In this document: piece after piece, positions 1 to 64,000 of the stretch
Layout: every line of letters starts with the position of its first letter
Numbering within the stretch: position 1 is the first letter of the stretch
NCBI GenBank assembly: GCA_963805975.1
Contig: CAWDVR010000004.1
Coordinates: forward strand, 512,001-576,000
From: an uncultured Acidobacteriota bacterium
GTDB taxonomy: Bacteria > Acidobacteriota > Thermoanaerobaculia > Multivoradales > SZUA-115
Direction of reading: 5' to 3'
DNA length: 64,000 nucleotides
Made by a program: the position numbers and the translations under genes
Notes under the pieces: generated by a model
Databases searched by the model: none
The model's input: only the letters and a program-made list of their open reading frames with translations
Told to the model about the DNA's origin: nothing

Positions 1-1
1 G

Positions 2-2236
2 GCGGGCCAGAACCGCATCGACGTCGACTTCGGCTACAAGCCGGCGACGCCGGTCTGCACCGCCGGCTACATGAAGGACACGTTCACGACGGCGAGCTTC
101 TCGAACAACGAAGGCACCCTGGCGTGGAGCGCCGCGTGGATCGAGAACGACGTCGCCGGCGCCGGTCCGGGCAGCGGCAATGTGACGGTGGGAACTCCGG
201 TATCCGGGTACCTGATCCTGCGCGACAGCCCGGACACCGGCACGCAGCCGAGCGCGGCGCGCGAGGCCAATCTCTCCGGCTTCGCCTCGGCGATGCTGTC
301 CTTCGATTTCCACATCCGTGGGGTCGAGACCGACGACGCGGCGGTGGTGGAGGTTTCGAACAATGGAGGCGCTTCCTACACCGTTCTCGAGACCTTCACC
401 GGCCTGACCGGGACGACCATCAGCTCGCGCAGCTACGACATCACGGCATACAAGGCGAGCAATACGCGGATCCGGTTCCGGATCAGCAACCTGTACGGCG
501 GCGATGACGATTTCTTCAAGCTCGACCTGGTCCGTATCGACGCCACCTGCGTGCCGCCGCAGACCGGTTCGGTCGGTGACCGGGTTTGGAAGGACAGTGA
601 CGGCGATGGCATCCAGGACGGCGGCGAGCCGGGGATCAACGGCGTCACCGTCCAGTTGCTGAATTCGGGAGGCACGGTCGTCGCGACGCAGGTGACCAGC
701 GGCAACGGAAACTATCTGTTCAGCGGCCTCAACGCCGGGACCTATTCGGTGCGTGTCGTTTCGAGCACCGTGCCGGCTGGCTACTCGCAGACCTACGACC
801 TCGACGGCACGGGCAGCGCCCACATCGCCAGCTTCTCGCTGGGCGCGGGACAGAATCGCACCGACGTCGACTTCGGCTATCGCCCGGCGCCAGTCTGCAC
901 CGCCGGCTACCTGAAGGACACGTTCACGACGGCGGGCTTCTCGAACAACGAGGGCACGCTGAATTTCAACGGCTCGTGGATCGAATACGACGTGGCGGGA
1001 GCGGGTGCGAGTAGCGGCAACGTGACGGTGGGAACTCCGGTCGCCGGGTACATGATCCTGCGCGACAGCCCGGACACCGGGACGCAGCCGAGTGTGGCGC
1101 GCGAGGCCAATCTCTCCGGCTTCGCCTCGGCGACGTTGTCCTTCGACTTCCACATCCGTGGAGTCGAGGCCGACGACGCGGCGGTGGTGGAAGTTTCGAA
1201 CAACGGGGGAGCTTCCTACACCGTGCTCGAGACCTTCACCGGCTACACCGGCACCACGATCAGCTCGCGGAGCTACGACATCACGGCGTACAAGGCGACC
1301 AATACGCGAATCCGGTTCCGGATCAGCAACCTGTACGGCGGCGATGACGACTTCTTCAAGCTCGATGTGGTGCGCATCGACGCCGCTTGCGTGCCTCAGA
1401 CTGGATCGGTCGGCGACCGGGTGTGGAAGGACAGCGACGGCGACGGCGTCCAGGACAGCGGCGAGACGGGCCTCAACGGGGTTACCGTCGAGCTGCTGAA
1501 CTCGGGCGGCACGGTGATCGCCACCCAAGTGACGAGCGGCAACGGCAACTACCTGTTCAGCGGCCTCGCCGCCGGCACCTACAAGGTACGGGTCAAGTCG
1601 ACCACGGTGCCGTCGGGCTACACCCAGACCTACGACCTGGACGGCACCGGCACGGCGCACCTCGCGACGTTCACGCTGGCGGCGGGACAGAACCGCACCG
1701 ACGTGGACTTCGGCTACAAGCCAGCGCCGGCGTGCACGGCGGGTTACTTCAAGGACAACTTCGGCACCGCCAGCTTCTCGAACAACGACGGCACGCTGAG
1801 CTGGTCGGCGGCGTGGGTCGAGTCCGACAGCGCCGGCGCGGGAGTGAGCAGCGGCAACGTCACGGTGGGGACGCCGTACAGCGGCTATCTGATCCTGGAC
1901 GACAATCCGGACACTGGCACGCAGCCGAGCGCGGCGCGCCAAGCGAACCTCTCCGGCTTCGTCACCGCGACGCTCAAGTTCGACTTCCACACCACCGGCG
2001 GTACCGACGCGGACGACGCCGCGGTCATCGAGGTGTCGAACAATGGCGGCGCGTCCTACACCGTGCTGCAGACCATTACCGGACTGACGGGCACGAACGT
2101 CGGCTCGAAGACCTTCAACATCTCGGCCTACATCTCGAGCAACACGCGGATCCGGTTCCGGATCAGCGCCAACTATGGGGCCGCGGACGAGATGTTCAAG
2201 GTGGACACGGTGCGGATCGACACCACTTGTCCGTGA
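2..2236 (+). CDS. Large extracellular repeat protein (5'-truncated): SdrD B-like domains alternating with Cys-flanked beta-sandwich modules
   Basis: Frame open from position 2 (AGQNRIDVDFGY...). Two GSVGDRVWKDSDGDG(I/V)QDxGExG(I/L)NGVTVxLL...NGNYLFSGLxAGTY...DVDFGY SdrD_B-type units and three ~160-aa beta-rich modules. Confidence 0.85.
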   Translation, partial: AGQNRIDVDFGYKPATPVCTAGYMKDTFTTASFSNNEGTLAWSAAWIENDVAGAGPGSGNVTVGTPVSGYLILRDSPDTGTQPSAAREANLSGFASAMLSFDFHIRGVETDDAAVVEVSNNGGASYTVLETFTGLTGTTISSRSYDITAYKASNTRIRFRISNLYGGDDDFFKLDLVRIDATCVPPQTGSVGDRVWKDSDGDGIQDGGEPGINGVTVQLLNSGGTVVATQVTSGNGNYLFSGLNAGTYSVRVVSSTVPAGYSQTYDLDGTGSAHIASFSLGAGQNRTDVDFGYRPAPVCTAGYLKDTFTTAGFSNNEGTLNFNGSWIEYDVAGAGASSGNVTVGTPVAGYMILRDSPDTGTQPSVAREANLSGFASATLSFDFHIRGVEADDAAVVEVSNNGGASYTVLETFTGYTGTTISSRSYDITAYKATNTRIRFRISNLYGGDDDFFKLDVVRIDAACVPQTGSVGDRVWKDSDGDGVQDSGETGLNGVTVELLNSGGTVIATQVTSGNGNYLFSGLAAGTYKVRVKSTTVPSGYTQTYDLDGTGTAHLATFTLAAGQNRTDVDFGYKPAPACTAGYFKDNFGTASFSNNDGTLSWSAAWVESDSAGAGVSSGNVTVGTPYSGYLILDDNPDTGTQPSAARQANLSGFVTATLKFDFHTTGGTDADDAAVIEVSNNGGASYTVLQTITGLTGTNVGSKTFNISAYISSNTRIRFRISANYGAADEMFKVDTVRIDTTCP
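53..2233 (+). repeat. Intragenic tandem repeat, ~840-bp (280-aa) unit, about 2.6 copies in the window
   Basis: Units begin near 53, 893 and 1730 (tgcac(c/g)gc(c/g)ggNtac, CTAGY). Units 1 and 2 are near-identical at nucleotide level; unit 3 is more diverged. Confidence 0.9.
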
Positions 2237-2248
2237 TTGGGTGTCTGT

Positions 2249-2545
2249 ATGTCCAGCGTGAAGGAGCCGACGATCTTGGGACAGTTGACCATCCCGCCCT
2301 CTGTTCTCTTCCGAGACCTGGGCGGGGAGGCCGTGCTGCTGGAGCTCGAGACCGGCTGCTACTTCGGGCTCGACGAGATCGGGACCCGCATCTGGCGGCT
2401 GATCGAGAAGCACGGTGAGCTGCCGCGCGTGGAGCGCGAGCTGCTGGAGGCCTACGAGGTGTCGCCGGACCATCTGGCCGGCGACCTCTCCGCCTTCGTC
2501 CGCTCGCTGGTCTCGCGCGGCCTGCTGAGGGCCCATGAAGCGTAG
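2249..2545 (+). CDS. PqqD-family RiPP recognition element (lasso B1/E protein)
   Basis: FRDLGGEAVLLELETGCYFGLDEIGTRIWRLI...YEV...DL..FV..L...GLL is the typical PqqD/RRE pattern; it overlaps the B2 gene. Confidence 0.92.
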   Translation: MSSVKEPTILGQLTIPPSVLFRDLGGEAVLLELETGCYFGLDEIGTRIWRLIEKHGELPRVERELLEAYEVSPDHLAGDLSAFVRSLVSRGLLRAHEA

Positions 2546-2963
2546 AGCCCGCGCCTTCTTCTCGCTGGCGAGCGAAGAGCGAGACGTCCTCCTCGAAGCC
2601 TGGTGCCTCCTGCTGCTGGCGGATCTCGCCCTGCGCTGGCTGCCCTGGAGGCGGGTCGAGGGGCTGCTTGCACCCGCGCAGGGCTCCAGTCGTCTGACGC
2701 TGCTCTCGCCGGCACGGCTCGCCACGCTGGTCGAGATCGCGGCCCGGCACCATCTGGTTCCCATGACCTGCCTGCGGCGCGCGCTGGTGCTGCGCCGGCT
2801 GCTCTCGCGGACGGGCTCGAGCGGGGCCCTGAGACTCGGCGTCCGCCGCGAAGCGAACGAGCTCCTGGCCCATGCCTGGGTGGAAGTGGGCGAGCGGCCG
2901 CTGGGGGATGATCCTCAGGTAGCCCTCCGCTTTGCCCCCCTCCTGCCCGCTCACAGCGCGTGA
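2535..2963 (+). CDS. Lasso peptide leader peptidase B2 (transglutaminase-like)
   Basis: TCLRRALVL...LRLGVR...AHAWVE gives the Cys-His-acid catalytic motifs of lasso B2 proteins. Confidence 0.93.
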   Translation: MKRRARAFFSLASEERDVLLEAWCLLLLADLALRWLPWRRVEGLLAPAQGSSRLTLLSPARLATLVEIAARHHLVPMTCLRRALVLRRLLSRTGSSGALRLGVRREANELLAHAWVEVGERPLGDDPQVALRFAPLLPAHSA

Positions 2964-3042
2964 GACGAGTGCTAACAGTCGCCGGAGCGCTGGATCGAGC
3001 CTGCGACGCGCTCAGCTCGTTTTAGGAAGCAGTATTTTGTAA

Positions 3043-3051
3043 TGGTATGAT
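3043..3051 (+). promoter_or_regulatory. Putative extended -10 promoter (TGgTATGAT) for the precursor gene
   Basis: AT-rich patch in the only intergenic gap of the cluster, containing TGnTATGAT; no clear -35. Confidence 0.4.
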
Positions 3052-3152
3052 ACCGGCGGTCTGCGAGCCGGCGGTATCCGTTCAGGCTGGCTACGAGTCG
3101 CTCTGTAGAGACTAGAGAGATGAAGCTCCAGCGGCCCGACCTGAGAGACACC

Positions 3153-3341
3153 ATGAGAGAACACGAGAAAGCGAATCAGGAAGGCGGTGGCACGCGGTCT
3201 TCCGTGCCCGCGGGCGAGCGGCCGCCGCGGCGCGCCTACAGCCCGCCCCAGCTCGTGGTCTATGGCACTCTTTCCGACCTGACCCAGGCCTTGGGCGTCC
3301 TTGGCCGCGACGGGTTGGCCGGCTCTCGTCCCCGTACCTGA
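3153..3341 (+). CDS. Lasso peptide precursor (leader ...AYSPPQLVVYGTLSDLTQ; core ALGVLGRDGLAGSRPRT); alternative start at 3120
   Basis: YxxPxL leader motif, downstream Gly, Thr at -2, small residue at +1 and Asp at core position 8; lies between B2 and cyclase. Confidence 0.92.
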   Translation: MREHEKANQEGGGTRSSVPAGERPPRRAYSPPQLVVYGTLSDLTQALGVLGRDGLAGSRPRT

Positions 3342-3367
3342 ACCCCGTCCTGTCGCCACGAGCCCCG

Positions 3368-5149
3368 TTGCCAGGGTCCCTGCCACGGCAGCCTCCGCTG
3401 GCGGAGGGCGCCACGGCGGGCGGCTCCCACCCGCTGTCGCACGCGTGGCTGATCACCTGGGATCCGCACCATAATCGAGTCCGGGTAGGCTCCTCCGAGC
3501 CGTCGAGCCCCACTGCCGCGGATGCCACCTGCCTGTGGTGCGCAGGCTGGGTGGCGAATCGACCGGCGTTGAGCGCGAGGACCGGCCTCCCCCTCACGGC
3601 GACCGCTCGCGAGCTGGTGCCGGCGCTCTACGCCCGCGAGGGGCCCGAGGCGGCGCGGCAGATCGCCGGTGACCTGGCCTGGGTGCTGTGGGACCCTCGG
3701 CAGCGGCTTCTCTTCGCCTGCCGCGACCGGCTCGGAAGCCATCGCCTCCTCTACCGGGTGGTGGCCGACCAGATCCTGCTCTCTGGAAGCGTCGGGCCAC
3801 TCCTCTCCGACCCTCTCGTCCCTGGTCCGGGCTCGACGATCAATCTCTCGGCGCTCGTGGCGCACGTGCAGGGTGACGCGCTGCCGCCCGGGGAGACTTT
3901 CTTCAGCTCGATCCAGGCCGTCGAGCCGGCGACCTGCGTGACCTTCGGCGGCACGGCCGAGATCCGCCGGCGCTACTTCTGCCTGGCTGCCCAACCGCTG
4001 CTCGAGCTGCACAGCGACGCCGAGTATGCGGAGGCCTTCCGCGACCGGCTGCGGGAAGTGGTCGCGGACCATGCCGAGCCGGGACCCCTGGGCCTCACGC
4101 TGTCGAGCGGGCTCGACTCGACCTCGATCGCCGTCGCGCTCTCCGAGCTCGGCCGGGCCTCCGACGTGACCGCCATCACCTGGGTGACCCCGGGGCTGCC
4201 GGCGGCGGACGAGAGCGCGGGCGCCCGGGCGGTGGTGAGCCGTACCGGCCTCGGGCACCTGGAGATCCCGGCCGATCGACACTGGCCGCTGGCGACCGGC
4301 ATGGAGCTGGAGCCCCCCGCGGAGGGGCCGCCGCTGACGCTGTTCGGCGGGCTCTGGGACGTCACCTACGCGCTGGCTCGCGAGCGGCGGATCTCTTCCC
4401 TGTGGACTGGCCTGGGGGGGGACCATCTCTTCGGCGGGAACGTCTTCTCTTACCCGGATCTCCTGCTCACCGGCCGTTGGCTCGCGCTCGCGAGGCAGCT
4501 CCGGGACCATCTGCCGCGCTCGGAGTTCCGGCCCGCGGAGGTGCTGCGGTCGATGATCGTTTCCCCGATCCTCCGCTCCTACATGCCTCTGCCGCGCTTC
4601 CGCCGGGTCCCGACCGTGCCCTGGCTCACGGCCAAGGGGCTGGCCCTCTACCGCCCGCAGCGGCCCACCGCTCCGCGGCGGCTCCTGCCCGGCCGGCGCC
4701 AGCGGTTCGAGGCCCTCACCGAAGCGGCCCTGCCGCGGCTGGTGGAGGACCAGGCGGCCGCGGCGGCGCGCCATGGCGTGACTCTGCGGCATCCCCTGCT
4801 CGATCCGCGCCTGCTCGAGCTCGCGGCGAGCCTGCCCACCGACCAGAGCTTCCGCGCGGCTCGCCGCAAGGGGATCATGGTGCGCGCCATGCGCGGCCGG
4901 CTGCCCGACGAAATCCTCGACCGGCACGATAAGATTTATCCCACCGCGCTCGCCGAGCGCGGCCTCAAGGAGCGGGAGACGAAGAAGGTCTGGAGCCTGA
5001 TGGACAATCCGCGGCTCGGCGATCTGGGCCTGATCGAACCCGCCTCCTGGCGGCAGGCCTATCGGCTCTACCTCGATGGCCGCGAGGACTCCGACATGTT
5101 CTGGCACACCCTCACCGCGGAAGCCTGGCTGCGGCTGCACGGCGGCTGA
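3368..5149 (+). CDS. Lasso cyclase (asparagine synthetase-like protein C)
   Basis: RDRLG, LSSGLDST PP-loop, GLGGDHLFGG and RHPLLDPRLLE motifs; no N-terminal catalytic Cys of a true AsnB. Start codon uncertain. Confidence 0.9.
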   Translation: MPGSLPRQPPLAEGATAGGSHPLSHAWLITWDPHHNRVRVGSSEPSSPTAADATCLWCAGWVANRPALSARTGLPLTATARELVPALYAREGPEAARQIAGDLAWVLWDPRQRLLFACRDRLGSHRLLYRVVADQILLSGSVGPLLSDPLVPGPGSTINLSALVAHVQGDALPPGETFFSSIQAVEPATCVTFGGTAEIRRRYFCLAAQPLLELHSDAEYAEAFRDRLREVVADHAEPGPLGLTLSSGLDSTSIAVALSELGRASDVTAITWVTPGLPAADESAGARAVVSRTGLGHLEIPADRHWPLATGMELEPPAEGPPLTLFGGLWDVTYALARERRISSLWTGLGGDHLFGGNVFSYPDLLLTGRWLALARQLRDHLPRSEFRPAEVLRSMIVSPILRSYMPLPRFRRVPTVPWLTAKGLALYRPQRPTAPRRLLPGRRQRFEALTEAALPRLVEDQAAAAARHGVTLRHPLLDPRLLELAASLPTDQSFRAARRKGIMVRAMRGRLPDEILDRHDKIYPTALAERGLKERETKKVWSLMDNPRLGDLGLIEPASWRQAYRLYLDGREDSDMFWHTLTAEAWLRLHGG

Positions 5150-5151
5150 GG

Positions 5152-6360
5152 ATGAGCACACTGACGCGCGCCACTCTCCTCGCCAGGAAGCCTGACCTGG
5201 AGCTCCGCCTCGATGCCAGGAACCAGGTCGCGGTGATGGTCGGCGGCGAGGCCGTGCCCTGCGGCCCCTACGGACTGGCCGTTCTGGAGGCGTTCTCGCG
5301 GCCTGCCACTCTCGACGAGGCATTGCGCCGGGTGCAGGCCCGTGGCGCCCAGGACTGGATGGACCTCACCAGCGTCGTCGTGCGTCTCTACGAGGCCGGG
5401 GTGCTCCTCGACGGCGAGCGCGGCAAGCCGGCGCCAGAGAGGCGCTCCGGCTTTGCGAGCTGGTCGGTCCACGTCAAGATGCTCAACGACCGGGTGCGCA
5501 CGGCCAGCTACCTGAGGGCGATCGCGGAAACGGTGCGACCGGGCGACGTGGTGGTCGACATCGGCACGGGCACCGGGGTGCTGGCGGTGGCCGCGGCCCG
5601 TGCCGGGGCGCGGCAGGTGTTTGCCGTCGAGGCTTCCGGCATTGCCACGGTGGCCCGCGAGGTCTTCGCGAGGAGCGGCGTGGGCGATCGGATCACGCTG
5701 GTCGAAAGCTGGTCCACGCAAGCCGAGCTTCCGGAGCCGGCGGACGTGATCGTGAGCGAGATCATTGGCAACGATCCTTTCGGGGAACGGGTCCTGGAGG
5801 TGCTCGCTGATGCCCGGAGGCGGTTGGCCCGGCCCGGCGCGCGCTCGGTTCCCCGCCGCTTGCGGGTCTACGTCCTGCCGGTGACGGTCCCGGAAGAAGA
5901 GCTGGTGCGCCGCATGGGGAGCGAGGCGACCCTCGCCCGCTGGCGCTCCTGGTACGACCTCGACCTCTCCCCGCTCGCTCTGCTGGCAGAGCAGTCGGAA
6001 GAGCCGCTTTTCTTTATCCGCCCGCAGAAGGCGAGCCTCTGGCCGGCGCTCGCCGAGCCGGCGCTGGTGGCGAACGTGGACCTCGAAGCCGAGCCGCCCG
6101 GCGTGCTGGACACGACCGCGGAGGTCACGGTCACGGCTCCCGGCCTCCTGAGCGGCCTGCTGATGTACTTCGAGCTCGATCTCAGCCCCACGGTCACGTT
6201 CTCCACTCATCCCGCCCGGGTCGAGGAGGCCGGCTGCTGGCGGAGCCCCGTGTGGGTCCCTGCCCGGCGGCGGCGCTACGAGCCCGGCGAGCGTCTCTCC
6301 CTCCGCTTCGAGTATGGGCATGCCTCCCGCTGGACGCGGTTGACCCTTCTTCCCGCGTAG
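5152..6360 (+). CDS. SAM-dependent methyltransferase of the protein arginine methyltransferase (PRMT) type with an N-terminal wHTH/RRE-like domain
   Basis: HVKMLNDRVRTASY, VVDIGTGTG, VFAVEAS, double-E loop SEIIGNDPFGE and C-terminal barrel motifs YFELDL...FSTHP...CWRSPV. Confidence 0.82.
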   Translation: MSTLTRATLLARKPDLELRLDARNQVAVMVGGEAVPCGPYGLAVLEAFSRPATLDEALRRVQARGAQDWMDLTSVVVRLYEAGVLLDGERGKPAPERRSGFASWSVHVKMLNDRVRTASYLRAIAETVRPGDVVVDIGTGTGVLAVAAARAGARQVFAVEASGIATVAREVFARSGVGDRITLVESWSTQAELPEPADVIVSEIIGNDPFGERVLEVLADARRRLARPGARSVPRRLRVYVLPVTVPEEELVRRMGSEATLARWRSWYDLDLSPLALLAEQSEEPLFFIRPQKASLWPALAEPALVANVDLEAEPPGVLDTTAEVTVTAPGLLSGLLMYFELDLSPTVTFSTHPARVEEAGCWRSPVWVPARRRRYEPGERLSLRFEYGHASRWTRLTLLPA

Positions 6361-6369
6361 GGCCCCAGC

Positions 6370-7401
6370 TTGCAGCCTCCGAGCGCAACCGCCGGCCTCG
6401 GGCACGAGACCTACCGGGTCTTCGGGCAGACCCTCGCCACGAGCTTTCCGCTCGCGAACGTGCTCGCCTCCGGCCACGGCCCGGTCGATTTGGTCTTCTC
6501 CTGCACGGACCAACCCCCGAGCGAGGTGGACGACGCGGCGTTCGAGCCCTTCTATCAAAGCCCCGAGCGTACGGGCTCGGGAGAAGCGGTCTGCAGTCTG
6601 GCTCGCTTTCCCGGGGCTCGCCTCGTCGAGTGGGAGAGGCTGGGCTTCCCGCAGGTGGCCGACTTCTACTATCTCGGCCCGGCCCGGATTCACGCCCGAA
6701 GGCTCGCCGGCGGGAACGATGCCGAGATCGAGCAGTGCCTGCTCGGGCCGGTCCTCTCCTACTGGCTCGAGCAGAGGGGAATCCTCGCGTTACACGCCTC
6801 AGCGGTGGAGGTGGGGGGCGAGGCGATTGCCTTCCTCGCCGCCGGCGGCACCGGGAAGACGTCGCTGGCCGCGGCCTTCCTCGCAGAGGGGGACGCCCTG
6901 GTCACGGACGACGTGCTGGCCCTCCAGCCCGCTGCACGAGGATTTCTGGCGCTTCCCGGCTACCCGCAGCTCAAGCTCTGGCCGGATCTCGCCCGGCAGC
7001 TCTTCGGTGAGCGTTCGGCCCTGCCGCGCGTGCTTCCGGGGGTCGAGAAGCTGCGCGCCCCGGTGGGGGCCGGCTTCGGGCGGTTCTGTCACCAAACGCT
7101 GCCGCTGACCGCGCTCTACCTGCTCGAACGGCGACCCGAGGACGCGGGCCGCGACGGCCGCGTGGTTCCGGTCGCCTCACGAGACGCCCTGATCGAGCTC
7201 GTCCGGCACTCGTTCTCGCCCCGCCTGGCGGAGGCGACCCAACTCCAGGAGCGCCGCCTCACGCAGTTCGCCCGCCTGCTGCGGGAGGTTCCAGTCCGGC
7301 GTCTGCTGGTGCCCTCGGCTCTCGAGCTCCTGCCGCGGGTGGCCGAGGCGGTGCGGCGGGACCTCAGCCTGCCGCGAGGGAACCCTTCTCCTCGAGAATG
7401 A
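6370..7401 (+). CDS. HPr kinase-like lasso peptide kinase
   Basis: LHASAV, Walker A AAGGTGKTS, LVTDD and PGYPQLKLW motifs; last gene of the lasso cluster. Confidence 0.85.
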   Translation: MQPPSATAGLGHETYRVFGQTLATSFPLANVLASGHGPVDLVFSCTDQPPSEVDDAAFEPFYQSPERTGSGEAVCSLARFPGARLVEWERLGFPQVADFYYLGPARIHARRLAGGNDAEIEQCLLGPVLSYWLEQRGILALHASAVEVGGEAIAFLAAGGTGKTSLAAAFLAEGDALVTDDVLALQPAARGFLALPGYPQLKLWPDLARQLFGERSALPRVLPGVEKLRAPVGAGFGRFCHQTLPLTALYLLERRPEDAGRDGRVVPVASRDALIELVRHSFSPRLAEATQLQERRLTQFARLLREVPVRRLLVPSALELLPRVAEAVRRDLSLPRGNPSPRE

Positions 7402-9703
7402 GACGGCGCCTCTCCCCCCGCTCCTCCGCGCCTGCCGCCTCTCCCTGGCGGTCGAGCTCGTCGAGCGCCGCCAGGGCCTGGTTGTAGTAGTGCCGGGCGG
7501 TGGCGGCGGCGAGCGGCCGCGCCTTCGCCGCCGCCATCCGCGAATACTCGAAAGCGCGGCCCCACATCCGGGCCTGCCCGAAGTGATAGGCCAAGAGCTC
7601 GCAGGCCTCGGCCCGATCCGCCGGCAGCCGGGCCTCGATCGCCTCGGCGATCCGCCGGTGGAGGATCTGGGCCCGTTCGGGGGAGAGGCTGGCGGCGATC
7701 GCCCTGCGGATGGAGGGGTGGGCGAACTCGAAAGTGCCGTGCCGTGCTCCCTGGACCCAGAGCGCCACGTCGCGCTGGCGGCGGCTGTCCGCCCAGTAGC
7801 GCAGGAAATGCCGCACCAGCCAGCGCTGCAGCATCATCTCGACACAGGTCTCGACCACGCCGCCGTCCTCCTGCTCGGCAGCTTCCAGGAGCTCGGCTTC
7901 GAACCGCTGGCCGATCAGGGAGGCCAGGGTGAGCAGGCGCCGGGTGGAGGAGGGCAGCCGGCGGATACGCCGCAGGACCAGATCCTCGTGGCGCGCGGGC
8001 AGGTGCGACCCGAGCTGCCCCCCGAATTGCTTGGGCACGGCCGTCAGGCGCCAGCTCTTGCCCTCCGGCACCAGGGCTCCCTCGTCCCACAGCAGGTTGA
8101 TCCATTCGGTAAGGAGCAGCGGGGCGCCTTCGGTGGCAGCGAACAGGAACCGCGCCAGGGTGGCGCTGCCCTGCTTGCCGACCAGCGAGACGGCGATGCG
8201 GGCCACGCTCTCGGCCGAGAGGCGGTCGAGCGACAGGCGCCTGACGCGGCCTCGCGGCGCGCCGGCCGCGGCGAGGAGCTTCGCCAGGCCGCTCGACGCG
8301 GTCTCTTGCGGCCGGTAGGTCGCCACCACCCAGACCGGCAGGTCGGCGATCTCGGGGAGCAGCGCATGGAGCAGGTTGAAAGTGTCGTCGTCCATCCACT
8401 GCAGGTTGTCGAGAAAGAGGATCAGCGGGCGGGGTTTGCTCGCCGCGCCGGCGCCCGCTGTGACGTGATGGAAGAAGGCGCCGAGGGCGATGGCCAGGCG
8501 GCCGACCGGCAGCGGTGGCGGGTCGCCCGGCCTGGGGGCCAGCTCGGGCCGGAGCTCGCCGAGCTCCGGCACCAGCCGCGCAACGTCCGCCAGCGCGTCG
8601 CCCAACGGCAGACGGGTGATGCGCTCGGCGATCTCGACCTCGCTGGCGAGCGAGTTGCGGAGCGCCTCGATCAGCGGCTGGAAGGCGACCGGCGGCGCGA
8701 GATCGTAGCTGCGGCCGAGAAACACCGTCGCCCGCTCCCGGCTGGTGATCTCGTCGAGGACGGCGCGCACGAGGCGCGACTTGCCGATCCCCGCCTCGCC
8801 CTCCACCAGCGTCAGGCACCCCTGGCCGTCGCTCGCCGCGCGCCAGGTGTGGTGGAGGTGCTGGGACGCTTCCTCTCTTCCCACCAGCGGGATGAGGGGC
8901 CCGCGGGGAGCCGCCTTGTGCTCGCCACCGGCGAGCGCCGGCAGGCTCTCGTCGAGGATCTGCCGGTGGAGCTGGCGGGTCTCCTCCATCGGCTCGACGC
9001 CCAGCTCCCTGCCGAGCAGGCGCTCGAAGCTCTCGTAGTCCTCGAGCGCCCGGCTGCGGCGGCCGGTGTAGGCATAGAGCAGCATGAGCTGGCGGTGCAC
9101 CTCCTCCGACAGCGGGTCGATGCGCAGCAACTGCCGCGCGTACTGGATGCCGAACACGTGGCCGCCGGAACGCAGATGGTGCGCCACCAGGGCACGCAGG
9201 GCGGCGACGGCGGACTCGCGCAGGCGTTCCTGCTCGGCGAGCATCCATTCCTCGAACGGTGGGCTGTCGGAGAGAAAGAAGCCGGCCAGGAAGTCGCCGC
9301 GGTAGAGCTGCGCCGCCCGCGCCAGCTCCCGCGGGTCGGCGACGTCGCCGTCGCCCCAGCCGCGGTCGATCGCCTCCGAGAAGGCATGGAGATCGACCCA
9401 GCAGTGCTCGCCCGGTGCGAAGCGGATGCTGCCCTGCTCGGCGGAGATCAGTGGCGGGGCGCCCTCCGGCACCTGCAGCACCGCGCGCAGGTTGTAGAGG
9501 GCCTGGCGCAGGTTCTGGCGGGCCGCCGTTTCGCCGTGGTGAGGCCAGAACAGGCCCGCCAACTGGTCGCGGCTGAAGGCCCGCCCGGGGTGGGCGGCGA
9601 GGTAGGCGATGAGCGCGCGGGCGCGCTGCGACTCGAAGCGGACCACCCGGCGCGAACCGGAGATCTCGAGTTCCCCCAGCAGGCGGATGTCGAGGCGGGT
9701 CAT
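7364..9703 (-). CDS. SARP-family (OmpR-type HTH + BTAD) transcriptional regulator with AAA ATPase domain
   Basis: IRLLGELEI...SRDQLAGLFWP...ARQNLRQALYNLR; LYRGDFLAG; DPLSEEVHRQLM; Walker A GEAGIGKS; Walker B FLDNLQW. ATG at 9703 preferred. Confidence 0.9.
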   Translation of the reverse strand: MTRLDIRLLGELEISGSRRVVRFESQRARALIAYLAAHPGRAFSRDQLAGLFWPHHGETAARQNLRQALYNLRAVLQVPEGAPPLISAEQGSIRFAPGEHCWVDLHAFSEAIDRGWGDGDVADPRELARAAQLYRGDFLAGFFLSDSPPFEEWMLAEQERLRESAVAALRALVAHHLRSGGHVFGIQYARQLLRIDPLSEEVHRQLMLLYAYTGRRSRALEDYESFERLLGRELGVEPMEETRQLHRQILDESLPALAGGEHKAAPRGPLIPLVGREEASQHLHHTWRAASDGQGCLTLVEGEAGIGKSRLVRAVLDEITSRERATVFLGRSYDLAPPVAFQPLIEALRNSLASEVEIAERITRLPLGDALADVARLVPELGELRPELAPRPGDPPPLPVGRLAIALGAFFHHVTAGAGAASKPRPLILFLDNLQWMDDDTFNLLHALLPEIADLPVWVVATYRPQETASSGLAKLLAAAGAPRGRVRRLSLDRLSAESVARIAVSLVGKQGSATLARFLFAATEGAPLLLTEWINLLWDEGALVPEGKSWRLTAVPKQFGGQLGSHLPARHEDLVLRRIRRLPSSTRRLLTLASLIGQRFEAELLEAAEQEDGGVVETCVEMMLQRWLVRHFLRYWADSRRQRDVALWVQGARHGTFEFAHPSIRRAIAASLSPERAQILHRRIAEAIEARLPADRAEACELLAYHFGQARMWGRAFEYSRMAAAKARPLAAATARHYYNQALAALDELDRQGEAAGAEERGERRRLILEEKGSLAAG

Positions 9704-9791
9704 CGAAAAGTCGTCGGGTCGCGAGAGATTCACAGTGTAGCGCGGAACGCTGTAGCAGCGTCGCTCCGGTCCTTCGGCACTGGCAGGGCCC

Positions 9792-9820
9792 TTGACAGGC
9801 CGCCGCCGTAGTCCTATCCT
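9792..9820 (+). promoter_or_regulatory. Sigma70-type promoter of groESL
   Basis: TTGACA (9792-9797), 17-bp spacer, TATCCT (9815-9820), directly followed by CIRCE. Confidence 0.85.
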
Positions 9821-9821
9821 G

Positions 9822-9848
9822 TTAGCACTCACCGACGCCGAGTGCTAA
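9822..9848 (+). promoter_or_regulatory. CIRCE element (HrcA operator)
   Basis: Perfect TTAGCACTC-N9-GAGTGCTAA upstream of groES. Confidence 0.97.
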
Positions 9849-9938
9849 CAATCGGCCGTCGGTTCCCAATAAGTCACGTCGTTCCCGAAGGTTAATACGT
9901 ACACCGTGTGGATTTAGACGACTAAAGGAGGAGTTTCT

Positions 9939-10229
9939 GTGAACATCCGTCCCCTGAACGACCGTGTCGTGGTCAAGCGCATCGAGGCCCAGGAAGAGGT
10001 CCGTGGCGGCATCATCATCCCGGACACCGCTAAGGAGAAGCCGCAGGAGGCCGAGGTCATCGCGGTCGGCCCCGGCAAGCTCAACGACGACGGCAAGCGG
10101 GTGCCGATCGACGTCAAGGCCGGCGACCGCGTCCTGATCGGCAAGTACTCGGGCAGCGAGATCAAGGTCGGCGAGAACGACTACGTGATCCTGCGCGAGG
10201 ACGAGATCCTGGCCGTCGTCGAGAAGTAG
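9939..10229 (+). CDS. groES: Co-chaperonin GroES
   Basis: [12 protein letters not shown]...[14 protein letters not shown]; RBS AAGGAGG. Confidence 0.99.
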
Positions 10230-11957
<1,728 letters not shown>

Positions 11958-11992
11958 TCCAGACGTCTCGCCTCTTCGTTCAAGCAAGTTTC

Positions 11993-12026
11993 AATCGGCC
12001 CGGGGCGACCTGGGCCGGTTTTGTTT
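11993..12026 (+). terminator. Intrinsic terminator after groEL
   Basis: AATCGGCCCGGG-GCGA-CCTGGGCCGGTT stem-loop followed by TTGTTT. Confidence 0.75.
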
Positions 12027-12140
12027 AGAGGGCTGTCGCGGACCCGCGGTGGCGCTGTCCCTCGCGGTGATCAGTGCGCTGGTGCACGGCATGCGGCCGG
12101 GGGTGGGGGGATGGCGCCCTCGATGGCATAGTCTCGCTCC

Positions 12141-13210
12141 ATGCTCCTCCTCTACGGCGCCAACGGCTACAGCGGCGAGCTGATCGCTCGCGAGGCCGTG
12201 CGGCGCGGGTTGGCTCCTGTTTTGGCAGGCCGGAACGCGGAGGCGGTCGGTGTGCTCGGGGCGGCGCTCGGTCTTGCCTTCTCGGGCCTTCGGTCTCGAC
12301 GACGCCGAAGCGCTGCGCAGCGGGCTCTCGGGCGTCTCCGCCGTGCTCCACTGCGCCGGGCCGTTCGTTGCACACCAGCGCACCGATGGTCGAAGCCTGC
12401 CTCGCGGCGGGGGCCCATTACCTCGACATCACCGGCGAGATCTCGGTCTTCGAGGCGGTCCTGAAGCAGGGCGCCCGCGCCGTCGAGCGGGGCATCGTGC
12501 TGCTGCCCGGCGTGGGCTTCGACGTGGTGCCGACGGACTGCCTGGCCGCGCGGCTGGCCCGGGCGCTGCCGGATGCGACACACCTCGACCTCGCCTTCGT
12601 CAACGTCGGCGGCGCGTGGAGCCGGGGCACGCTCTCCACGATGATCGGCAGCCTGCCGGCGGCGGGGGCGGTGCGGAGGGACGGCAGGATCGTGCCCGTG
12701 CCGGTGGCTCACGAAACCATGGAGCTCGACCTGCCCATCGGCCGCCGCACGGTGATGACGATCCCGTGGGGCGACGTCTCGACCGCCTACCACTCGACCC
12801 GCATTCCCAACATCCGGGTCTTCACCGGGGCCCATCCCGGTGCCGTGCGGCGCCTGCGGGCACTGCGGCCTTTCCTTCCCATGCTGGGCTGGAAGCCGAT
12901 CCAGTGGGCGGCGCTGGCCTGGGTGCGCCGGCGGGTGACCGGCCCGGACGAAGCGGCGCGCTCGGCGGCGCGGGTCTATCTCTGGGGCCGGGTACGCAAC
13001 GCGGCAGGCGCCGAGGCCACGGCGACGCTGGAGACGCCGGAGGGCTATACGCTCACCGCGCTCTCCGCCGTCGAGTGCCTGCGGCGAGTCGGTGCGGGCG
13101 AGGTCTCACCCGGCGCCTGGACGCCGTCCAAAGCCTTCGGCGCCGATTTCGTCGCTACGCTGCCGGGTGTCCAGGTGGGTGAGGTGGTCCGGAAGGAAGG
13201 CTCCCGGTGA
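12141..13210 (+). pseudogene. Saccharopine dehydrogenase-like oxidoreductase broken by two +1 frameshifts (or sequencing errors)
   Basis: LLYGANGYSG...LAGRN (frame of 12141), VLHCAGPF (frame of 12250) and HYLDITGE...GFDVVPTD (frame of 12074) are consecutive parts of one protein. Confidence 0.85.
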
Positions 13211-13291
13211 TGGTGGGGGCCATGGCTTGCCTCGCTCACGCGCTTGTCCGAGCCGGTTGATTCTGTTTGCTGAGTTCGAGAGGATCTGGCC

Positions 13292-13492
13292 ATGAAGCTC
13301 AAGGTTGTCGTACATGAGGCAGAAGAGGGCGGTTATTGGGCCGAGGTGCCTGCGATTCCTGGCTGCGCCACCCAGGGAGAGACTTTCGAGGAGCTGCTGC
13401 AGAACCTCTACGAGGCGGTCGAGGGTTGTATGGCAGTGGATCTGGAACCATCGGCTACCGATGGCGAGCGGGTCATAGAGATCGCTGTGTGA
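13292..13492 (+). CDS. hicB: HicB-family antitoxin (short, no DNA-binding domain)
   Basis: EEGGYWAEVPAIPGCATQGETFEELLQNLYEAVEG. Confidence 0.9.
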   Translation: MKLKVVVHEAEEGGYWAEVPAIPGCATQGETFEELLQNLYEAVEGCMAVDLEPSATDGERVIEIAV

Positions 13493-13695
13493 AGCAGCTT
13501 TCGGGTCGTGATCTCGCGCGCCTCGTCGAAAGACATGGTTGGGCACTGTTGCGGATCCACGGCAGCCATCACATCTACGGCAAGACCGGCAGCAAGGCTC
13601 GCCTCTCGATCCCGATCCACGGGAGCCACCCGCTCAAGACCGGCCTGCTCCGGTATCTGTTGAAGACAGCCGGAATCAACGAGCAGGATCTGTAA
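13489..13695 (+). CDS. hicA: HicA-family toxin
   Basis: GTG start overlapping the hicB stop; GW...IHGSHHIY...SIPIHG...LKTGLLR. Confidence 0.9.
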   Translation: MKQLSGRDLARLVERHGWALLRIHGSHHIYGKTGSKARLSIPIHGSHPLKTGLLRYLLKTAGINEQDL

Positions 13696-13764
13696 CCCGC
13701 GCTCCCGAGCCGGGCGACCCACAAGCCCCCTGCTCCAAACCCGACACTAACGCGCCTCTTAAGC

Positions 13765-14106
13765 TCACGGGTAGTTCGGGCACTGCATCACGCACTCCCG
13801 GTAGCGGTCGTGACAGGCGTCGATGCACTCGTCGTCGAAGGGCGGGCACTGGTGCTGGATACAGCACTTGCGCTCGTTGAAGCAGCTCGCGCAGGGGTTG
13901 GGCGAGCAGAAGTAGGGTGGCGGGAGTGTTTTGGCCTCGGCAGCCGGCGCGAGTAGCGCGAGCAGCACCGGGTCGGCGGCTGGGATCGGCTGGGATTCCG
14001 CCAACGGGACTGGTTCTCCGGAAGAGGGCGCCGCCGGCGCGATGTCGGCAGACGCAGTGAGAACCACGAAAAGGGCGGGGACGAGGGCGAGCAAGGCTTT
14101 TTTCAT
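13765..14106 (-). CDS. Small secreted Cys-rich protein (signal peptide, Pro/Ala pro-region, 10-Cys domain)
   Basis: MKKALLALVPALFVVLTASA signal; C-terminal FCSPNPCASCFNERKCCIQHQCPPFDDECIDACHDRYRECVMQCPNYP. Confidence 0.75.
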   Translation of the reverse strand: MKKALLALVPALFVVLTASADIAPAAPSSGEPVPLAESQPIPAADPVLLALLAPAAEAKTLPPPYFCSPNPCASCFNERKCCIQHQCPPFDDECIDACHDRYRECVMQCPNYP

Positions 14107-14271
14107 CAGGACACTTCCTTTGTCCAAGGGGGTGCCGGCGGAGGGCCTCGGGGAGACCGCCCTCGGCCGCGGTCTGCTCGAGGTGGTGAGCTGCTACGGA
14201 AGGGTCTTGCCCTGCTGTGCGTGAGAAGGGAGGGCTTGCGTCTTTTGCCAGGTCGAGAGTATGATTTTGGC

Positions 14272-15197
14272 ATGTCAAAAAGATGGGTTCTCCTCCCTGC
14301 CCTGCTGAGCTTCCTCGCCGCCTGCAGCGGCGATCCTGCTTCCAAGCCCTCCTCCTCCCGCCAGGGGCCGATCAAGGTCGTCGCCACCACTGGCATGATC
14401 GGCGACGCCGCGAAGCGCATCGCCGGGGACCTGGCCCAGGTGGAGGCGCTGATGGGCCCGGGGGTGGATCCACACCTCTACAAGGCCAGCGAGAGCGACG
14501 TACGCAGGCTCTCGGAGGCCGATCTGATCCTCTACAACGGTCTCCACCTCGAAGGGAAGATGGGCGACATCCTGGTCAAGCTGGCGCGGACGCGCGCGGT
14601 GGTGGCGGTGTCCGAGACCATCCCGCAGGGGGAGCTTCGGGAGCCGCCCGAGTTCGCCGGCCAGTACGACCCGCACATCTGGTTCGACGTCCGGCTCTGG
14701 TCGCGCACGCTCGACCCCATTGCCGAGGCCCTGGCCGGGCTCGACCCGGCGAACGCCGAGGCCTTCCGCTCCAACGCCGCACGCTACCGGGAAGAGCTCG
14801 GCGAGCTCGACACCTGGGTGGCAGGGCGTATCCTCGAGATCCCGGAAGGCCAGCGCGTGCTGGTCACCGCGCACGACGCCTTCGGCTACTTCGGCCGCCG
14901 CTACGGTATGAAGGTGATGGGCCTGCAAGGCATCAGCACGCTCTCCGAGGCGGGGCTCAGGGACGTGGAGCGCGTGGTCGACGAAGTGGTCGCCAGCGGA
15001 ATCAAGGCGGTGTTCATCGAATCGTCCGTGCCGCGGCGCTCGATCGAAGCCGTCCAGGGGGCCTGCCGCGCCCGCGGGCGCGAGGTGGCGATCGGCGGCC
15101 AGCTCTTCTCGGACGCCATGGGCGCCCCCGGCACCGACGAGGGCACCTACCCCGGCATGGTGCGGGCCAACGTCAACACCATCGTGGAGGCCCTGAA

Positions 15198-15201
<4 letters not shown>
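14272..15201 (+). CDS. Mn/Zn ABC transporter substrate-binding lipoprotein (TroA/MntA-like)
   Basis: Lipobox LAAC; DPHLY, DPHIW and TAHDAFGYF metal-binding motifs. Confidence 0.95.
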
Positions 15202-16064
<863 letters not shown>

Positions 16065-16065
16065 G

Positions 16066-17343
16066 GTGGAGCTGACCTTCTCGGCCCGAAACGTCCTGGT
16101 GGGCGCGAGCCTGCTGGGGATCGCCGGCGGCGTGCTGGGCGGCTTCGCGCTGCTGCGGCGGCAGAGCCTCCTGGGTGACGCGCTCGCCCACGCGGCGCTG
16201 CCGGGCGTGTGCGTGGCCTATCTCCTCACCCACAGCAAGAGCCCGGCACCGCTCCTGGCCGGTGCGCTGGTGGCGGGTCTCCTGGGCGCTCTCCTGATCC
16301 TCGCCGTGCGCCGCTTCTCGCGCATCAAGGAGGACGCGGCGATCGGCATCGTGCTGTCGGTCTTCTTCGGCGCCGGGATCGTGCTCCTCACCCACATCCA
16401 GAAGCTGCCGTTCGCCAACCAGAGCGGGCTCGACAAGTTCCTCTTCGGGCAGGCGGCGACTCTCATGCCGCGCGACATCGTGGTGATGGCCGTGCTGGTG
16501 ACCCTGGTGCTCGGCACCACCTTCCTGTTCTTCAAGGAGCTCAAGCTGCTGGCCTTCGACCGCGAGTTCGGCGCCAGCCTGGGCTATCCCATGCGGAGCA
16601 TCGAGATCCTGCTCACTCTGCTCCTGGTGGTGGTCGTCGTGGTGGGGTTGCAGACCGTGGGCGTGGTGCTGATGGTGGCGACGCTCGTCACCCCCGCGGC
16701 CGCCGCCCGCCAGTGGACGGACCGGCTGGGGCTGATGCTGCTCCTGTCGGCGGCGATCGGCGGCACCTCGGGCGCCGCCGGGGCGCTGCTCTCGGCGAGC
16801 GTCGAGCGCCTGCCGACCGGGCCGACGATCGTGCTGCTGTCGAGCGCGGCGCTGGTCGTCTCGCTGGTCTTGGCACCCCGTCGCGGGCTCCTGCAAGCGT
16901 TCCTGAAAGACCGGCGGGTGGCGACCCGCATCCGGCGCGAGAACCTGCTCAAGGATCTCTATGTCTGGACCGAGCGGGGGAGCGGTCAGGGCGACCACTG
17001 GCTGCACTGGCCGGACCTCATGGGCACGCGCGGCCAGAGCGGCGGGCAGGTCTCCTCCGTGGCGAGGGCGCTGGCGAGGAATGGGCTCGCCGAGACCAGC
17101 GGACGCGGCGTGCGGTTGACGGCGGAGGGCCTGGCCGCGGCCCAGGCCGTGGTGCGGAGACACCGGCTGTGGGAGGTGTACCTGACGCGTCGCCTGGAGC
17201 TGCCGAGCGACCACGTGCACCGCGACGCCGAGGTAATGGAGCACGCGCTCACCGACGACGACGCGGCCGAGCTCGAAGAGCTGCTGGGCTCGCCCACCGT
17301 CGACCCCCACGGCAGCCCGATCCCGCCGCGGAGGGTGGCATGA
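16066..17343 (+). CDS. Mn/Zn ABC permease fused to a DtxR/MntR-like metal-dependent repressor domain
   Basis: ABC-3 permease (GDALAHAALPG) plus C-terminal RRHRLWEVYL...VHRDAEVMEH...DPHGSPIP. Confidence 0.9.
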   Translation: MELTFSARNVLVGASLLGIAGGVLGGFALLRRQSLLGDALAHAALPGVCVAYLLTHSKSPAPLLAGALVAGLLGALLILAVRRFSRIKEDAAIGIVLSVFFGAGIVLLTHIQKLPFANQSGLDKFLFGQAATLMPRDIVVMAVLVTLVLGTTFLFFKELKLLAFDREFGASLGYPMRSIEILLTLLLVVVVVVGLQTVGVVLMVATLVTPAAAARQWTDRLGLMLLLSAAIGGTSGAAGALLSASVERLPTGPTIVLLSSAALVVSLVLAPRRGLLQAFLKDRRVATRIRRENLLKDLYVWTERGSGQGDHWLHWPDLMGTRGQSGGQVSSVARALARNGLAETSGRGVRLTAEGLAAAQAVVRRHRLWEVYLTRRLELPSDHVHRDAEVMEHALTDDDAAELEELLGSPTVDPHGSPIPPRRVA

Positions 17344-18449
17344 GCCCGACGCTGGTCATCCTCGTGGTGGGCGCCCTGGTCGCCGCCTCCTGCGCTCTGG
17401 TCGGCGCGTTCCTGGTGCTGCGCCAGATGGCCCTCCTGGGCGACGCCATCAGCCACGCCGTGCTGCCCGGCATCGTCCTCGCCTTTCTCCTGACCGGCGA
17501 TCGGAGCACGCTTCCGATGGTGCTCGGGGCGGGAGCCTTCGGCGTGCTGACGGTGCTCCTGGTGGAGCTCTTCAACCGCACGCGCCGGCTGCGCGAGGAC
17601 GCCTCGATCGGCGTCGTGTTCCCGGCCCTCTTCGCCTTCGGCGTGCTGCTGGTCAGCCGCTACGCGGCACAGGTCGACCTCGACCTCGACTGCGTGCTCT
17701 ACGGCGAGATCGCCTACGCGCCCTGGGACCTGCTCTATGCCGGCGGCCGCTCGCTCGGGCCCAAGGCCCTGTGGATCAACGGCACGGTGCTGGCCGTGAA
17801 CGTGGCCATCGTGCTCCTCTTCTACAAGGAGCTCAAGCTCGCCACCTTCGACCGCGAGCTGGCCGCCGCGCTCGGCTTCCTGCCGGCCGCTCTCCACTAC
17901 CTCCTGATGAGCATGGTGTCGATCACCGTGGTGGGCGCCTTCGAGAGCGTGGGGGCGATCCTGGTGGTGGCGATGCTGATCGTGCCGCCGGCCACCGCCT
18001 ATCTCCTCACCGACCGGCTCTCGCGCATGCTGCTGCTCTCGGCGGCGCTCGGCGTGGCCTCGGCCGGCGGCGGCTACGCCATGGCGCGCTGGCTCGACGC
18101 CTCGATCGCCGGCTCCATGGCCACGGTGGCGGGCGCCATGTTCCTCCTCACCTTCCTGCTCTCGCCGCGCTACGGCCTCGTGGCGCGGGCCGTCCGCCAC
18201 CGGCGGCTGACGTTCGCCACCGCCGACCAGCTCGTGATGCTCCACCTCTCCCACGGCAGCGAGGGCCTGCCGAAGGCCGAGGTCGTCCGCCGCTTCGCCT
18301 GGCCGGCGCGGCGCCTCGAAGCGACGGTCCGCCGCCTCGCTGCCCGCGGCTGGATCGAGGCCAACGGCTCGGGCTTGAAGCTCACCACCACCGGCGCCAC
18401 GGCTCTCGAAGCCAGCGGCCAGGCGGTGCTGCGGCACCAAGGGACGTAG
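17340..18449 (+). CDS. Mn/Zn ABC permease (TroD-like) with short C-terminal wHTH-like extension
   Basis: GDAISHAVLPG, DLDLDCVLYGEI and AFESVGAILV motifs; tail RRLAARGWIE...LKLTTTG. Confidence 0.92.
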   Translation: MSPTLVILVVGALVAASCALVGAFLVLRQMALLGDAISHAVLPGIVLAFLLTGDRSTLPMVLGAGAFGVLTVLLVELFNRTRRLREDASIGVVFPALFAFGVLLVSRYAAQVDLDLDCVLYGEIAYAPWDLLYAGGRSLGPKALWINGTVLAVNVAIVLLFYKELKLATFDRELAAALGFLPAALHYLLMSMVSITVVGAFESVGAILVVAMLIVPPATAYLLTDRLSRMLLLSAALGVASAGGGYAMARWLDASIAGSMATVAGAMFLLTFLLSPRYGLVARAVRHRRLTFATADQLVMLHLSHGSEGLPKAEVVRRFAWPARRLEATVRRLAARGWIEANGSGLKLTTTGATALEASGQAVLRHQGT

Positions 18450-18450
18450 G

Positions 18451-18633
18451 TCAGGCCGCTGTCTGCTTCTCGGGCTCGTATGGTGGTGAGACGAGAAATC
18501 GGTCGCGATACTGCTCCTGCATCTCCATGTAGTAGGCGACCAAGCGCTCTGGATCGTGATCGAACCGGGCCGAGATGCGGTGGCGCACCTCACGCACCTC
18601 GTCGATCACCGGATCAGCCTTACTCGGGATCAT
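18451..18633 (-). CDS. Small hypothetical protein, probable antitoxin partner of the upstream PIN protein
   Basis: DPVIDEVREVRHRISARFDHD; overlaps the 3' end of the PIN gene. Confidence 0.65.
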   Translation of the reverse strand: MIPSKADPVIDEVREVRHRISARFDHDPERLVAYYMEMQEQYRDRFLVSPPYEPEKQTAA

Positions 18634-19108
18634 CGGCGCCTCCCAGTAGCTCGAGTGGTGTCACCATCGCGGGCACGAACAGGCCAAGCATGGTGTTCAC
18701 ACGGCGAATGTGCCCGAACTTGTTGGCGTTGGCAAGATGCTGGCAGTTCCAGGTAACCAGAAAGTCGCATTTGTGGTACGAGGCGAGTGCCAGGTGGAGC
18801 ACGTCTCCGCCAGGATTGGCGGGCATGATCTTGTGGCCGATATAGGCGGTAACGATCTCCGCGATCGCCGGCTCGATCGGGAGCAGAGGAAGGTCGGCCA
18901 GTAGACCGAGCCGGAGTGCACTGCGTTCTTGTGGGGCCGCCGCCAACTCGTCCAGCACGGCAGGGCTCGTAACGAGGTCATACCGATCGATGGCGCCGCT
19001 CCACCACTCGCGAGTCCATTCCCGGCGAACTACGATGTCGGGTGCAGTCCGAGCGTCATGGTAAAAGCTCGGAATCGTGGTCTCGACGTAGACCCGCGGC
19101 TTGCTCAC
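18620..19108 (-). CDS. PIN-domain (VapC-like) protein
   Basis: RVYVETTIPS...VTSPAVLDEL...DVLHLALA...DFLVTWNCQHLAN; GTG start at 19108. Confidence 0.85.
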   Translation of the reverse strand: MSKPRVYVETTIPSFYHDARTAPDIVVRREWTREWWSGAIDRYDLVTSPAVLDELAAAPQERSALRLGLLADLPLLPIEPAIAEIVTAYIGHKIMPANPGGDVLHLALASYHKCDFLVTWNCQHLANANKFGHIRRVNTMLGLFVPAMVTPLELLGGADDPE

Positions 19109-19160
19109 GCGGCCAAGATAGCACCTGCCCCGCAGCTTTCTCCTGTGTTCAGCGGAGACG

Positions 19161-19187
19161 CAAACGGCCGAGGTCACCCCCGGCCGT
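19161..19187 (-). terminator. Possible terminator after the tricorn gene
   Basis: ACGGCCGGGG-GTGA-CCTCGGCCGT hairpin followed by TTT on the minus strand. Confidence 0.45.
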
Positions 19188-19218
19188 GAGCTGAGTAGGT
19201 CACCCTCCGTCTTTTACT

Positions 19219-22200
19219 TCACGGCACCGGCTTGGTGGGCACGGAGTCGTAGTGCTCCTGGGTACGCACCGGGTCGGCCGGGCGGACCGGGAGCTTCTTG
19301 GGGTTGGCGGCGATGGCCTTCATCACCTCCGCGATGCCGCGCTCGAGCTGCGGGTCGCGGCCGGCGATCACCGACTGCGGGTCGTTGGCCACCTCGATGT
19401 CCGGCGCCACGCCGTACCCTTCGATGATGTACTGGCCGGAGACCGAGGCCGAGGCGCTCTCCGGCACGAAGACCTGGCCGCCGTCGACCAGGGGCCCGCG
19501 GCCCGAGATGCCGACCACCCCGCCCCAGCTCCGCTTGCCGATCAGGGGACCCAGGCCCGCCTGGCGGAACATGTAGGGAAAGATGTCGCCGTCCGAGGCC
19601 GAGGTCTCGGAGATCAGGCAGGCCATGGGGCCGTAGAAGGTGGCGACCGGGTAGGTGCCGGCCAGCTCGTCCGTGCGGCCGAAGTCGGTGCCCAGGAGGC
19701 GCCGCGACAGCCGCTCGATGAGCATCGGCGAGACGTTGCCGCCGCCGTTGCCCCGCACGTCGACCACCAGCCCTTCCTTGCGGATCTGACCGTAGTACCA
19801 CTTGATGAACTCGCGGATGCCGTCCTCGCCCATATCGGGGATGTGGAGGTAGCCCACCCGGCCGTTGGTGGCCTTGTCGACGCGCTCGTAGTTCCTGGTC
19901 ACCCAGTCGAGATAGATGAGCGGCGTCTCGCTCGAAATCGGCCGGAAGGTCACCTTGCGGGAGCCTTCGAGACTGGGCTTGGAGTGGACCGTCAGCTCCA
20001 CCGGCCGGTCCGCCTTGTTGCGCAGCAGCCGGTAGGGGTCGTCATTGCCTTTGAGCTCGACGCCGTCGATCTCCAGCACGTAGTCGCCTTCCTTCACCTC
20101 GACGCCGATCTCGGTGAGCGGCGAGCGGTAACGGTCCTCGCTGTTCTGGCCCGCGAAGATGTGGGCGATCTTGTACCTGCCCGCGGCGCGGTCGAGCTCG
20201 AAGCGGGCGCCCGGCAGCGCCACGCGCGCCCGTTCCGGCAGGTCGAAGTCGCCGCCGGCGATGTAGGCGTGGGAGATGTTGAGCTCGGCGATCATCTCGC
20301 CGATCACGTAGTTCAGGTCGGAGCGGTGGGCGACGTGCTGGAGGAGCGAGCGGTAGCGCTCGCCGATCGCCTGCCAGTCGTAGCCGTGCAGGTTGGCGAC
20401 GTAGAACCAGTCACGGAAGCGCCGCCAGACCTCGTCGAAGATCTGCCGCCACTCCTCCTCGGGCACGCGGTCCACCATCATCCCGGCGGTCGACACCGTC
20501 TTCTTGCTGTCGTCGCCGCCGGGCTTGGCCTCGTAGACGTTCCAGCGCTCACCCTGGTGCACGAGGACCTTGGAGCCGTCGGCGGAGAGTGAGTAGCCCG
20601 AGGTGTCCTTGGCGAGCACGTGGAACTCGCGGTCCTCGAGCGAGTAGACGTGGAGCGAAGGCTGGTCGTAGCTGTCGCGGCCGTAGAAGAACGCGCCGCC
20701 CTTGACCAGCAGGAGGTGTCCCTCCTTGGCGGCGAGGGCGAAGTAGTTGTCGGCCTCGACCGGCACTCGGGCGACGCGCTGCTCGATCCCGTCCCAGTCG
20801 ATCTTCACCGGCTTCCTGGCGGGCTTGGCGTCGCCTTCCTTCTCGTCGTCGCCCTTGCCCTTCTCGTCCTTCTTGTCCTTGTCTTTCGGGTCCTTCTCGT
20901 CGCCGGGTTTCTCGGCGTCCTTCTCTTCTTTCTTGTCGACGGTCACTTCGTCGCTCTCCGGCGGGAAGGGGTGCGGCGTTCCCTTGGCCAGGGCCACGAC
21001 GTAGACCTCGGTCGCACGATTGGTGACGAAGTTCCATTCGATGAACGAGATCTGCGGAGCGTTGGCGGCGTCGGCCAGGTAGTAGAGATACTGGCCCTTG
21101 GGATCCCAGACCGGGTTGTACTCGCTGCCGAGAGCGCCCGTCACCTGGCGCTTCTTGCCGTCGGCCAGGCTCCAGATGTGCACCGAGCGGAAACCGGACG
21201 CTTCCGCCAGGCTGAACGCCAGGTAGGCGCTGTCCGGGGACCAGGTGTAGTCGCCCACCTGCCCGCGCAGGTCGTCGGCGACCTGCACCACTTTGCGGTC
21301 GGCGATGGTCAGCACGTAGACCTTGCCGTCCTTGTCGGCGAAGGCGAGGCGCTTGCCGTCCGGCGACCAGACCGGCTGGTAGCGCATCGCCTTGCCGCCG
21401 GTGGTTAGCTGTACCGGCTTGCCCTTGCCGCTCTGGTCGAGGAGATAGATCTCCTCTTCACCCGAGGCGTCGGAGATGTAGGCGAGCTGCGAGCCGTCCG
21501 GCGACCAGTTGGCGGCCTTCTCGTGCGATTTCGGTGACTGCGTCAGGTTGCGGGTCGGGCCCTTCTCGATCGGCGCCGTGAACAGGTCGCCGCGCGAGGC
21601 GAAGGCGACGCGCTCGGCCTTGGGAGAGAGATCGAAGCTCTCGATGTCCTCGCCGGCCGGTACCCGGGACGGCCGCTTGTAGACGCCGTCGTCCGGCACG
21701 AAGATCGAGATCGCCTTGGCCTGTCGCGCCTTGGTGTCGTAGACCGAGAGCTCGCCGCCCAGCTCGTAGACGATCTTGCCGGTAGCCTCGTCGGCGCTCG
21801 CCCAGCGCACGTCCCAGGAGGTGCTCTTGGTGAGCTGCTCGGCCTCGCCGGGCTTCAGGTCCTGCGCGTAGAGGTTGAGCGTGCCGTCGCGGTCGGAGAC
21901 GAAGTAGAACTTGTCGCCGATCCACATCGGGTCGCGGTCGGTGCGTGGAGTGTTGGTGAGGTTGGTGGCCTGACTGCTCGCCAGGTCGTAGAGGTAGAGA
22001 TCCTGCGCCCAACCGCCCTGGTACCGCTTCCAGGTGCGGAAGTCGCGCGCCAGCGGCGAGTAGACCAGTTTCTTGCCGTCCGCCGAGAAGGCGCCGGCAC
22101 CCGAGGTGGGCATCGGCAGGGGCTCGGCCAGGCCACCGGTCGCGGGCACGGTGTAGAGGCGGCTGTCCGAGATGTCCCAGGTGTCCGAGAAAGCGCGGAA

Positions 22201-22611
22201 CAGCACGCTCTTGCCGTCCGGCGTCCAGCCGTAGACCTGGTGATCGTAGCCCCAGCGCGGGGGCAGGGGGCCCACGGCGGGGTAGAACGTGAGCTGCTTG
22301 GGCACGCCGCCGGCGGTCGGCACCACGTACACCTGCTCGTCGCCGTCGTACTGGCCGGTGAAGGCGATCCACTGGCCGTCGGGCGAGAACCTGGGGAAGA
22401 TCTCGAGGCCGGGATGGGCGGTGAGACGCCGGGCCGCGCCGCCGCCGGCGGGAGCCAGCCAGAGGTCGCCCGCGTAGACGAAGGCCACGGTGTCGCCATG
22501 GATGTCGGGGAAGCGCAGCAACTTCGTCTGCGCGGCCGCCGGGGCGGTCAGGCCGAGGCTCAAGCCCAAGCCCAGGGCCGCGCTGATCGAGATCGATCGA
22601 AATCGGGACAT
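19219..22611 (-). CDS. Tricorn protease homolog (S41 family; beta-propellers, PDZ), secreted
   Basis: Signal peptide; [10 protein letters not shown] start; PD40 repeats; [14 protein letters not shown] catalytic Ser motif and GKRSWGG. Confidence 0.95.
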
Positions 22612-22812
22612 GCTTTATCTCCAGGTTAGGTCGTCGAGCTTACTACGATTGTCGGCGGAGAAGGTTGCCGGCGGGTTTGCGGCCCCCCGGCTTATACCCT
22701 ATGCTTGCAGCCGCTTGCGGCTCCCCGAGCACCACGGAAGCTAGCGTCTAAGACTACACAGCTCCTAAGGCTATAAATCCCGCCGCTCCACGCTGGGAGA
22801 AGGGCTCTCTCG

Positions 22813-23793
22813 ATGGAGATTCACGACCACATCCTGCAAACGCTCGGCAACACGCCGCTCGTCCGACTGTCGCGGTTCTCGCGCCACGGCGCGCCGCTCG
22901 CCGCCAAGATCGAGTCCTTCAACCCCGGCTCGAGCGTCAAGGACCGCATCGGTCTGGCGATGATCGAGGCGGCCGAAGAGGCCGGCCAGCTCCAGCCGGG
23001 CGGCCTGATCGTCGAGCCCACCTCCGGCAACACCGGCGTGGGGCTGGTCATGGCGGCGATCCTCAAAGGCTACCGGCTGATCTGCACCGCGGCCGAGAAG
23101 ATCCCCAAGGAGAAGGTGGCGCTGCTCGAGGCCTACGGCGCCAAGGTCATCATCTGCCCCTTGGACGTCGAGCCCGACGACCCGCGGTCCTACTACAAGG
23201 TCGCCGAGCGCATCCGCGACGAGGAAGGCGCCTTCCTGCCCTACCAGTACTACAACCAGGCCAACCCCGGGGCCCACTACAAGACCACCGGCCCCGAGAT
23301 CTGGCGCCAGACCGACGGCAAGATCACGCACTGGGTGGCCGGCATCGGCACCGGCGGCACCCTGACCGGCTCGGCCAAGTTCTTGAAGGAGCAGAACCCC
23401 GCGATCCGCGTCATCGGCGTCGATCCGGTGGGCAGCATCTACGCCTACTACCAGCACCACGGCGTGATGCCGCCGCCCGAGGAGCAGGGCACCTATCTGA
23501 CCGACGGCATCGGCGGCTCGATCAAGGCCGAGTCCGCCTGGCTCGAGTACGTGGACGACATCATCTCGATGGACGACAAGACCGCGTACCAGACGACGCT
23601 CGAGCTGGCGCGCACCGAGGCCATCTTCGGCGGCTCCTCGAGCGGCGCCGCCGCGGCGGGAGCGCGCCGCATCGCCGCGGAGCTGCCGCCGGAGGCCCTG
23701 GTGGTGACGCTCTTCCCGGACTCGGGCGAGCGCTATCTGTCTCGCCTCAACGAGGAATGGATGCGCGCCAAGGGACTCCTCGACGAGCCCTAG
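22813..23793 (+). CDS. PLP-dependent cysteine synthase / cystathionine beta-synthase family protein
   Basis: KIESFNPGSSVKDRI, EPTSGNTG, GIGTGGT and PDSGERYLS. Confidence 0.93.
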   Translation: MEIHDHILQTLGNTPLVRLSRFSRHGAPLAAKIESFNPGSSVKDRIGLAMIEAAEEAGQLQPGGLIVEPTSGNTGVGLVMAAILKGYRLICTAAEKIPKEKVALLEAYGAKVIICPLDVEPDDPRSYYKVAERIRDEEGAFLPYQYYNQANPGAHYKTTGPEIWRQTDGKITHWVAGIGTGGTLTGSAKFLKEQNPAIRVIGVDPVGSIYAYYQHHGVMPPPEEQGTYLTDGIGGSIKAESAWLEYVDDIISMDDKTAYQTTLELARTEAIFGGSSSGAAAAGARRIAAELPPEALVVTLFPDSGERYLSRLNEEWMRAKGLLDEP

Positions 23794-23811
23794 CTCACGA
23801 AGGACGAAGGA

Positions 23812-24294
23812 ATGGCGATCTCAGCCGAAGACTACCGGGACGCCTTGCGCCACTTTCCCGCCGGGGTCACCATCCTGACAGTGCGGGTCGGCGAGGAGAT
23901 CCACGGCCTGACCGTCTCCGCCTTCGCCTCGGTGTCGCCCGCGCCGCCACTCGTCGCCGTGATCATCGACCTCCGCCACCACGCGCACGAGCTGCTCGAA
24001 ACGGAAGGGGCGGCCTTCGCCGTCAACGTGCTCGCCCACGACCAGCAGGAGCTCTCCAACCGCTTCGCCTGGACGCCCAGCGAGGAGCGCTTCGGCGCCG
24101 GCCGCTGGACGACGGCCGTCACCGGCGCGCCGATCCTCGAAGATGCCCTCGCCTGGCTCGACTGCCGGATCTACGGCCGTCACCCGGCGGGCAGCCATTC
24201 CATCTACGTCGGCGAGGTGCTGGCGAGCGGCGTGCCGAGGAACGAAGTGCAGCCGCTCGTGTACTGGAACCGCGACTACCGAAACCTGGCCTGA
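23812..24294 (+). CDS. Flavin reductase family protein
   Basis: YRDALRHFPAGVTI...SVSPAPPL...GSHSIYVGEV. Confidence 0.92.
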   Translation: MAISAEDYRDALRHFPAGVTILTVRVGEEIHGLTVSAFASVSPAPPLVAVIIDLRHHAHELLETEGAAFAVNVLAHDQQELSNRFAWTPSEERFGAGRWTTAVTGAPILEDALAWLDCRIYGRHPAGSHSIYVGEVLASGVPRNEVQPLVYWNRDYRNLA

Positions 24295-24303
24295 GGAGGC
24301 CCC

Positions 24304-25581
24304 ATGCGGCGAGCGATCGGCACCTTGGCAACGTGGACGGCGCTCGCTTGCGCCGCGGGTGCCGCAGCCGGAGAGGACCAGGGCTCGACCATGGAGCGAT
24401 TCCGTTCGCTGTTGCGCGAAGCGCCGCTCACCGACGGCCACAACGACCTGCCCTGGGCCTTGCGCGACAAGTACGGCGGCAAGCTCGACACCGTCGACCT
24501 GCGCCAGGATCTCTCCTCCGGCGAGAAGGCCCTCCAGACCGACATCCCCCGCCTCGCTCGAGGCGGTGTCGGCGCGCAATTCTGGTCGGTCTACGTGCCG
24601 GTCGATCTCGCGGGTGCAGCGGCTGTCGCGGCGGTGTTCGAGCAGATCGACCTCGTCCACCGGCTGTGCGCCCGCTACCCCGAAACCTTCGAGCTGGCGC
24701 TCACCGCCGCGGACGTCGAGCGGATCGCCAAGACCGGGAAAATCGCCTCGCTGATCGGTATGGAAGGCGGGCACTCGATCCACGAGTCTCTCGCCCTGCT
24801 GCGCCGCGCCTACGACGCCGGCGCCCGCTACATGACGCTCACTCACTGGGCGGCGACCGGCTGGGCCGACTCGGCCACGGACGCGCCCAAGCACGGCGGC
24901 CTGACGCGCTTCGGCGAAGAGGTGGTGCGCGAGATGAACCGGCTCGGCATGCTGGTCGACCTCTCGCACGTCTCGGCCGAGACGATGCACGACGCGCTCG
25001 CCGTGGCGGCTGCGCCGGTCATCTTTTCGCACTCCTCGGCACGGGCTTTGACCGCACATCCCCGCAACGTGCCGGATGACGTCCTGGCGAAGCTCCGGGA
25101 CAACGGCGGCCTGGTGATGGTGACCTTCGTGCCGGCCTTCGTCAGCGAGGAGGTGCGCGCCTGGGAAGCGGACGAGGCGGCGGAGAAGGCGCGGCTCGAC
25201 GTGCTGCATGTGGGCGACCCCGACGGAAACAAGCAAGCCCTCGCGGCCTGGACAGGATCGCACCCGGCGCCCCAGGCCACGCTCGCGCAGGTCGCGGACC
25301 ACCTGGACCACGTGCGCAAAGTGGCGGGCAGCGATCACGTGGGCGTCGGCTCGGACTTCGACGGCATCGAGCGCGGACCGGTCGGGCTGGAGGACGTCTC
25401 GACCTACCCGGCGCTCTTCGCCGAGCTCTCCCGGCGCGGCTGGTCCGACGAGGATCTGCGCAAGGCGGCCGGCGGCAACCTCCTGCGGGTCCTCCACGAG
25501 GCCGAGCGCACCGCGGCCCGCCTGCGCGCCGAGCGGCCGGCCTCGGAGGCGAAGATCGGGGATCTGGACAAGAGCGAGTAG
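24304..25581 (+). CDS. Membrane dipeptidase (peptidase M19)
   Basis: [25 protein letters not shown] and GSDFDG. Confidence 0.95.
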
Positions 25582-25599
25582 GGGCCGAGGCGGGCTGCT

Positions 25600-26979
25600 T
25601 CAGCGCCGGCTGCCGGGCTCGATTCGTTGGCTGCCGGATTGGGCTGCCAGGTCGAGTGCCAGGATCTTTTCCTTGTCGCGTACGAAGAGAGTGGTCGAGA
25701 CCAGGGTGGGGAGCGTCCAGGCGTGTGGCGCCGCGATCTTGGTGGCGGCCAGGAACTCGAACTCTTGCGGGGAGACCCGGGCGAGTGCCAGCCTGCCGTC
25801 CTCGGTGAGGAAGAGGAGCTTGCCGTCGGCCCACAGGGCCTGCGCCTTGTGAAAGCCCGCCTCCTGCCAGGTGACCTCGCCGGTCTTCCAGCGGACGGCG
25901 GCGAGCCGCGAGGTGTCGTTGCCGCCGATCGAGCCGTAGAGGAAGTCGCCGCGACAGTGGAGTGTCCAGTGCGACGTCCTGAGCTTTGGGCTGAACCAGA
26001 GCTCCTTGACCCCGAGACCGCCCTTCCCCGGCTGGATCTCGAGGAGGCGCCCCCCTCCGGTGTCGAACTGGCTGCTGATCCAGAGGTGGTTTTCGTCACA
26101 CCGGACCGCCGGCGTCAGGTGGTTGCCGTTGTTGAAGGGGATCGCGTGCTTCCAGAGCGTCTTGCCGGTGACGGGATCGAGAGCGACGACGCCCTCGGGC
26201 TCGAAGTAGATGTAGTGCTCGCGACCCGCGATGCGAGTGAGGGTCGGCTGCGCGTAGCTGACGCCGCCGGGCCCGCTCTTCCACACCACCGAGCCGTCGG
26301 CCGGGTCGAAGGCGACGACGGCGGCCTCGTCTCCTCCGACCAGGGTGAGGATGGTGCCGTTGTAGGAGAGTGGGCTGCCCGAGTATCCGTACTCCTCGAC
26401 TCGCTTGCGCCGGCCGAGCTCACGCGGCAGATCGTGTTTCCAGGCCACCGCACCCGTGCGCGCGTCGAGCGCCCGCATCCTGCCCGAGATGCCGATGCCG
26501 ACGACCTTGTTGGCGACGAACAGGGGAGTCGAGTTGGGGCCCAGGCCGAAGCTGTGCTCCATTTCCGGCCAGTAGCTCGGCGTGTCGCGTTGCTCCCATA
26601 GAGTCGAGCCGGTCCGGGCGTCGAGCGCCACGATCACGTCCTCGGTGCCGTCGCGAAACATGGTGAAGAGCCGTCCGCCCTCGTAGAGGATCGAGGAGTA
26701 GCCACCCCCCAAGGACCGTTGCCAGAGCCGCCGCGGGCCGTCCGCGGGCCACTCCTCGGCAAGCGCGCCCGCACCCGCGGTGAAGTCGCCTCCGGGGCCC
26801 GCCCAGCTCAGCCAGCCTTCGGGTCCGCCGCCCGGTGCCACGGGCTGGCCGGGAGCAGCGCCGCGCTCCCGGCCGCCGGCGATCAGGGACACGAGGAGAA
26901 CGAGGGCCACCGCCACTGCCAGGCGGACTAAGCGAACACCCCGGGACACCTGCGCGCGAGCCGGAATCACAGCGTGCAT
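25600..26979 (-). CDS. PQQ-like beta-propeller repeat protein, secreted
   Basis: W..W.GP motif and repeated ALDARTG..W blades; probable start ATG 26979. Confidence 0.85.
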   Translation of the reverse strand: MHAVIPARAQVSRGVRLVRLAVAVALVLLVSLIAGGRERGAAPGQPVAPGGGPEGWLSWAGPGGDFTAGAGALAEEWPADGPRRLWQRSLGGGYSSILYEGGRLFTMFRDGTEDVIVALDARTGSTLWEQRDTPSYWPEMEHSFGLGPNSTPLFVANKVVGIGISGRMRALDARTGAVAWKHDLPRELGRRKRVEEYGYSGSPLSYNGTILTLVGGDEAAVVAFDPADGSVVWKSGPGGVSYAQPTLTRIAGREHYIYFEPEGVVALDPVTGKTLWKHAIPFNNGNHLTPAVRCDENHLWISSQFDTGGGRLLEIQPGKGGLGVKELWFSPKLRTSHWTLHCRGDFLYGSIGGNDTSRLAAVRWKTGEVTWQEAGFHKAQALWADGKLLFLTEDGRLALARVSPQEFEFLAATKIAAPHAWTLPTLVSTTLFVRDKEKILALDLAAQSGSQRIEPGSRR

Positions 26980-26996
26980 CTCCTGAGCCTCCAGCA

Positions 26997-28013
26997 CTAT
27001 CCGTCGACCTGCAGCACGATCTTCCCGAAGTGCTTCCCCGCGGCCATGCGGTCGAGAGCGGCGCGCGCTTCGGTCCACGGCAGCGCCGAGTCGACGACCG
27101 GCCGCAGGCCCTGGGCCGAGAGCGCGCGGTTCATGGCCTCGAAGGACTCCCGGTCGCCCACCAGGATGCCCTGGAGGCGCACCCGCTGCATGAAGATCGG
27201 CACGATCGACAGCTCTGCCGCGCCGCCGGCCAGCACGCCGATCAGCGCAATGGTGCCGCCGAACCGCACGGCGGCGAGCGACTGCGCGAGCGTGCCGGCA
27301 CCGCCGACCTCGAGCACCAGGTCGGCTCCCCGGCCTTCGGTCAGCTCCTTGACCCGCACGCCCCATTTCGGGGTCGAGCGGTAGTTGATCGTCTCCCAGG
27401 CGCCCAGCGCTCGGGCCCGATCCAGCTTCTCGTCGCTTCCCGAGGTGACGATCACCCGCGCCCCGGCGAGCTGGGCGAGCTGCAACGCGAAGATCGAGAC
27501 GCCGCCGGTGCCCTGCACCACCACGGTCTCTCCGGGCTGTACGCGGCCCTCGGTCGAGAGCGCGTTCCAGGCCGTGACCGCGGCGCAGGGCAGGGTCGAA
27601 GCCTCCTCGTAGCTCAGGTGCTCCGGGATCGCCACGCAGCCCTGCTCGGAGAGCACGATCTCCTGGGCCAGCGTGCCGTCGAGCGGCCCGCCGAGCGTGG
27701 CGCGCACCTTCTCGCGGCTGGGCTCCCCGGCGATCCACGGCGGCGCGAAGATCGGCATCACCCGGTCTCCGAGCTCGAAGCGCTCCACGCCTGGCCCCAC
27801 CGCCACCACCTCGCCGGCGCCGTCCGAGCAGGGGATGAACGGCAGCGGCTGGCGCGGGTTGTAGAGGCCCTGGATCATCATCAAATCGCGGTAGTTGAGC
27901 GACACGGCGCGGATCGCCACCCGCACCTGCCCGGGCCCGGGCTCCACTTGCGGGCGCTCGGTGAGCACCAGGTGGTCGAGCCCGAAGGCTCCTTGAACCT
28001 CGAAGGCTCTCAT
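26997..28013 (-). CDS. MDR-family NAD(P)-dependent alcohol dehydrogenase / quinone reductase
   Basis: SLNYRDL, SDGAGEV, LPCAAVTAW, GTGGVS and GKHFGKIV. Confidence 0.93.
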   Translation of the reverse strand: MRAFEVQGAFGLDHLVLTERPQVEPGPGQVRVAIRAVSLNYRDLMMIQGLYNPRQPLPFIPCSDGAGEVVAVGPGVERFELGDRVMPIFAPPWIAGEPSREKVRATLGGPLDGTLAQEIVLSEQGCVAIPEHLSYEEASTLPCAAVTAWNALSTEGRVQPGETVVVQGTGGVSIFALQLAQLAGARVIVTSGSDEKLDRARALGAWETINYRSTPKWGVRVKELTEGRGADLVLEVGGAGTLAQSLAAVRFGGTIALIGVLAGGAAELSIVPIFMQRVRLQGILVGDRESFEAMNRALSAQGLRPVVDSALPWTEARAALDRMAAGKHFGKIVLQVDG

Positions 28014-28465
28014 TCGGGCTCGTGGACGAAGTGGGTGGGCGGGCCGCCGGTGGGGTAGAGGTCGGAAGCCAGGAGAGTGAAGCCCTCGTGGAGACTCAGC
28101 TTCCTGTCGAACGTCACGGTGTCGGAGCAACCGGCCAGCCTGCCGATCTCTCCCACGAGGTAGTCGGAGAACCCGGCTTTCCCGTCTCGGTACAAGACGA
28201 GAGCGTTTCTCACGGCATCATGGCTCTCGAGCAGGAAGACGCGGCTCTCGAGGATGCCTTCGATCAGCTCCGTGATCGACGACCGCTCGAAAGCATAGCG
28301 CCCACGTTCGAGCGTCCAGACCAGCTCGCATAGCGCGACCGAAGTGATGAACCCACCTTCACGCTGGATCTCCAGGTCGTAGAAGAAGTCCCTGACCAGC
28401 GGGAACTGTGCCGGGTCGTCAGCCGTGAAGTACCGGACGAGTAGGTTGGTATCGATCCCGCGCAA
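28010..28465 (-). CDS. VapC/PIN-domain toxin
   Basis: IDTNLLVR...ELVWTL...FSDYL...TVTFDRK; start uncertain (TTG 28465 or ATG 28492). Confidence 0.88.
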   Translation of the reverse strand: MRGIDTNLLVRYFTADDPAQFPLVRDFFYDLEIQREGGFITSVALCELVWTLERGRYAFERSSITELIEGILESRVFLLESHDAVRNALVLYRDGKAGFSDYLVGEIGRLAGCSDTVTFDRKLSLHEGFTLLASDLYPTGGPPTHFVHEPE

Positions 28466-28466
28466 T

Positions 28467-28733
28467 TCAGTGGCCTCGCCGGATACGGTCATCCTCGGAG
28501 GTCACGTAGTCGATGATCACCTGGTCCAACTCCTCCTGCGTCATCGGCTTCATCCCCGGCCGGTGAAGCAGGCCGGCCAGTTCCCTGACCGAGCGACCCA
28601 GACGCCGCAGCCGGACCCGGCCGTCTTTCTCCATGGTGAACTCCAGCCGGTCGCCGTCCCTGGCACCGAGGAAGTCCCGGACCTCTTTGGGGATCGTGAT
28701 CTGGCCCTTGCTACTAACAGTTGCGGTTGGCAT
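28467..28733 (-). CDS. AbrB/MazE-family antitoxin
   Basis: ATVSSKGQITIPKEVRDFLG...GDRLEF. Confidence 0.92.
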   Translation of the reverse strand: MPTATVSSKGQITIPKEVRDFLGARDGDRLEFTMEKDGRVRLRRLGRSVRELAGLLHRPGMKPMTQEELDQVIIDYVTSEDDRIRRGH

Positions 28734-28770
28734 ACCCTCTCCTTACTCAGGGTAAGGAGAGGGTACCACG

Positions 28771-30219
28771 CTATTGCCCGTCTTTGGGAGCCCGTGCCCG
28801 GCCGAAGCCGGGTTCCATTTCGGCTGCGGCGTAGGCGAAGACGGCGTGGGCGGCCACGTTCTGTTGGAGGCCGGCCTGGTCGACCTGCGCCAGCGTGTCG
28901 TTGACCGTGTGGTGGACGTCGAAATAGAGAGTGGTGTCCTGCCAGAGGCCGAAGAGCGGGACGCGGGCAGCCGTCATGGGGGAGAGGTCGGCGCCGCCCT
29001 GGCCGTCGTTGTTGCCGCGGGCGATGCCCAGGGGCGCCAGCAGCCGCGCCACCGTCTCGACCGCCGGGAGGGCCGCTTCCTCGACCCCCGAGGTGAAGGA
29101 CCACAAGGCCCCCGAGCCGAGGTCTGCCTCGACGGCCGCCACGTGCCGGGCGAGCTCCGCTTCGTGCGCCGCGGCGTAGGCTCGGGCGCCGGAGAGCCCG
29201 AACTCCTCGTTGGCGAAGAGCACCACGCGCACCGTGCGGCGCGGGCGGACGGGCAGCTCCGCGATCAGCTTGGCGGTGGCCATGACGATCGCACAGCCGG
29301 CGCCGTCGTCGAGGGCGCCTTGGCCCAGGTCCCAGGAGTCGAGATGGGCGCCGAGGAGCACGATCTCCTCCGGCTTCTCGCGGCCACGGATCTCGCCGAT
29401 CACGTTGGCGGACTGGGCATCGGGGAGCACGCGGGTGGTGAGGCGCAGGCGGAAGCGCACGGTCTTGCCGCTCTTCGCCTGGGCGGCAACGAGGTCCGCG
29501 TCCGGGTTCGAGAGCGCTGCGGCCGGGATTCTCCGGACCCCCTCCTGCTCGCGGGTGGCGCCGGTGTGGGCGATGCGGTTGTCGGAGGTGCCGGCGGAGC
29601 GGATCAGCAGGGCCACGGCCCCCTTCTTCGAGGCCTCGGAAGGGCCGGCACCGCGCTTGGCGACCGCGCGTCCGTAGCCCGAGGCGTCGCGCGTCGGCTC
29701 CATCCTGCCGTCGATGAACACGATCTTGCCGGCGGCCCCGCCTTCCGGCAGAGCCCGGAGCGCGTCGAGCGAATCGACGTACAGAACCTCGGCTTCGATT
29801 CCCGCCGGCGGGGTGGCGACGCTGCCGCCCAGCGCCGCGAGCACCACGGGCTGCGGGTAGGGCGCGACGATCTCGCCGCTCCCTTCGCCGCGCTCCCAGT
29901 GCGGCACGGTCACCGGCTCGGAGCGCACCTGCTCGAAGCCCAGCTCGCGGAGCTTGGCGAGCGCCCACTGAACGGCCCGTGCGTCGCCGGGCGAGCCGGC
30001 CAGCCGGGGGCCGACCTCGACCGAGAGCGAGCTCACGAGCTGGTAGGCGAGATCGCTCGTCCCGGCTCGTTCGCGCAGGGCTTCGGCTGTACGCGCCAGC
30101 TCGTCGGCAGTGGGCGGGGCCACCTCGGCGGCGCCGGAGAGCGACCAGGCCGCGGCGAGCGCCGACGCCACGGCGAGGACGGCACCGGTCCGCCACGGGC
30201 GATTGCGCAACGCTCTCAT
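28771..30219 (-). CDS. M28-family metallopeptidase (carboxypeptidase Q-like)
   Basis: GPRLAGS, GAHLDSWDLGQGALDDGAG, ANEEFG and HHTVND. Confidence 0.92.
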   Translation of the reverse strand: MRALRNRPWRTGAVLAVASALAAAWSLSGAAEVAPPTADELARTAEALRERAGTSDLAYQLVSSLSVEVGPRLAGSPGDARAVQWALAKLRELGFEQVRSEPVTVPHWERGEGSGEIVAPYPQPVVLAALGGSVATPPAGIEAEVLYVDSLDALRALPEGGAAGKIVFIDGRMEPTRDASGYGRAVAKRGAGPSEASKKGAVALLIRSAGTSDNRIAHTGATREQEGVRRIPAAALSNPDADLVAAQAKSGKTVRFRLRLTTRVLPDAQSANVIGEIRGREKPEEIVLLGAHLDSWDLGQGALDDGAGCAIVMATAKLIAELPVRPRRTVRVVLFANEEFGLSGARAYAAAHEAELARHVAAVEADLGSGALWSFTSGVEEAALPAVETVARLLAPLGIARGNNDGQGGADLSPMTAARVPLFGLWQDTTLYFDVHHTVNDTLAQVDQAGLQQNVAAHAVFAYAAAEMEPGFGRARAPKDGQ

Positions 30220-30650
30220 GTTCCCTCCTGGACGAGCGCGGAGACGAGCTTTGCCGCCAGCTCCTGGCCGGCCTCCGCCTCCAGCCGCCCGGCCCGCCAG
30301 TCGATGTCGAGGCCGCTGCCGGCGAACTTGGGGATCAGGTGGAAGTGGACGTGCATCACCACCTGGTGCGCGGCGCTGCCGTTGTTCTGCAGCACGTTGT
30401 AGGCCGTGGCACCGGTCACCCGCTTCACGGCCCGCGCGAGGCGCGGCAGCACGCGGCCGATGGCGGCCCCGGCCTCGTCGGAGAGCTCGTCGAGCTGCGC
30501 CCGGCGCTCTTTTGGGATCACCAGCAGGTGGCCCCGCGACAGCGGGTTGATGTCCAGGAAGGCGAGCACGTGCTCGTCCTCGTAGACGCGGTGGCAGGGG
30601 ATCTCGCCGTCGAGGATGCGGTCGAAAATGGTGCGTTCGCGGTCGCTCAT
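30216..30650 (-). CDS. HIT family nucleotide hydrolase
   Basis: FLDINPLSRGH and HVHFH histidine triad. Confidence 0.95.
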   Translation of the reverse strand: MSDRERTIFDRILDGEIPCHRVYEDEHVLAFLDINPLSRGHLLVIPKERRAQLDELSDEAGAAIGRVLPRLARAVKRVTGATAYNVLQNNGSAAHQVVMHVHFHLIPKFAGSGLDIDWRAGRLEAEAGQELAAKLVSALVQEGT

Positions 30651-30772
30651 AGAGATTTCTGGCGGTGGTTTTGGTGTCCGCTCGTCCGTGCGCCTATGAT
30701 AGTAGTAATTCGCGCCCGGCAGCCCCCGGACTGAATCACGCGGGCCGAATCAATGCGGGCCGGAAGCTCGGC

Positions 30773-31150
30773 ATGACCTCAATCCCCCAGGATCGCAGCG
30801 CCCTGCCGCGAGCTCGCTCGCTGGTCGCTCTCCTCCTCGCGCTGCTCTGCCTGCTGAGCACGGCCGAGCTGCACCGCGACCACTCGCTGCTCGACGATCA
30901 CTCGTCGGCCGATCTCGGGTCCGCCGGTTGCCACCCGACGCTCGCGACGCACCTCGAGCCACCTCACGAGCCCGGTTCCCGGGAGTGTCCGGCCTGTCTG
31001 CTCCGTCTCGTCACCCGGGGCGCGATGCTGCCCACCGAGATGGCGTTCGACGCCTCGCTCGCGCCTCTCGGGAGAGTGGCGGAGCAGGGTTTCGCCGCTC
31101 GCTTCGCGCCGCCTGTCGCGAGCCTCTCCCGCGGTCCTCCCTCCGCCTAG
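30773..31150 (+). CDS. DUF2946-like upstream ORF with TM segment, CxxC and C-terminal RGPP motif
   Basis: LVALLLALLCLL, His-rich stretch, ECPAC and SRGPPSA-stop, 100 bp upstream of a TonB-dependent receptor. Confidence 0.75.
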   Translation: MTSIPQDRSALPRARSLVALLLALLCLLSTAELHRDHSLLDDHSSADLGSAGCHPTLATHLEPPHEPGSRECPACLLRLVTRGAMLPTEMAFDASLAPLGRVAEQGFAARFAPPVASLSRGPPSA

Positions 31151-31249
31151 ATCCTTCCCTTGCAGTCGCAGCCCTGTCCGGTTCCGCCGGTCGGGGTCTC
31201 CTTCGACGTCGCAAGCTCGCTCCGTCCACCGGGGCCGGGAGAAGTGATC

Positions 31250-33544
31250 ATGGCGAAGAGCCTTCAACACGCGCGTGTTCCGCGAGGCGTCCTGCTCGTT
31301 CTGACATCGTGGCTTGGTTTGGCCGGCGTGCTGCCGGCAGCGGCCCAGACGGCCACCGCTTCCGAGGCCCCGTCTTTCGGCGCCCTCACCGGCGAGGTCA
31401 CCACCGCCTCCGGCGAGCCGGTCGAGGGTGCCGAGGTGAGCCTGGTCGATCTCAGGCGCCGCACCCGCACCTCCGCGGACGGCAGCTTCCGCCTCGAAGG
31501 CCTGCCCGCCGGAAGCTATCTGCTCGAAGCCAGGAGCCTGGAGCACGGCGAAGGCTCGGCGCGGGTGGAGGTGCGTCCGGGAGCGGAGGCGAGCGTCCAG
31601 ATCCTCGTCGACCTCGCCCGGCTGCACGACGAGGTGGTGGTGACCGCCGGCGCCTCGGCCCGGCAGCAGCTCGAGCTCGCGCAGGCGTCGACCGTGCTCT
31701 CCGGTGACGACCTCGACCAGCGCCGCGACTCGACCCTGGGCGAGACCCTGGCGCAACAGCCGGGAATCAGCTCGACCTACTTCGGTCCTGGTGCCAGCCG
31801 GCCGGTGATCCGGGGCCTGGGAGGGGACCGCGTGCGCATGCTCTCGGACGGCCTGGGGAGCGCCGACGCCTCGAACGTGAGCCCGGACCACGCGGTGTCG
31901 GTCGACCCGGCGTCGGCCGAGCGCATCGAGGTGCTGCGCGGACCTTCGACGCTGCTCTACGGCTCGACCGCCATCGGCGGCGTGGTCAACGTGCTCGACA
32001 ACCGCATCCCCGGCTACGCGCCCGAGAAGCCGTTGACCGGCAGCGTGGAGCTCTCGGCCGGCACGGTGGCCGGCGAGCGGCAGGGCTCCCTGATGCTCGA
32101 AGGCGGCGCGGGCCGTTTCGCCTGGCATGCCGACTACCTGCAGCGCGAGACCGACGATTACGAGATCCCCGGCTTCGCCGAGGCGGACCCGCAAGAGGAC
32201 GAGGAGATGACCGGCGAGCTCGACAACAGCGCGCTCGACAGCGAGGCCGGGAGCATCGGCTTCTCGCTGGTGGGCGATACCGGGCTGATCGGCCTCTCGG
32301 TCAGCGGCTTCGACACTCTCTACGGCGTTCCCGGACACGAGCATGAGCACGAGGAAAAAGAGGAGGGCGGACCGGTGCGCATCGACCTCGAGCAGCGCCG
32401 GGTGGATCTCAAGGGCGAGCTCCGCCGCCCCTTCGGCCTCTGGAGCGGCGCCAGGCTGCGTCTCGGCTCGGCGGACTACGAGCATCGCGAGCTCGAAGGC
32501 GCCGAGGTCGGCACCACCTTCCTGAACGAATCGCTCGAGGGCCGCTTCGAGCTGGTGCAGCAGCGCACCCGCGGCGGCCTCTCCGGTTCCGTGGGTGTGC
32601 AGTACTCGACGAGCGACTTCGCGGCGATCGGTGCGGAGGCTTTCGTGCCGCCCTCGACCACGGATCTCGCAGCCGTCTTCGCCTTCGAGGAGATCCAGCG
32701 CGGCAAGCTCCGCTATCAATTCGGTGGCCGTTTCGAGAACCAGCAGGTGGACGTCGACTCCGAGCTGCCGGACCGCGACCTCTCCGGCCTCTCCGGCTCG
32801 CTGGGCCTGGTCTGGGAGCCCGCGGACGACTACTCGCTCTCCGTGTCCGTGGCCCGCTCCGTGCGCCTGCCCACCGCGACCGAGCTCTACGCCAACGGCC
32901 CGCACATCGCGACCGACGCCTTCGAAGTGGGCGACCCGGACCTCGACCAGGAGACCAGCCTGGGGGTGGACGTGTCGCTGCGCAAACGCACGGGCCGCTT
33001 CACGGCGACGCTCAACCTGTTCGCCAACCGCTTCGACGACTACGTGTTCGAGCGCTTCAACGGCGAGGAGCAGGACGGGCTCGCGGTGATCGTCTTCGAC
33101 CAGCAGGACGCGGAGTTCGTGGGCGGCGAGATCGAGGGCCTGGTCAACCTCTATCAGGGCGACCACGCGCATTTCGACCTGCTGTTGGGAACGGACTACG
33201 TGCGGGCCGAGCTGTCAGGCACCGGCGAGCCCCTGCCGCGCATCCCGCCGCGGCGCCACAAGCTGGGCGTGAGCTACCGCTACGACCGCCTGCGGGCCTT
33301 CGCCGAGGCGATCCGCGCCGAGAGCCAGGACCGGGCGAGCGACGAGGAGACGACGACCGCCGGCTACACGCTGCTCAACGCCGGCATCTCGTACCGGCTC
33401 TTCCTGGGCCCCACGGTGCTCGACCTGATGCTGCGTGGCCGCAACCTGGGCGACGAGGAGGCGCGCAACCACGTCTCGTTCCTCAAAGATGTAGCGCCGC
33501 TGCCGGGCCGGGACGTCAACCTCGGCGTGCGGCTGGCGTTCTAG
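31250..33544 (+). CDS. TonB-dependent receptor, ZnuD-like (metal uptake)
   Basis: Carboxypeptidase-regulatory-like N-domain; GASRPVIRG, SPDHAV, IEVLRGP; His-rich loop GHEHEHEE; ARNHVSFLKD; terminal Phe. Confidence 0.92.
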   Translation: MAKSLQHARVPRGVLLVLTSWLGLAGVLPAAAQTATASEAPSFGALTGEVTTASGEPVEGAEVSLVDLRRRTRTSADGSFRLEGLPAGSYLLEARSLEHGEGSARVEVRPGAEASVQILVDLARLHDEVVVTAGASARQQLELAQASTVLSGDDLDQRRDSTLGETLAQQPGISSTYFGPGASRPVIRGLGGDRVRMLSDGLGSADASNVSPDHAVSVDPASAERIEVLRGPSTLLYGSTAIGGVVNVLDNRIPGYAPEKPLTGSVELSAGTVAGERQGSLMLEGGAGRFAWHADYLQRETDDYEIPGFAEADPQEDEEMTGELDNSALDSEAGSIGFSLVGDTGLIGLSVSGFDTLYGVPGHEHEHEEKEEGGPVRIDLEQRRVDLKGELRRPFGLWSGARLRLGSADYEHRELEGAEVGTTFLNESLEGRFELVQQRTRGGLSGSVGVQYSTSDFAAIGAEAFVPPSTTDLAAVFAFEEIQRGKLRYQFGGRFENQQVDVDSELPDRDLSGLSGSLGLVWEPADDYSLSVSVARSVRLPTATELYANGPHIATDAFEVGDPDLDQETSLGVDVSLRKRTGRFTATLNLFANRFDDYVFERFNGEEQDGLAVIVFDQQDAEFVGGEIEGLVNLYQGDHAHFDLLLGTDYVRAELSGTGEPLPRIPPRRHKLGVSYRYDRLRAFAEAIRAESQDRASDEETTTAGYTLLNAGISYRLFLGPTVLDLMLRGRNLGDEEARNHVSFLKDVAPLPGRDVNLGVRLAF

Positions 33545-33548
33545 GGCA

Positions 33549-34145
33549 TCAACCCCTGCCCGGCTGCGGTTGGGGAAAGCCGTGCTCCAGTCGGAGGCGG
33601 TGGAAGGTGGTGAGAGCCACCACCGGGGCTCCCCGGTCGGGCACCACGTCCACGGCGCCGGCCGCGAGCGCGGCGGCGAACAGCGGCCGGAGGGCCCGTT
33701 CCATGGTGTTGACGCCGGGGCGGAGCGGGCTGATCTCGAGGCGCGTGGTGAGCCCCTCTCGCGCCAGGCTCGCCAGGGCAGAGAGAACGGACCTGGGGTC
33801 GGCGGCTCGCGGGTCCAGCCGGCGGGCGAGCTCGAGGTCAGCCGCCGGCAGGGAGAAGGTGAGGGTCACGGCATGGTGCTGGTCGAGCTCGCGGAGCAGG
33901 GCGAGGTCGGCAAGCACCCGGGGCGAGCCGGTCAGCAGAGAGATCTCGCGGCCCTCGAAGGCGAGCAGGCCTTCGAGACGCCTGTGGGTTGCCTCCGCGA
34001 GCTCGGCCGTGCCGTAGTCGTCGGGCCGCAGGGCGGCGGGCCGACGTGCACTGGCCGGCGCCCGGAGGACGGACCAGCGGGAGCTGAAGGGTGGAGCATC
34101 GAGGGGCAGCGCCGAAGAGTGAGACCAGAAGCCGACATCCGTCAT
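33549..34145 (-). CDS. Degenerate Rv2578c/SplB-like radical SAM homolog lacking the CxxxCxxC motif
   Basis: LLTGSPRVLADL..L, FSL...D.ELARRLDPRA and ISPLRPGVN resemble the partial TIM barrel of that family; the protein contains no Cys. Confidence 0.55.
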   Translation of the reverse strand: MTDVGFWSHSSALPLDAPPFSSRWSVLRAPASARRPAALRPDDYGTAELAEATHRRLEGLLAFEGREISLLTGSPRVLADLALLRELDQHHAVTLTFSLPAADLELARRLDPRAADPRSVLSALASLAREGLTTRLEISPLRPGVNTMERALRPLFAAALAAGAVDVVPDRGAPVVALTTFHRLRLEHGFPQPQPGRG

Positions 34146-34233
34146 CTTACGCCTCGTTTCTATCTTTGTAGCGCTCTATTTACGCCCATCTCTCGAGCTT
34201 GTCAAGCTCCTCCCATGGATTAGGATCGTGCCC

Positions 34234-35058
34234 ATGCCCGAGCTGCCGGAGATCGAGGTTCTGAAGCGGAGCCTGGCGCCGCGCCTGACCGGGGAGGTGA
34301 TCGAGCGCGTCGAGGTGCGCGACCGGCGGCTGCGGGAAGCGGTCCGCGGCGCCCACCTCGCCCGGACCACCGCCGGGCGTGAGGTCGTCGGCCTGCGCCG
34401 GCGGGCCAAGTACCTGTTGATCGACCTCGCGGGCGGCCAGACCCTCGTCATCCACCTCGGCATGAGCGGGCGGCTGACACTGGTCGATGCCGGCGAGCCC
34501 CTCGAGCCCCACGAGCACCTGGCCTTCTTCCTCGCCTCCGGCCAGCGCCTGCGTTTCCGCGATCCGCGGCGCTTTGGGCTCGCCCTGGTAGTGCCCACGG
34601 AGAAGCTCACGAGCGACCGCAGGTTCCGGGGCCTGGGCATCGAGCCGCTCGAGGAAGGCTTCTCCGGGGAGACGCTGGCCGCGGCGGCCCGCCGCCGTCG
34701 CGGACCGGTCAAGAGCTTCCTGATGGACGGCAGGATCGTGGTAGGCGTCGGGAACATCTACGCCAGCGAGTCGCTCCACCTGGCGGGGATCCACCCGACG
34801 CGTTCCGTGGCCCGGATCTCGCTCCCGAGCTGGGGGCGTCTGGCCGAGGCGGTGAAGGCGATCCTGAACCGGGCGATCGAGCAGGGCGGTACGACCTTGA
34901 ACGACTTCGCGGACGGCGAGGGCAACTCCGGCTACTTCCAGGTCTCGCTCGGCGTCTACGACCGCGAGGGCGCGGCCTGCACGCGCTGTGGCCGGCTCGT
35001 GCGGCGCATCGTCCAGGCGGGCCGCAGCACGTACTACTGTCCCGGCTGCCAGCGCTAG
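34234..35058 (+). CDS. mutM: Formamidopyrimidine-DNA glycosylase
   Basis: MPELPE, HLGMSG, DPRRFG, GVGNIYASE and C-terminal zinc finger ending CPGCQ. Confidence 0.98.
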   Translation: MPELPEIEVLKRSLAPRLTGEVIERVEVRDRRLREAVRGAHLARTTAGREVVGLRRRAKYLLIDLAGGQTLVIHLGMSGRLTLVDAGEPLEPHEHLAFFLASGQRLRFRDPRRFGLALVVPTEKLTSDRRFRGLGIEPLEEGFSGETLAAAARRRRGPVKSFLMDGRIVVGVGNIYASESLHLAGIHPTRSVARISLPSWGRLAEAVKAILNRAIEQGGTTLNDFADGEGNSGYFQVSLGVYDREGAACTRCGRLVRRIVQAGRSTYYCPGCQR

Positions 35059-35090
35059 TCGCAATACCGTTCACTGAAGCCTCTTTGCTC

Positions 35091-35116
35091 GTCATTCCCG
35101 CGAAAGCGGGGATGAC
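35091..35116. repeat. REP-like palindrome GTCATTCCCGC-GAAA-GCGGGGATGAC
   Basis: Near-perfect intergenic hairpin with GAAA loop downstream of mutM; may act as a terminator. Confidence 0.7.
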
Positions 35117-35211
35117 GGCAGGAAGCGAAGAGCTCGATTGGAGGACAGTCGCTCAGTGAACAGTGTTGGCGCTAGCCACGGGTACGGAAGGCCGGCGTAC
35201 AATCCCTGGCC

Positions 35212-35859
35212 GTGAGCGCTTCCCCGGAAACCACCATGCGCCCCGTCGTCCTCGGCGTCGCCGGCGGCACCGGCTCGGGCAAGACCACGGTGGTGCGGGA
35301 GATTCTCGCCGCGGTGGGCGCGGAGCGCATCGCCTTCCTCGAGCAGGACAGCTACTACCTCGACGTCGTGTGGGGGAGCGCCCAGGAGCTCAAGGCGCAC
35401 AACTTCGATCACCCGGACTCGCTCGACAGCCCGCTGCTCACCGAGCACGTGCGTGCCTTGAAGGCGGGCCAGGCGGTCGAAGTGCCGATCTACGACTTCG
35501 TGATCCATCGCCGGCGGCAGGAAGCCCGCCGCGTGGAGCCGCGGCCGGTGGTGCTGCTCGAGGGCATTCTGCTCTTCGTGGAACGCGAGCTGCGCGACCT
35601 CCTGGACTTCAAGATCTACGTCGACACTGACTCGGACCTGCGGCTGATCCGGCGCCTGAAGCGCGACATGCAGGAGCGCGGGCGGACGTCGGACGACATC
35701 CTGCGCCAGTACCTGGAGACCGTGCGGCCCATGCACCTCGAGTTCGTCGAGCCCTCGAAGCGCTGGGCGGACGTCATCATCCCCGAGGGCGGCGAGAACC
35801 AGGTCGCCCTCGACATGGTGGTGGCCCGGGTCGAGCAGCTGTTGGGCGCGGGGATGTAG
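35212..35859 (+). CDS. udk: Uridine kinase
   Basis: GVAGGTGSGKTT, QDSYY, NFDHP, RRLKRD...RGR and EPSKRWADVIIP. Confidence 0.96.
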   Translation: MSASPETTMRPVVLGVAGGTGSGKTTVVREILAAVGAERIAFLEQDSYYLDVVWGSAQELKAHNFDHPDSLDSPLLTEHVRALKAGQAVEVPIYDFVIHRRRQEARRVEPRPVVLLEGILLFVERELRDLLDFKIYVDTDSDLRLIRRLKRDMQERGRTSDDILRQYLETVRPMHLEFVEPSKRWADVIIPEGGENQVALDMVVARVEQLLGAGM

Positions 35860-35867
35860 CTTCCGGC

Positions 35868-35908
35868 CCCCTCGCCCCGCTTGCGGGGAGAGGGTTGGGG
35901 TGAGGGGC
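35868..35908. repeat. CIR/REP-like intergenic palindromic element
   Basis: CCCTCGCCCCGCTTGCGGGGAGAGGGTTGGGGTGAGGGG between convergent genes. Confidence 0.7.
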
Positions 35909-35914
35909 CTTCAG

Positions 35915-36421
35915 CTACTTCTTGAGCGCCACTGTGAGGCTCTTCGCGAGCGGCAGGCCCGGCACGGCCTCGAGCGGCTCCCAGGTCTCGACCCCCGCGG
36001 CATCCGGCCCGACTTTCATCCACCGCGCCTCGGCGAGCGTCACCTCGACTGTCATCTTGCCGTCCGCCGGCGCCGGCCGGCCGGTCTCGCTCGCCCAGAA
36101 GTTGTACAGCTTGAGCTCCGTGACCTGGCCCGGTGCGAGGGCTTGCAGGAACATCTGGTTGCGGTAGACGGGGAGCTCGTGGCCGGCGGCCGTGACCTTG
36201 AAACGCAGCATCGAAGCCGGCTTGTCGCCCGCGTTCCGGAGCTTCAGGCGCAGGCGGCAGAGCGTCGTCGCGGTCGGCGCCGCGGGCTCGAGCACGATCT
36301 CCTCGATCGCCAGCGCCGAGACGGGCGGGGGCGGGGCCTGTGCCGCGCCCTGCGAGGTCCCGAAAAAGGCCAGCAGCACGGTGGCGAGCAGGACGGCGAC
36401 GGCGGGTCGGTGGGCGTGCAT
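35915..36421 (-). CDS. Hypothetical secreted protein (Ig-like beta-sandwich)
   Basis: Signal-like N-terminus followed by a beta-rich domain; GC-typical codon usage. Confidence 0.7.
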   Translation of the reverse strand: MHAHRPAVAVLLATVLLAFFGTSQGAAQAPPPPVSALAIEEIVLEPAAPTATTLCRLRLKLRNAGDKPASMLRFKVTAAGHELPVYRNQMFLQALAPGQVTELKLYNFWASETGRPAPADGKMTVEVTLAEARWMKVGPDAAGVETWEPLEAVPGLPLAKSLTVALKK

Positions 36422-36472
36422 CGGTGGGATCTTACCCGCTTTGAGAGGCGCCGCGGCTGCTAGCATGGCGCG

Positions 36473-37153
36473 ATGAAGGAAGGCATCGGATCGATCCTCC
36501 GCCCCGCGCAGGAGCGCTACCTGGAGCGGCTGCTGCCGCCTCGCCAGGCGCTCCTGGCCGAGATGGAGGCGCACGCGGCCCGCGAGGAGGTGCCGATCTC
36601 CGACCCGGAGGTCGGGCGCCTCCTCGAGGTGCTGGCCCGCGGCCGCGGCGCGAGGCGCATCGTCGAGGTCGGCACGGCGATCGGCTACGGCACGCTCTGC
36701 CTGGCCCGGGGCGCGCCCGAGGCGAGAGTGCTGTCGATCGACAACGATCCGGCGCGCCTCGCCCTGGCGCGCGGCTATCTGGAACGAGCCGGAGTGATGG
36801 AGCGGGTCGAGCTGGTCGAGGGCACGGCGCTCGAGGTACTGCCGAACCTGGCACCGGGGATCGACCTCGCCTACGTGGACGCGGTCAAGACCGAGTACCG
36901 GCGCTACCTCGACCTGCTCCTGCCGAACCTCGCGGTGGGCGGGCTGATCGTCTTCGACAACCTGCTGTGGAAGGGCTGGATCGCCGAGCCGCCGGACGAG
37001 GAGGAAGACGACTCGACCCGCGCGCTCCGCGCCTTCAACGGCTACTTGATGTCGCATCCGCAGCTCGCGGCGGTGCTGCTGCCTCTGGGCGATGGTGTGG
37101 GCCTCGCCACCAAGACCCGCCCGCTCATGACCGAGCTGGGCGGCCCCTGGTAG
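36473..37153 (+). CDS. O-methyltransferase (caffeoyl-CoA OMT/YrrM type)
   Basis: VEVGTAIGYG, YVDAVK, GGLIVFDNLLW and PLGDGV. Confidence 0.93.
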   Translation: MKEGIGSILRPAQERYLERLLPPRQALLAEMEAHAAREEVPISDPEVGRLLEVLARGRGARRIVEVGTAIGYGTLCLARGAPEARVLSIDNDPARLALARGYLERAGVMERVELVEGTALEVLPNLAPGIDLAYVDAVKTEYRRYLDLLLPNLAVGGLIVFDNLLWKGWIAEPPDEEEDDSTRALRAFNGYLMSHPQLAAVLLPLGDGVGLATKTRPLMTELGGPW

Positions 37154-37218
37154 CGCGCCTGAGATCTGCTGCGTGGTCGAACTGCTGCGCTGCTGGTTTC
37201 CTGCACTAGCTCGCTACG

Positions 37219-38595
37219 CTAGCGCGGCGAGTCGGCGCGGGCGCCGACGTCGCTCGCCCGCATGCGGTGCGTGACCTCGCGCATCAGCGCCACCGTGACC
37301 TGCTCGGCGACGGCGGCCTCGCGGAACAGCAGCACGGCGGCCAAGGCCTCGCGCTCGATGTCCAGCGCCTGGAAGATCGGCAGCACCTCTTCGGCGATCT
37401 GCCGGATCTCGGCGCTCCTGCCCTGGCGGGCGTAGACCTCGGCAAGGTCGAGCGACACCGCGGCCGCCTGGGCGCTGAGGCCCTGCGCCACGAAGCCGCT
37501 GCGTGCGCGTTCCAGGCAAGCCTCGGCCTGCTGTTCCTGGCCCAGGCCGCCGGCGATGATCCCCTGCACCCAGAGGCGCTTCTGCCGGAGTAGAGGGTCG
37601 GCGTAGATCTCGTAGAGCTCGCGGCTCTTGCTGAACAAGGCCCGCGCTTCCATGAAGCGTCCGGCGTCGGCAAGGTATTGGATGAGGTTGTGCGCGGTGC
37701 CGAGCGCCAGCCGGGGCTCGCGTTCCAAGTCCAGGAGCTTCATCGCCCCTTGCAGGGTGGAGATCGCGCGCTCGGGATCGCAGCGCTCGCGGTGGAGGTT
37801 GGCGAGGACCACCATGGCCCGGCCTGCGAGGTGGGGGTCGCCTACCCTGCGAAACGAGGCGATGGCGCGCCGCAGCAGCGGCTCCACCTCGTCCAGGCGC
37901 CGCTGGTAGAGATGGAGAGTGGCACGGCGCTGGAGATAGAGCGCCCACTCCACCGGGTCCTCGGTGCCGGTTGCCAGCAGCTCGCCGGCGCGATCGAAGG
38001 CTTCCTCGGCCCCTTGGAGGTCGGTCGCGAGACGCCGGCAGTTGCCGATGTGGACCCAGCAGCGCCCCAGGAGATCGTTGAGGATCGGCGCCTGGTAGAG
38101 CGGCGGCTCGAACCGCTCGGCGATGGCGAGGGCCAAGGTGGCGAGATCCTCGGCATGGCGGGGGTCCGTGGACCAGGCCTGAGAGCAGCGCTCGATCAGG
38201 TGCTGGGCAAGTCCCCAGCTCTGGTAACGCCGGGTGTTGCGAACCAAGACCTGCTGCCGCGCCGGAGGGTGCCGCACGAGGTCGGTGTAGAGGAAGGGAG
38301 CTTGCTCGCGCTCGCGCTCCAGGCTCTCTTGCCGCTCCGCCAGCATCTCGAGGCTCTTGGCGATCGCCGACTCGTAGATGTGGCTCTCGGCAACCGGATT
38401 TTCCGCCGGCGCCTCGTTGCCGAGCCGGGAGAGGAGGTCCGCGGTCACGGCGCGCCCCTGCGCCGTCGCCTCCACCTGCTCGCGGCACGTGGGGCAGTGG
38501 AACAGGTGCCAGCCCACCTGCACCTTCTCGCGGCGGCCGAGCCGGCCGGAGGCGAAGCGATCCAGGAAGTCCGGGTCAGGGTGTTCCCTGGGCAT
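37219..38595 (-). CDS. TPR-repeat protein with N-terminal zf-HC2-like zinc finger
   Basis: REHP...HLFHCPTCRE followed by tandem helical TPR-like repeats. Confidence 0.8.
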   Translation of the reverse strand: MPREHPDPDFLDRFASGRLGRREKVQVGWHLFHCPTCREQVEATAQGRAVTADLLSRLGNEAPAENPVAESHIYESAIAKSLEMLAERQESLEREREQAPFLYTDLVRHPPARQQVLVRNTRRYQSWGLAQHLIERCSQAWSTDPRHAEDLATLALAIAERFEPPLYQAPILNDLLGRCWVHIGNCRRLATDLQGAEEAFDRAGELLATGTEDPVEWALYLQRRATLHLYQRRLDEVEPLLRRAIASFRRVGDPHLAGRAMVVLANLHRERCDPERAISTLQGAMKLLDLEREPRLALGTAHNLIQYLADAGRFMEARALFSKSRELYEIYADPLLRQKRLWVQGIIAGGLGQEQQAEACLERARSGFVAQGLSAQAAAVSLDLAEVYARQGRSAEIRQIAEEVLPIFQALDIEREALAAVLLFREAAVAEQVTVALMREVTHRMRASDVGARADSPR

Positions 38596-38765
38596 TCAGG
38601 CTCCGTATCATCGCTTCAGGATACATCTTCTCCCTCGCGATTGAGAAGGCCGCGATGCAAAGGCATCACGCACCGAGATCCATCGTGTTCGACGGCGCAT
38701 TATACGCGCCTTCCCATTTTAAGCCAGCCGCAACTGCTTGCTGGGCTGAAGCACTGCTCTTCTTC

Positions 38766-39053
38766 TTACGGTGCAACCCCTCCGAAGTTGGGGCTGACAG
38801 TCTGCCTCTCGACGTCGTCGGGGTGCAGGGGCACCGAGTCGTCCGGGTTCCAGGTGCTCCCGATCTTCGAGCGGTCGTCCTGGAGCCAGCGTCCGACGGG
38901 CGACTCGAGCACCCAGGCCATCACGAGCTCCCAGAGGCCGGACTCGAAGGCCGGCCGGCGGGGGGCGGCCCAGGCCGGTGCGGCCACTGCGACGCAAAGC
39001 GCGATCACCAGCGAACCGGCGATCAGTTGACGAGTCGACGAATGCATGGACAT
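38766..39053 (-). CDS. Small secreted protein/peptide precursor
   Basis: RBS GAGGAG; signal ending APAWA; Trp-rich helix and KIGSTWNPDD...HPDD tail. Confidence 0.65.
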   Translation of the reverse strand: MSMHSSTRQLIAGSLVIALCVAVAAPAWAAPRRPAFESGLWELVMAWVLESPVGRWLQDDRSKIGSTWNPDDSVPLHPDDVERQTVSPNFGGVAP

Positions 39054-39344
39054 CGGTGCTCTCCTCAGGTTCGGGCCCAGATTGGGCGAGTAGGTCTGTC
39101 CCACTGCCATTCTCCCCTTTTGAGCCGCTCCGAGCCCTCGGTGGGCCTGACGGCATTGCTGGGCGCAGACATTCTCGGGCGGCAACCACTCGGAGGAGTA
39201 TAAATCTTTCAGTTACTGCAGAAAGAGCAGAAGCCAACTGAGACATGATGAGCCCTCAACTAGTGAGGAGACACCAAGGGGCCAATTAGTGACAAACCGG
39301 GATCGATTAGCGTGTTTCATCGCGATGATAGACTGCGCCGTCTA

Positions 39345-39992
39345 ATGCTCGTCACCGCTCCCGCCAAGACCCGGATCTCCGAAAGCCTCGCCCGGGCGCC
39401 GGTCATCGGCGTCGTCCGCGCTGCCTCGTTCGAGGAAGGGCGGGCCCAGGCGGAGGCATTTCTCGATTCCGGCCTCGAGCTCGTGGAGATCACTTTCACG
39501 GTGCCGCGGGCGACCGCCTTGGTGGCCGAGCTCTTGGCCAGGCGGGTCGAAGGCCCCCCCTGGATCGGGATGGGGACGGTGACCAACCCGAGCCGGGTCG
39601 CCGCGGCCGTGGCTGCGGGCGCGGAGTTCCTGGTGAGCCCCAACGCGGGCCGGGAGCTGCTCGCGGCGGCGCGGGAGAGCGAGCTGTTTCTGGTCGCCGG
39701 GGCGCTGACCCCCACCGAGATCGTGGCGGCGAGCGAGGGCGGCGCCGACCTGGTCAAGGTCTACCCACTGCCGCCGGTGGGCGGGGCCGGCTATCTGGCG
39801 ACGATCCGCCAGCCGCTGGGAGATATCGCGATGCTGGCCGCCGGCGGCTTCGGAGTGGACGAGATCCCCGCCTACCGCCGGGCGGGTGCCGTTGCCTTCG
39901 GTCTGGGCTCGCCGCTCCTCGGGGCCGATCGGGAGGAGACGCGGCGGCGCGTCTCGCGCGCCCTCGAGCTGGCGCGCGGAGAGGAGGCTTGA
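39345..39992 (+). CDS. KDPG/KHG aldolase family protein
   Basis: IGVVR, VEITFTVP, GMGTV, FLVSP, GALTPTEI and VKVYP. Confidence 0.9.
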   Translation: MLVTAPAKTRISESLARAPVIGVVRAASFEEGRAQAEAFLDSGLELVEITFTVPRATALVAELLARRVEGPPWIGMGTVTNPSRVAAAVAAGAEFLVSPNAGRELLAAARESELFLVAGALTPTEIVAASEGGADLVKVYPLPPVGGAGYLATIRQPLGDIAMLAAGGFGVDEIPAYRRAGAVAFGLGSPLLGADREETRRRVSRALELARGEEA

Positions 39993-40411
39993 TGAGCACG
40001 ACGACACCCCCTCGGCACGTGGTCTTCGACGCCACGCCCGAGATCTTTGCCAGCGACAGCAACGGCAGCTTCTCGTTTCCGCTGGTGGTGAGCGGCAACG
40101 CCGTGATCCCTTCCAGCGACTATGACGAGGCCCGCTTCGTGGTCTCGATCTGGCATCCTTCCGGCCAGCGCTCGATCGATCTCGACCGCGCCTACGTCGA
40201 GCTGCGCGCCTGCTTCGATCAGGAAGACCAGCATTGGATCAAGCTCGCCGAGATCGAGCCGGTGGTCCCTCCCTACTCCGGCGGCGAGAGCTTCGACGGC
40301 TGGGTGGTGCTGCCGGTGATGGCGGCCGAGAGTTCCTTCGCCGTGGTCGGCAGCGGCTTCGACTCGCGGGCGCGGGTCCAGGTGCGGGCGAGCGTCTACC
40401 TCGTGGCGTAA
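39992..40411 (+). CDS. Hypothetical protein
   Basis: Translationally coupled (TGATG) to the aldolase; RBS GAGGAGG; beta-rich. Confidence 0.75.
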   Translation: MSTTTPPRHVVFDATPEIFASDSNGSFSFPLVVSGNAVIPSSDYDEARFVVSIWHPSGQRSIDLDRAYVELRACFDQEDQHWIKLAEIEPVVPPYSGGESFDGWVVLPVMAAESSFAVVGSGFDSRARVQVRASVYLVA

Positions 40412-40434
40412 GGCGCGGCGGGGACGAGCGGCGA

Positions 40435-41658
40435 ATGGACCACCTGCAGCTCCTCTCCCGCCTGGCGCAGCCGGCCGGGACCAAGCTCGTCCTGCTGATC
40501 CTGGACGGCGTCGGCGACATCCGTACCGAAGAGCAGCCAGAGACCGCGCTCGAGCAGGCGCACCTCCCCAACCTCGACGCGCTCGCGGCGCGTTCCGCCT
40601 TGGGCCGCATCGTGCCCGTGGCCACCGGCATCACGCCGGGAAGCGGCCCCGGGCACCTGGCGCTCTTCGGCTACGACCCTCTCTCCACCACAGCCGACAT
40701 CGGCCGCGGGGTGCTCGAGGCCCTGGGCTCGGGCCTGTTCCTCGGACCGGGCGAGGTCGCGGTGCGCGGCAACTTCGCCACCGCGGACGCCGCCGGGAAC
40801 CTCACCGACCGGCGCGCCGGTCGCATCCCCACCGCGGAGTGCGTTCGCCTGGTGGAGCGGATGCGGGAGGCGATCGCCGCCCGGCCGGTCCCCGGCCTCG
40901 ATGTCCTGATCGAGCCCGGTGAAGGGCACCGCTTCGTGCTCGTGCTCCGCGGGACCGGGCTCTCGGCCGAGGTCTCCGATACCGATCCGCAGCAGCTCGG
41001 GGTGCCGCCGCTCCCGCCGGAGCCGCTGGTGCCCGAGGCCGCCTCCACGGTCGAGCGGCTGCGCCAGGCCCTGCCGGTGCTCGAGGCGGCGATCGCCGGC
41101 GAGCCCAGGGCCAACCGGTTGCTGCTGCGCGGCTTCTCGGTCCTCCCTCACCTGCCGCAGATGAACGAGCTCTACCAGATGCGGCTGGGGGCGTTTGCCG
41201 GCTACCCGCTCTACCGCGGAGTGGCCGGCGCCTGCGGCATGGCGGTGGTGCCCTGCGGCAAGCGTATCGGCGAGATCCTGGACACGGTGGCCGAGCACTG
41301 GGACGGCTTCGATTTCTTCTTCCTGCACGTCAAGCAGACGGATCAGGCCGGCGAGGACGGTAACCTGGCGGCCAAGGTCGAGGTGCTGGAGGAGGTCGAC
41401 GCCGCCTTGCCGCGCCTCCTCGCCCTGGGGCCGGACGTCCTCGCGGTGACCGGCGACCATTCGACGCCGGCGCCGCTCAAAGCGCATAGCTGGCACCCGG
41501 TGCCGCTCCTCCTTTTTTCGGCCGTCTGCTTTCGCGACGACGTGAGCGACTTTTCGGAGCGGACCTGTGCCGCAGGCCACCTGGGCACCTTCCCTTCGCG
41601 CGAGCTGGTGGGCCTGATGCTGGCCAACGGGGGACGGCTCAAGAAGTTCGGCGCCTGA
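40435..41658 (+). CDS. apgM: 2,3-BPG-independent phosphoglycerate mutase (ApgM type)
   Basis: LDGVGD, TPGSGPGHLALFGYDP, DRRAGRI, TGDHSTP and HSWHPVP. Confidence 0.93.
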   Translation: MDHLQLLSRLAQPAGTKLVLLILDGVGDIRTEEQPETALEQAHLPNLDALAARSALGRIVPVATGITPGSGPGHLALFGYDPLSTTADIGRGVLEALGSGLFLGPGEVAVRGNFATADAAGNLTDRRAGRIPTAECVRLVERMREAIAARPVPGLDVLIEPGEGHRFVLVLRGTGLSAEVSDTDPQQLGVPPLPPEPLVPEAASTVERLRQALPVLEAAIAGEPRANRLLLRGFSVLPHLPQMNELYQMRLGAFAGYPLYRGVAGACGMAVVPCGKRIGEILDTVAEHWDGFDFFFLHVKQTDQAGEDGNLAAKVEVLEEVDAALPRLLALGPDVLAVTGDHSTPAPLKAHSWHPVPLLLFSAVCFRDDVSDFSERTCAAGHLGTFPSRELVGLMLANGGRLKKFGA

Positions 41659-41717
41659 GGCTTGGTATCATTGACTTCCTGGACCGTCTTGGCCCCCTGG
41701 AGGGCTTCTTGGCAGAA

Positions 41718-42269
41718 ATGAGTGAGGCTACGGAGAAGAAGCTGTCTCTCGATCTCGACGGCACCGTCCTGGAGCTGGTCGAGGGGGACATCAGCGACCT
41801 CGACATCGAGGCCGTGGTCAACCCTGCCAACGAGTCGCTGAAGCTCGGCACGGGGGTGGCCGGGGCGATCAAGAAGCGCGGCGGCCCCTCCATCCAGGAA
41901 GAGTGCGACCGCATCGGCGGCACGCCGGTCGGCACCGCGGTGATGACCGGCGCCGGCAAGCTCAAGGCCAAGCGGGTGATCCACGCCGTGGGCCCGCGCA
42001 TAGGAGACGGCGACGAGGATCGGAAGCTCGCCGCGGCGGTGCGCGCCTCCCTGGCCCTCGCGGACCGCAACGGTCTGCGCTCGATCGCCCTGCCGGCGAT
42101 CTCCGCGGGCAACTTCGGTTTCCCCATCGACCGCGCCGCCCGCATCATGCTGACCGAGATCCACCGTTACCTCCAGGGCGGCACCAAGCTCGAGCGGGTC
42201 GTGGTCTGCCTGTGGGGCGACGAGGCTTTCGACACCTTCCGCCGCGAGCTGCGGCGGGGGTTCCGTTGA
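41718..42269 (+). CDS. Macro domain protein (ADP-ribose binding/hydrolase)
   Basis: GDI...AVVNPAN..L..G.GVAGAI, VIHAVGP and PAISAGNFGFP. Confidence 0.95.
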   Translation: MSEATEKKLSLDLDGTVLELVEGDISDLDIEAVVNPANESLKLGTGVAGAIKKRGGPSIQEECDRIGGTPVGTAVMTGAGKLKAKRVIHAVGPRIGDGDEDRKLAAAVRASLALADRNGLRSIALPAISAGNFGFPIDRAARIMLTEIHRYLQGGTKLERVVVCLWGDEAFDTFRRELRRGFR

Positions 42270-42288
42270 AGCTCTCCGGGCCCGGCTC

Positions 42289-44211
42289 ATGCTCCGCGAG
42301 CTGAAGGGCGATCTCGCCGGCCGCCTCGCGGCCCGCATCCGGGACCTCTACGGCCTGGAGCAGCAGGCGTCGCTCGAGGTGCCCCCGCGGCGTGACCTGG
42401 GCGACCTCTCTTTTCCCGGCGCCCTGCAGCTCGCCCGTGCGCTCAAGAAGAACCCGCGGGCCATCGCCACGGAGCTGGCCGCTGGGCTCGAGCTGCCGCC
42501 GGCGGTGGCCGAGCTCAAGGTCGAGGGCGCCGGCTACCTCAATTTCTACCTGCACCGTGGCCCGGCCATCGCGCGCCTGCTGACCGACGAGGTGGTCGCC
42601 CCGGCGCCGCGTGGCGGCAAGGTCGTGGTCGAGCACACCAACATCAACCCCAACAAGGCGGCGCACATCGGCCACCTGCGAAACGCCGTGCTCGGTGACG
42701 TGCTGGTGCGCTGCCTCTCCGCGCTCGGCTATCCCGTCGAGACCCAGAACTACGTCGACGACACCGGCGTGCAGCTCGCCGACGTGGTGGTGGGCTTCAT
42801 GGATCTGCGGGGCCTGGGCGCCGCCGCGGTCGAGGTCCTGCCCGAGCCCTTCGACTTCTACTGCTGGGACCTCTACGGCGAGGTCGGCCGCTGGTACGAG
42901 GAGGACCCCGGCCGTCGCGGTCTCCGGCAGGCCACCCTCCACGGCCTCGAGTCCGGCCAGGGCGAGCGGGCCGAGCTCGGCCGCCTGGTGGCACGCCGGG
43001 TGCTCTCCCGTCACCTCGCCACCATGCGCCGGTTGGGCATCGGCTACGACCTCTTGACGCGGGAGAGCGAGGTCCTGGCACGCCAGTTCTTCACCCGCGC
43101 CTTCGAGCTGCTGCAAGCCTCCGGCGCGGTGCGGCTCGAGGCAGAGGGCAAGAACCAGGGCTGCTGGGTGATGCCGCTCGCCGGCAGCGAGGAGTTCGCC
43201 GGCCTCGAGGACCCGGACAAGGTGATCGTGCGCTCGGACGGCACGGTGACCTACGTGGGCAAGGACATCGCCTACCAGCTCTGGAAGTTCGGCCTCCTGG
43301 GCCGCGACTTCAACTATCAGTTCTGGGACGAGGAGCAGGTCTGGGAGACCGCCGCGGACGGCGCCGCAGACCACCCGACCTTCGGCGGCGCCAGCCGGGT
43401 GATCAACGTCATCGACGCGCGGCAGAGCTATCTCCAGAAGATCGTCCGCGCCGGCCTCGAGTCCCTGGGCCACGAGACGCAGGCGGCGGCCTCCGTGCAC
43501 TTCGCCTACGAGATGGTGGCGCTCTCGCCGGCCACCGCCCGCCAGCTCGGCTTCGCGAGCGAGGAAGAAGGCGAGGCCGGCAAGACGCTCGAGATGTCCG
43601 GCAGGAAGGGCATCGGCGTCAAGGCCGACGACCTCCTCGACCAGTTGATCGCCAAGAGCCGTGAGGAGATTGCCCAGCGCAACCGCGAGCTCGGCGAGGA
43701 GGAGCTGGCGGACCTCGCGCGCCAGATCGCCACCGCCGCGATGCGCTTCTTCATGGTCAAGGCCACCACCACGCGCATCATCGCCTTCGACTTCGACGAG
43801 GCCCTGGCTTTCGAGGGCGAGACCGGGCCGTACCTCCAGTACTCCTCGGTGCGGGTGCGCAACATCAAGCGCAAGCTCGGCGAGGCGGGCCTCGCCTCGC
43901 GGGTGACGGCAGCCGAGGCCGCGGTCTTGCCGGCCGCCTGCTGGCAAGACGACCTCTGGGACCTGGCGCTCGGCGTGGCGCAGTCGGCCGAGGTGGTGGA
44001 GCGGGCGGCCGACACGCTCGAGCTATCCGCCGTGGCCCGCCATGCCCTGGATCTCGCCCAGCGCTTCAACGCGGTCTACCACCGCCATCCGATCCTGCAA
44101 GAAGAAGACGCCGAGATCCGCACCGCCCGCCTGGCCGCGGTCGAGGTCTTCGCGCGCGGCTTGCAGGCGCTGACCGGCCTTCTCGGCGTGCCGCTCCCAG
44201 AGCGGATGTAG
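42289..44211 (+). CDS. argS: Arginine--tRNA ligase
   Basis: EHTNINPNKAAHIGHLRN, MSGRKG, FEGETGPYLQY and C-terminal ERM. Confidence 0.97.
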   Translation: MLRELKGDLAGRLAARIRDLYGLEQQASLEVPPRRDLGDLSFPGALQLARALKKNPRAIATELAAGLELPPAVAELKVEGAGYLNFYLHRGPAIARLLTDEVVAPAPRGGKVVVEHTNINPNKAAHIGHLRNAVLGDVLVRCLSALGYPVETQNYVDDTGVQLADVVVGFMDLRGLGAAAVEVLPEPFDFYCWDLYGEVGRWYEEDPGRRGLRQATLHGLESGQGERAELGRLVARRVLSRHLATMRRLGIGYDLLTRESEVLARQFFTRAFELLQASGAVRLEAEGKNQGCWVMPLAGSEEFAGLEDPDKVIVRSDGTVTYVGKDIAYQLWKFGLLGRDFNYQFWDEEQVWETAADGAADHPTFGGASRVINVIDARQSYLQKIVRAGLESLGHETQAAASVHFAYEMVALSPATARQLGFASEEEGEAGKTLEMSGRKGIGVKADDLLDQLIAKSREEIAQRNRELGEEELADLARQIATAAMRFFMVKATTTRIIAFDFDEALAFEGETGPYLQYSSVRVRNIKRKLGEAGLASRVTAAEAAVLPAACWQDDLWDLALGVAQSAEVVERAADTLELSAVARHALDLAQRFNAVYHRHPILQEEDAEIRTARLAAVEVFARGLQALTGLLGVPLPERM

Positions 44212-44220
44212 AGTCCGCGC

Positions 44221-44751
44221 GTGGATGTTCCGCGCGTGACGAGCACCATCGCCCGCTTCTTCGAGCAGCGAGAGATCCCTTTCGCCGTGATCGGCGGCCT
44301 GGCGCTCCATGCCTACGGTCTGCCGCGTGCCACCTTCGATGCGGACTTTGCTGCCGACGCAGCCAGCCAGGTTGCGTTGATCGCGTTCCTGGAAGCCCTG
44401 GGTTACAGGACCCTTCATCAGTCAGCCGGCTACTCCAACCATCTGCATGAAGATTCCGCCTGGGGCCGGGTCGACATGGTCTATGTCCGAGACGCGACCA
44501 GCCGGCGGCTCTTCTCCGAGGTTCGCCACCTGGAGCTGCTTCCCGGATTGACCGCGCCGGTGCCTCGCCCCGAGCACCTGATCGCGATGAAGGTCCAGGC
44601 CATGGCCAATGACCCGGAGCGGGCCTTGCAGGACCTCGCCGACATCCGGCACCTGGCCGCGGTGCCGGGCGTGGACCAGGCCCAGGTGCGAGAGGCCTTC
44701 GCGAAACGGGGTCTCGAGGAGCGGTACGATGAGCTACGACCCAAAGGCTGA
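44221..44751 (+). CDS. Nucleotidyltransferase (AbiEii/MNT-like)
   Basis: FAVIGGLAL..YG..RATFDAD and PEHLIAMK...R..QDLADI. Confidence 0.8.
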   Translation: MDVPRVTSTIARFFEQREIPFAVIGGLALHAYGLPRATFDADFAADAASQVALIAFLEALGYRTLHQSAGYSNHLHEDSAWGRVDMVYVRDATSRRLFSEVRHLELLPGLTAPVPRPEHLIAMKVQAMANDPERALQDLADIRHLAAVPGVDQAQVREAFAKRGLEERYDELRPKG

Positions 44752-44932
44752 GGCGCTCGATCTCGAGCGCGACCTGCCAACGACCCCCGAGGACGTCGCT
44801 GCTCTCCGGGCGGTCCGCCGGCTTCCGGTCTCGGCCGCTGCGTACGAGCAGTTCCTGAGATCGCTGGGCGATCTTCCCTACGAGGTGCTGCTGGCGCGGC
44901 GCGGCCCGCACGGGGAGCCGTTCGACCTCTAA
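44729..44932 (+). CDS. Small hypothetical protein coupled to the nucleotidyltransferase
   Basis: ATG 44729 overlapping the NTase 3' end; MSYDPKAEALDLERDLPTTPEDVAALR... Confidence 0.6.
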   Translation: MSYDPKAEALDLERDLPTTPEDVAALRAVRRLPVSAAAYEQFLRSLGDLPYEVLLARRGPHGEPFDL

Positions 44933-46203
44933 GCGCCGGGTTTCTTCTCGAACCTCGCCAGCCCGAAGAACGGGTCCACGGCACGGTCGCCGAGCACGGT
45001 GGCTGCCACCCTCTCGCCCCAGGCGGGGGCGAACTTGAAGCCGTGGCCGGAGCCGCCGCCCACCAGCCAGCAGTTTTCCGCCCGCGGGTGGCGGTCGAGG
45101 ATGAAATGCGAGTCCGGCGAGCTCTCGTACTGGCAGACGCGGGTTTCGAGGAGCGGCGCCGCGGCGAGGGCGGGAAAGCGCCGGGCGAGGAGGTCGCGCG
45201 CCAGCCGGAGCGCCTCCGCCGAGGCCACGCGCTCGCCGGCGGTGGGGTCGAAGGCCTCGCCGCGGGTGTCGTCCGCTACCTTGAAGCCGCGGTGCTCGTT
45301 GCCGGGGATGCCGTAGAACAGCCGCTCGCCAACCTCGATCCAGATCGGGAACGACCCCTCCTCGAAGCGCCGGTCGCCGGCCGGCGAGCCGAAGTAGAAG
45401 ACCTCCTGTCGCGTGGGACGCACCCGCTCGCCCACGACGTCGGGGAAGAGCCGGCCGAGCCAGGGACCGCAGCAGAAGACGTAGGCGTCGGCTCCGAGCC
45501 GTGAGCCGTCGCCCAGCTCGATCCCTTCCATGCCGCCGCCATTCGCACGGCCGGGCCTCACCTCGGCCTGGCGGTACTCGCCACCCGCGGCTACCAGCGC
45601 CTCGACCGCGCCGGCGCAGGCGCGGCGGGCGAGCAAGTACCCGGCCTTGGGCTCGTAGAGCGCCCAGCCGATGCCCTCGAAGCGGATCTGCGGGAAGCGG
45701 CGCGCCGCTTCCGCCGTCGAAAGCTCCTCGAAGGGAAACCCCAGCTCCTGGAGGTGCGGCCGCGCGGCGCGTACGAACTCGGCCGGGCCGCTCGCCATCC
45801 AGAGGGCGCCGGTCGGATGGTACAGGCGGCGCTGCCACCGCTCCTCGAGCTCCTGCCAGAGGGTCAGGGCCTGGGCGGCCAGCTCGACGTACACCCGGTC
45901 GCCGTAGACGCCGCGGATCACCCGCGTCTCGCCGCCGGAGCTCGACCGCGAGTTGCCCGGCCCCCAGGCGTCGACCAGGGTGACCCGCGCGCCCCGGCGC
46001 GCGAGCGCCAGCGCCGTGAAGCTGCCGAAGGCGCCGGCCCCCACCACGACCACGTGACGGCGCGGAGCGTGGGGCGTTTCGTCGTCGTCGGCCGTCTCCC
46101 TGGCAGCCGGCGAAGCCCCACTCCTGCTGGCCACCGCGGCAGGCACCGCTGCGAGCGTGGTCAGGAAGGCACGGCGCGAGAAGCCCAGCTTGTGTATTCC
46201 CAT
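44929..46203 (-). CDS. FAD-dependent oxidoreductase (monomeric sarcosine oxidase-like) with Tat signal
   Basis: SRRAFL twin-Arg motif; VVGAGAFG, SSGGETRVIR and GGSGHGFKF. Confidence 0.9.
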   Translation of the reverse strand: MGIHKLGFSRRAFLTTLAAVPAAVASRSGASPAARETADDDETPHAPRRHVVVVGAGAFGSFTALALARRGARVTLVDAWGPGNSRSSSGGETRVIRGVYGDRVYVELAAQALTLWQELEERWQRRLYHPTGALWMASGPAEFVRAARPHLQELGFPFEELSTAEAARRFPQIRFEGIGWALYEPKAGYLLARRACAGAVEALVAAGGEYRQAEVRPGRANGGGMEGIELGDGSRLGADAYVFCCGPWLGRLFPDVVGERVRPTRQEVFYFGSPAGDRRFEEGSFPIWIEVGERLFYGIPGNEHRGFKVADDTRGEAFDPTAGERVASAEALRLARDLLARRFPALAAAPLLETRVCQYESSPDSHFILDRHPRAENCWLVGGGSGHGFKFAPAWGERVAATVLGDRAVDPFFGLARFEKKPGA

Positions 46204-46393
46204 CGTGCCCGCACCCAGGTTCTCGCTGCCCTCAGAACGACAGTCGTAGTCGTCGTTTGTCGTCCGTGTCCCCGCGAGGCCCGATAGAGTCTAGCTTCAA
46301 CTCGACTGCCGGACGGAGCCCGCGCGGAACATCCACCGCCGGGCCGCGTAAGGAAATGCAAAAGTCTCGCGGACGCCCGAGAGGAGAGTCCCC

Positions 46394-47122
46394 ATGCCTC
46401 AGCCCACGAAATCCACCTCCCCTTGGGTCTGGGTCGCCGCCGGCTGCGGCTGCGCCGTGCTGGTCGCGGTGCTGGCCGTCGGCGGCATGGGCTTTTTCGG
46501 CTATCGCTGGGCCAAGCAGGTCGAGAGCGAGATCAAGGACCCCGAGCAGCGCCGGGCCAAGGTGCTGGAGGTGCTCGGCGTCGAGCAGGTGCCCGCGGGC
46601 TACTTCCCGGTGATGGGAATCTCCATCCCCTTCATCATGGAGATGGCGATCCTCTCCGACCGCGAGCCCTCACCTGGCGACGCGGACACGGATCGCAACT
46701 CCTTCGACGAGCGCGGGCTCTTCTACATCGCGACCATCCAGAGCGGGCGGGACCGCCAGCGGATCCAGGACTACTTCGACGGCAAGACCAACGACCTCGA
46801 GGGCTTGCAGCAGGCGGGCCTCTCCTTCGGCCGCGGCGAAGTCGTGCGCCGGGGATCGCTCGCGCTGCCCGGCGCCGAAACGCGTTACCTCGCCGAGCGC
46901 GGCGAGGTCTCGAACCGCCACTCCTCCGGCAAGCGCAGCATCACCGCCCTCGCGCTGATCGACTGCGCCAAGGACTCCAGGATGCGGCTGGCGATCTGGT
47001 TCGGACCGGACCCGGCTCCCGATGCACCCGTGGAGAGCCTGGACCTCGCCGGCACGCCGGCCGACGAGGCGGCCCTCACCGCCTTCCTCGGCCAGTTCCG
47101 GCTCTGCGGGGCGGCTTCGTAG
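46394..47122 (+). CDS. Hypothetical membrane-anchored protein
   Basis: RBS GAGGAG; WVWVAAGCGCAVLV TM anchor. Confidence 0.8.
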   Translation: MPQPTKSTSPWVWVAAGCGCAVLVAVLAVGGMGFFGYRWAKQVESEIKDPEQRRAKVLEVLGVEQVPAGYFPVMGISIPFIMEMAILSDREPSPGDADTDRNSFDERGLFYIATIQSGRDRQRIQDYFDGKTNDLEGLQQAGLSFGRGEVVRRGSLALPGAETRYLAERGEVSNRHSSGKRSITALALIDCAKDSRMRLAIWFGPDPAPDAPVESLDLAGTPADEAALTAFLGQFRLCGAAS

Positions 47123-47297
47123 ACTTGACCACGAAACCGTCGCGAGCGGTCCACATGCAAGGAGACGGAGGACCCGGCAACCGGAGCATTCTGGTGCGCC
47201 GCACTGAGAAGTTGAGAGCTTCTCCAGCCTCGCCCTTCCCGACGCGAGGCTGGAGCTCGACACCCCCGGTCGTCATCCGGAGCTCTCCCGCCCCACC

Positions 47298-47424
47298 GTC
47301 ATCCTGAGCGTAGCGAAGGATCTGGGGGGTGGGAGCTGAGGTTCCAGCACGGCGATCGTCTCTCGGGTCAGAGCATCGGCGCGCCGCCCTTCCCCCCAGA
47401 TCCCTCGCTCTCGCTCGGGATGAC
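47298..47424. repeat. Inverted pair of REP-like elements (~32-bp arms)
   Basis: GTCATCCTGAGCGTAGCGAAGGATCTGGGGGG (47298-47329) and a near-perfect reverse complement at 47392-47424. Confidence 0.8.
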
Positions 47425-47597
47425 ATCGGGGGTGGGTGGTGAAATCGCCAACACTCGAGGCCTGGATACAGAATGGCACTAAATCAAGGCACGCTAAGGA
47501 GTTGATACCGCCAAGGCAGGAGTTCCCGGCACACAACGCGGCTTGCGCTTAACGAGCCCGCGGCACGATGTCGCGGCATGGAGAAGCAGTAGGTTCC

Positions 47598-48488
47598 TCA
47601 GTCGTCGCCGTAGTCGATCTCCATCCTCTGGATCCGCCAGCCGGAGAGCACCAGCGCCACGGCGGAGAGGAGGAGCAGGCCGAGGACGGCGAGCCACGCC
47701 GGGGTGGGGTCGGTGGGCAGCGCGAAGAGCCCCTCGGAGACCGGCACCGGTGACAGCGATTTCAGGTAGTGGGTCACGGAGAGCTTCTTCAAGACGGGCG
47801 GCAGCAGGAAGTTGAACCACTCCCAGAAGTAGATCAGGGCCGCCGGCAGGATCGGGTTCTTGAGATAGAGGCCGAGCAGCAGGAAGATGGCGCCGTAGCC
47901 CAGGCAGCCGAGCGCCGTGACGGTCACGTAGGCCAGCAGGTGCCCGAACCCCGGCCCGTCGAAGAAGTGCTGGCGGATCGCCTCGCCCCCGAAAGGCAGC
48001 CGGAACAGCAGGTAGGAGACCACCGTCGAGCCGCCGAAGAGCAGCACCGTGGCGAGCAGGCCGGAGAGGAACTTCCCGGCCACCAGCACGTGACGCCGCA
48101 CGGGCGAGAGCAGGTAGTAGTGGAGGCTCCGGTCCAGCACCTCGCCGCGGAACAGGTTGGTGAACACCCACACGCAGCCGAAGTAGGTCACCGTGCGCAA
48201 CAGCAGGCCCTGGTAGAAGCCGGCGTAGATCCCACCTGCCCATTGCACTGTCTCGAACGGCCGGCTGTGGTACAGCGTGGCGACGGCGAACACCGCGGCG
48301 CCGGCCAGCGGCAGCAGCGCCAGCAGATAGAGCAGCAGGGCGCGCCGGCCGAGGAAGCTCTTGCGCGCCTCGAGGCGCAGGATGCCTGCCACCTGGCGCC
48401 GCCACAGGGCCCAGGGCCTCGGCACGGAGGGGGGCCGCGGCGCGGCGGGGGGCTTGGCCGCGGCCGTGGTCGTGTCCGGGGTCGTCAT
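47598..48488 (-). CDS. ABC transporter permease (ABC-2 type)
   Basis: Multi-TM protein; [23 protein letters not shown]. Confidence 0.88.
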
Positions 48489-49429
48489 GCGCGCCCTCCG
48501 TCGCCGCCGATCAGATAGTCGTACACCGCCTGCACGTCCTCGTCCTCCGGCCCCACCGCCTCGACCGTCAGGCCCTCCTCGAGCACCACGCGGTTGAGCA
48601 GCAGGTGGAAGCGGTCGGCGTCACGCGTGCGTGCGGAGAGGCCCTGCCCGTCGTCGTGGATCTTCACCTCCACCACCTCGGCCAGGCCGAACAGCCGCGC
48701 CGCCAGCACCTGCGGCCGGTCGCAGCGCACGAAGACCTGGACGGGGTGCTCGTGCATCTCGGTGCGCACGCCCTCGATCACGCCCTCGGCCACCACGTAG
48801 CCGCTGTTCAGGAGGATCACGCGGTCCGAGATCAAATCCACCTCGTGCAGGATGTGGCTCGAGATGATGACGTGCTGGCCCTGGGCGGCGAAGCTCTGGA
48901 AGAGGGCGATCACCTCGGCGCGGGCCATGGGGTCGAGGCCGTTCAAAGGCTCGTCGAGTACCAGCACGGAGGGCTTGTGGGCGAGGGCCTGGGCGAGCCG
49001 GATGCGCTGCCGCATGCCCTTGCTGTAGGCCGCGACCTTGCGGTGCGCGGCATCGGCGAGGTTGACGCGCTCGATCGCTTCTTCGGTGAGCGCCCGCGCC
49101 TCGGCGCTGAGGTAGCCGTGGACCTTCAGGAACGAGTAGATGAGCTGGTAGCCGGTCATGCCGCGCGGGAAGGAGTCGACCTGGGTCGCGTAGCCCACGC
49201 GGCGGAACATCTCCTCGGGATCGTCGGGCGTCAGGCCCAGCACGCTCACGCGGCCGTCGGTGGGCCGCAGGAGGCCGGTCATCAGGTTCATCAGCGTGCT
49301 CTTGCCCGCGCCGTTCGGCCCCACCAGGCCGGTGATGCCCGGCGCGATGGTGAGGTGCACCCGGTTGACGCCGAGCACGTCGCCGTAGAACTTGGAGACG
49401 TTGTCGAAGACGATGGCGCCCTCGTTCAT
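48485..49429 (-). CDS. ABC transporter ATP-binding protein
   Basis: [21 protein letters not shown] and SSH; ATG 49429. Confidence 0.93.
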
Positions 49430-50301
49430 CGCTCCACCTCGTAGGCGCGGACCCGGCGCGTGAGCACCGCGACCGAGGCGAGCGAGACCAGGGCGAAGAC
49501 CACCCAGGCCGTCACCGGCGAGGGATGCCCGTCGGGGAGCGGCAGGCCGAAGAGGCCCGCCCACACCGAGCGCAGCAGGGCCCCCACCTGGATCAGCGAG
49601 GCCCAGTCGGTCGAGAAGCTCAGGTTGAGCACCGCACCCATCGCCTGCAGCACGAAGGGCGCCGCGAAGAAGAAGAGCCGCGCCACCGGTTTCCACTTGA
49701 CGGTCGCCGACACGGCGAGCGAGGTGAGCGACAGCACCAGGATCCACAGGACGGAGGACATGAAGATCGAGCCGGCGAGCCAGTAGTGCTCCCAGAACCA
49801 GTCGAAGCCGGCGAGGAAGCTCTGGAAGGAGAAGAGCAGCAGGCCCGGCACCCAGGTGACGGCGGAGAGCAGCACCGCGAGCACCACCAGCTTGCCCAGC
49901 ACGTAGTCGCGGCGGGTGATGGGTCGCGCGAGATAGAGGGGCATGGCGTTGTTGCGCAGATCGGGCGAGATCAGGGCCGGGCCCACCACCATCGCCACGA
50001 AGAAGGCGAGGAAGCTCTGCGGCGCCATCACCCAGTTCCGGAAGAAGGCGGCGTCGATGCCCAGCAGAGCCTCGATCAGGGCCGCGGGCAGCTTCAGGAC
50101 GTTGATCGCCTCGGCGTTGTGGGCGAGGTAGATGCGGACGCTGCCGACCAGCGGCGCCACGAAGCTGAGCACGAAGAGGGCGAGGAAGAGCCGCGAGTTG
50201 AACAGGTCCCGGAGCGCGTAGCGGGGGATGACGAAGAGCCGCGAGCGCTCGGGCGTCAGCGCGCCGGCGTAGGAGCGGTAGGTACGTCCGTACACGGCCA
50301 C
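49426..50301 (-). CDS. ABC transporter permease
   Basis: Multi-TM protein; [28 protein letters not shown]; GTG 50301. Confidence 0.88.
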
Positions 50302-50303
50302 GA

Positions 50304-51227
50304 TCAGCTCTCCATGGCCTTCAGGAAAATGTCCTGCAGCGAGTCGCGCTTGTAGTCGAGGCGGCGGATCTGGATCTCCTTTTCGGCGGCGATCTGGAAC
50401 AGCTCGCGGATCTCGAGGCCCTGGGGCAGCACCATCTTGAGCCGCCGCTGGCCGGAGAGCGCCACTTCCGCGCCGGCGGCCTCGGCCGCGGCGGCGAAGG
50501 CGTCGCGGTCGCCGCCGCGGGTCTCGACCAGCAGGAACTTGCGGTTGGTGCGCCGCTCCTCCTCGAGGTTCGCGTAGGTGGCGATGCGGCCCGCCTTGAG
50601 CACCAGCACCTCGTCGCAGCACTCCTCCACGTCGCGCAGCAGGTGCGAGGAGAGGATGACGTGGGCCGTGCCGCTGTCGCGCACCTCACGGATCAGCTTC
50701 AACATTCGATTGCGGTGCGGCGGGTCGAGGCCGTTGGTGGGCTCGTCGAGCAGCAGGAGCTTCGGCCCGTGGACGATCGCCTGCGCGAACTTGGCGAGCT
50801 GCTTCATGCCGAAGGAGTAGGTCTCGAGCTTTCTGTAGCGGGCCTCGCCCAGGCCGACGTAGAAGAAGGCCTCGTGCGTGCGCTCCATGGCCTCGGCGGT
50901 GGGCAGGCCGGAGAGCTCGGCCATCATGCGCACGAAGCGCACGCCGGAGAGGCCGGCGATGAACGAGTCGCGCTCCGGCATGTAGCCGATCATCCGCCGC
51001 ACCTCGCGGCCATCGTCGGTGATGCTCTTGCCGAACACCCGCGCCGCGCCCGCGGACGGCGGATGGAAACCGAGCAGGGTGTGGAGCAGCGTGGTCTTGC
51101 CGGCGCCATTCGGCCCCAGGAGGCCGATCGCCCGGCCGCCCACCTTGGCGGTGAGCTGATCCAGGATCTGGCGCGAGCCGAAGCGGACAGAAAGCCCCTC
51201 GAGCTCCAGGACGGATGGTTGGGTCAT
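50304..51227 (-). CDS. ABC transporter ATP-binding protein
   Basis: [26 protein letters not shown] and SSH. Confidence 0.93.
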
Positions 51228-51258
51228 GAGTGGAGAACGTCCCCCGCGCGGCCAGGTA

Positions 51259-51319
51259 GTGTTTCGGAGTGCCGTGTTTCGAAGTGCTGTGAAACGAAAG
51301 TGCTGTGTACCGAAGTGAG
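51259..51319. repeat. Four tandem 15-16-bp imperfect direct repeats
   Basis: GTGTTTCGGAGTGCC / GTGTTTCGAAGTGCT / GTGAAACGAAAGTGCT / GTGTACCGAAGTGAG in the gap upstream of the ABC genes. Confidence 0.75.
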
Positions 51320-51363
51320 GCCCCGGAGCTTACACGAGCTTGGCTCCGGGGCCTCGTGCGGTC

Positions 51364-54051
51364 TCAATGCTCTACGAGCTCGGCCGCCACCGGGTTTCGC
51401 GGGCCACCCAGGAGCGCCCCCAGGCCGAGGAAGCTTCCCAGGCGCGAGCCCAGGAGGCCGCCCTGGGCCGTCGACACCAGCCGGATGCGGTTCGCCTCGC
51501 CGTAGGCGCAGGTGAGGAACGGCGCCCCGAGGTCGAGGTCGGACATCGCCTGCCGCTGCTCCGGGCTCATCCCCGGCTCGACCATCGACAGCACCTGGTT
51601 GCCGAGCGACCCCAGGTTGCCGTAGACCACGGCCGAGAAGTCCAGGTAGCCGTCCGCCGGCAGGAGCGCCTTGAAGCTCGGGGCGTCGGGCAGTGAGTAC
51701 TGCGAATCGCGTACCGCGAGCGCCCGGTCGAGGAGCGCCCGGCTGGGGGCGGCGATGAAGTAGCCGCCGTCGAAGGTGTAGCTCACCTCCACCAGGGCGA
51801 TCGGCGTCGAGACGCGGTAGTAGGTGCGCCCGCCGACGGTCTCCTCGCCGAGGGTCACCCCCGGCTTGCCGGCGGCGGTCGCCGCCCGGTTGGCCTCGGC
51901 CACGGCCCAGACGATCGCCTGCTGCATGCGGGCGGCGTCGTAGACCTCGGCCACCACCTTCCAGGCTGGCGTCGGCAGGGCCGGGCCGTCGAGCGCGAAG
52001 GCGATCTCGCCGCCCAGCGGCGCCGCCAGGTCGTCCACCACGCTCACCCCGTGCTCGCGCTCGAAGCTGGCCAGGTGCTCGCGGAAGCCGGGCTCGGCGG
52101 CCTCGACGAAGCGGAAGGTCTCGCCGAGGATGGTCGCCGGGTTCTCCACCACGAAGGCGGCGGCGAAGTTGGCGTCGGCCGAGATGAAGTCCAGGGTCCC
52201 CATCGCCGCCGGCGCCGCCAGCCAGGACAGCGCGCCGCTCCTCGGGCCGTCGAAGTCGAGCACGCCGCCGGTGTGGGCCACGTCCTCGTTGACCTTGCGC
52301 TCGACGATCAGGTGCTGGACGTGGTCGAGGCCGGTGAAGGCCAGGGCGCCGCGGTCGCCGTGCGTGCTTTCCGCGGCCTCGCGGTCGAGGATGCGGCCGA
52401 GGTCGATGCCCGCCAGCCATTGCGCGCCGTGCGAGTAGGACTCTTCCAGGCGCTCGCCCAGGCCGGAGCCGGCGAAGCCGCTGGCGCCGGGAGCGGCCAG
52501 CCGTGCCGCCAGGGCCTGGAGCGAGGCGAGATCCGGGGCCGCGGCGAAGAGGTCGCCCGCCGGCCACAGCAGCAGCTCGTGATGAGCGGCCGGGGCCGCA
52601 GTCGCCGGGTCGGTGACGACGCGCAGCGTGATGCCGGCCCCGCCCTCGCCGTTCAGCCGCTCGACCTCGCTCGCCAGCACGGCCGCGAACGACGCCGGGT
52701 TGGCCACCTCGGCGAGGAGCAGCGGCGCGCGCGGCTCGCGGTCCGCCGCCAGGTCCATCGCCACCACGATCTCCTCGCCCAAGTGCTGGCCCAGGCCGGC
52801 CAGCCGCCGGATCATCTCGGCCACCTGGCGGTCGGCGCCGGAGGCGCCCACCCGCTCCTGCCACCACTCGGCCAGCACTTCGTTTCCGGCCAGGCGCTGT
52901 TCGAAGATCTGGTAGGCGTCGGCCAGCTCGGTGGTCACGTTCGGCAGTCCGAGATAGATCGCCGTCTCCGGCGGCGCCAGCGGCAGCAGGCGGCTGTCGT
53001 AGCGCAGGCCGGTCGCGGCGAGCACGCGGCTCACCTCGCGGTCCAGGGCCTTGAGCTCGGAGAGGAGAGCCAGGTAGCGCTCGCGGTTCCGGCTCCAGGA
53101 GACCTCCTGCTCGACCGAGGCCGCGGTGTTGCCCTCGCGGGTCGCCGCCTGGTCGCCGGAGTGGAGCACCCGCTCGTCGTCGCCCTGCTCGACCCGGACC
53201 TCGCCCTCGACCACTGCCACCCGCGAGCCCTTGGTGCCGTGGTTGACCGAGAAGATCGTGCCGGTGACCGAGACCAGGCAGTCGTCGGTGGCGACGAAGA
53301 GGTGCCCGTGCTGCTTGGCCGCCTCGACGATGATGCCGCCGCGCGCCACCCGGATCGTGGTCTCGCCGCCGCGCTCGGCCACCGAGAGGGCGGATCGCTC
53401 GCGCAGCTCCACCTTGGAGCCGTCGCCCAGGCGCACCACGGCGCCCGAGTCCTTGCCGGTGCGGATCTCCTGGCCCTCGGCGATCGACTCGCCCGGCGCC
53501 AGGGGCTTCGTCTCGTCGCCCACCAGGCGGAAGAGCTGGCCTTCGACGGCCGCCACCTGGGCGATCGAGGAGCTACGGCCCAGGAAGTCGCCCCACTGCA
53601 GCACCGCAGTGGTGCCCACGGCCACCAGCACGGCGGCGGCGAGCGCCAGCCAGCCGCGGGAGATCAACGGCCGCGCGGCGGTCCGGCGAAAGCCCGGCTC
53701 CGCGGCGCCGCTCCGGGCCACCTTCAGAGCGCGGCGGCAGGCGATGCACTCACGGCCGTGGTCCTCGAGCAGCAGCGCCTTGGCCGGGGCGAGCGCACCC
53801 TGGAGGTAAGCGGGGACCAGCGCCTGGTAGTCGGCGCAGGCGGCGAGCTGTGCGCCGGCCTGGGCAGCGACGGCGGCCTGGGCGGGGGCGAAGGCAGGCG
53901 CCGCGACGGACTCGCGGGCCAGCCGCTCGCGCACGCGGTGGGCCGCGGCGCGCTCCAGCTCGGGGGCCAGCTCGGCGGAGGCCACGGCGGCGATGGCCGC
54001 GTCGAGCGCGGCGTCGGTCGTCTGGGGAAGATCGCGGTCACGGTCGTTCAT
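51364..54051 (-). CDS. Anti-sigma factor: zf-HC2 (ZAS) + TM + FecR domain + large periplasmic domain
   Basis: HGRECIAC (HxxxCxxC), one TM helix and FecR-like LGDGSKVEL...VTGTIFSV...VAVVEGEV. Confidence 0.85.
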   Translation of the reverse strand: MNDRDRDLPQTTDAALDAAIAAVASAELAPELERAAAHRVRERLARESVAAPAFAPAQAAVAAQAGAQLAACADYQALVPAYLQGALAPAKALLLEDHGRECIACRRALKVARSGAAEPGFRRTAARPLISRGWLALAAAVLVAVGTTAVLQWGDFLGRSSSIAQVAAVEGQLFRLVGDETKPLAPGESIAEGQEIRTGKDSGAVVRLGDGSKVELRERSALSVAERGGETTIRVARGGIIVEAAKQHGHLFVATDDCLVSVTGTIFSVNHGTKGSRVAVVEGEVRVEQGDDERVLHSGDQAATREGNTAASVEQEVSWSRNRERYLALLSELKALDREVSRVLAATGLRYDSRLLPLAPPETAIYLGLPNVTTELADAYQIFEQRLAGNEVLAEWWQERVGASGADRQVAEMIRRLAGLGQHLGEEIVVAMDLAADREPRAPLLLAEVANPASFAAVLASEVERLNGEGGAGITLRVVTDPATAAPAAHHELLLWPAGDLFAAAPDLASLQALAARLAAPGASGFAGSGLGERLEESYSHGAQWLAGIDLGRILDREAAESTHGDRGALAFTGLDHVQHLIVERKVNEDVAHTGGVLDFDGPRSGALSWLAAPAAMGTLDFISADANFAAAFVVENPATILGETFRFVEAAEPGFREHLASFEREHGVSVVDDLAAPLGGEIAFALDGPALPTPAWKVVAEVYDAARMQQAIVWAVAEANRAATAAGKPGVTLGEETVGGRTYYRVSTPIALVEVSYTFDGGYFIAAPSRALLDRALAVRDSQYSLPDAPSFKALLPADGYLDFSAVVYGNLGSLGNQVLSMVEPGMSPEQRQAMSDLDLGAPFLTCAYGEANRIRLVSTAQGGLLGSRLGSFLGLGALLGGPRNPVAAELVEH

Positions 54052-54653
54052 AGCGTGGTACCTCCGAGGAGCGGTTCGAGCTCACGGCCCAGCCGGTGCC
54101 GGGTGCGGTGTAGGATGACGGCGACCGCGGTCTGCGAGGTGCCGAGCATCTCGGCGATCTCGCGGTTGCCGTGGCCTTCGAAGTAACGGAGCGAAAAGAT
54201 CTCGGCGGCGCGCGGGGAGAGGGCCGCCACCTTCGAGCGCAGCCAGCCGGCGAGCTCGCGGCGGCGGCGGTCTCCCTCGGGCCCGGCCTCCGGGGCCTCG
54301 GCCAGGTCCGCGGCCACCTCGTCCAGGTCCACCGCCCGGGCGCGTTTCCTGGCCCTAAGGAGGTCGAGGGCGGCGTTGACCGCTGCCCGGTAGAGATAGC
54401 TGGCGGCGCCGGAGGAGAGGTCGATCTCCTCCTCCCGCCGGATCAGCCGCGTGAACACGGTCTGCAGCACGTCCTCGGCGTCGGTCGCATTGCCCGTCAC
54501 GCGGTAGGCGATGCGCAGGATGCGGGAGTGGTGCTGCTCGAAGAGCTCGCCCACCGCGGACTCTCCGGGAGCCTCGAAAGGCCCGGGAGGCGCGTGGGTG
54601 GGTTGGTGGACGGCGGCGATCAAGGGCTCCTCCTTCTTCGGGTCTCTAGCCAT
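54048..54653 (-). CDS. ECF RNA polymerase sigma factor
   Basis: DAEDVLQTVF, YLYRAAVNAALD..R and region 4 NREIAEMLGTSQTAV; ATG 54653. Confidence 0.93.
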   Translation of the reverse strand: MARDPKKEEPLIAAVHQPTHAPPGPFEAPGESAVGELFEQHHSRILRIAYRVTGNATDAEDVLQTVFTRLIRREEEIDLSSGAASYLYRAAVNAALDLLRARKRARAVDLDEVAADLAEAPEAGPEGDRRRRELAGWLRSKVAALSPRAAEIFSLRYFEGHGNREIAEMLGTSQTAVAVILHRTRHRLGRELEPLLGGTTL

Positions 54654-54799
54654 AGAACGCCTCCAGTCGCGGATTCTTACCAGGCATACGAAGATGGGGA
54701 CTGGTTCGGTTCGAGCTCGCAATGCCCTGGGAGGCGCGCAGCGTTACACACGAGTAGGTACCTGGAACTCCCACGAAATCCCTTAAATCACTGCCACTG

Positions 54800-54827
54800 T
54801 TGACTTTGGAGTCGGACTGAGTATGTT
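54800..54827 (+). promoter_or_regulatory. Possible sigma70 promoter of the integrase
   Basis: TTGACT, 16-bp spacer, TATGTT in an AT-richer patch about 100 bp upstream of the integrase start. Confidence 0.35.
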
Positions 54828-54923
54828 CTTGTCCCATGAGCTACGCCCGAGTTGCGCGCCCACTGCATGCCCCTCGCATGCCGTGGAGCGTGCCCGAAGG
54901 CGGCCTCGAACAGGGAGGAGAGC

Positions 54924-56156
54924 ATGCGAGTCAAGTTCAGTAAAGCCACTCTTGCCAACGCGAAGCCGGGTCCGACGCGATACCTTCTTCGAGATACCCG
55001 CACCGTGGGGCTCGCACTCAAGGTTGAGCCCTCGGGCACGCGGACCTTCGTCTTCGAGTACCGAGTCCCCGGCAAGCCGTCGCAGCGCTACAACATCGGC
55101 CGCTACGGCGAGCCCTGGACTCTGGAGCAGGCCCGGGCCGAAGCCGGACGATTGCGCTCACTCGTGGACCGTGGCCTCGATCCGCTGACCGAGCGGCGGA
55201 AAGAGGCCAGCGAGGGCCGCAGTCTGGCAGAGCTTGGCGAGATGTTCCTCGCTCACGTCGAGAAGTGTGGGCGCCGGCCTGCCACGCTCTACCGCTATCG
55301 CCGGCTCCTGAGGCAGTTCATCCTTCCGCGCCTGGGTCTGCTGCGAGTGGATCAGATCGGCGTCGAGCACGTCGAGCGCCTCCATGGGGCTCTTCAGAAG
55401 ACTCCCGTCCAGGCCAACCTGGTCTTGGTGGTCCTGGGTTGCTGCTTGACGCTGGCGGAGCGTTGGGGGTGGATCCCTCGGGGCTCGAACCCGGTGCGGT
55501 GGGTGGAGCGCTATCCGAGGCGCAGGCGCGGGGAGAAGAAGGGCGTGATGCTCAAGCCCGAGCAGATGGCTCGGCTCTTGGCGGTACTGGACGAGGAGGA
55601 GCGAGCCGGGCGTGATCCGCTCGCGATCGGTGCGATGCGGCTTGCCTTCTGGACGGGGTGGCGAGCGAAGAGCGAGATTCTGCCTCTCCAATGGGCGAAC
55701 CTCGATCTCGAGGGCGGCGAGGCGAGGCTTCTCGGCACGAAACGGGCCGAGGAGGAGTACCGGATGCTCTGCGATGAAGCGGTCGCGGTGCTGCGGTCCC
55801 TGCCGCGCATCGACGGCAGCCCGTGGGTTTTCCCTGGGATCGATCCTGCGAGGCCGCGTCGAAACCTCCAGTGGTTCTGGGAGCGGGTGCGCAGGAAGGC
55901 CGGCCTGGTGGGCTTGGAGGAGCTAGGTAACTTCCGGCTCCATGACCTGCGTCACAACGTCGTCAGTTGGGACGTATCGCGCGGGGTGAGCTTGAAGGTG
56001 GCGGGCGCCAACGTCGGCCACAAGTGCCAACAGTCCACCGAGGTCTACGCCCACTTCCTGCCGGCTCATCTAAGAGACGCGGCCAACGCGCGCTCCCAGG
56101 CCATGCGGCAGGCCCTGGAGGCCGCGCAAGGCCGCAGCGAGCAGGAGGAGGTGTGA
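54924..56156 (+). CDS. Tyrosine recombinase/integrase (P4-like, arm-binding N-terminal domain)
   Basis: GLALKVEPSGTRTF.F.YR; TGWR, HDLRH, VGH and TEVY catalytic residues; RBS GGAGGAG. Confidence 0.93.
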   Translation: MRVKFSKATLANAKPGPTRYLLRDTRTVGLALKVEPSGTRTFVFEYRVPGKPSQRYNIGRYGEPWTLEQARAEAGRLRSLVDRGLDPLTERRKEASEGRSLAELGEMFLAHVEKCGRRPATLYRYRRLLRQFILPRLGLLRVDQIGVEHVERLHGALQKTPVQANLVLVVLGCCLTLAERWGWIPRGSNPVRWVERYPRRRRGEKKGVMLKPEQMARLLAVLDEEERAGRDPLAIGAMRLAFWTGWRAKSEILPLQWANLDLEGGEARLLGTKRAEEEYRMLCDEAVAVLRSLPRIDGSPWVFPGIDPARPRRNLQWFWERVRRKAGLVGLEELGNFRLHDLRHNVVSWDVSRGVSLKVAGANVGHKCQQSTEVYAHFLPAHLRDAANARSQAMRQALEAAQGRSEQEEV

Positions 56157-56318
56157 GGATGCCCAGGTCCAACCAACGCGCTCTAGCAGCCCGTGGGCCG
56201 CCTGGAAGCGATGTCTGCTTCGAAGACCGCGGCCCCCAAGCCGCACCCAGAAACCAAGCGGGCCGACCGAGTGCGTGAACACCCGGCCGACCCTAGCCGA
56301 CCATGGAGCCGTAACCCC

Positions 56319-56756
56319 ATGACCGACCGAGAGCAGTCTACCGCTGCCGCAATACCTCTACCCGATCCCCCTCCACCCCCCGAGGAGCCGCCCTCGCCGC
56401 CTTCGCCCTTGGATGCCTGGGAGGAGCTCCAGCCCATCCGAGAGACGTTCCTCCACCACGTGGGCAACGCCGAGACTCAGCAGGCTCTCCGCGCGATTGG
56501 CGATTACTTCTACCAGGCCGTTCTCGAATGGCGGAACTTCCCCGACGCGGAAACACCGATCATCCTGCTGGAGCTCGAAGCCGTGGCCAAGGACGTGCGC
56601 TATCTCCAGGGCTTTCTGCACCACACGGTGGCCGACGACGGCCGGGGCACTCTGGCCGATGCCCGGTACGAGCGCTGGCTCAAGGTGAAGGCCGAGGAGT
56701 GGGCCGACACCCTCGGCGAGGTCGCCACCGAGATCGAGAAGGCGGTGGCGGAATGA
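56319..56756 (+). CDS. Hypothetical protein (Pro-rich N-terminus, helical domain)
   Basis: Open frame with plausible codon usage downstream of the integrase; start uncertain. Confidence 0.6.
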   Translation: MTDREQSTAAAIPLPDPPPPPEEPPSPPSPLDAWEELQPIRETFLHHVGNAETQQALRAIGDYFYQAVLEWRNFPDAETPIILLELEAVAKDVRYLQGFLHHTVADDGRGTLADARYERWLKVKAEEWADTLGEVATEIEKAVAE

Positions 56757-57067
56757 AGCCCGCCTGCCGGAGGTCCGAGCGCCTCCAGCGACCCACCTAG
56801 AAACACTCTCTACGCCGCCCGGGCCTCCAGGAAACAGGAGAGCCCGGCGGCTTCCCCCAGCTCTCCGAAACACGACCTGTCGGACCACTGGAGGCCACCT
56901 GAGGACGCGCTGCCGGAGGGAGGGGACTCGCGAGGCCCGCCCCAAGCTGCGGCTGGAGTGGCCGTCCCTCGCAGACTCGGGTACGCGCCAGGCGCTCCGC
57001 ACGCCCCACGCCGGCGGCCCCCCTCACCTCGGCCCTGCCGCCGTCCTGGGGCGTGCTGTGGGTCGCT

Positions 57068-57091
57068 GTCCGGGAATGGCCATTCCCGGAC
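57068..57091. repeat. Perfect 24-bp palindrome
   Basis: GTCCGGGAATGGCCATTCCCGGAC equals its own reverse complement. Confidence 0.9.
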
Positions 57092-57474
57092 CTGTCGCTC
57101 GGCCAGCCTAGCCTTGGCCCTCGCTGTGCGAGGGCTTGGACATAACGCGTGGCGCTATGTCAACTTGGGCGGGGTGTCAGGGCCTGCGGCCGGCCCCGGC
57201 TTCGGCATCTCGCCGGACACTCTATGTCAGTGTTTGTTCGCGGATTCTGAGTCAGGATCAGCAGAGTCGCTCTAAGCTCAAAGGATCTATTTACGCCGGC
57301 TTGATCGAGTGGCCTATCGGGCCTAGATTGACGGCATACGCTTAGCATGCGGTCTGGCGGACGACAGAAGGCTAGTTAGCGGACTAGCCCGACAGGGCGA
57401 TCCTGACTCGCGGCGGGGCGAAGATGTCAGGGGGCGAGAACTATCCTCGCCCGAACTCGGTCCGTGTCGCAGTC

Positions 57475-57545
57475 ACCCAACGGGTTAGCATCAGTAGCGG
57501 AACGCGCGTTCTGCGGTTCTGTCTGCTGCAGGCCCCGAGTTGGCC
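57475..57545 (-). other. Degenerate integron attC-like site 1
   Basis: Minus strand GGCCAAC-TCGGG-GCCTGCAGCAGAC...GAACCGC/GCGCGTTC...GCTACTGATGC-TAACCC-GTTGGGT; 71 bp. Confidence 0.6.
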
Positions 57546-57579
57546 GACCTTTGCGATTCGAGACGATCGAACGATTCCC

Positions 57580-57771
57580 CTACCGGTCCTTGTTGCCCTT
57601 GCGGTACTTGTCGCCAGCCGCCTTATCTGCCCCATCCTTACTGACGCCTTTTCCAGAGTAGGTTGCGCCCCCTTTGTGGATCGTAGTCTTGTGAGCTTCG
57701 CCGATTCCCGTCCCGAGGAACGACGCGCTCATACGGCTGACCTTGTCCGGGCGACTACCCTTTTTGCTCAT
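57580..57771 (-). CDS. Small basic protein (63 aa)
   Basis: Strong RBS AAAGGAGG 5 nt before the ATG; ends just upstream of the attC-like site. Confidence 0.7.
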   Translation of the reverse strand: MSKKGSRPDKVSRMSASFLGTGIGEAHKTTIHKGGATYSGKGVSKDGADKAAGDKYRKGNKDR

Positions 57772-57858
57772 GGAATCCTCCTTTGATCACCGGCCGAGGG
57801 TATCACCCTCTCTGAGGCTGTGGCTTGCTGGCCACCGCTTTCTTAGACCGCTCACTTC

Positions 57859-58413
57859 TCATCGCAGTATGGCAATTCGGGCTACAGACGCGACCAAGCT
57901 GCCGGCGCCAACCGCGATGGGTACCCACCGCTCAAGAACGGCACGCACTGAAAGAACTCGGAAGTGCTGATCGATCTCGGCACGAAAGAGCCGTGTGAAC
58001 TCAGCGCGCTTCCCGCCCAGCCAGACCTCGAACTCTTCAGGATTCTCGTCTGGTTCCGGCGCGAGATTCGTGTACTGAGCGGCTAGCCTTGCGGCGGAAC
58101 TTGAAAAGACACGCTCGCGGTCCATGGCCCAAGCCTTTAGATCGGCCGTGCTGTAGATCCAGAATGCCGTCAGTAAGTAGATCTGCACCGCGCAGAGAAC
58201 TCCAAGCAGTCTGCCGGTATCACCGGCCGAGAGTTCGACGCCCAATGCATCGATCCTGGAGGGGATCACCCCTCCAACCGCGACCACGAGTTGCGTAACG
58301 CTGACGGTTAGCAATGCCCGCCTCTCTTTGCGCGACTCCTCTGACAGAGGATCTACGAGGGCCCTCGCCTCAGTGATTTCGGCCCGTTCTTCCTTTTCCC
58401 AGATCTTCGGCAT
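57859..58413 (-). CDS. Hypothetical membrane protein (cassette-like cargo)
   Basis: RBS GAGGA; about three hydrophobic segments; starts about 20 bp after the GTTGGCC core site. Confidence 0.75.
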   Translation of the reverse strand: MPKIWEKEERAEITEARALVDPLSEESRKERRALLTVSVTQLVVAVGGVIPSRIDALGVELSAGDTGRLLGVLCAVQIYLLTAFWIYSTADLKAWAMDRERVFSSSAARLAAQYTNLAPEPDENPEEFEVWLGGKRAEFTRLFRAEIDQHFRVLSVRAVLERWVPIAVGAGSLVASVARIAILR

Positions 58414-58428
58414 CGGTTCCTCATTGCC

Positions 58429-58490
58429 GGCCAACGGCTACCCGTCTGATCGCGTGGCGTCAGCCGCTCGCTCCAGCCGGTTGATTGGGC
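58429..58490 (-). other. Degenerate integron attC-like site 2
   Basis: Minus strand GCCCAATCAACCGGCTGGAGCGAGCGGCTGACGCCACGCGATCAGACGGGTAGCCGTTGGCC; 62 bp, overlapping the upstream ORF's stop codon. Confidence 0.65.
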
Positions 58491-59299
58491 ATCTTTAGGG
58501 CGCCCTTCTCTTCAGGCCAAGCTCGCTCAAACCAAGAATAGTGAGCTCCGTCCGGATCCTCGAAGTCTTCGCACGCCACCCAGATCTCCGCCTCGGGCCT
58601 CCTCGCTAGGCTCGCGACCAAGGCTCTCCACCAGGCTTCCCCGGCGTGTGCAACGGAGCCTTGCGGATCAAGCAGCACGACTTGGCGATCGTTGCTGTAC
58701 GCCGCAAACTTTTTCATGGCCGAGGCAAGGAGTCTCTCGAGCTCAGCTGTGAGCTCCGCGGGAATCGGCCTCGGCGCCTGCCACATCTCCAGCGGCAGCA
58801 GGAATCTCACGCTGGTCTCGTGGGCGTACTCATCAAGATCTGATTCGCGAAGGTGCCGCAGACTCCAGTTCGGCTGGCCCCTCTTCTCGATCCCCTGGCC
58901 AGCCTCCAGAACCGACCAGTGCTCTGCAACGATTCGTGCCATCTGCCCCACCGTCTCCTCAATCTCCGCTCTCCGAGTAGGCCGATCGCCGGATATTGCG
59001 AGCTCATAAGGGCCATCGAGCACGGCAGTTGGGAGAGCTGCACGAAGGGCACCAATCAGGGCATGATCTGACGAATGTCGGACTACGTACTCGGCCGGCC
59101 ACACAAGGCACTTCCGCTCGATAACCATCCGACCCCTGCATCGGTCGCAGTACAGTGCTTCAGGCTGGGGCGTATCCCGGATCCGTATGTCGAGACAAGT
59201 GACGTGCTCATACGCAGAGCCCTCGACATCGTTAAGCTGTTCGACTAAGGGCTGAACGCGCCAGAACTCGCAACCGCCACTCTCGGGTAAACAGCTCAT
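58460..59299 (-). CDS. Hypothetical protein (cassette-like cargo), possible PD-(D/E)xK fold
   Basis: Lower-GC 279-aa ORF; QPEALY...VIERK motif. Confidence 0.7.
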   Translation of the reverse strand: MSCLPESGGCEFWRVQPLVEQLNDVEGSAYEHVTCLDIRIRDTPQPEALYCDRCRGRMVIERKCLVWPAEYVVRHSSDHALIGALRAALPTAVLDGPYELAISGDRPTRRAEIEETVGQMARIVAEHWSVLEAGQGIEKRGQPNWSLRHLRESDLDEYAHETSVRFLLPLEMWQAPRPIPAELTAELERLLASAMKKFAAYSNDRQVVLLDPQGSVAHAGEAWWRALVASLARRPEAEIWVACEDFEDPDGAHYSWFERAWPEEKGALKMPNQPAGASG

Positions 59300-59853
59300 T
59301 AGTCCCCCACGCACGTCGCGCCCAAATCAGTGCTCTGCATTGGACGGTCCAGGCCTCCAGGATCCTTGAGATCCTCACTTGTTCGTCGAGGTCCTAGAGG
59401 GGTTAGGGCTATGTCCATGCGAATCGATTTCGGATGCCAGTACTTAGCAGCATTCTACGCCTACTTGAATAAGAGTCAACGAGGCCGAGAGCCCTGGCTT
59501 GGTGCCTCGCCCCAAGACCCCGCCTGAGCTCGCTATCGCTCGGCTCTTCCGGCTGCATGAAGAGCGACTGAAATACGGTTCACATTTGAACCTTGGTCTC
59601 TCTGTCTCACCTCTGGTACCTCTTTGCCCCATGCGCGGAGCCTGGATACCCAACCTCTCGGAGCTTGTCCGTTCAGCCCTCTTGGAGCGTCCCTCTCAGC
59701 GACCGCGGGGGGCCGAGGACGAATCTCGCCCCCTACAGCAAGCTCCTGCGTCCAGCCTCCTCGCCGTCGGTCGGTCGCTGCGAGTCAACTTCTTGCCGCC
59801 GCCTGGGCTCCGAAGAGGAGCCACCGGCAGCAAAGCATTGCCTTGGAGGGTAA

Positions 59854-60132
59854 GCGACGGATTTCTCCTCTGGCTCGGGCTCACCGTTCCTGACGACGAA
59901 GCAAGCCGCCGCGTACCTGCGCCTGGAGCCCAGCACGCTCGAGAGCTGGCGTTCCGTCGGAGGCGGCCCTGTGTTCCACAAGCTCGGCGGGCGCATCTAC
60001 TACACCCGCGCCGACCTCTAGGCTTGGATTGAGTCCCGGCGTTGCCGATCGACTGCCGAGCACTGGGCGAGAAGGTCAAGGGATCGTCCTACCGAGCGCT
60101 CCGGCTTCCTCGGTCGAACCTCGAAACCGTAA
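59854..60132 (+). pseudogene. Excisionase-like (HTH_17/AlpA) gene with in-frame stop and no clear start
   Basis: FLTTKQAAAYLRLEPSTLESWRSVGGGPVFHKLGGRIYYTRADL*AWIESRR; TAG at 60019-60021. Absent from the ORF track. Confidence 0.85.
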
Positions 60133-60184
60133 CGGTCGGGTGCTGCCGGCCGGTGCCGCTCCGAAGGACTCGGAGGAGTCGGCC

Positions 60185-63100
60185 TCACCGCCGCAGGCGT
60201 ACGCGGGCCTCCTCGCCTTCTGCCAGCACGTCTCGAATCCAGTGACCTGCCCGCTGCGCGATGCTGCGCCCGAGAGACAAGCTCCAGGTCACGGCGATGT
60301 CGAAGGCACGGGGAGCAGCTTCCGCCGAAGCGCGAGCCAGGTTGCCCAAGTGGGAGGCTGCCGCATCGGGTGGCAATCCACGACTGGAGGCGACCTCGAC
60401 CCAGGCCGCTCGCCAGGCCAGCTCTGAGACGTCCCGTGGCGGCCGGCCGGGCTCGGGAAGCTCTGCGAAGGCACGCTGTTGGCCGTCGAGGTGCCGGAGC
60501 CAGGTCACGGCCTCGGCCGAGTTGGCGAAGAGCCTGACGGCCTCCTCTGGCCGCAGAGCCTCGCCTCCGGCGAGCCGCTTCGCCCGTTCCAGGATCTCGG
60601 GGGTCAACCGCGCCAGCGCGTCGAGGCCGGCGCGCGGGTCCTCGGTCGGCCTGGCCATGGGCAGTGTGATTCGGTGAGCGGGGATCTCGATCAGGAGAGC
60701 CGCATTCAGCCGGCGCAGGGCCTCGGGGGAGAGGTCCCCGGCAGCAACCCGCGAGGTGATCTCCGCCAACCGCTCGCGGGCCGTGGCCGATTGGATGGCG
60801 AGGGCCTCTTCCACGGCTGCCCGCTCCGAAGACTCGACCCGCCACCAGCCGTAGCCGCGAAGCGCCTCGGCAGGCTCCTGGCGCGTGAGCTCACGGAGCT
60901 TCTGCTCCGCACTCGCCGGCCGGGCCTCTCGCGCTTCCGCGCGCTCCAGTAGGAGCTGGGCGACGGTTCGCTCCTGCAACGACTCCACGGCTTCCGGCCA
61001 GCGCTGGGCAAGCCCTCCTTCTGCGCGCAGCCTCGTCCAGTGCGCCTCCAGCTCGCCGAGGTGGGCGCGACACTCGGCGACGGAAGTCGAGGCGCCTGCC
61101 GGCGCCTGGGGCGAAAGCCCAAGCTGGATCAAGAGCCGCGCTTCCCGCCGAATCAATCGCTCGTAAGCGTTCCAGGTCTCGTCGGGCCGCTCGCGTTCCA
61201 GGAGTGCCCAGCCGAAGCGCTCTCGATGGAGGGAGAGCTGTACCAAGGCCAGCCGCGAGTACGCATGCTCGGCCTGCTCCATCTCTCCCCGAGCGAGACT
61301 GTAGGTGTGAGCGAGCGCCTGATAGGCGGAGATCCTCTCCAGTGACGGGGCCGCTTCGATGCTCGCCGCGGCCGTCTCCACCCGCTGCCAAGCCGAAAAC
61401 ATCTTCCCGCGCGCATCCTCGAAGGCTTGCCGAGCCTCGCGAAGCCTGCCGGCAAGCTCGCCCTCGACTACCAGCAACCGGTCTCCAGCCTCCCGCGATC
61501 CTCCTGGCTCCCGGGCCAGTGCTTCGGCGATCACCTCCCGATTGACCCTCTGGGCTCGTGCGAGAAAGTCGTCCACGGGCTCGTAGGTCCCAGCGGCGCC
61601 TGGGTCGTGAGGAGACCGCCGCTCTGGAAGTGACAAACGAGCTTCGATGCCGCCCAGACGGCCCGGAGATGGAAAGTCAACGCGGGAGTAGTGGAGCGGG
61701 ATCTCCGCGCGAGCGAGAGGCGCTTCGAGGCGTGGAGTGTCCAAACGTCGTAGCCGCTCGTGTAGATCCTCGCGGCGTTCGCTGCGCAGCCCGTCGAGCC
61801 AGGGCCGCGACGCCGAGAACGGCTCCTCCCGTACCTCGGCAAGCCTCACTCGGACCCGCTCGCCAGCCGCTTCGAACGAGGTTCCGGGGAGTCGGATGGC
61901 ATCTCGGAATATGCCCCGCGGCTCTGCGATGCCGAAGCGGTCCGCGAGGCCCTGGCGCAACGCCTGCTCCTCGTCCTGCGAGAGGGCCTGATGGCTTCGT
62001 AGCCACAGGTCATAGCGCTCGCCCGCACGAACCAGGACGGCCGGCTCGAAGCCATGATGGCGCAGAGTGACCACCTGCTCGGCGGTCAAGTCGCGAAAGG
62101 CCACCCTGCGGGACCGGTCCTCGCCGATCCGCCGCGCCAGAATCGCAGCCGCTCCCGAGCGCTCTGCCCGGCGGGCCTCGGTGAGCGCCTGTTGGAGGGT
62201 CAGGCTGCCCCGCGATGGGTCGAGCAAGCGAGCCTCGACCCGCTGCAAACCCTCTGCGGCCTCCTTGGGGCTCAAGGGCAGCACGATGTAGCTTCCTCCC
62301 GGCATGGAGCGGTCCGTGCGAAGCCAGTCGAGCGAGACGAGCTGCCGGGCCGGCAGCTCCGGCCGTTGGTTGAGCTGCCGCAGATCCTCGGCGCCGTCCG
62401 GCTCGTGTTGCAGAGCCTTGCGAAGCCTCCGAGGGCGGGAGCCCTGCTCGGGTGAGCCTTGGGAGGGAGCACTACCTGCCAGACGAAGCACCTGCTCCCG
62501 GTCGCGACCGGGATCGTAGGCGAGCTGGAAGGTGGAGACGAGCTTGCCTGCGCGGAAGGCTCGACCGAGCTGCGACCCCTTGAAGGCTATGCCATCGCGC
62601 GAGAAGGAGATCCCTCTTAGCTCACCATCCTTGTCCAAGAGTACGTGCGTCGAAAACCCTCGGGCTCGTAACGTCGCCAGAAACTCAGCAAGGGTCCGTG
62701 CGTCCCTCGCCACCTGGGCCACTTCCACCTGAAACACGGCCCGCATCGACTCCTCACCCTGCGCGGCGCGCTTCATCTCGCCTTGGCTGGGACTCTTGAG
62801 GAACGCCGCCTCGGGCGGTTCGACTCGCACGAGGTTCCATCGGTTCTCGATCTCGCGGGCGATCCGTACACAGCGCAGCTTGTCGAAAGCCTCGGAGATT
62901 GGCTGGCCCTCCCAGGTCGTCGGTGTGGTCACGAGGTGCACGTGGTCGTTGTCGGTGTCCTTGTGGAGGAAGGCCACGTAGGGCGCTTCGCCGTAGCCCA
63001 TCCTTTGGAGGAAGAAACGCACCGCCTCTCGCATCTCGTCGTCCGGCCGATGCTCGCCGGTCGCGTACGAGAGGACGAAATGCTTCACGAACTGCTTCTT

Positions 63101-63268
63101 CCTGGACCGATAGGTACTGTTGACATCCGTGATCCAGCTCGCCCACTCGCTGGGGGTGGAGCCTGGGATGTTGGCGTCCAAGAGAAAGGCGTTGGGTCGT
63201 GCCGTGCGCCCAAGGTAGTCGATCAGCCGCCGAGGCTGCGAGCCCACCTTGCACAGCTTCACGATCAC
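60185..63268 (-). CDS. MOBP-type (MobA/VirD2-like) relaxase with a central RepB'-primase-like region and long helical tail
   Basis: IDYL (motif I Tyr), HFVLSY and LHKDTDNDHVHLV HUH motif; GISF...FKGSQLG; GFEPAVLV...WL...IRLPG. Confidence 0.88.
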   Translation of the reverse strand: MIVKLCKVGSQPRRLIDYLGRTARPNAFLLDANIPGSTPSEWASWITDVNSTYRSRKKQFVKHFVLSYATGEHRPDDEMREAVRFFLQRMGYGEAPYVAFLHKDTDNDHVHLVTTPTTWEGQPISEAFDKLRCVRIAREIENRWNLVRVEPPEAAFLKSPSQGEMKRAAQGEESMRAVFQVEVAQVARDARTLAEFLATLRARGFSTHVLLDKDGELRGISFSRDGIAFKGSQLGRAFRAGKLVSTFQLAYDPGRDREQVLRLAGSAPSQGSPEQGSRPRRLRKALQHEPDGAEDLRQLNQRPELPARQLVSLDWLRTDRSMPGGSYIVLPLSPKEAAEGLQRVEARLLDPSRGSLTLQQALTEARRAERSGAAAILARRIGEDRSRRVAFRDLTAEQVVTLRHHGFEPAVLVRAGERYDLWLRSHQALSQDEEQALRQGLADRFGIAEPRGIFRDAIRLPGTSFEAAGERVRVRLAEVREEPFSASRPWLDGLRSERREDLHERLRRLDTPRLEAPLARAEIPLHYSRVDFPSPGRLGGIEARLSLPERRSPHDPGAAGTYEPVDDFLARAQRVNREVIAEALAREPGGSREAGDRLLVVEGELAGRLREARQAFEDARGKMFSAWQRVETAAASIEAAPSLERISAYQALAHTYSLARGEMEQAEHAYSRLALVQLSLHRERFGWALLERERPDETWNAYERLIRREARLLIQLGLSPQAPAGASTSVAECRAHLGELEAHWTRLRAEGGLAQRWPEAVESLQERTVAQLLLERAEAREARPASAEQKLRELTRQEPAEALRGYGWWRVESSERAAVEEALAIQSATARERLAEITSRVAAGDLSPEALRRLNAALLIEIPAHRITLPMARPTEDPRAGLDALARLTPEILERAKRLAGGEALRPEEAVRLFANSAEAVTWLRHLDGQQRAFAELPEPGRPPRDVSELAWRAAWVEVASSRGLPPDAAASHLGNLARASAEAAPRAFDIAVTWSLSLGRSIAQRAGHWIRDVLAEGEEARVRLRR

Positions 63269-63666
63269 GGCGACTCTCCAGCCGCCCTCTCGCCACCCAG
63301 CACGGCGAAGATTGTCTCCAGGAGCAGCCGAAGCCTCTCGAGGGTCGGAGCCAGGGCCTCCGGCGCCCGATGGGTGTAGGTGAGGACGAGAAGTTGGTTG
63401 AGATTGTTGCCCAGCCGGTTGAGCTCCCCGATCAGGCGCAGGTCGACCGCGGAGCGTGCGGGGCGCACTCGGTGTCGCAGTCCTAGCTCTCGGAGGTAGG
63501 AGGAGACCGCCAACCCTGCCGCAGTAGCCGACTCCTCAAGCGTAGCGAGCTCCGTGGGTGAGAGCCGAACTCGACAACCGAGGTTGCGCCGCTCAGGCTC
63601 GGGCAACTGGGGCCGGCCTCGCTGGCGAGGTCGGACACCCGATCCTTGGCGCAGTGTGTCGCTCAA
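63265..63666 (-). CDS. mobC: Relaxosome accessory protein MobC
   Basis: RHH pattern RLSPTE...A..AGL.VSSYLR and ELNRLGNNLNQL; overlaps the relaxase start. Confidence 0.9.
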   Translation of the reverse strand: MSDTLRQGSGVRPRQRGRPQLPEPERRNLGCRVRLSPTELATLEESATAAGLAVSSYLRELGLRHRVRPARSAVDLRLIGELNRLGNNLNQLLVLTYTHRAPEALAPTLERLRLLLETIFAVLGGERAAGESP

Positions 63667-63719
63667 CTCGTCGCCACTCCGGGACCGGGGCAGGAGCGCT
63701 CCTCACTTTGCGGCTGGTC

Positions 63720-63980
63720 AAATTTACGGCCGTAAACGCGGCCCGATAGTCGAGGGGTCCAGCCTGAAAAATTTTGGCCCCAAAATTCGCACAAGTACCT
63801 CAGCGAGAGCTGTTCGGTTAGGACTCGCCGGCGTGAAGTTGAAATCGGTCCGCTTCCGTTTACGGTTCGTAAATCTGCGCCATCGTCTCGGCGAGCGCGG
63901 TGGGTCAGAACTCGCCGCAGAAGCCTCTTCCCGAGCGGAGCGAGCGCTTCCGGGGGTCCAGGGGCTCGCCCCTGGCAAGC
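63720..63980. other. Candidate oriT region
   Basis: Non-coding DNA upstream of mobC with TTTACGGCCGTAAA palindrome, AATTTTGG-CC-CCAAAATT inverted repeat and CCAGGGG-GCTCG-CCCCTGG hairpin. Confidence 0.5.
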
Positions 63981-64000
63981 GGCCCGTGAGCTTGCGAGCG

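Follow-up and report, generated by a model that had tools for sequence, protein, structure and literature searches.

What is the product of a lasso-type gene cluster that carries, alongside its maturation genes, both a PRMT-like methyltransferase and a kinase? Such a cluster lies near the start of the window, by which we mean the whole 64,000-nucleotide stretch of DNA analysed here, from an uncultured Acidobacteriota bacterium. We propose that the cluster unites a PRMT-fold methyltransferase and a kinase with a full lasso-type machinery, and that the product is a 17-residue lasso peptide, N-methylated on arginine and phosphorylated on a tail hydroxyl. Judged from sequence comparisons, the probability of this reading is roughly 50%. 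A lasso peptide with a methylated arginine is a likely, predicted outcome because a PRMT-like enzyme accompanies an intact lasso set.

The genes follow the order B1-B2-A-C-methyltransferase-kinase (Table 1). All six open reading frames are intact, lie on the + strand and encode conserved motifs, and the gaps from B1 to the kinase are -11, 156-189, 26, 2 and 9 nt. ORF, profile and motif checks therefore bear out the tightly packed order described in the initial annotation, which had also noted the lack of an exporter or isopeptidase. We found neither in the cluster; on its flanks are a gene for an SdrD-B repeat protein, one for a SARP regulator, and groES/EL, the nearest ABC genes that were inspected encode parts for metal uptake, and no isopeptidase match to NF033523 exceeded the cut-off genome-wide. 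The SdrD-B gene, whose full ORF was found in L246, ends 12 nt before B1, and the SARP gene is convergent with the kinase gene, overlapping its end by 38 nt. A tblastn search and a leader-motif scan identified this as the single lasso cluster in the 96%-complete genome. A promoter scan gave 0 sites, with 0.2 expected.

Table 1. Genes of the lasso-type cluster and its immediate neighbours, with positions in the window
Feature	Position	Strand	Basis and remarks
SdrD-B repeat protein gene, 3' part	1..2236	+	PF17210; 1734 aa, begins upstream of window
B1, stand-alone RRE (PqqD family)	2249..2545	+	PF05402 E=7e-16, NF033536 E=8e-14
B2 leader peptidase	2535..2963	+	NF033537 64.1 bits vs cut-off 33; TCL + AHAWVE motifs
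Precursor A	3153..3341, alternative start 3120	+	NF033521 23.7 vs cut-off 19
C, AsnB-like macrolactam synthetase	3368..5149	+	PF00733 E=3e-33; start uncertain (TTG)
PRMT-fold SAM-dependent methyltransferase, N-terminal RRE-like domain (weakly supported)	5152..6360	+	PDB PRMT6 E=2e-23
HPr-kinase-like peptide kinase	6370..7401	+	TIGR04352 E=7e-6, below cut-off; start uncertain (TTG)
SARP-type regulator (BTAD + AAA)	7364..9832	-	PF03704, PF13191

The profiles of the precursor, B1 and B2, together with the cyclase motifs, support the earlier reading of the locus as lasso-type. An RRE and a transglutaminase-like B2 protease are both present, with PF05402 (58.8 bits for B1, cut-off 23.4) and NF033537 above their cut-offs. 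B2 carries the C79/H113/D motifs, and the closest relative of B1, among 115, is encoded at the same locus in the family member G004. The precursor has class II lasso features: the leader contains YxxPxL and Thr(-2) and ends YSPPQLVVYGTLSDLTQ, and the 17-residue core, ALGVLGRDGLAGSRPRT, has a small residue 1 (Ala1), Asp8 and no Cys. By lasso rules, we predict the B2 cut site at this leader end and a ring between Ala1 and Asp8. The core contains three arginines (Arg7, Arg14 and Arg16, with an R-P-R tail) and no His, Lys, Asn or Gln. Its sole hydroxyls are Ser13 and the last residue, Thr17; residue 3 is Gly, and the ring is free of Ser and Thr.

The methyltransferase was modelled with AF2. The model built with an alignment has a pLDDT of 93.6 (46 for a single-sequence fold) and combines a Rossmann fold with the PRMT beta-barrel. 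Its best structural match is PRMT3 (Z=30.3, rmsd 2.1 Å over 290 residues); the best 15 rows from VIA-align are all PRMTs (Z 21.8-30.3), the next row falling to Z 14.0, and PRMTs appear in all 37 Foldseek matches listed. The double-Glu loop has a catalytic role in PRMTs. In the window enzyme its residues, E203 and E212, align with those of PRMT6 and PRMT10, and W363 aligns with the Trp of the THW loop. Among 119 homologues, E203 is conserved in 116, E212 in all, the Trp in 114, and the three residues together in 114; the THW His is replaced by Cys in the window enzyme (His in 49/119, Ser in 54/119). The earlier PRMT-like call agrees with these data, PRMT6 being the best PDB match and the top matches by sequence and fold all being PRMTs. 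Hence, as far as sequence and model can tell, this is a true PRMT-fold enzyme, of neither the StspM/LasF type nor the PIMT type of O-methyltransferase. LasF/StspM and the PIMT-like TceM/LihM are also SAM-dependent tailoring enzymes of lasso clusters, but the accessible text of the relevant papers (PMC9266682, PMC13352647, PMC11285071) describes methylation of carboxyl oxygens, giving a C-terminal ester or an aspartimide. AerE/PoyE were considered as closest relatives and rejected: AerE resembles GenN/PrmC and is absent among the matches listed. The likeness to eukaryotic PRMTs (PRMT1/3/6/7) extends over the Rossmann fold, beta-barrel, double-Glu loop and THW-loop Trp; the window enzyme differs in being bacterial, in being only 19-26% identical, in having G-C-W for T-H-W and in its extra N-terminal domain.

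This N-terminal domain (residues 1-88) may be RRE-like, although the assignment is weakly supported. Its predicted order is three strands and three helices, and an hhalign comparison with the B1 profile covered 81/88 columns with E=0.0012 and a score of 21.7, against no more than 15.9 in 20 shuffles; the probability was only 19.8%, and a slice taken as control reached 19.4 across 26 columns. Pfam and NCBIfam gave no PqqD match for the domain.

Do the methyltransferase and the kinase belong together? The initial annotation called them an unusual tailoring pair, but the pairing is not unusual in sequence space. Cyclase and kinase genes lie within 8 kb at 73 of the 199 loci fetched for a PRMT-fold methyltransferase. 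At the same time, the kinase falls in a clade of eight, all from the same order (SH support 88, in FastTree trees with SH-like support only), and the other seven sit in clusters without a methyltransferase. The kinase is thus part of a cassette long established in this order, and the two genes do not form a unit here. The methyltransferase is missing from eight related cassettes of the order and so was likely inserted late; gene content and trees suggest that it would have entered an older kinase-lasso cassette beside groEL. A close relative retains it: a soil run, X1, has the same gene order at 93-96% identity with an identical core, spread over two contigs, neither whole (one takes in the upstream gene and everything up to where C begins, the other the end of C, the methyltransferase, the kinase and the SARP gene). 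The relative P0233, a protein encoded on a contig of equal length (2836), is 79% identical overall and has an identical core.

The methyltransferase might be a passenger that acts on Arg in cellular or secreted proteins other than the lasso precursor, or on nothing, so that the lasso peptide is only phosphorylated, as in its relatives from the order. In addition to the eight cassettes lacking the enzyme, 20 of the 38 loci with the N-domain have no lasso enzyme gene within 8 kb (nine of these contigs are shorter than 6 kb); among the 20 is a clade from actinobacteria whose enzymes keep E/E/W and adjoin GNAT, DUF6325 and SHOCT genes. In G408 the enzyme is 113 kb from the B2 gene. Nonetheless, we consider this explanation unlikely. 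The gene is embedded between C and the kinase, and is kept in the 93-96% identical relative; 14 of the 38 loci with the N-domain, spread over three or more phyla, have lasso genes within 8 kb; and in G009 a different RRE-fused enzyme occupies the same slot. There is also indirect evidence from two top methyltransferase homologues, whose contigs agree in source and length (13919 and 14785 bp) with those of members of this cyclase clade. Among 350 additional genomes from G430's class, no further N-domain cluster turned up at E<=1e-70; plasmids yielded none either, and viral contigs gave only partial matches and no cyclase relative.

If the enzyme acts on the lasso precursor, which residue does it methylate? 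Arg is the most likely target on the sequence evidence. In counts drawn up post hoc, in which kin are not independent, core Arg is present in 13/13 clusters with an E/E/W enzyme, 16/23 without a methyltransferase and 21/60 with a non-EE enzyme, and ring Arg in 9/13 (four E/E/W clusters have none), 3/23 and 11/60, respectively. With lineages collapsed and the window excluded, the figures are 6/6 versus 8/11 for core Arg (p=0.51) and 4/6 versus 3/11 for ring Arg (p=0.16), neither difference being significant. Several N-domain lasso loci (L004, L015, L199 and L268 among them) are absent from the core counts because no precursor was found there. L267, an unrelated E/E/W cluster, has the same G-R7-D8-G ring end as the window core. 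Against the Arg reading, three cassettes that lack the methyltransferase share the G-S-R tail.

Arg chemistry does not follow from the PRMT fold by itself, because TsaG (pfam06325, predicted PRMT homology) bis-methylates a His of thiostreptamide S4, according to the accessible part of the report (10.1101/2020.12.17.423248). The earlier proposal of an Arg-methylated lasso peptide stands in so far as Arg is the most likely target. Like TsaG, the window enzyme has predicted PRMT homology and is encoded in a RiPP cluster. As a stand-in for TsaG, assigned by gene context, we used the gene in the TsaG slot of L013, a thioamitide-type locus with neighbouring APH, HopA1, flavoprotein and YcaO genes and a core ending His-Cys. 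This methyltransferase is 37% identical to that of the window over 390 residues, N-domain included, and has D...M at the E203/E212 positions; the loop motif therefore changes where His is the expected target. The double Glu of the window enzyme is missing from both L013 and L039, and no YcaO, APH, HopA1 or flavoprotein gene lies beside the window cluster.

TsaG nonetheless lends some weight to the alternative that the enzyme modifies the peptide away from the Arg guanidinium, at the N-terminal amine, the C-terminal carboxyl, the added phosphate, or a leader His or Lys. So do the loss of the THW His and the other PRMT-fold lasso enzymes, whose loops read D-x-R or D-Q and which mostly go with Arg-free, Lys/Met-rich cores. 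We regard such a target as quite improbable: in the clusters compared here, departures from Arg-containing cores track loss of the double Glu, which the window enzyme keeps, and the core has neither His nor Lys. Methylation of the Ala1 amine would be incompatible with lasso ring closure. Lys methylation at a K-T tail was rejected, both for the lack of a core Lys and because a C-terminal [KR][TS] is found in 33/60 clusters with a non-EE enzyme and only 3/13 with an E/E/W enzyme.

The kinase has HPrK-like matches only below cut-off, but H142, K163, D180 and D181 are present, as identified by pattern rather than by alignment to PadeK. In the accessible text of PMC9266682, this His-Lys-Asp-Asp motif is typical of the paeninodin/pseudomycoidin kinases PadeK, ThcoK, SyanK and PsmK, which phosphorylate a C-terminal Ser. 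The window kinase shares their motif and lasso cluster context, but the core ends in Thr. It cannot act on a PadeK-type site, since there is no C-terminal Ser; the core also lacks the Ser3 used by BsfK. BsfK, from the bsf cluster of Bradymonas sediminis FA350, is an HPrK-like enzyme that acts on the precursor with the help of B1 (PMC10368454, in the portion available). As described there, the bsf cluster has seven ORFs, including a nucleotidyltransferase and an ABC transporter, with Ile(-2), phospho-Ser3 and no methyltransferase. It resembles our cluster in its split B1/B2, cyclase, HPrK-like kinase and bordering repeat-protein gene (FG-GAP in bsf, SdrD-B here), whereas the window has Thr(-2), no Ser3, a PRMT-fold enzyme and no transporter. 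The seven other cores of the kinase clade, compared by eye, have G-S 4-6 residues past the ring Asp in six cases and G-Y in the seventh. Ser13 is most likely the kinase site, otherwise Thr17.

That no threaded lasso forms, with the divergent AsnB-like enzyme doing other leader-peptide chemistry or the cassette silent and decaying, is a poor prospect in our view. In its favour, the closest of the 128 cyclases gathered at first shares only about 26% identity with C, which also falls far below the lasso-cyclase cut-off (NF033535, 146 vs 525); many AS-like RiPP enzymes are unconnected to lassos (PMC13622209, accessible part), exporter and isopeptidase are absent, the island is missing in G001, and at this site nothing but B1 and B2 is left in G002 and G006. 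Against it, C lacks the amidotransferase N-terminal Cys and retains its ATP motifs; in each of the five other genomes inspected that carry this cyclase clade, a lasso-type precursor with Asp at 8 or 9 lies adjacent; B2 exceeds its cut-off and the precursor has Thr(-2), a small residue 1 and Asp8; and between the window and P0233 the leader has changed but the core has not. C matches PF00733 with 116 bits (cut-off 21), has intact SSGLDS, GLGGD, HPLLD and RHDK motifs, and shares 34-50% identity with some 75 relatives.

We propose the following route to the methylated and phosphorylated lasso. By analogy with lasso biochemistry, B1 would bind the YxxPxL leader, B2 would cut after Gln(-1), and C would close the ring between Ala1 and Asp8 with the tail threaded through it (1676.943 Da). 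The methyltransferase would use its own putative RRE-like domain to dock on the leader, and E203/E212 would position a guanidinium to receive methyl from SAM (+14.016 or +28.031 Da). Our best guess for the site, at slightly less than even odds, is ring Arg7, followed by Arg14 or Arg16 of the tail. The kinase would add phosphate (+79.966 Da) at its preferred hydroxyl. Calculated neutral masses are 1694.954 for the linear core, 1690.959 for the lasso with one CH2 added, 1756.910 with HPO3 and 1770.925 with both.

What would such a product signify? Methylated Arg side chains are a hallmark of signalling in eukaryotes. If our proposal is true, a single-chain, leader-directed bacterial PRMT would be new among lasso modifications, would offer a way to methylate peptide Arg site-specifically, and could show how the PRMT fold switches among Arg, His and other targets. 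In the literature searched (main texts of mostly open-access papers), we found no report of an Arg-methylated lasso peptide and no PRMT-type lasso enzyme. The accessible parts of a 2024 RiPP methyltransferase review, self-described as not exhaustive, give side-chain N-methylation for Asn and Lys only, and those of two lasso reviews (2022, 2026) give O-methylations only. More tentatively, and with the odds against it, the locus could hold a leader-guided bacterial Arg methyltransferase yielding the first Arg-methylated, phosphorylated lasso, as part of a bacterial radiation of the PRMT fold with a loop code and in a swappable slot of an old cassette. Under that code, E...E may specify Arg, D...M may specify His (thioamitides) and D-x-R may set the target in Lys/Met-rich lassos.

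The cluster is a clean member to test, since it has one methyltransferase, no nucleotidyltransferase and a three-Arg core without His or Lys. An SdrD-like gene flanks six of the eight related cassettes, and GC3 is 0.77-0.92 across the six cluster genes versus 0.89-0.96 in three neighbours.

We propose that the PRMT-fold enzyme of the cluster would methylate an arginine side chain of a lasso peptide, and that the neighbouring kinase would phosphorylate its tail; this is the best explanation, with a probability of roughly 0.5. The cluster comprises six intact genes in one orientation. The initially annotated set of B1 (a stand-alone RRE of the PqqD family), B2 (leader peptidase), A (precursor), C (AsnB-like cyclase), methyltransferase and K (HPr-kinase-like peptide kinase) holds, and B2, C and the kinase each carry their catalytic motifs. 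Of that first interpretation, the lasso-type cluster with a PRMT-like enzyme and a kinase stands; the unusual pairing and the PadeK-type site do not. B1 (PF05402), B2 (NF033537) and the leader of the precursor (NF033521) all score above their curated cut-offs, and the HPrK-like matches of the kinase all fall below theirs. The leader terminates in YSPPQLVVYGTLSDLTQ, and lasso rules for the cut site and ring give a predicted core of ALGVLGRDGLAGSRPRT with an Ala1-Asp8 ring. A soil run contains a 93–96% identical relative whose genes follow the same order over two contigs. A protein from a contig of matching length combines an identical core with a drifted leader, which argues that the precursor gene is real and conserved. 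Two named homologues of the cyclase suggest that the host belongs to Acidobacteriota, probably to Thermoanaerobaculia.

In a sequence comparison with the PDB, the methyltransferase, METHYLTRANSFERASE, matches PRMTs best (E=2e-23). An alignment-based model (pLDDT 93.6) superimposes on PRMT3 with Z 30.3 and an rmsd of 2.1 Å over 290 residues; the first 15 rows of the structure comparison are all PRMTs, and the next has Z 14.0. In alignment, the double-Glu loop is matched by E203 and E212, and the THW Trp by W363 (E/E/W hereafter). The three residues co-occur in 114 of 119 homologues; the THW His is replaced by Cys in this enzyme. The family gave 606 matches among 7995 candidates scored, the best 120 being 42–55% identical over nearly the full length. 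Residues 1–88 (the N-domain) are modelled as three strands and three helices. Against a B1 profile of 77 rows they align over 81 columns with E=0.0012 and a score of 21.7, where 20 column shuffles scored at most 15.9 and three control slices 13–19 over 8–26 columns. Since Pfam and NCBIfam searches found no PqqD match in the enzyme, an RRE-like domain is suggestive only.

How common is the pairing? Cyclase and kinase genes lie within 8 kb of a PRMT-fold methyltransferase in 73 of 199 loci, a set fetched without dereplication in which many loci are short and one phylum is over-represented. Among 400 genomes of the host phylum, which include kin and so are not independent, 42 have a methyltransferase match, 94 a B2 match and 33 both. 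By these sequence counts the pairing is widespread, uncharacterised and not rare, contrary to its initial description as unusual.

Alignment and a tree divide the methyltransferases into several types. The window's own (a) combines the N-domain with E/E/W. Type (b), from three actinobacterial loci, shares the N-domain and has a D...M loop. Type (c), the majority among lasso clusters, consists of short, mostly C-terminally extended forms in which the loop reads D-x-R or D-Q and the THW Trp is missing, and type (d) is a small clade with a C-extension, E/E/W and Arg-rich cores. In the D-x-R subfamily (L277-L287, L292, L299, L306 and others), a kinase is present and usually a nucleotidyltransferase. 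Two clusters (L002, L289) have two PRMT-fold genes each. At L004, L015, L109 and L199, lasso-type enzyme sets are joined by genes of sulfotransferase, JmjC or polysaccharide type, and a YxxP precursor was not detectable.

It is unlikely, although the least so of the alternatives, that the methyltransferase is a passenger enzyme. Lasso genes lie within 8 kb at 14 of 38 N-domain loci, a nucleotidyltransferase alone at four, and no lasso enzyme gene at 20, nine of which are contigs under 6 kb (one with a precursor). An actinobacterial clade of N-domain E/E/W enzymes (L005, L009-L011, L089-L092) sits beside GNAT, DUF6325 and SHOCT genes, with no RiPP genes seen nearby; these are candidate stand-alone bacterial PRMTs. 

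In the tree of kinases, the window kinase falls with seven others of its order (SH support 88), whose cassettes, like L394, have kinase, cyclase and precursor and lack the methyltransferase. groEL adjoins six of eight related cassettes, as does an SdrD-like gene. Within the host family, the corresponding site carries B1-B2-C-A-K in G004 and B1 and B2 alone in G002 and G006, and the island is missing from G001. The genes of G009 are ordered as in the window, with another RRE-fused gene in the C-K slot that encodes a candidate new lasso tailoring enzyme. The simplest inference from this gene content and unrooted FastTree trees is that the methyltransferase was inserted late, in a slot for tailoring genes.

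Which residue would be methylated? Each cluster in which a precursor was detected was counted once, after dropping two loci with truncated enzymes, one with both types and one with the enzyme 113 kb away. Core Arg occurs in 13/13 E/E/W clusters, 16/23 without a methyltransferase (Fisher p=0.034) and 21/60 with enzymes lacking the double Glu (non-EE; p=1e-5); ring Arg in 9/13, 3/23 (p=0.001) and 11/60 (p=0.0006); and C-terminal [KR][TS] in 3/13, 1/23 and 33/60. For three of the non-EE rows the class was set by score (two later confirmed as D-x-R, one cut by a contig end), and five "no methyltransferase" loci (G084, G013, G032, G1115, G1165) are from genomes in which a different contig carries a more distant PRMT-fold gene. 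Thus, wherever the double Glu is kept in the clusters counted, a core Arg is available. The Arg contrast is post hoc, five of the 13 E/E/W clusters are a single clade, and once the window is excluded and lineages are collapsed, neither core Arg (6/6 vs 8/11, p=0.51) nor ring Arg (4/6 vs 3/11, p=0.16) differs significantly from no-enzyme clusters. Non-EE cores are Met-rich (10% vs 0.2% without a methyltransferase) and frequently end in K-T.

Our guess for the site is Arg7, because the seven other kinase-clade cores have no ring Arg and the unrelated L267 shares G-R7-D8-G. PRMT7 prefers an RXR motif, according to the portion of PMC8399567 consulted, and the R-P-R tail is similar to it. Action on another target in the peptide is improbable. 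TsaG of thiostreptamide S4, described in the available part of its report as bis-methylating His, with predicted PRMT homology (10.1101/2020.12.17.423248), is linked to the window enzyme through L013, by gene layout a predicted thioamitide-type cluster of the same family. The L013 enzyme, of type (b) and in one clade with those of L039 and L014, is 37% identical to the window's; TsaG itself lies outside the alignment. Unlike the TsaG substrate, the window core has no His, nor Lys or Asn. In the passages seen of PMC9266682, PMC11285071 and PMC13352647, lasso methyltransferases are O-methyltransferases, and the sole Arg methylation is plantazolicin alpha-N-dimethylation. AerE was rejected as a relative, being not PRMT-like in the excerpt of PMC9060474. 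On the combination that was not known at the outset to be described, the main texts searched, an incomplete coverage, yielded no PRMT-type lasso enzyme.

Known lasso kinases target a C-terminal Ser (PMC9266682) or Ser3 (PMC10368454), as stated in the sections consulted. The window core has neither, which separates it from both PadeK, the parallel first drawn, and BsfK. It offers two hydroxyls, on Ser13 and Thr17; of these we would guess the former as the phosphosite, because G-S recurs 4–6 residues past the ring Asp in six of seven sister cores (read by eye).

As improbable as action on another target in the peptide is that no lasso product forms, an explanation kept alive because AS-like enzymes can perform non-lasso chemistry (PMC13622209, in the part available). 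C exceeds the PF00733 cut-off and falls under that of the lasso-cyclase model NF033535 (146 vs 525 bits); all other testable sequence features of a lasso cluster are present, and the locus probably behaves as a class II lasso cluster that bears a kinase and to which a PRMT-like enzyme has been added. As annotated from the start, the cluster contains no exporter or isopeptidase, and no isopeptidase match exceeds cut-off genome-wide.

Locations of the cluster and of features in the window and comparison loci (L) and genomes (G)
Feature	Location	Strand	Details
SdrD-B repeat gene	window 1-2236		directly upstream of the cassette
Lasso-type cluster	window 2249-7401
Short ORF pair	window 13292-13695	+
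120-aa ORF	window 13765-14127	-	hydrophobic N-terminal stretch; eight Cys in final 45 residues; no Pfam match
Two-methyltransferase cluster	L002:4193-7466		one PRMT-fold gene of each type, 2OG-Fe(II) oxygenase between
Predicted thioamitide-type cluster	L013:6120-12561		Nonomuraea aurantiaca contig; APH, HopA1, flavoprotein, methyltransferase, YcaO; core ending His-Cys
B1+B2 pair	L240:4344-5019
B1+B2 pair	L242:14176-15037
B1+B2 pair	L396:8870-9773
Two short Cys/Thr-rich ORFs	L244:15746-16488	-	G003; near-identical leaders; beside ABC transporter fragment
G009 C-K slot protein	L389:8319-9284	-	322 aa; C-terminal PqqD-like domain E=1e-4; weak phosphoribosyltransferase match PF00156 E=0.028

A large SdrD-B repeat gene also directly precedes the lasso cassettes of L239, L388, L390-L392, L395 and L397, replaced at L394 by a C25 peptidase gene; no ABC exporter was found in any such cassette examined in this order. 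No precursor, cyclase or kinase lies near the tabulated B1+B2 pairs. Those of G002 and G006 sit between an SdrD-like gene and groES, with an AsnB-like match on a different contig in both; a split cluster and a remnant are candidate readings. The short ORF pair resembles a HicB/HicA-type antitoxin-toxin pair, and the L244 ORFs resemble lanthipeptide precursors.

Follow-up and report, generated by a model that had tools for sequence, protein, structure and literature searches.

A predicted class II lasso peptide encoded beside a PRMT-fold methyltransferase and a peptide kinase, with core arginine as the probable methylation substrate and Arg14 as the likely stopper

The 62-aa open reading frame at window:3153-3341(+) (the window is the whole 64,000-nucleotide stretch of DNA analysed here) encodes a predicted lasso precursor A with a 45-aa leader and a 17-aa core, and sequence evidence confirms it as more than a chance reading frame. 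The peptide is a new class II lasso peptide and its tailoring set is a new variant. With some reserve, we favour a reading in which the precursor would be closed into an Ala1-Asp8 ring, Arg14 would act as the stopper and the neighbouring PRMT-fold enzyme would methylate core arginine as a decoration, not as a lock. The genes lie on the plus strand in the order B1-B2-A-C-methyltransferase-kinase, with the precursor gene between lasso B2 and the Asn-synthase-fold cyclase. The features are as follows.

2..2236, plus strand: SdrD_B-repeat surface protein, 3' part (1734 aa whole), flanking this cluster type in relatives
2255..2545, plus strand: lasso B1 (RRE, PqqD family); PF05402 58.6 bits; NF033536 E 9e-14, below cut-off
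2535..2963, plus strand: lasso B2 leader peptidase; NF033537 64 bits, cut-off 33; Cys and His motifs present
3153..3287, plus strand: leader peptide of precursor A, residues 1-45; NF033521; start backed by relative P0123
3288-3338 (with stop 3288..3341), plus strand: core ALGVLGRDGLAGSRPRT, 17 aa, predicted Ala1-Asp8 ring
3306-3308, 3309-3311, 3324-3326 and 3327-3329, plus strand: core residues Arg7, Asp8, Ser13 and Arg14
3333-3335 and 3336-3338, plus strand: core residues Arg16 and Thr17
3368..5149, plus strand: lasso cyclase C (Asn-synthase fold); PF00733 116 bits; exact start codon uncertain
5152..6360, plus strand: methyltransferase, RRE-like domain (about aa 1-92) and PRMT fold, Glu203/Glu212
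6370..7401, plus strand: HPr-kinase-like peptide kinase, His142-Lys163-Asp180-Asp181; TIGR04352 E 7e-6, below cut-off
7364..9832, minus strand: SARP/BTAD-AAA regulator, convergent, a recurrent neighbour of the cluster type

Reading of the leader gave the motif Y-x-x-P-x-L...G-x5-T with Thr44 at position -2, and a profile search with the lasso leader model NF033521 gave 24 bits against a cut-off of 19, the precursor being the sole match in the six frames of the 5.36-Mb genome. These results uphold the core start at Ala1, which the preliminary description had set from Thr at -2. Re-reading of the translation also bore out its account of the core composition: Asp8 is the only acidic residue, with nine residues C-terminal of it, the tail has no aromatic residue, and there are three arginines (7, 14 and 16) and two hydroxyl residues (Ser13 and Thr17). 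The core sequence contains no Cys, so that no disulfide can form, and neither His nor Lys. A longer in-frame ATG at 3120 was rejected as the start: the relative P0123 begins at the Met of 3153, and single-base deletions lie upstream of it in that DNA, at 3112, 3114 and 3128, which makes 3153 the likely start. A cut set by Thr39 instead, no other leader Thr being near the junction, was also rejected; it would place acids at core positions 2 and 13, and therefore no ring would be possible.

P0123 comes from a relative about 93-95% identical and has an identical core. Between it and the precursor, 13 of 46 leader columns and none of the 17 core residues differ (Fisher p 0.013), and the four base changes in its core, which include the Arg7, Asp8 and Arg16 codons, are all synonymous. 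To judge from these substitutions, the core is under purifying selection. In run X1, two contigs of equal depth correspond to window 2258-4494 (155 differences) and 4736-7450 (141 differences); read across the two, with no contig spanning the whole cluster, the gene order of the relative is the same. A homologue search with the precursor returned the window's own protein and one relative, and nothing more. Neither a further precursor nor another lasso cluster was found in the genome, tblastn with B1, B2 and the precursor matched nothing else there, and neither a sigma-70 promoter nor a terminator was detected in 2200-3600.

All catalytic motifs checked in the cluster enzymes were present. Cyclase C, in which PP-loop-like and G-x-G-G-D motifs were found, scored over the cut-off of PF00733 and reached 146 bits with NF033535, below the 525 cut-off of this narrow model; the PDB sequence search returned one hydroxyamidotransferase for it. 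There is no ATG for the cyclase near the precursor stop (window:3368-3550), the first start being TTG, and its first ~50 residues are matched by few relatives. The gap between C and the methyltransferase gene is 2 nt, that between the methyltransferase and kinase genes is 9 nt, and the kinase gene has a 38-nt 3' overlap with the convergent regulator gene (window:7364-7401). The groES-groEL genes adjoin the lasso cluster both here (window:9939-11957) and in a PRMT-less relative (L203:9957-11963).

Of 300 genomes from the window's order, 160 have lasso B2 genes, and many of the clusters repeatedly have an SdrD_B-repeat surface protein and a SARP-AAA regulator as neighbours. Since these neighbours recur and no exporter is found among the cluster genes, a signalling role appears as plausible as an antibiotic one. 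From 150 B2 matches listed, 80 loci were chosen, 36 of which gave a leader match. The full-length methyltransferase was absent near all 80, and three of them had a shorter PRMT-fold type that lacks the N-terminal domain. Among the ten best matches for each of C, the kinase, B1, B2 and the flanking genes, no locus had the full-length enzyme. A quick tree groups the kinase with 16 PRMT-less clusters in a clade of 19 rows (SH-aLRT 97). Such a distribution suggests that a cluster type common in the order likely acquired the methyltransferase gene by insertion between the genes for C and the kinase. Among the loci surveyed, L176:7561 shows, next to B1/B2/C, a candidate core rich in Cys whose leader scores weakly (9.4 bits).

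The Ala1-Asp8 ring given in the preliminary description is well supported, as Asp8 falls within the acceptor window 7-9 and leaves room for loop and tail. The limits used by LassoPred, a loop of at least 3 and a tail of at least 2 residues (excerpt of PMC12214591), allow an upper plug at 11-15 in this core. Excerpts of the same source give, in the 52 rows of Table S5, five 17-residue peptides with 8-residue rings, and the upper plugs in 5JPL, 5XM4, 6XTI, 7BW5 and 7ZWJ are at 11, 12, 12, 12 and 13, two of these peptides being of disulfide class IV. By analogy, the ring would most likely sit over Ala11/Gly12, Gly12/Ser13 or Ser13/Arg14, and at any of these three positions Arg14 comes first among the bulky residues beneath it, followed by Arg16. 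From the ring positions of the solved 17-mers, Arg14 is fairly probably the steric stopper with Arg16 as a back-up, in agreement with the earlier naming of either residue as the plug; Arg7 lies within the ring and therefore cannot be the plug. Arginine reportedly serves as the plug of capistruin, and paeninodin is said to have an Ala1 core in a kinase-containing cluster. For pseudomycoidin, also from a kinase cluster, an A1-D9 contact is described (excerpt of PMC6993621). The 8-residue Asp ring of benenodin-1 (25-atom) is held at Glu14/Gln15, with Lys17 as the stopper on heating, so unmodified Arg should suffice as a lock; caulosegnin I unthreads despite its 8-residue ring (excerpts of PMC13352647).

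The protein METHYLTRANSFERASE (5152..6360) was placed with the PRMTs by both sequence and predicted structure. Its best PDB sequence matches were PRMT6/CARM1 (E 2e-23). The structural model (pLDDT 93.6) matched PRMT3, TbPRMT7 and PRMT2 at Z 29-30 versus 14 for the best non-PRMT; the match to PRMT3 (2fyt; Z 30.3, rmsd 2.1, 290 aligned) comprises the Rossmann domain and the PRMT beta-barrel, and Foldseek gave E 4e-23 against TbPRMT7. In the double-E loop, Glu203 is kept in 116 of 119 homologues and Glu212 in all 119, and both align with the PRMT6 glutamates. Trp363 of the THW loop is kept in 114 of 119, and Cys occupies the His position here, which across the family is Ser in 54, His in 49 and Cys in 6 of the 119. 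The Y-F-x-x-Y helix motif, which we take to be characteristic of type I, is absent. Assignment of a methylation type was set aside, as Foldseek ranks PRMT7 first and VIA ties PRMT3, PRMT7 and PRMT2.

In hhalign the N-terminal domain matched the B1 RREs of these clusters (91%, E 9e-7), and its VIA matches were MccB (Z 10.8, rmsd 1.9, 80 aligned), MibB (9.4) and TigE (9.3). Foldseek gave no match at E<=0.001 for this domain, returning only weak rows, many of them RRE-bearing, and Pfam PqqD matched one of 62 family members, weakly. Some protein methyltransferases and oxygenases share the winged-helix fold (5doo, Z 8.2; 8hkr, Z 7.8). A complex prediction for the enzyme with precursor residues 21-62 and SAH gave no answer (score 0.01, mark 0.32) and counts neither way.

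Canonical peptidyl-Arg methyltransferases are usually regarded as eukaryotic; the enzyme family found here counts at least 592 bacterial proteins. At least two lasso genes lie nearby in 11 of 25 long-flank family loci, by a filter that takes in distant 30-35% homologues, and since the other 14 loci lie among metabolic genes, the family is not dedicated to lasso peptides. Stand-alone members occur among genes for amidohydrolase, M20 peptidase, carbamoyltransferase and amino-acid kinase (L088:5260-13182) and for amidohydrolase, M20 peptidase and PLP enzyme (L101:5248-14189), neighbours that suggest small-molecule substrates for some family members. Two tandem PRMT-fold genes lie beside three 2OG/PhyH oxygenase genes in L005:580-7816, where no lasso genes were detected.

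The association between the enzyme and core arginine was analysed in 22 loci with the full-length enzyme and 37 without it, loci with several precursors being scored on any precursor. Core boundaries in the PRMT set were placed by hand from Thr/Val at -2, L132 and L144 being retained with their acceptor at position 10. The Arg counts exclude L044, which has a single tail Arg, L012, where no lasso genes were seen, L062, which has no acceptor, and L208, L238 and L249, which lack an Asp/Glu at 7-9, together with all loci in which no precursor was found. In the precursors of L001, L008, L040, L081 and L159, which lie beside the enzyme, Val replaces Thr at -2. The first Asp of L132, L144 and L249 falls at core position 10 if the usual cut is assumed, meaning either a 10-residue ring or a shifted cut.

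In this comparison, in which the PRMT-less cores come from the window's own phylum and mostly its order, so that lineage differs from that of the PRMT set, and in which kin are non-independent, 20 of the 22 loci with the enzyme had at least one core Arg, versus 16 of 37 without it. Two or more core arginines were present in 14/22 versus 6/37, and tail Arg in 18/22 versus 16/37. Ring Arg, with 12/22 versus 1/37, was the strongest associated signal. The R-x-R motif occurred in 8/22 versus 1/37, where 2.8 were expected from within-core shuffles (p 0.002), and Arg made up 10.2% of the core residues with the enzyme and 3.1% without. Lys and His were not enriched in cores beside the enzyme (22 vs 37 loci), and the Arg enrichment persisted when each similarity cluster was represented by a single locus (22 vs 29). 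The Arg content of the leaders did not differ (8.7% vs 9.8%, p 0.51), which argues against a GC or lineage artefact. Of the six loci with the shorter PRMT type, two had core Arg. Sister comparisons on the kinase tree were modest, with Arg counts of 2 in L132 vs 1 in L144, 2 in L041 vs 1 in L162/L163, and 1 in L003 vs 1 in L223. The position of Arg varies across cores, and a fixed Arg position as the methylation site was accordingly rejected. At L081:6091-8523 an Arg-free core was found; in the enzyme beside it Gln replaces the second Glu, and a radical SAM gene comes next.

The Arg-rich cores and the conservation of both catalytic glutamates make it probable that the PRMT-fold enzyme would methylate core Arg of the linear precursor, and the earlier proposal of Arg as the methyltransferase substrate is thus likely to hold. 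PRMT7 is described as preferring R-x-R in vitro, and proteomics as favouring Gly-rich contexts for it (excerpts of PMC10202292 and PMC8399567). The R-x-R preference fits Arg14/Arg16 and the Gly context fits Gly6-Arg7; both are candidate sites.

It is doubtful, though a serious alternative, that the enzyme instead methylates another group or protein, with Arg-rich cores reflecting lineage or the targets of the peptides. For this speaks TsaG, a PF06325 enzyme with predicted PRMT homology that methylates His (excerpt of bioRxiv 2020.12.17.423248), and L004:3756-9977, where three cores without Arg, Lys or His lie beside an intact double-E enzyme on the opposite strand; the 14 of 25 long-flank homologue loci without lasso genes and the occurrence of RRE-like folds in protein methyltransferases point the same way. 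However, both Arg-binding glutamates are kept, the enrichment is specific to cores and absent from leaders, and the window core offers neither His nor Lys. Moreover, the gene is packed between C and the kinase gene, an order that the relative keeps. If core Arg is the substrate, methylation of Arg14 or Arg16 could enlarge the plug and be needed for the peptide to stay threaded, which we regard as improbable. In favour of it, Arg14 is likely to be the stopper, both R-x-R and tail Arg are more frequent beside the enzyme, lasso stability rises with plug size (excerpt of PMC7549694), and nitration of the Tyr plugs of caulonodin IV raised thermostability (excerpt of PMC8498205). Yet 7 of the 37 lasso clusters that lack a nearby PRMT-fold gene also have the Gly-Ser-Arg tail; two of these seven, L232 and L242, are among those with the closest cyclases and have D-G-x-x-G-S-R in common with the window core. 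In a check of six Gly-Ser-Arg genomes, G959 and G007 (99% and 96% complete) had no PRMT-fold match at E<=1e-15, and in G050, G899, G901 and G936 the PRMT-fold genes are distant and unlinked, so that they could act in trans. G374 has an Arg14-Pro-Arg16 tail, and its best PRMT-fold match is a Rossmann-motif fragment (E 3e-12). In addition, ring Arg, not tail Arg, is the strongest signal, Arg lies in the ring alone in L001 and L038, and the ring of benenodin-1 is held at Glu14/Gln15. Ring Arg and R-x-R are each found in 0/16 PRMT-less clade relatives, so Arg7 and Arg16 are the arginines added by this peptide. Methylation is probably not the plug-maker or lock, and the earlier suggestion that it enlarges the plug and stabilises the fold is disfavoured because of the seven PRMT-less clusters and the ring signal.

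The kinase keeps the His-Lys-Asp-Asp motif (defined in an excerpt of PMC9266682), and the PDB sequence search with it gave nothing useful. Characterised lasso kinases modify a C-terminal Ser of the linear precursor (excerpts of PMC8498205 and PMC9266682). The core ends in Thr17 and lacks the C-terminal Ser acceptor of the paeninodin type; among the 16 clade relatives a C-terminal Ser occurs in three. Gly-Ser/Thr at +5 to +7 from the acceptor is present in 14 of these 16, a fifteenth having Gly-Tyr, and in 16 of 30 kinase clusters versus 5.3 in shuffles. The residue after the conserved Ser is Arg in 6 of the 14 clade relatives, and in L209, L222 and L226 no bulky residue follows it. From this conservation it appears rather probable that the kinase phosphorylates Ser13, and likely that it belongs to a lasso kinase clade acting on an internal Ser. 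Thr17 was rejected as the main site, Ser13 being the conserved hydroxyl. The preliminary description had matched both hydroxyls to kinase chemistry; this probably holds for Ser13, the better candidate, and is less likely for Thr17, which is not a C-terminal Ser.

Phospho-Ser13 could itself be the designed lower lock, with Arg14 as an optional second stopper, an arrangement that is compatible with Arg methylation and that we think unlikely. The commonest ring position in the solved 17-mers is 12/13 (3/5), which puts residue 13 below the ring; as phospho-Ser may thus be placed immediately beneath the ring, and as no bulky residue follows the Ser in three relatives, it could serve as a lock. The 14/16 conservation of Gly-Ser/Thr, with Arg following in 6/14, is in line with this, and the pseudomycoidin authors speculate that phospho-sugar modifications are a lock (excerpt of PMC6993621). 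However, lasso kinases are reported on C-terminal Ser alone (excerpts of PMC8498205 and PMC9266682), Gly-Ser may be kept merely since small residues fit inside the ring, and here Arg14 would hold without phosphate. That the product is not a stable lasso at all, being branched-cyclic or not made, is very improbable. Pseudomycoidin without its kinase and nucleotidyltransferase is branched-cyclic (excerpt of PMC6993621), the cluster genes include no exporter or isopeptidase, and the cyclase start is atypical; against this, the checked catalytic motifs are all present, the core appears to be under purifying selection, and the ring is small with two arginines in the tail.

In the favoured reading, with Arg14 as the stopper and methylation as a decoration, maturation would begin with the leader attached: the RRE-like domain would dock on the leader and the guanidino group of core Arg would probably be N-methylated, the most probable sites being the Arg14-Pro-Arg16 motif and, in the part that will become the ring, Arg7. 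Lasso tailoring enzymes mostly work on the linear precursor (excerpts of PMC8498205 and PMC13352647), and the kinase would, with somewhat less confidence, phosphorylate Ser13 of the Gly-Ser motif at this stage. B1/B2 would then cut after Gln45, and C would join the Ala1 amine to the Asp8 side chain round the tail; this step follows established lasso biosynthesis and is very probable. The ring would come to rest between 11/12, 12/13 or 13/14, where Arg14 is reasonably expected to be the nearest bulky residue beneath it, backed up by Arg16. Unmethylated Arg would already block the 25-atom ring, so that the more likely effect of methylation is to adjust uptake, protease resistance or the binding of a target. 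The calculated neutral monoisotopic mass is 1676.943 for the lasso, 1690.959 with one methyl group, 1756.910 with phosphate, and 1770.925 and 1784.941 with phosphate plus one and two methyl groups.

The ring and plug are ordinary lasso anatomy, and the value of the cluster is in its tailoring. The comparison ties an uncharacterised family of bacterial proteins to Arg-rich cores, provides in the core a small, directly testable substrate for a PRMT-fold enzyme, and points out a kinase clade likely to act on an internal Ser. Guanidino N-methylation is absent from the lasso modifications in the excerpted part of a 2026 review (PMC13352647), and Arg guanidino methylation is absent from the side-chain N-methylations in the excerpted part of a RiPP methyltransferase review (PMC11285071). 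A literature search, of a kind that misses most subscription papers, found no RiPP PRMT acting on Arg; SznE is a bacterial arginine methyltransferase of small-molecule biosynthesis (excerpt of PMC12637814). A bolder proposal, tentative and rather unlikely, is that the enzyme is a true, leader-guided bacterial PRMT that forms omega-N-methylarginine at Arg7 and/or Arg14-Pro-Arg16, beside an internal phospho-Ser13 that a new kind of lasso kinase sets as a lock immediately below the ring. If true, the peptide would be a rotaxane that bears phosphate and methyl marks together, much as histones do, and the enzyme would offer a portable means of methylating Arg in peptides.

Among solved peptides, 7ZWJ, 5XM4 and 7BW5 resemble this core in having 17 residues, an acceptor at 8 and the ring at 11-14; their sequences are unrelated, and the excerpts available report no kinase or PRMT tailoring for them. 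The clusters of paeninodin (PadeK/ThcoK), SyanK and pseudomycoidin share with the window split B1/B2, a cyclase, an HPr-kinase-like His-Lys-Asp-Asp enzyme and class II, and pseudomycoidin also has an Ala1 start (excerpt of PMC6993621). The window differs from them in the Thr end, the internal Ser13, the 8-residue ring with a 9-residue tail, the lack of a nucleotidyltransferase or exporter among the cluster genes and the extra PRMT-fold gene.

The eukaryotic PRMTs (PRMT7, PRMT3, PRMT6 and CARM1) are like the enzyme in the whole catalytic fold, both glutamates and the THW Trp, and R-x-R in the core resembles PRMT7 substrates (excerpt of PMC10202292). Unlike them, the enzyme is bacterial, with 22-27% identity, an RRE-like N-terminus and Cys at the THW His. 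Like TsaG/TvaG, the histidine bis-N-methyltransferase of a thioamitide, it is PRMT-like and would act on a RiPP; according to the excerpts available, however, TsaG/TvaG act late, on His of the macrocycle, the likeness is by description, and the window core has no His. SAM-dependent tailoring of lasso peptides is also found in lassomycin/StspM (C-terminal ester) and cellulonodin-2/lihuanodin (PIMT aspartimide), and StspM acts on the linear precursor (excerpts of PMC8498205 and PMC9266682). StspM and PIMT are O-methyltransferases, whereas the enzyme described here combines a PRMT barrel, a double-E loop and an RRE-like domain, pointing to Arg N-methylation.

Follow-up and report, generated by a model that had tools for sequence, protein, structure and literature searches.

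What does a methyltransferase with the motifs of eukaryotic protein arginine methyltransferases (PRMTs) do inside a bacterial lasso peptide operon, and on what substrate does it act? The question is raised by a 64,000-nucleotide stretch of DNA from an uncultured Acidobacteriota bacterium, referred to here as the window, in which one strand (+) carries, in this order, genes for B1, B2, A, C, the methyltransferase and a kinase. The lasso B1 protein (2249..2545), a stand-alone RiPP recognition element (RRE) of the PqqD family, matches PF05402 (E 6.8e-16, above the cut-off) and NF033536 (E 8e-14, below it), and is followed by the B2 leader peptidase (2535..2963; PF13471, E 3.8e-20; NF033537, 64 bits against a cut-off of 33), the precursor A (3153..3341, with an alternative start at 3120; NF033521, 24 bits against a cut-off of 19; translation) and the asparagine-synthetase-like lasso cyclase C (3368..5149, start codon uncertain; PF00733, E 2.9e-33), which lies below the NCBIfam lasso-specific cut-offs (NF033535, E 1e-42). 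The methyltransferase gene (5152..6360) sits between the cyclase gene, whose stop lies 2 bp before its start, and, after a 9-bp gap, the gene for an HPr-kinase-like peptide kinase (6370..7401). The kinase is putatively of the paeninodin tailoring type, on the strength of two weak matches below cut-off (TIGR04352, E 7e-6; PF07475, E 0.009), and its homologues recur next to lasso genes in other loci.

The cluster, known from its genes alone, has B1, B2 and the cyclase, a YxxPxL leader, T(-2), and an Asp or Glu at positions 7-9 of the core. The leader motif, YSPPQL..YG.LSDLT, lies at 3237-3284. Since the T(-2) rule sets the boundary of a lasso core, the core is placed at 3288-3338; these 17 residues are predicted to form an Ala1-Asp8 ring and contain one arginine in the ring (Arg7), two in the tail (Arg14 and Arg16, R-P-R) and no His or Lys. 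Its C-terminus is Arg-Thr and its sole Ser is residue 13, which leaves the kinase without a C-terminal Ser like that of paeninodin, the residue that the paeninodin kinase phosphorylates (available text of PMC13352647). There is no transporter inside the cluster, and scans for promoters, terminators and repeats gave nothing over chance.

On either side of the cluster the genes are of other kinds. A secreted SdrD_B repeat protein of ~1,700 aa is encoded upstream on the same strand (window 1-2236; its gene starts ~3 kb upstream of the window, at L274:14032) and ends 12 bp before B1; we left it out of the system because no homologue was found in the 80 genome loci. Downstream, the gene for a SARP/BTAD-AAA regulator (7364-9700, -) converges on the kinase gene and overlaps its 3' end, and a BTAD regulator also follows the methyltransferase in locus L003. 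The groES-groEL operon at 9939-11957, recognised by translation, is ordinary.

The methyltransferase ORF (5152-6360, +) is intact and encodes 402 aa, and the PRMT1-family motifs quoted in an earlier, sequence-only reading of this DNA are all present: an HxxMLxDxxRT-type motif (H107-VKMLNDRVRTASY), motif I (V134-VDIGTGTG), a double-E loop at D198-VIVSEIIGNDPFGE with E203 (nt 5758-5760) and E212 (nt 5785-5787) in the claimed E-x8-E spacing, and the barrel-region motifs Y339-FELDL, F350-STHP and G361-CWRSPV (GCW at nt 6232-6240). The motif R78-LYEAGVL, quoted there as the end of the N-terminal domain, is found as well. Alignments to PRMT6, PRMT1, PRMT8 and PRMT7 place a Rossmann SAM-binding domain at 5449..5856 (+), with HxxMLxDxxRT, motif I, post-I (E160), motif II, the double-E loop and motif III. 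It is followed at 5857..6357 (+) by a dimerisation-arm region, in which W264 and Y268 are invariant, and a beta-barrel with the THW-equivalent loop G361-C362-W363, assigned from profile alignment to the PRMT1/8 arm and THW loop, from conservation, and from a below-cut-off match to PF22528 (E 1.8e-4). Measured against the six PRMT motifs given in the available text of PMC12153873, the Rossmann motifs I, post-I, II and III among them, all can be located except the His of THW.

Several comparisons converge on the PRMT fold. In a phmmer search against the PDB, 76 sequences matched at E<=1e-3; all 60 of those listed are PRMT entries, with PRMT6 the best (2e-23). A family profile made from 118 of the 120 closest homologues (606 were found) covers the whole PRMT core, arm and THW loop included (E 4e-46 to 2e-35), and aligns WRSWYDLDLS with the PRMT1/8 arm and the GCW loop with THW. 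In both sequence and profile alignments E203 and E212 fall on the double-E residues of PRMT6, PRMT1 and PRMT7, and both are retained in 117 of the best 120 of the 606 homologues. In the AF2 model (pLDDT 93.7, pTM 0.86) a C-terminal beta-barrel and dimerisation arm are predicted, and its closest PDB match is T. brucei PRMT7 (E 3e-23), with PRMT3, PRMT6 and PRMT1 almost equal; target-normalised TM values for single-module PRMTs are 0.67-0.84 over 316-370 aligned columns. The barrel on which the PRMT assignment of the earlier reading turned is thus seen in the predicted model, and the profile alignment agrees. Members of the family that share both the N-terminal domain and the PRMT core, which we call the long form, are mostly annotated as PrmA or hypothetical; we rejected PrmA (PF06325, TIGR00406) for the window enzyme, its match being limited to the SAM-binding strands and the TIGR score 39 bits against a cut-off of 183.

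Residues 1-90 (5152..5421, +) had been likened to a PqqD-like winged helix, and the likeness is borne out by the predicted fold, by the structure rankings and by a profile match to B1. A model built from 44 sequences (pLDDT 88.5) has strands at 17-20, 26-30 and 33-36 and helices at 38-47, 54-61 and 66-81, which gives the three-strand sheet followed by three helices of an RRE winged helix, with two short extra strands at 9-12 and 85-87. When the domain was compared with 48,161 chains by VIA-align, the top four matches were RREs; MccB scored Z 10.4 (rmsd 2.0, 78 aligned), TigE 9.1, and MibB and PbtF 8.4 each, with the non-RiPP enzymes MINA53 (8.2), Rickettsia PKMT2 (8.1) and Rv2067c (7.6) close behind. 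Foldseek also put a PqqD structure first (5sxy, E 0.01), with TigE and PbtF among the leading matches and none at E<=0.001. The N-domain profile aligns end to end with that of 14 lasso B1 proteins (hhalign probability 89%, 89 columns), scoring 36.1 where 100 block shuffles reached at most 21.1. A Pfam and NCBIfam scan of the 44 N-domains gave no significant RRE model (Pfam PqqD in 2/44, best E 0.039; NCBIfam none), a result that we treat as low sensitivity rather than absence; the available text of the RRE-Finder preprint describes 1,050 methyltransferase hits treated as false positives (10.1101/2020.03.14.992123). The RRE-like fold is, at the level of predicted structure, supported, and we regard as confirmed, with both folds taken from models, that the gene is real and intact and that it encodes, within a lasso operon, a PRMT-fold enzyme carrying an RRE-like domain.

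Arginine is not implied by the PRMT fold alone, because TsaG, an enzyme of the same architecture, methylates histidine. According to the available text of the report on thiostreptamide S4, gene deletion showed that TsaG bis-N-methylates His12; its action comes late, once the macrocycle has formed (bioRxiv 2020.12.17.423248). Enzymes of the type studied here occur in thioamitide-type clusters at 5 of 80 GTDB loci. In one of these, L017, the genes follow the tsa order (APH, HopA1, flavoprotein, methyltransferase, YcaO, TfuA, PhyH, papain-family protease, second methyltransferase) and the core matches residues S1, A5, T8, Y11, H12 and C13 as numbered in the available part of that report; the L017 enzyme, which stands in for TsaG in our comparison with orthology judged by gene context, shares 35% identity with the window enzyme across 394 aa that take in the N-domain (E 3e-78). 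Bacteria are therefore already known to have a RiPP methyltransferase of the PRMT fold, one whose substrate is not arginine. The thioamitide-like cluster at L043:4378-12053 has a precursor, a kinase, a flavoprotein and a D..M methyltransferase, with no YcaO/TfuA pair among the gene calls after the methyltransferase.

The active sites of the two groups differ at the residues that hold the arginine guanidinium in PRMTs. In all five thioamitide-type homologues the double-E loop carries D..M instead of E..E (register confirmed against PRMT6), and all five of their cores are Arg-free and end in His-Cys. In our trees, which are quick trees, these enzymes form one clade (SH-aLRT 99) nested within the long-form E..E family, and a grouping of the E..E enzymes as one clade without them was rejected (AU p 0.012; 27 rows, a quick tree and a group named post hoc). 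When PRMTs and short E..E forms serve as outgroups, E..E seems to be the ancestral state, and we infer that histidine methylation is probably derived. The active-site residues would track the substrate, D..M going with His cores and E..E with Arg cores, a pattern in the sequences that argues for arginine at the window enzyme.

The window enzyme might instead methylate its precursor at a group other than arginine; the candidates are a leader His, a carboxylate, the N-terminal amine once freed, and a phosphate added by the kinase. The histidine-specific TsaG is an earlier change of substrate among PRMT-fold RiPP enzymes, the THW His is missing here, and carboxylates are the targets of known lasso methyltransferases (available text of PMC13352647). 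However, each substrate change seen in our set coincides with loss of the double-E, which the window enzyme keeps; ring closure consumes the N-terminal amine; and His is present in only 3 of the 22 cores found beside long E..E enzymes. We consider methylation at such a group improbable, and methylation of arginine remains the reading that we carry forward.

The cores encoded beside these enzymes bear on the choice. Arginine occurs in all 22 cores beside long E..E enzymes and in 16 of 22 control cores (Fisher p 0.011; the sets are unmatched, with controls from a single phylum and test cores from many, and related rows are not independent), and makes up 10.4% of residues in the former versus 6.0% in the latter. 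Its position is not conserved; it is present in the tail in 19/22 cores and confined to the ring in 3/22. Controls were drawn from 100 of the 118 B2 matches in 401 same-phylum genomes, 30 of which yielded a precursor, and none of the control genomes has a long-form match at E<1e-98. Four loci whose precursors all contain Arg were lost at the ring-acid filter (L007, L011, L106 and L050), one was removed as a spurious match (L006), and six precursors were added by eye (L010, L018, L039, L045, L060 and L102, that of L039 lying 4 kb from the enzyme). By hand calculation, p is ~0.03 without the six added precursors and ~0.04 after removal of two Arg-free controls with partial methyltransferase matches (L164 and L216). 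The association is modest, with Arg found in ~73% of the control cores too, and because the sets are unmatched and kin not independent we take the count as supporting rather than decisive.

Other forms of the enzyme give a graded picture. All five cores beside short E..E enzymes contain Arg (2-5 each), the core beside the single lasso-linked long form with the second Glu changed to Gln (L125) is Arg-free, and of 8 cores from lasso loci whose sole form is the short DLRG one, 1 contains Arg; beside a short DQ form that lacks both Glu, Arg occurs in 3 of 5. The DLRG form belongs to a second, short PRMT-fold family in lasso clusters, with a DLRGxLP loop, no N-domain and no Trp loop, which accompanies Arg-poor, Lys/Met-rich cores; it occurs alone in L068, L079, L177, L183, L187, L199 and L250 and beside the long form in L002, L005, L018, L029 and L090. 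The third short form (DQxG loop) is found in lasso clusters L053, L056, L228, L251 and L261, where three of the five cores end in Cys-Leu.

The arginine substrate named in the sequence-only reading is therefore kept in part. The intact double-E and the Arg in all linked cores speak for it indirectly, and the appeal to the fold has to be given up, the nearest characterised homologue, TsaG, being a histidine methylase; the DQ form, which has lost both Glu and still accompanies Arg cores, also counts against arginine. Taken together, the sequence comparisons make it probable, in our judgement, that the enzyme methylates Arg of its cognate lasso peptide.

The long-form family is not only a lasso enzyme, since neither lasso nor thioamitide genes are present at 23 of its 46 genome loci, and this keeps alive the alternative that the window enzyme is a general bacterial protein arginine methyltransferase with another protein substrate, merely riding along with the lasso cluster. 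Lasso-type genes lie near 18 of the 46 and thioamitide-type genes near 5; of the others, 16 fall in an actinobacterial clade that lacks RiPP genes, and no clear partner is seen at 7. With metagenome loci included, lasso genes lie near 34 of 104 E..E long forms, many of the DNA stretches being short. The actinobacterial clade (40 rows, SH-aLRT 100) consists of the same enzyme with E..E and an SSW loop, and a gene for a small SHOCT protein lies within 2.5 kb in 13 of its 16 genome loci and in 23 loci overall (L013, L019, L020, L023, L026-L028, L030, L032, L033, L035-L037, L114, L115, L121, L126, L130, L133, L135, L137-L139). Most of these SHOCT proteins start with an Arg-rich stretch, MGxVRRRxRRRT, and are candidates for a non-RiPP substrate of a bacterial PRMT, or the arrangement may be just conserved synteny.

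The window enzyme, however, lies outside the actinobacterial clade, its nearest rows in the tree are mostly lasso-linked (L084, L001), its gene is tightly packed inside the operon, and some of the orphans adjoin lasso-type accessory genes (that of L015 follows an NTP_transf_5 gene). Within the same phylum, 7 of 401 genomes have a long-form match at E<1e-98, four of them from one family, and B2 is present in 7/7 versus 101/401 overall, lying within 8 kb of the methyltransferase in only 4/7 (window included). Another protein substrate seems to us about as improbable as a non-arginine group, and we return to arginine of the lasso peptide.

In the mechanism that we propose, the target would be a guanidino nitrogen of Arg in the cluster's own precursor. 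SAM would be held in the Rossmann domain by motif I and E160, the guanidinium would be gripped and positioned against the W363 loop by E203 and E212 in the PRMT manner, and the W264/Y268 arm would mediate a PRMT-type dimer. The predicted cleft between strand 3 and helix 3 of the N-domain would take the YxxPxL leader; binding of the leader there would put methylation on the linear precursor, ahead of B2 cleavage and Ala1-Asp8 ring closure, and the tail Arg14-Pro-Arg16 would be the likelier site.

Guidance by the leader is the less secure part of this proposal. The cluster already has a stand-alone B1, which counts against the N-domain as leader reader, as do the comparable structural scores of non-RiPP enzymes, the absence of a significant PqqD model match and the many homologues with no RiPP genes close by. 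Strand 3, the would-be leader-pairing strand, is poorly conserved among homologues, and residue 71, aligned to a commonly acidic position in B1 helix 3, is uninformative (D/E in 25/38 lasso-linked, 4/5 thioamitide and 24/49 other rows). Arg of the same lasso peptide might instead be methylated without the leader, with the N-domain structural or vestigial and the finished lasso or an exposed tail as a possible substrate. The N-domain is retained whether the partner is a thioamitide leader, a SHOCT protein or absent, which would fit such independence, as would the late action of TsaG and the requirement of LihM-type methylation for a threaded lasso (available text of PMC13352647). It would also fit three loci (L197, L201, L202) in which short E..E enzymes without an N-domain stand beside very Arg-rich lasso precursors, often two per locus; these would be good test cases for leader-independent Arg methylation. 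Against it stand the full RRE topology of the N-domain, its end-to-end alignment with lasso B1, and the linear precursor as substrate of many lasso tailoring steps (available text of PMC13352647). We hold leader-free methylation to be unlikely, if less so than the alternatives weighed above, and give Arg methylation guided by the leader through the putative RRE somewhat under an even chance.

The GCW loop had been offered as a pointer to a mono- versus dimethyl product, and in this the family comparison gives no backing. The THW loop with His of type I PRMTs is replaced here by G361-C362-W363, and of these three positions only the Trp is conserved, in 115 of the 120 closest of 606 homologues. 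Among these 120 the loop reads, for example, NHW in 38, CSW in 36, CHW in 9, NSW in 7, SSW in 6 and GCW in the window protein alone; with a loop so variable, the product type is not readable from GCW. The THW His is not known from PRMT9 or PRMT5 either. We lean toward monomethyl-Arg at roughly even chances, with dimethyl forms as possible products. The hints toward monomethylation are the missing THW His, PRMT7 narrowly leading the fold matches, and a tail whose R-X-R resembles the PRMT7 preference (available text of PMC13689401); dimethylation stays possible because TsaG adds two methyls.

The genome from which the window comes has one copy of the enzyme. Locus L082 has two tandem methyltransferase genes; in a tandem second copy (L082; P0057, P0067, P0119) the double-E loop reads D..E and the Trp loop is degenerate. 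Such a copy is possibly one half of a PRMT enzyme/prozyme-like pair, or has a changed product type.

More broadly, the long forms might represent an ancestral, widespread bacterial PRMT family in which a fused RRE directs the writing of methylarginine on lasso peptides, with TsaG/TvaG as a derived D..M branch and an actinobacterial branch that methylates an Arg-rich SHOCT protein, a picture that we put forward as speculative and, in its entirety, doubtful. If the mechanism proposed for the window enzyme holds, side-chain methylarginine would be added to lasso chemistry, peptides could be given methyl-Arg by an enzyme programmed through the leader, the origin of the thioamitide His methylase would be explained, and the study of product specificity would gain a small PRMT of bacterial origin, a single chain whose THW loop varies naturally (NHW, CSW, SSW, GCW). 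The available text of a June 2026 review lists citrulline, phosphate, acetyl, aspartimide and C-terminal methyl among lasso modifications, with Arg methylation absent from it (PMC13352647). Our literature search, which reached few subscription journals and part of the supplements, found neither Arg methylation of a lasso peptide nor the PRMT-fold long-form family outside thioamitides.

How, then, does the enzyme compare with known systems? With the eukaryotic PRMTs (PRMT7 of type III; PRMT1, 3, 6, 8 and CARM1 of type I; PRMT9) it shares the Rossmann domain, arm and beta-barrel and the motifs HxxMLxDxxRT, I, post-I, II, III, E-x8-E and the THW Trp, at 19-26% identity in structural alignments; unlike them it is bacterial, has an RRE-like N-domain, lacks the His in the THW loop and is encoded in a RiPP operon. 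The YFxxY helix, a feature of type I PRMTs, is reduced to one Phe. Kinase-bearing lasso clusters of the paeninodin type likewise have B1, B2, a YxxPxL precursor, a cyclase and an HPr-kinase-like gene, and differ from the window cluster in its extra PRMT-fold gene, its core end (Arg-Thr) and the lack of a transporter within it. The known lasso methyltransferases, the lassomycin-like C-terminal carboxyl methyltransferase and the aspartimide-forming LihM type, are also SAM-dependent tailoring enzymes in lasso clusters, but they act on carboxylates (available text of PMC13352647), and the window enzyme is set apart from them, as they are described, by its PRMT matches in the PDB, its barrel and its RRE-like domain. 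Closest is the TsaG/TvaG type (PF06325), homologous over the full length through N-domain and PRMT core. There the double-E loop reads D..M, the HxxMLxDxxRT motif ends in RK and the loop is xHW, in contrast to E..E, RT and GCW here, and the partner is a YcaO-TfuA cluster with a His-Cys core rather than a lasso precursor whose core has no His. On these sequence comparisons, the window enzyme is best described as one of the TsaG/TvaG kind with what appears to be the ancestral, Arg-type active site.

Follow-up and report, generated by a model that had tools for sequence, protein, structure and literature searches.

How do integron-type gene cassettes come to lie in a mobile element that carries no integron-integrase (IntI)? 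The question is raised by a stretch of DNA of 64,000 nucleotides, hereafter the window (G000:C4:512001-576000, G000 being this genome). In it an earlier note had recognised a decaying cassette array and proposed that a mobilisable island, with an integrase unlike IntI, carries it as cargo. The genes flanking the array agree with this prediction. On one side lie the gene of the island tyrosine integrase (54852..56156, plus strand), whose product contains Arm-DNA-binding and phage-integrase domains (PF13356 and PF00589) and gives no TIGR02249 match, and a conserved island ORF without a Pfam match (56193..56756, plus strand). On the other side lie an excisionase-like HTH_17 gene with an early stop (59880..60041, plus strand; PF12728; a longer copy on C1 is 77% identical at the DNA level), a MOB-P-like relaxase gene (60185..63268, minus strand; PF03432, with NF041325 and NF041893 below their cut-offs) and a gene for a NikA/MobC-like relaxosome protein (63265..63666, minus strand; PF21983). 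A conserved non-coding island segment at 63925..64000 (plus strand) matches five other places in the genome at 79-86% and continues past the window end; judging from its position, it is possibly oriT. Sister copies of the island occur on C1, C2, C5 and C6 of this genome (73-85% for the integrase and 77-91% for the conserved ORF). The similarity of the backbone to these sisters runs from about 54756 to about 57207 and begins again at 59880. A palindrome (GACATA...TATGTC, 57150-57190) marks the end of the backbone held in common with the C6 island, adjoining the cargo junction, and is a possible recombination or binding site.

An integrative and mobilisable element (IME) combines an integrase and a relaxase on one element, and both genes were found on the island. 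In G001, a distance of about 1.1 kb separates the flanking ECF sigma gene from the right-hand host gene and the island is absent; therefore, approximately 14 kb was inserted, reaching roughly the window-equivalent position 69100. The tyrosine integrase, the excisionase-like gene, the relaxase, NikA/MobC, the variable cargo and the empty orthologous site in G001 are points of agreement with IMEs, a class of element treated in PMC5704250. Unlike in such elements, the att sites of the island were not found and its excisionase gene has an early stop; the island is likely mobilisable. A search for attL/attR showed that no 12-bp stretch of 54701-54830 recurs as a direct repeat on the right-hand side. 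Instead, a pair of 27-bp inverted repeats (one mismatch) that occurs nowhere else in the genome was found a little inward of the two insertion ends (54703-54729 and, in L072, window-equivalent 69082-69108); these repeats may be the element ends or a duplicated ECF-type promoter motif. The island cargo also includes a defence-like gene encoding a 1495-aa LRR-Roc-COR-TIR protein (L072:1325-5812).

Read along the minus strand, the array consists of a TTTGGGC junction (59326-59320), ORF A, a palindrome, ORF B, ORF C, a second palindrome and a stub. The three cargo ORFs are co-oriented and lower in GC content (0.58-0.61) than the integrase, relaxase and host genes (0.67-0.71). ORF A (58460..59299, minus strand; 279 aa) occupies cassette 1 and runs into its own attC. 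Cassette 2 holds two ORFs, as had been proposed: ORF B (57859..58413, minus strand), which encodes a hydrophobic protein of 184 aa, and ORF C (57771-57580, minus strand), an open frame for a Lys/Gly-rich protein of 63 aa with a strong RBS, AAAGGAGG. The 267-bp stub after the last core (57208..57474) contains no attC match and resembles nothing in the genome or the retrieved loci; it is likely a truncated third cassette.

Sequence inspection located both imperfect palindromes, of 62 bp (58429..58490) and 71 bp (57475..57545), and, on the minus strand, the two cores and two inverse cores at the positions given in the earlier note. The self-complementarity that the earlier note had seen within each unit was also found: TTGGGC (59320-59325) pairs with GCCCAA (58485-58490), and GTTGGCC (58429-58435) with GGCCAAC (57539-57545). 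In both units the inverse core fits the upstream core of its own unit (6/6 bases) and not the core that follows. The joint chance of this agreement is about 0.016, as calculated from the 4-mer frequencies of the training set described below.

Because an Rfam scan of 54000-64000 yielded only three chance matches (E 1.9-3.7), we built our own attC model. A search of 40 relatives for IntI found intact IntI in 12, and 12 regions were taken for attC candidates. The candidate pattern demanded AAC, GTT and paired L boxes, and 25 aligned sites were hand-picked from the candidates for the covariance model R1; all of these came from complete integrons of relatives and none from this genome. In the training alignment, 89% of the cells are paired and 13/21 pairs show two-sided changes, partly by construction. 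When R1 was run on the 64-kb window with filters off, 22 matches were obtained at E<=5, and the first two ranks were the two palindromes on the expected strand. An attC model thus gave a signal at both sites, so that the first of the two refuting conditions named in the earlier note did not hold. The site at 57475-57545 scored 35.0 bits (E 7e-7) and that at 58429-58490 scored 22.1 bits (E 0.002), the E-values being rough. The third-best match in the window is background at 19.7 bits, so that the 58429 site taken alone stands barely (2.4 bits) above background. A GTCTAAG word after ORF B raised the possibility of a further attC ahead of ORF C, but R1 gave no match there. Other attC sites, in 13 regions of this genome, gave 12 matches with E<0.001 at 26.8-57.8 bits. 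A genome-wide R1 search scored 150 candidates and missed the window's own sites; therefore, the attC counts for the genome are lower bounds.

The earlier note had held that both attC sites are eroding, and this is clear for one of them. Each end of attC has a conserved triplet, AAC at one and GTT at the other (PMC2727003), and both triplets are present in the 57475 site (GGCCAAC ... GTTGGGT), an imperfect but well-formed attC. Its bottom strand folds end to end (-15.3 kcal/mol) with two mismatches in the L arm, and its 35 bits fall within the range of the other attC sites of the genome, so it appears normal. The proximal site at 58429, on the other hand, is degraded. It reads AAT in place of AAC (inverse core GCCCAAT), its L boxes are mismatched, and five positions are not paired in the model and its fold is shifted. 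It shares 46/62 bases with an intact attC of a relative (L063) that belongs to the R1 training set, and its bottom strand folds at -9.8 kcal/mol compared with -22.7 kcal/mol for that relative's site. Decay was also found at the attI core, as described below.

Homologues of the cassette genes were examined for their surroundings. ORF A gave no Pfam, NCBIfam or PADLOC match and has nine homologues at 32-43%. Its structure model (pLDDT 82.5) has a predicted PD-(D/E)xK nuclease-like fold: the top structural matches were proteins with the restriction-endonuclease fold, mainly PD-(D/E)xK, at Z 6-7, the best reaching up to Z 7.0 with an rmsd of 4.0 over 138 aligned residues. Foldseek found no match for the model at E<=0.001, and the Atlas returned unnamed clusters only (0.94). 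Since the structural Z score is middling, the nuclease role is a prediction only; ORF A is possibly a defence or toxic nuclease. Relatives of ORF A were found at 15 genome loci, with record titles mostly from Acidobacteriota. The closest of them (43%; L012) lies amid 14 attC matches, with GTTAGGC at one boundary and GCCTAAC at the other; another (L009) has one attC about 1 kb upstream, and attC is absent at the remaining 13/15. ORF B had no match to a named family, but its own family is large (2038 representatives at E<=0.001), and homologues at 79-99% identity exist. Among its three loci, drawn from 400 genomes, one is directly behind two attC sites and two are without attC. A Pfam scan of 16 relatives of ORF B and three of ORF A gave nothing above the cut-off. 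For ORF C, no Pfam match and no homologue in the genome or the retrieved loci were found. Homologues of ORF A and ORF B are therefore cassette-borne in some genomes, with attC arrays at 2/15 and 1/3 of the loci, respectively, and the second refuting condition of the earlier note did not hold either.

The head of the array lies just outside the span of 57475..59326 covered by the earlier note and was missed there. It contains a predicted Pc-like cassette promoter (59452..59479, minus strand; TTGACT, 16 nt, TAGAAT) that fits the sigma-70-type consensus at 10/12 positions, is one of two consensus matches in 54500-64000 (0.5 expected in shuffles), faces the cassettes and is kept in paralogous array heads. 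The segment at 59326..59494 (minus strand), hereafter the platform, is similar to paralogues at C4:11.6k (76% over 168 nt) and C4:41.1k (78% over 159 nt), and the similarity stops at the first cassette junction. The platforms at these two places end at G/TTAG directly before an ORF and head arrays of two and three attC sites, and one of them lies about 600 bp 3' of a co-oriented remnant of the 3' part of intI, which encodes a 47-aa C-terminal piece of IntI with 87% identity to a relative's IntI. Based on these sequence comparisons, 59326-59494 is likely a Pc plus attI. An alignment of eight platform ends revealed AA..AGA.GC before the junction in all of them; the junction core is G/TT in five, T/TT in the window and GTA and GTC in the two others. 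Recombination occurs between G and TT of GTTRRRY, which is also the attI core (PMC8876359). At the homologous site of the window (59320..59326, minus strand), the attI/cassette-1 junction reads TTTGGGC; the base ahead of the first core is T instead of G, the core G having been lost.

A profile of the eight platforms recovered the six distinct genome copies used to build it and seven partial matches on the promoter side. A profile of three distant platforms, one of them from a complete integron, matched the window copy only in the promoter part and at E 2.4; therefore, what connects the window copy with a complete integron is the paralogue with the intI remnant, together with an alignment made by eye. 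The platform segment gave convincing scores in two of 61 genomes, this genome and G001. A metagenome scan with the promoter motif gave two matches, both within unrelated coding sequence and without attC. Other platforms showed varied surroundings. At C4:41.1-42.6k (L066:15100-16600), a frameshifted gene for a non-IntI tyrosine recombinase lies directly upstream of the three-attC platform, at the place of intI. L065:7300-12400 contains two convergent arrays with two platform subtypes and an intI remnant cut off by another gene. In G001 (L053:9400-10860), a platform with one cassette lies between two genes of a large repeated cluster with no intI adjoining, and this insertion is missing at the orthologous site of G000.

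No intact intI was detected in this genome, which is 96% complete, by a TIGR02249 search (best 69.6 bits against a cut-off of 265); at that completeness an intI may have been missed. A tblastn search of the window with a relative's IntI gave only a weak match, to the island integrase, and neither intI nor a remnant of it was found. In the relatives, attC candidates lie downstream on the intI strand at 8 of the 10 intI loci with a located C-terminus. The promoter and attI can therefore part cleanly from intI. Two further loci in other genomes were recorded. G017 contains near-identical complete integrons (L057 and L058) with a repeated attC type of 132 bp and a transposase gene directly after attI. 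At L168:6400-9500 (G002:C70), two attC sites lie near a distant relative of the island integrase, close to rpsI-rplM, and no platform was detected.

We consider it probable that the array derives from an integron of this lineage, as a fragment comprising a predicted promoter, a likely attI, two cassettes and the stub that was separated from intI and joined to the island, with recombination likely stopped and the promoter kept. The attC-like sites, the matching cores, the array head common to other arrays and the lack of an intact intI in the assembly were observed directly. IntI would first have loaded two or more cassettes at the attI of a chromosomal integron, and the promoter, attI and cassettes would then have been cut away from intI and joined to the island. 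With the core G gone from attI and AAC from the first attC, the cassettes would likely have become fixed in place, and the kept promoter likely still transcribes ORFs A-C. Given such predicted transcription, these ORFs would be expressed on the island like ordinary cargo genes. The capture of two former cassettes by the island, as the earlier note had it, is thus supported in a refined form: because the cassettes are not loose but sit behind the promoter and an attI-like segment, what entered the island was likely a block that had been cut out of an integron.

The strongest alternative, which we regard as improbable, is that the island family itself is a satellite integron that carries a promoter and attI and is loaded in trans by the IntI of its hosts, the window copy having since been locked. 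On a sister island at the overlapping C6/C2 ends (L068:500-8600 and L073:1-2100), the oriT-like segment is fused to an attI-like site that follows it directly and whose G/TT core is intact, and three attC sites are present. In addition, six full-length platforms without an intact intI occur in this genome, five of them with attC downstream, and intact IntI is present in 12/40 relatives. These features would fit such loading, and an integrase-less satellite island might move expressed cassettes between the many orphan platforms of the lineage, filled by the IntI of the hosts that it visits; we hold this to be doubtful. The island of the window and this sister island have different platform subtypes at different positions, and platforms were found outside islands too. 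No attC was detected at the three other sister loci scanned in this genome, two of which end at contig ends. In other genomes, attC was found at 0/20 loci of distant homologues of the island ORF and at 1/16 loci of integrase homologues, that one without a detectable platform, several loci of both sets being cut by contig ends. An IS transposase gene, which we take to be IS110-like, lies directly behind the first attC of the C6/C2 island, and the same IS follows an attC at C4:8236.

Insertion of the cassettes by IntI in trans at a secondary site within the island, with no true attI, would account for the non-canonical first junction and is a described source of CALINs (PMC4889954). It is very unlikely here, since homology to other array heads extends over the 165 bp upstream and breaks off at the junction; the platform homology already largely refutes it. 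Capture by the island's own tyrosine integrase is less probable still. An intact gene for it stands at a distance of about 1.3 kb from the last attC, and at C4:41.6k a different non-IntI recombinase gene immediately precedes a platform, but the integrase has no TIGR02249 match and aligns with a relative's IntI over only 41 aa at 29%, and most sister loci lack attC. The reading of the palindromes as hairpins that arose by chance in GC-rich DNA, or as terminators, as background matches of up to 19.7 bits and the fit of part of the 57475 site to a terminator pattern might suggest, is refuted by the 35 bits of that site, the 46/62 identity of the other to an intact attC, the matching cores, the position at ORF ends and the platform upstream taken together, and we give it hardly any credence.

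The fragment can be compared with known systems. A CALIN is a cluster of attC sites lacking an integron-integrase (Cury et al. 2016, PMC4889954). Like a CALIN, defined by at least two attC within 4 kb on one strand, the window has co-oriented attC sites, 0.9 kb apart (E 7e-7 and 0.002 with our own model R1), no intI nearby, few cassettes of unknown function and degenerate attC. Unlike a CALIN, it keeps a promoter and an attI-like site at its head (attI is not considered in the CALIN definition); since these remain, the cassettes could still be expressed. Complete integrons differ from the window in having an intI gene and a GTTRRRY core at attI; the predicted Pc faces the cassettes and its consensus is kept in paralogues. 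Integrons with attC downstream on the intI strand form the inverted integron-integrase group described in PMC4889954. This layout was found in the complete integrons of relatives and at the C4 intI remnant; the window copy differs from the group in having neither intI nor a remnant of it. According to PMC4889954, half of the CALINs occur in genomes without intI, and degenerate CALINs are proposed to represent a stage on the way to fixation. In Xanthomonas, a conjugative plasmid is reported to carry a CALIN (10.1101/2025.06.18.660453). Both settings, a genome without intI and a mobile element, are thus known for CALINs, and the window case is such a remnant with a kept platform. Judged by titles and the starts of abstracts, the literature searched contained nothing on intI-less promoter-attI platforms on IMEs.

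From its sequence, the array is a CALIN-type fragment with its platform kept, likely immobilised and likely still transcribed. As such, it would be a clear example of cassette fixation, in which the promoter is kept while the recombination sites decay, and it bears on a question that PMC4889954 raises, namely whether the genes in CALINs are expressed. In addition, it shows how cassettes of sedentary integrons can enter a mobile element without intI, which is of modest weight as a single case. If it were true that such islands are routinely loaded in trans, the finding would be of greater importance.
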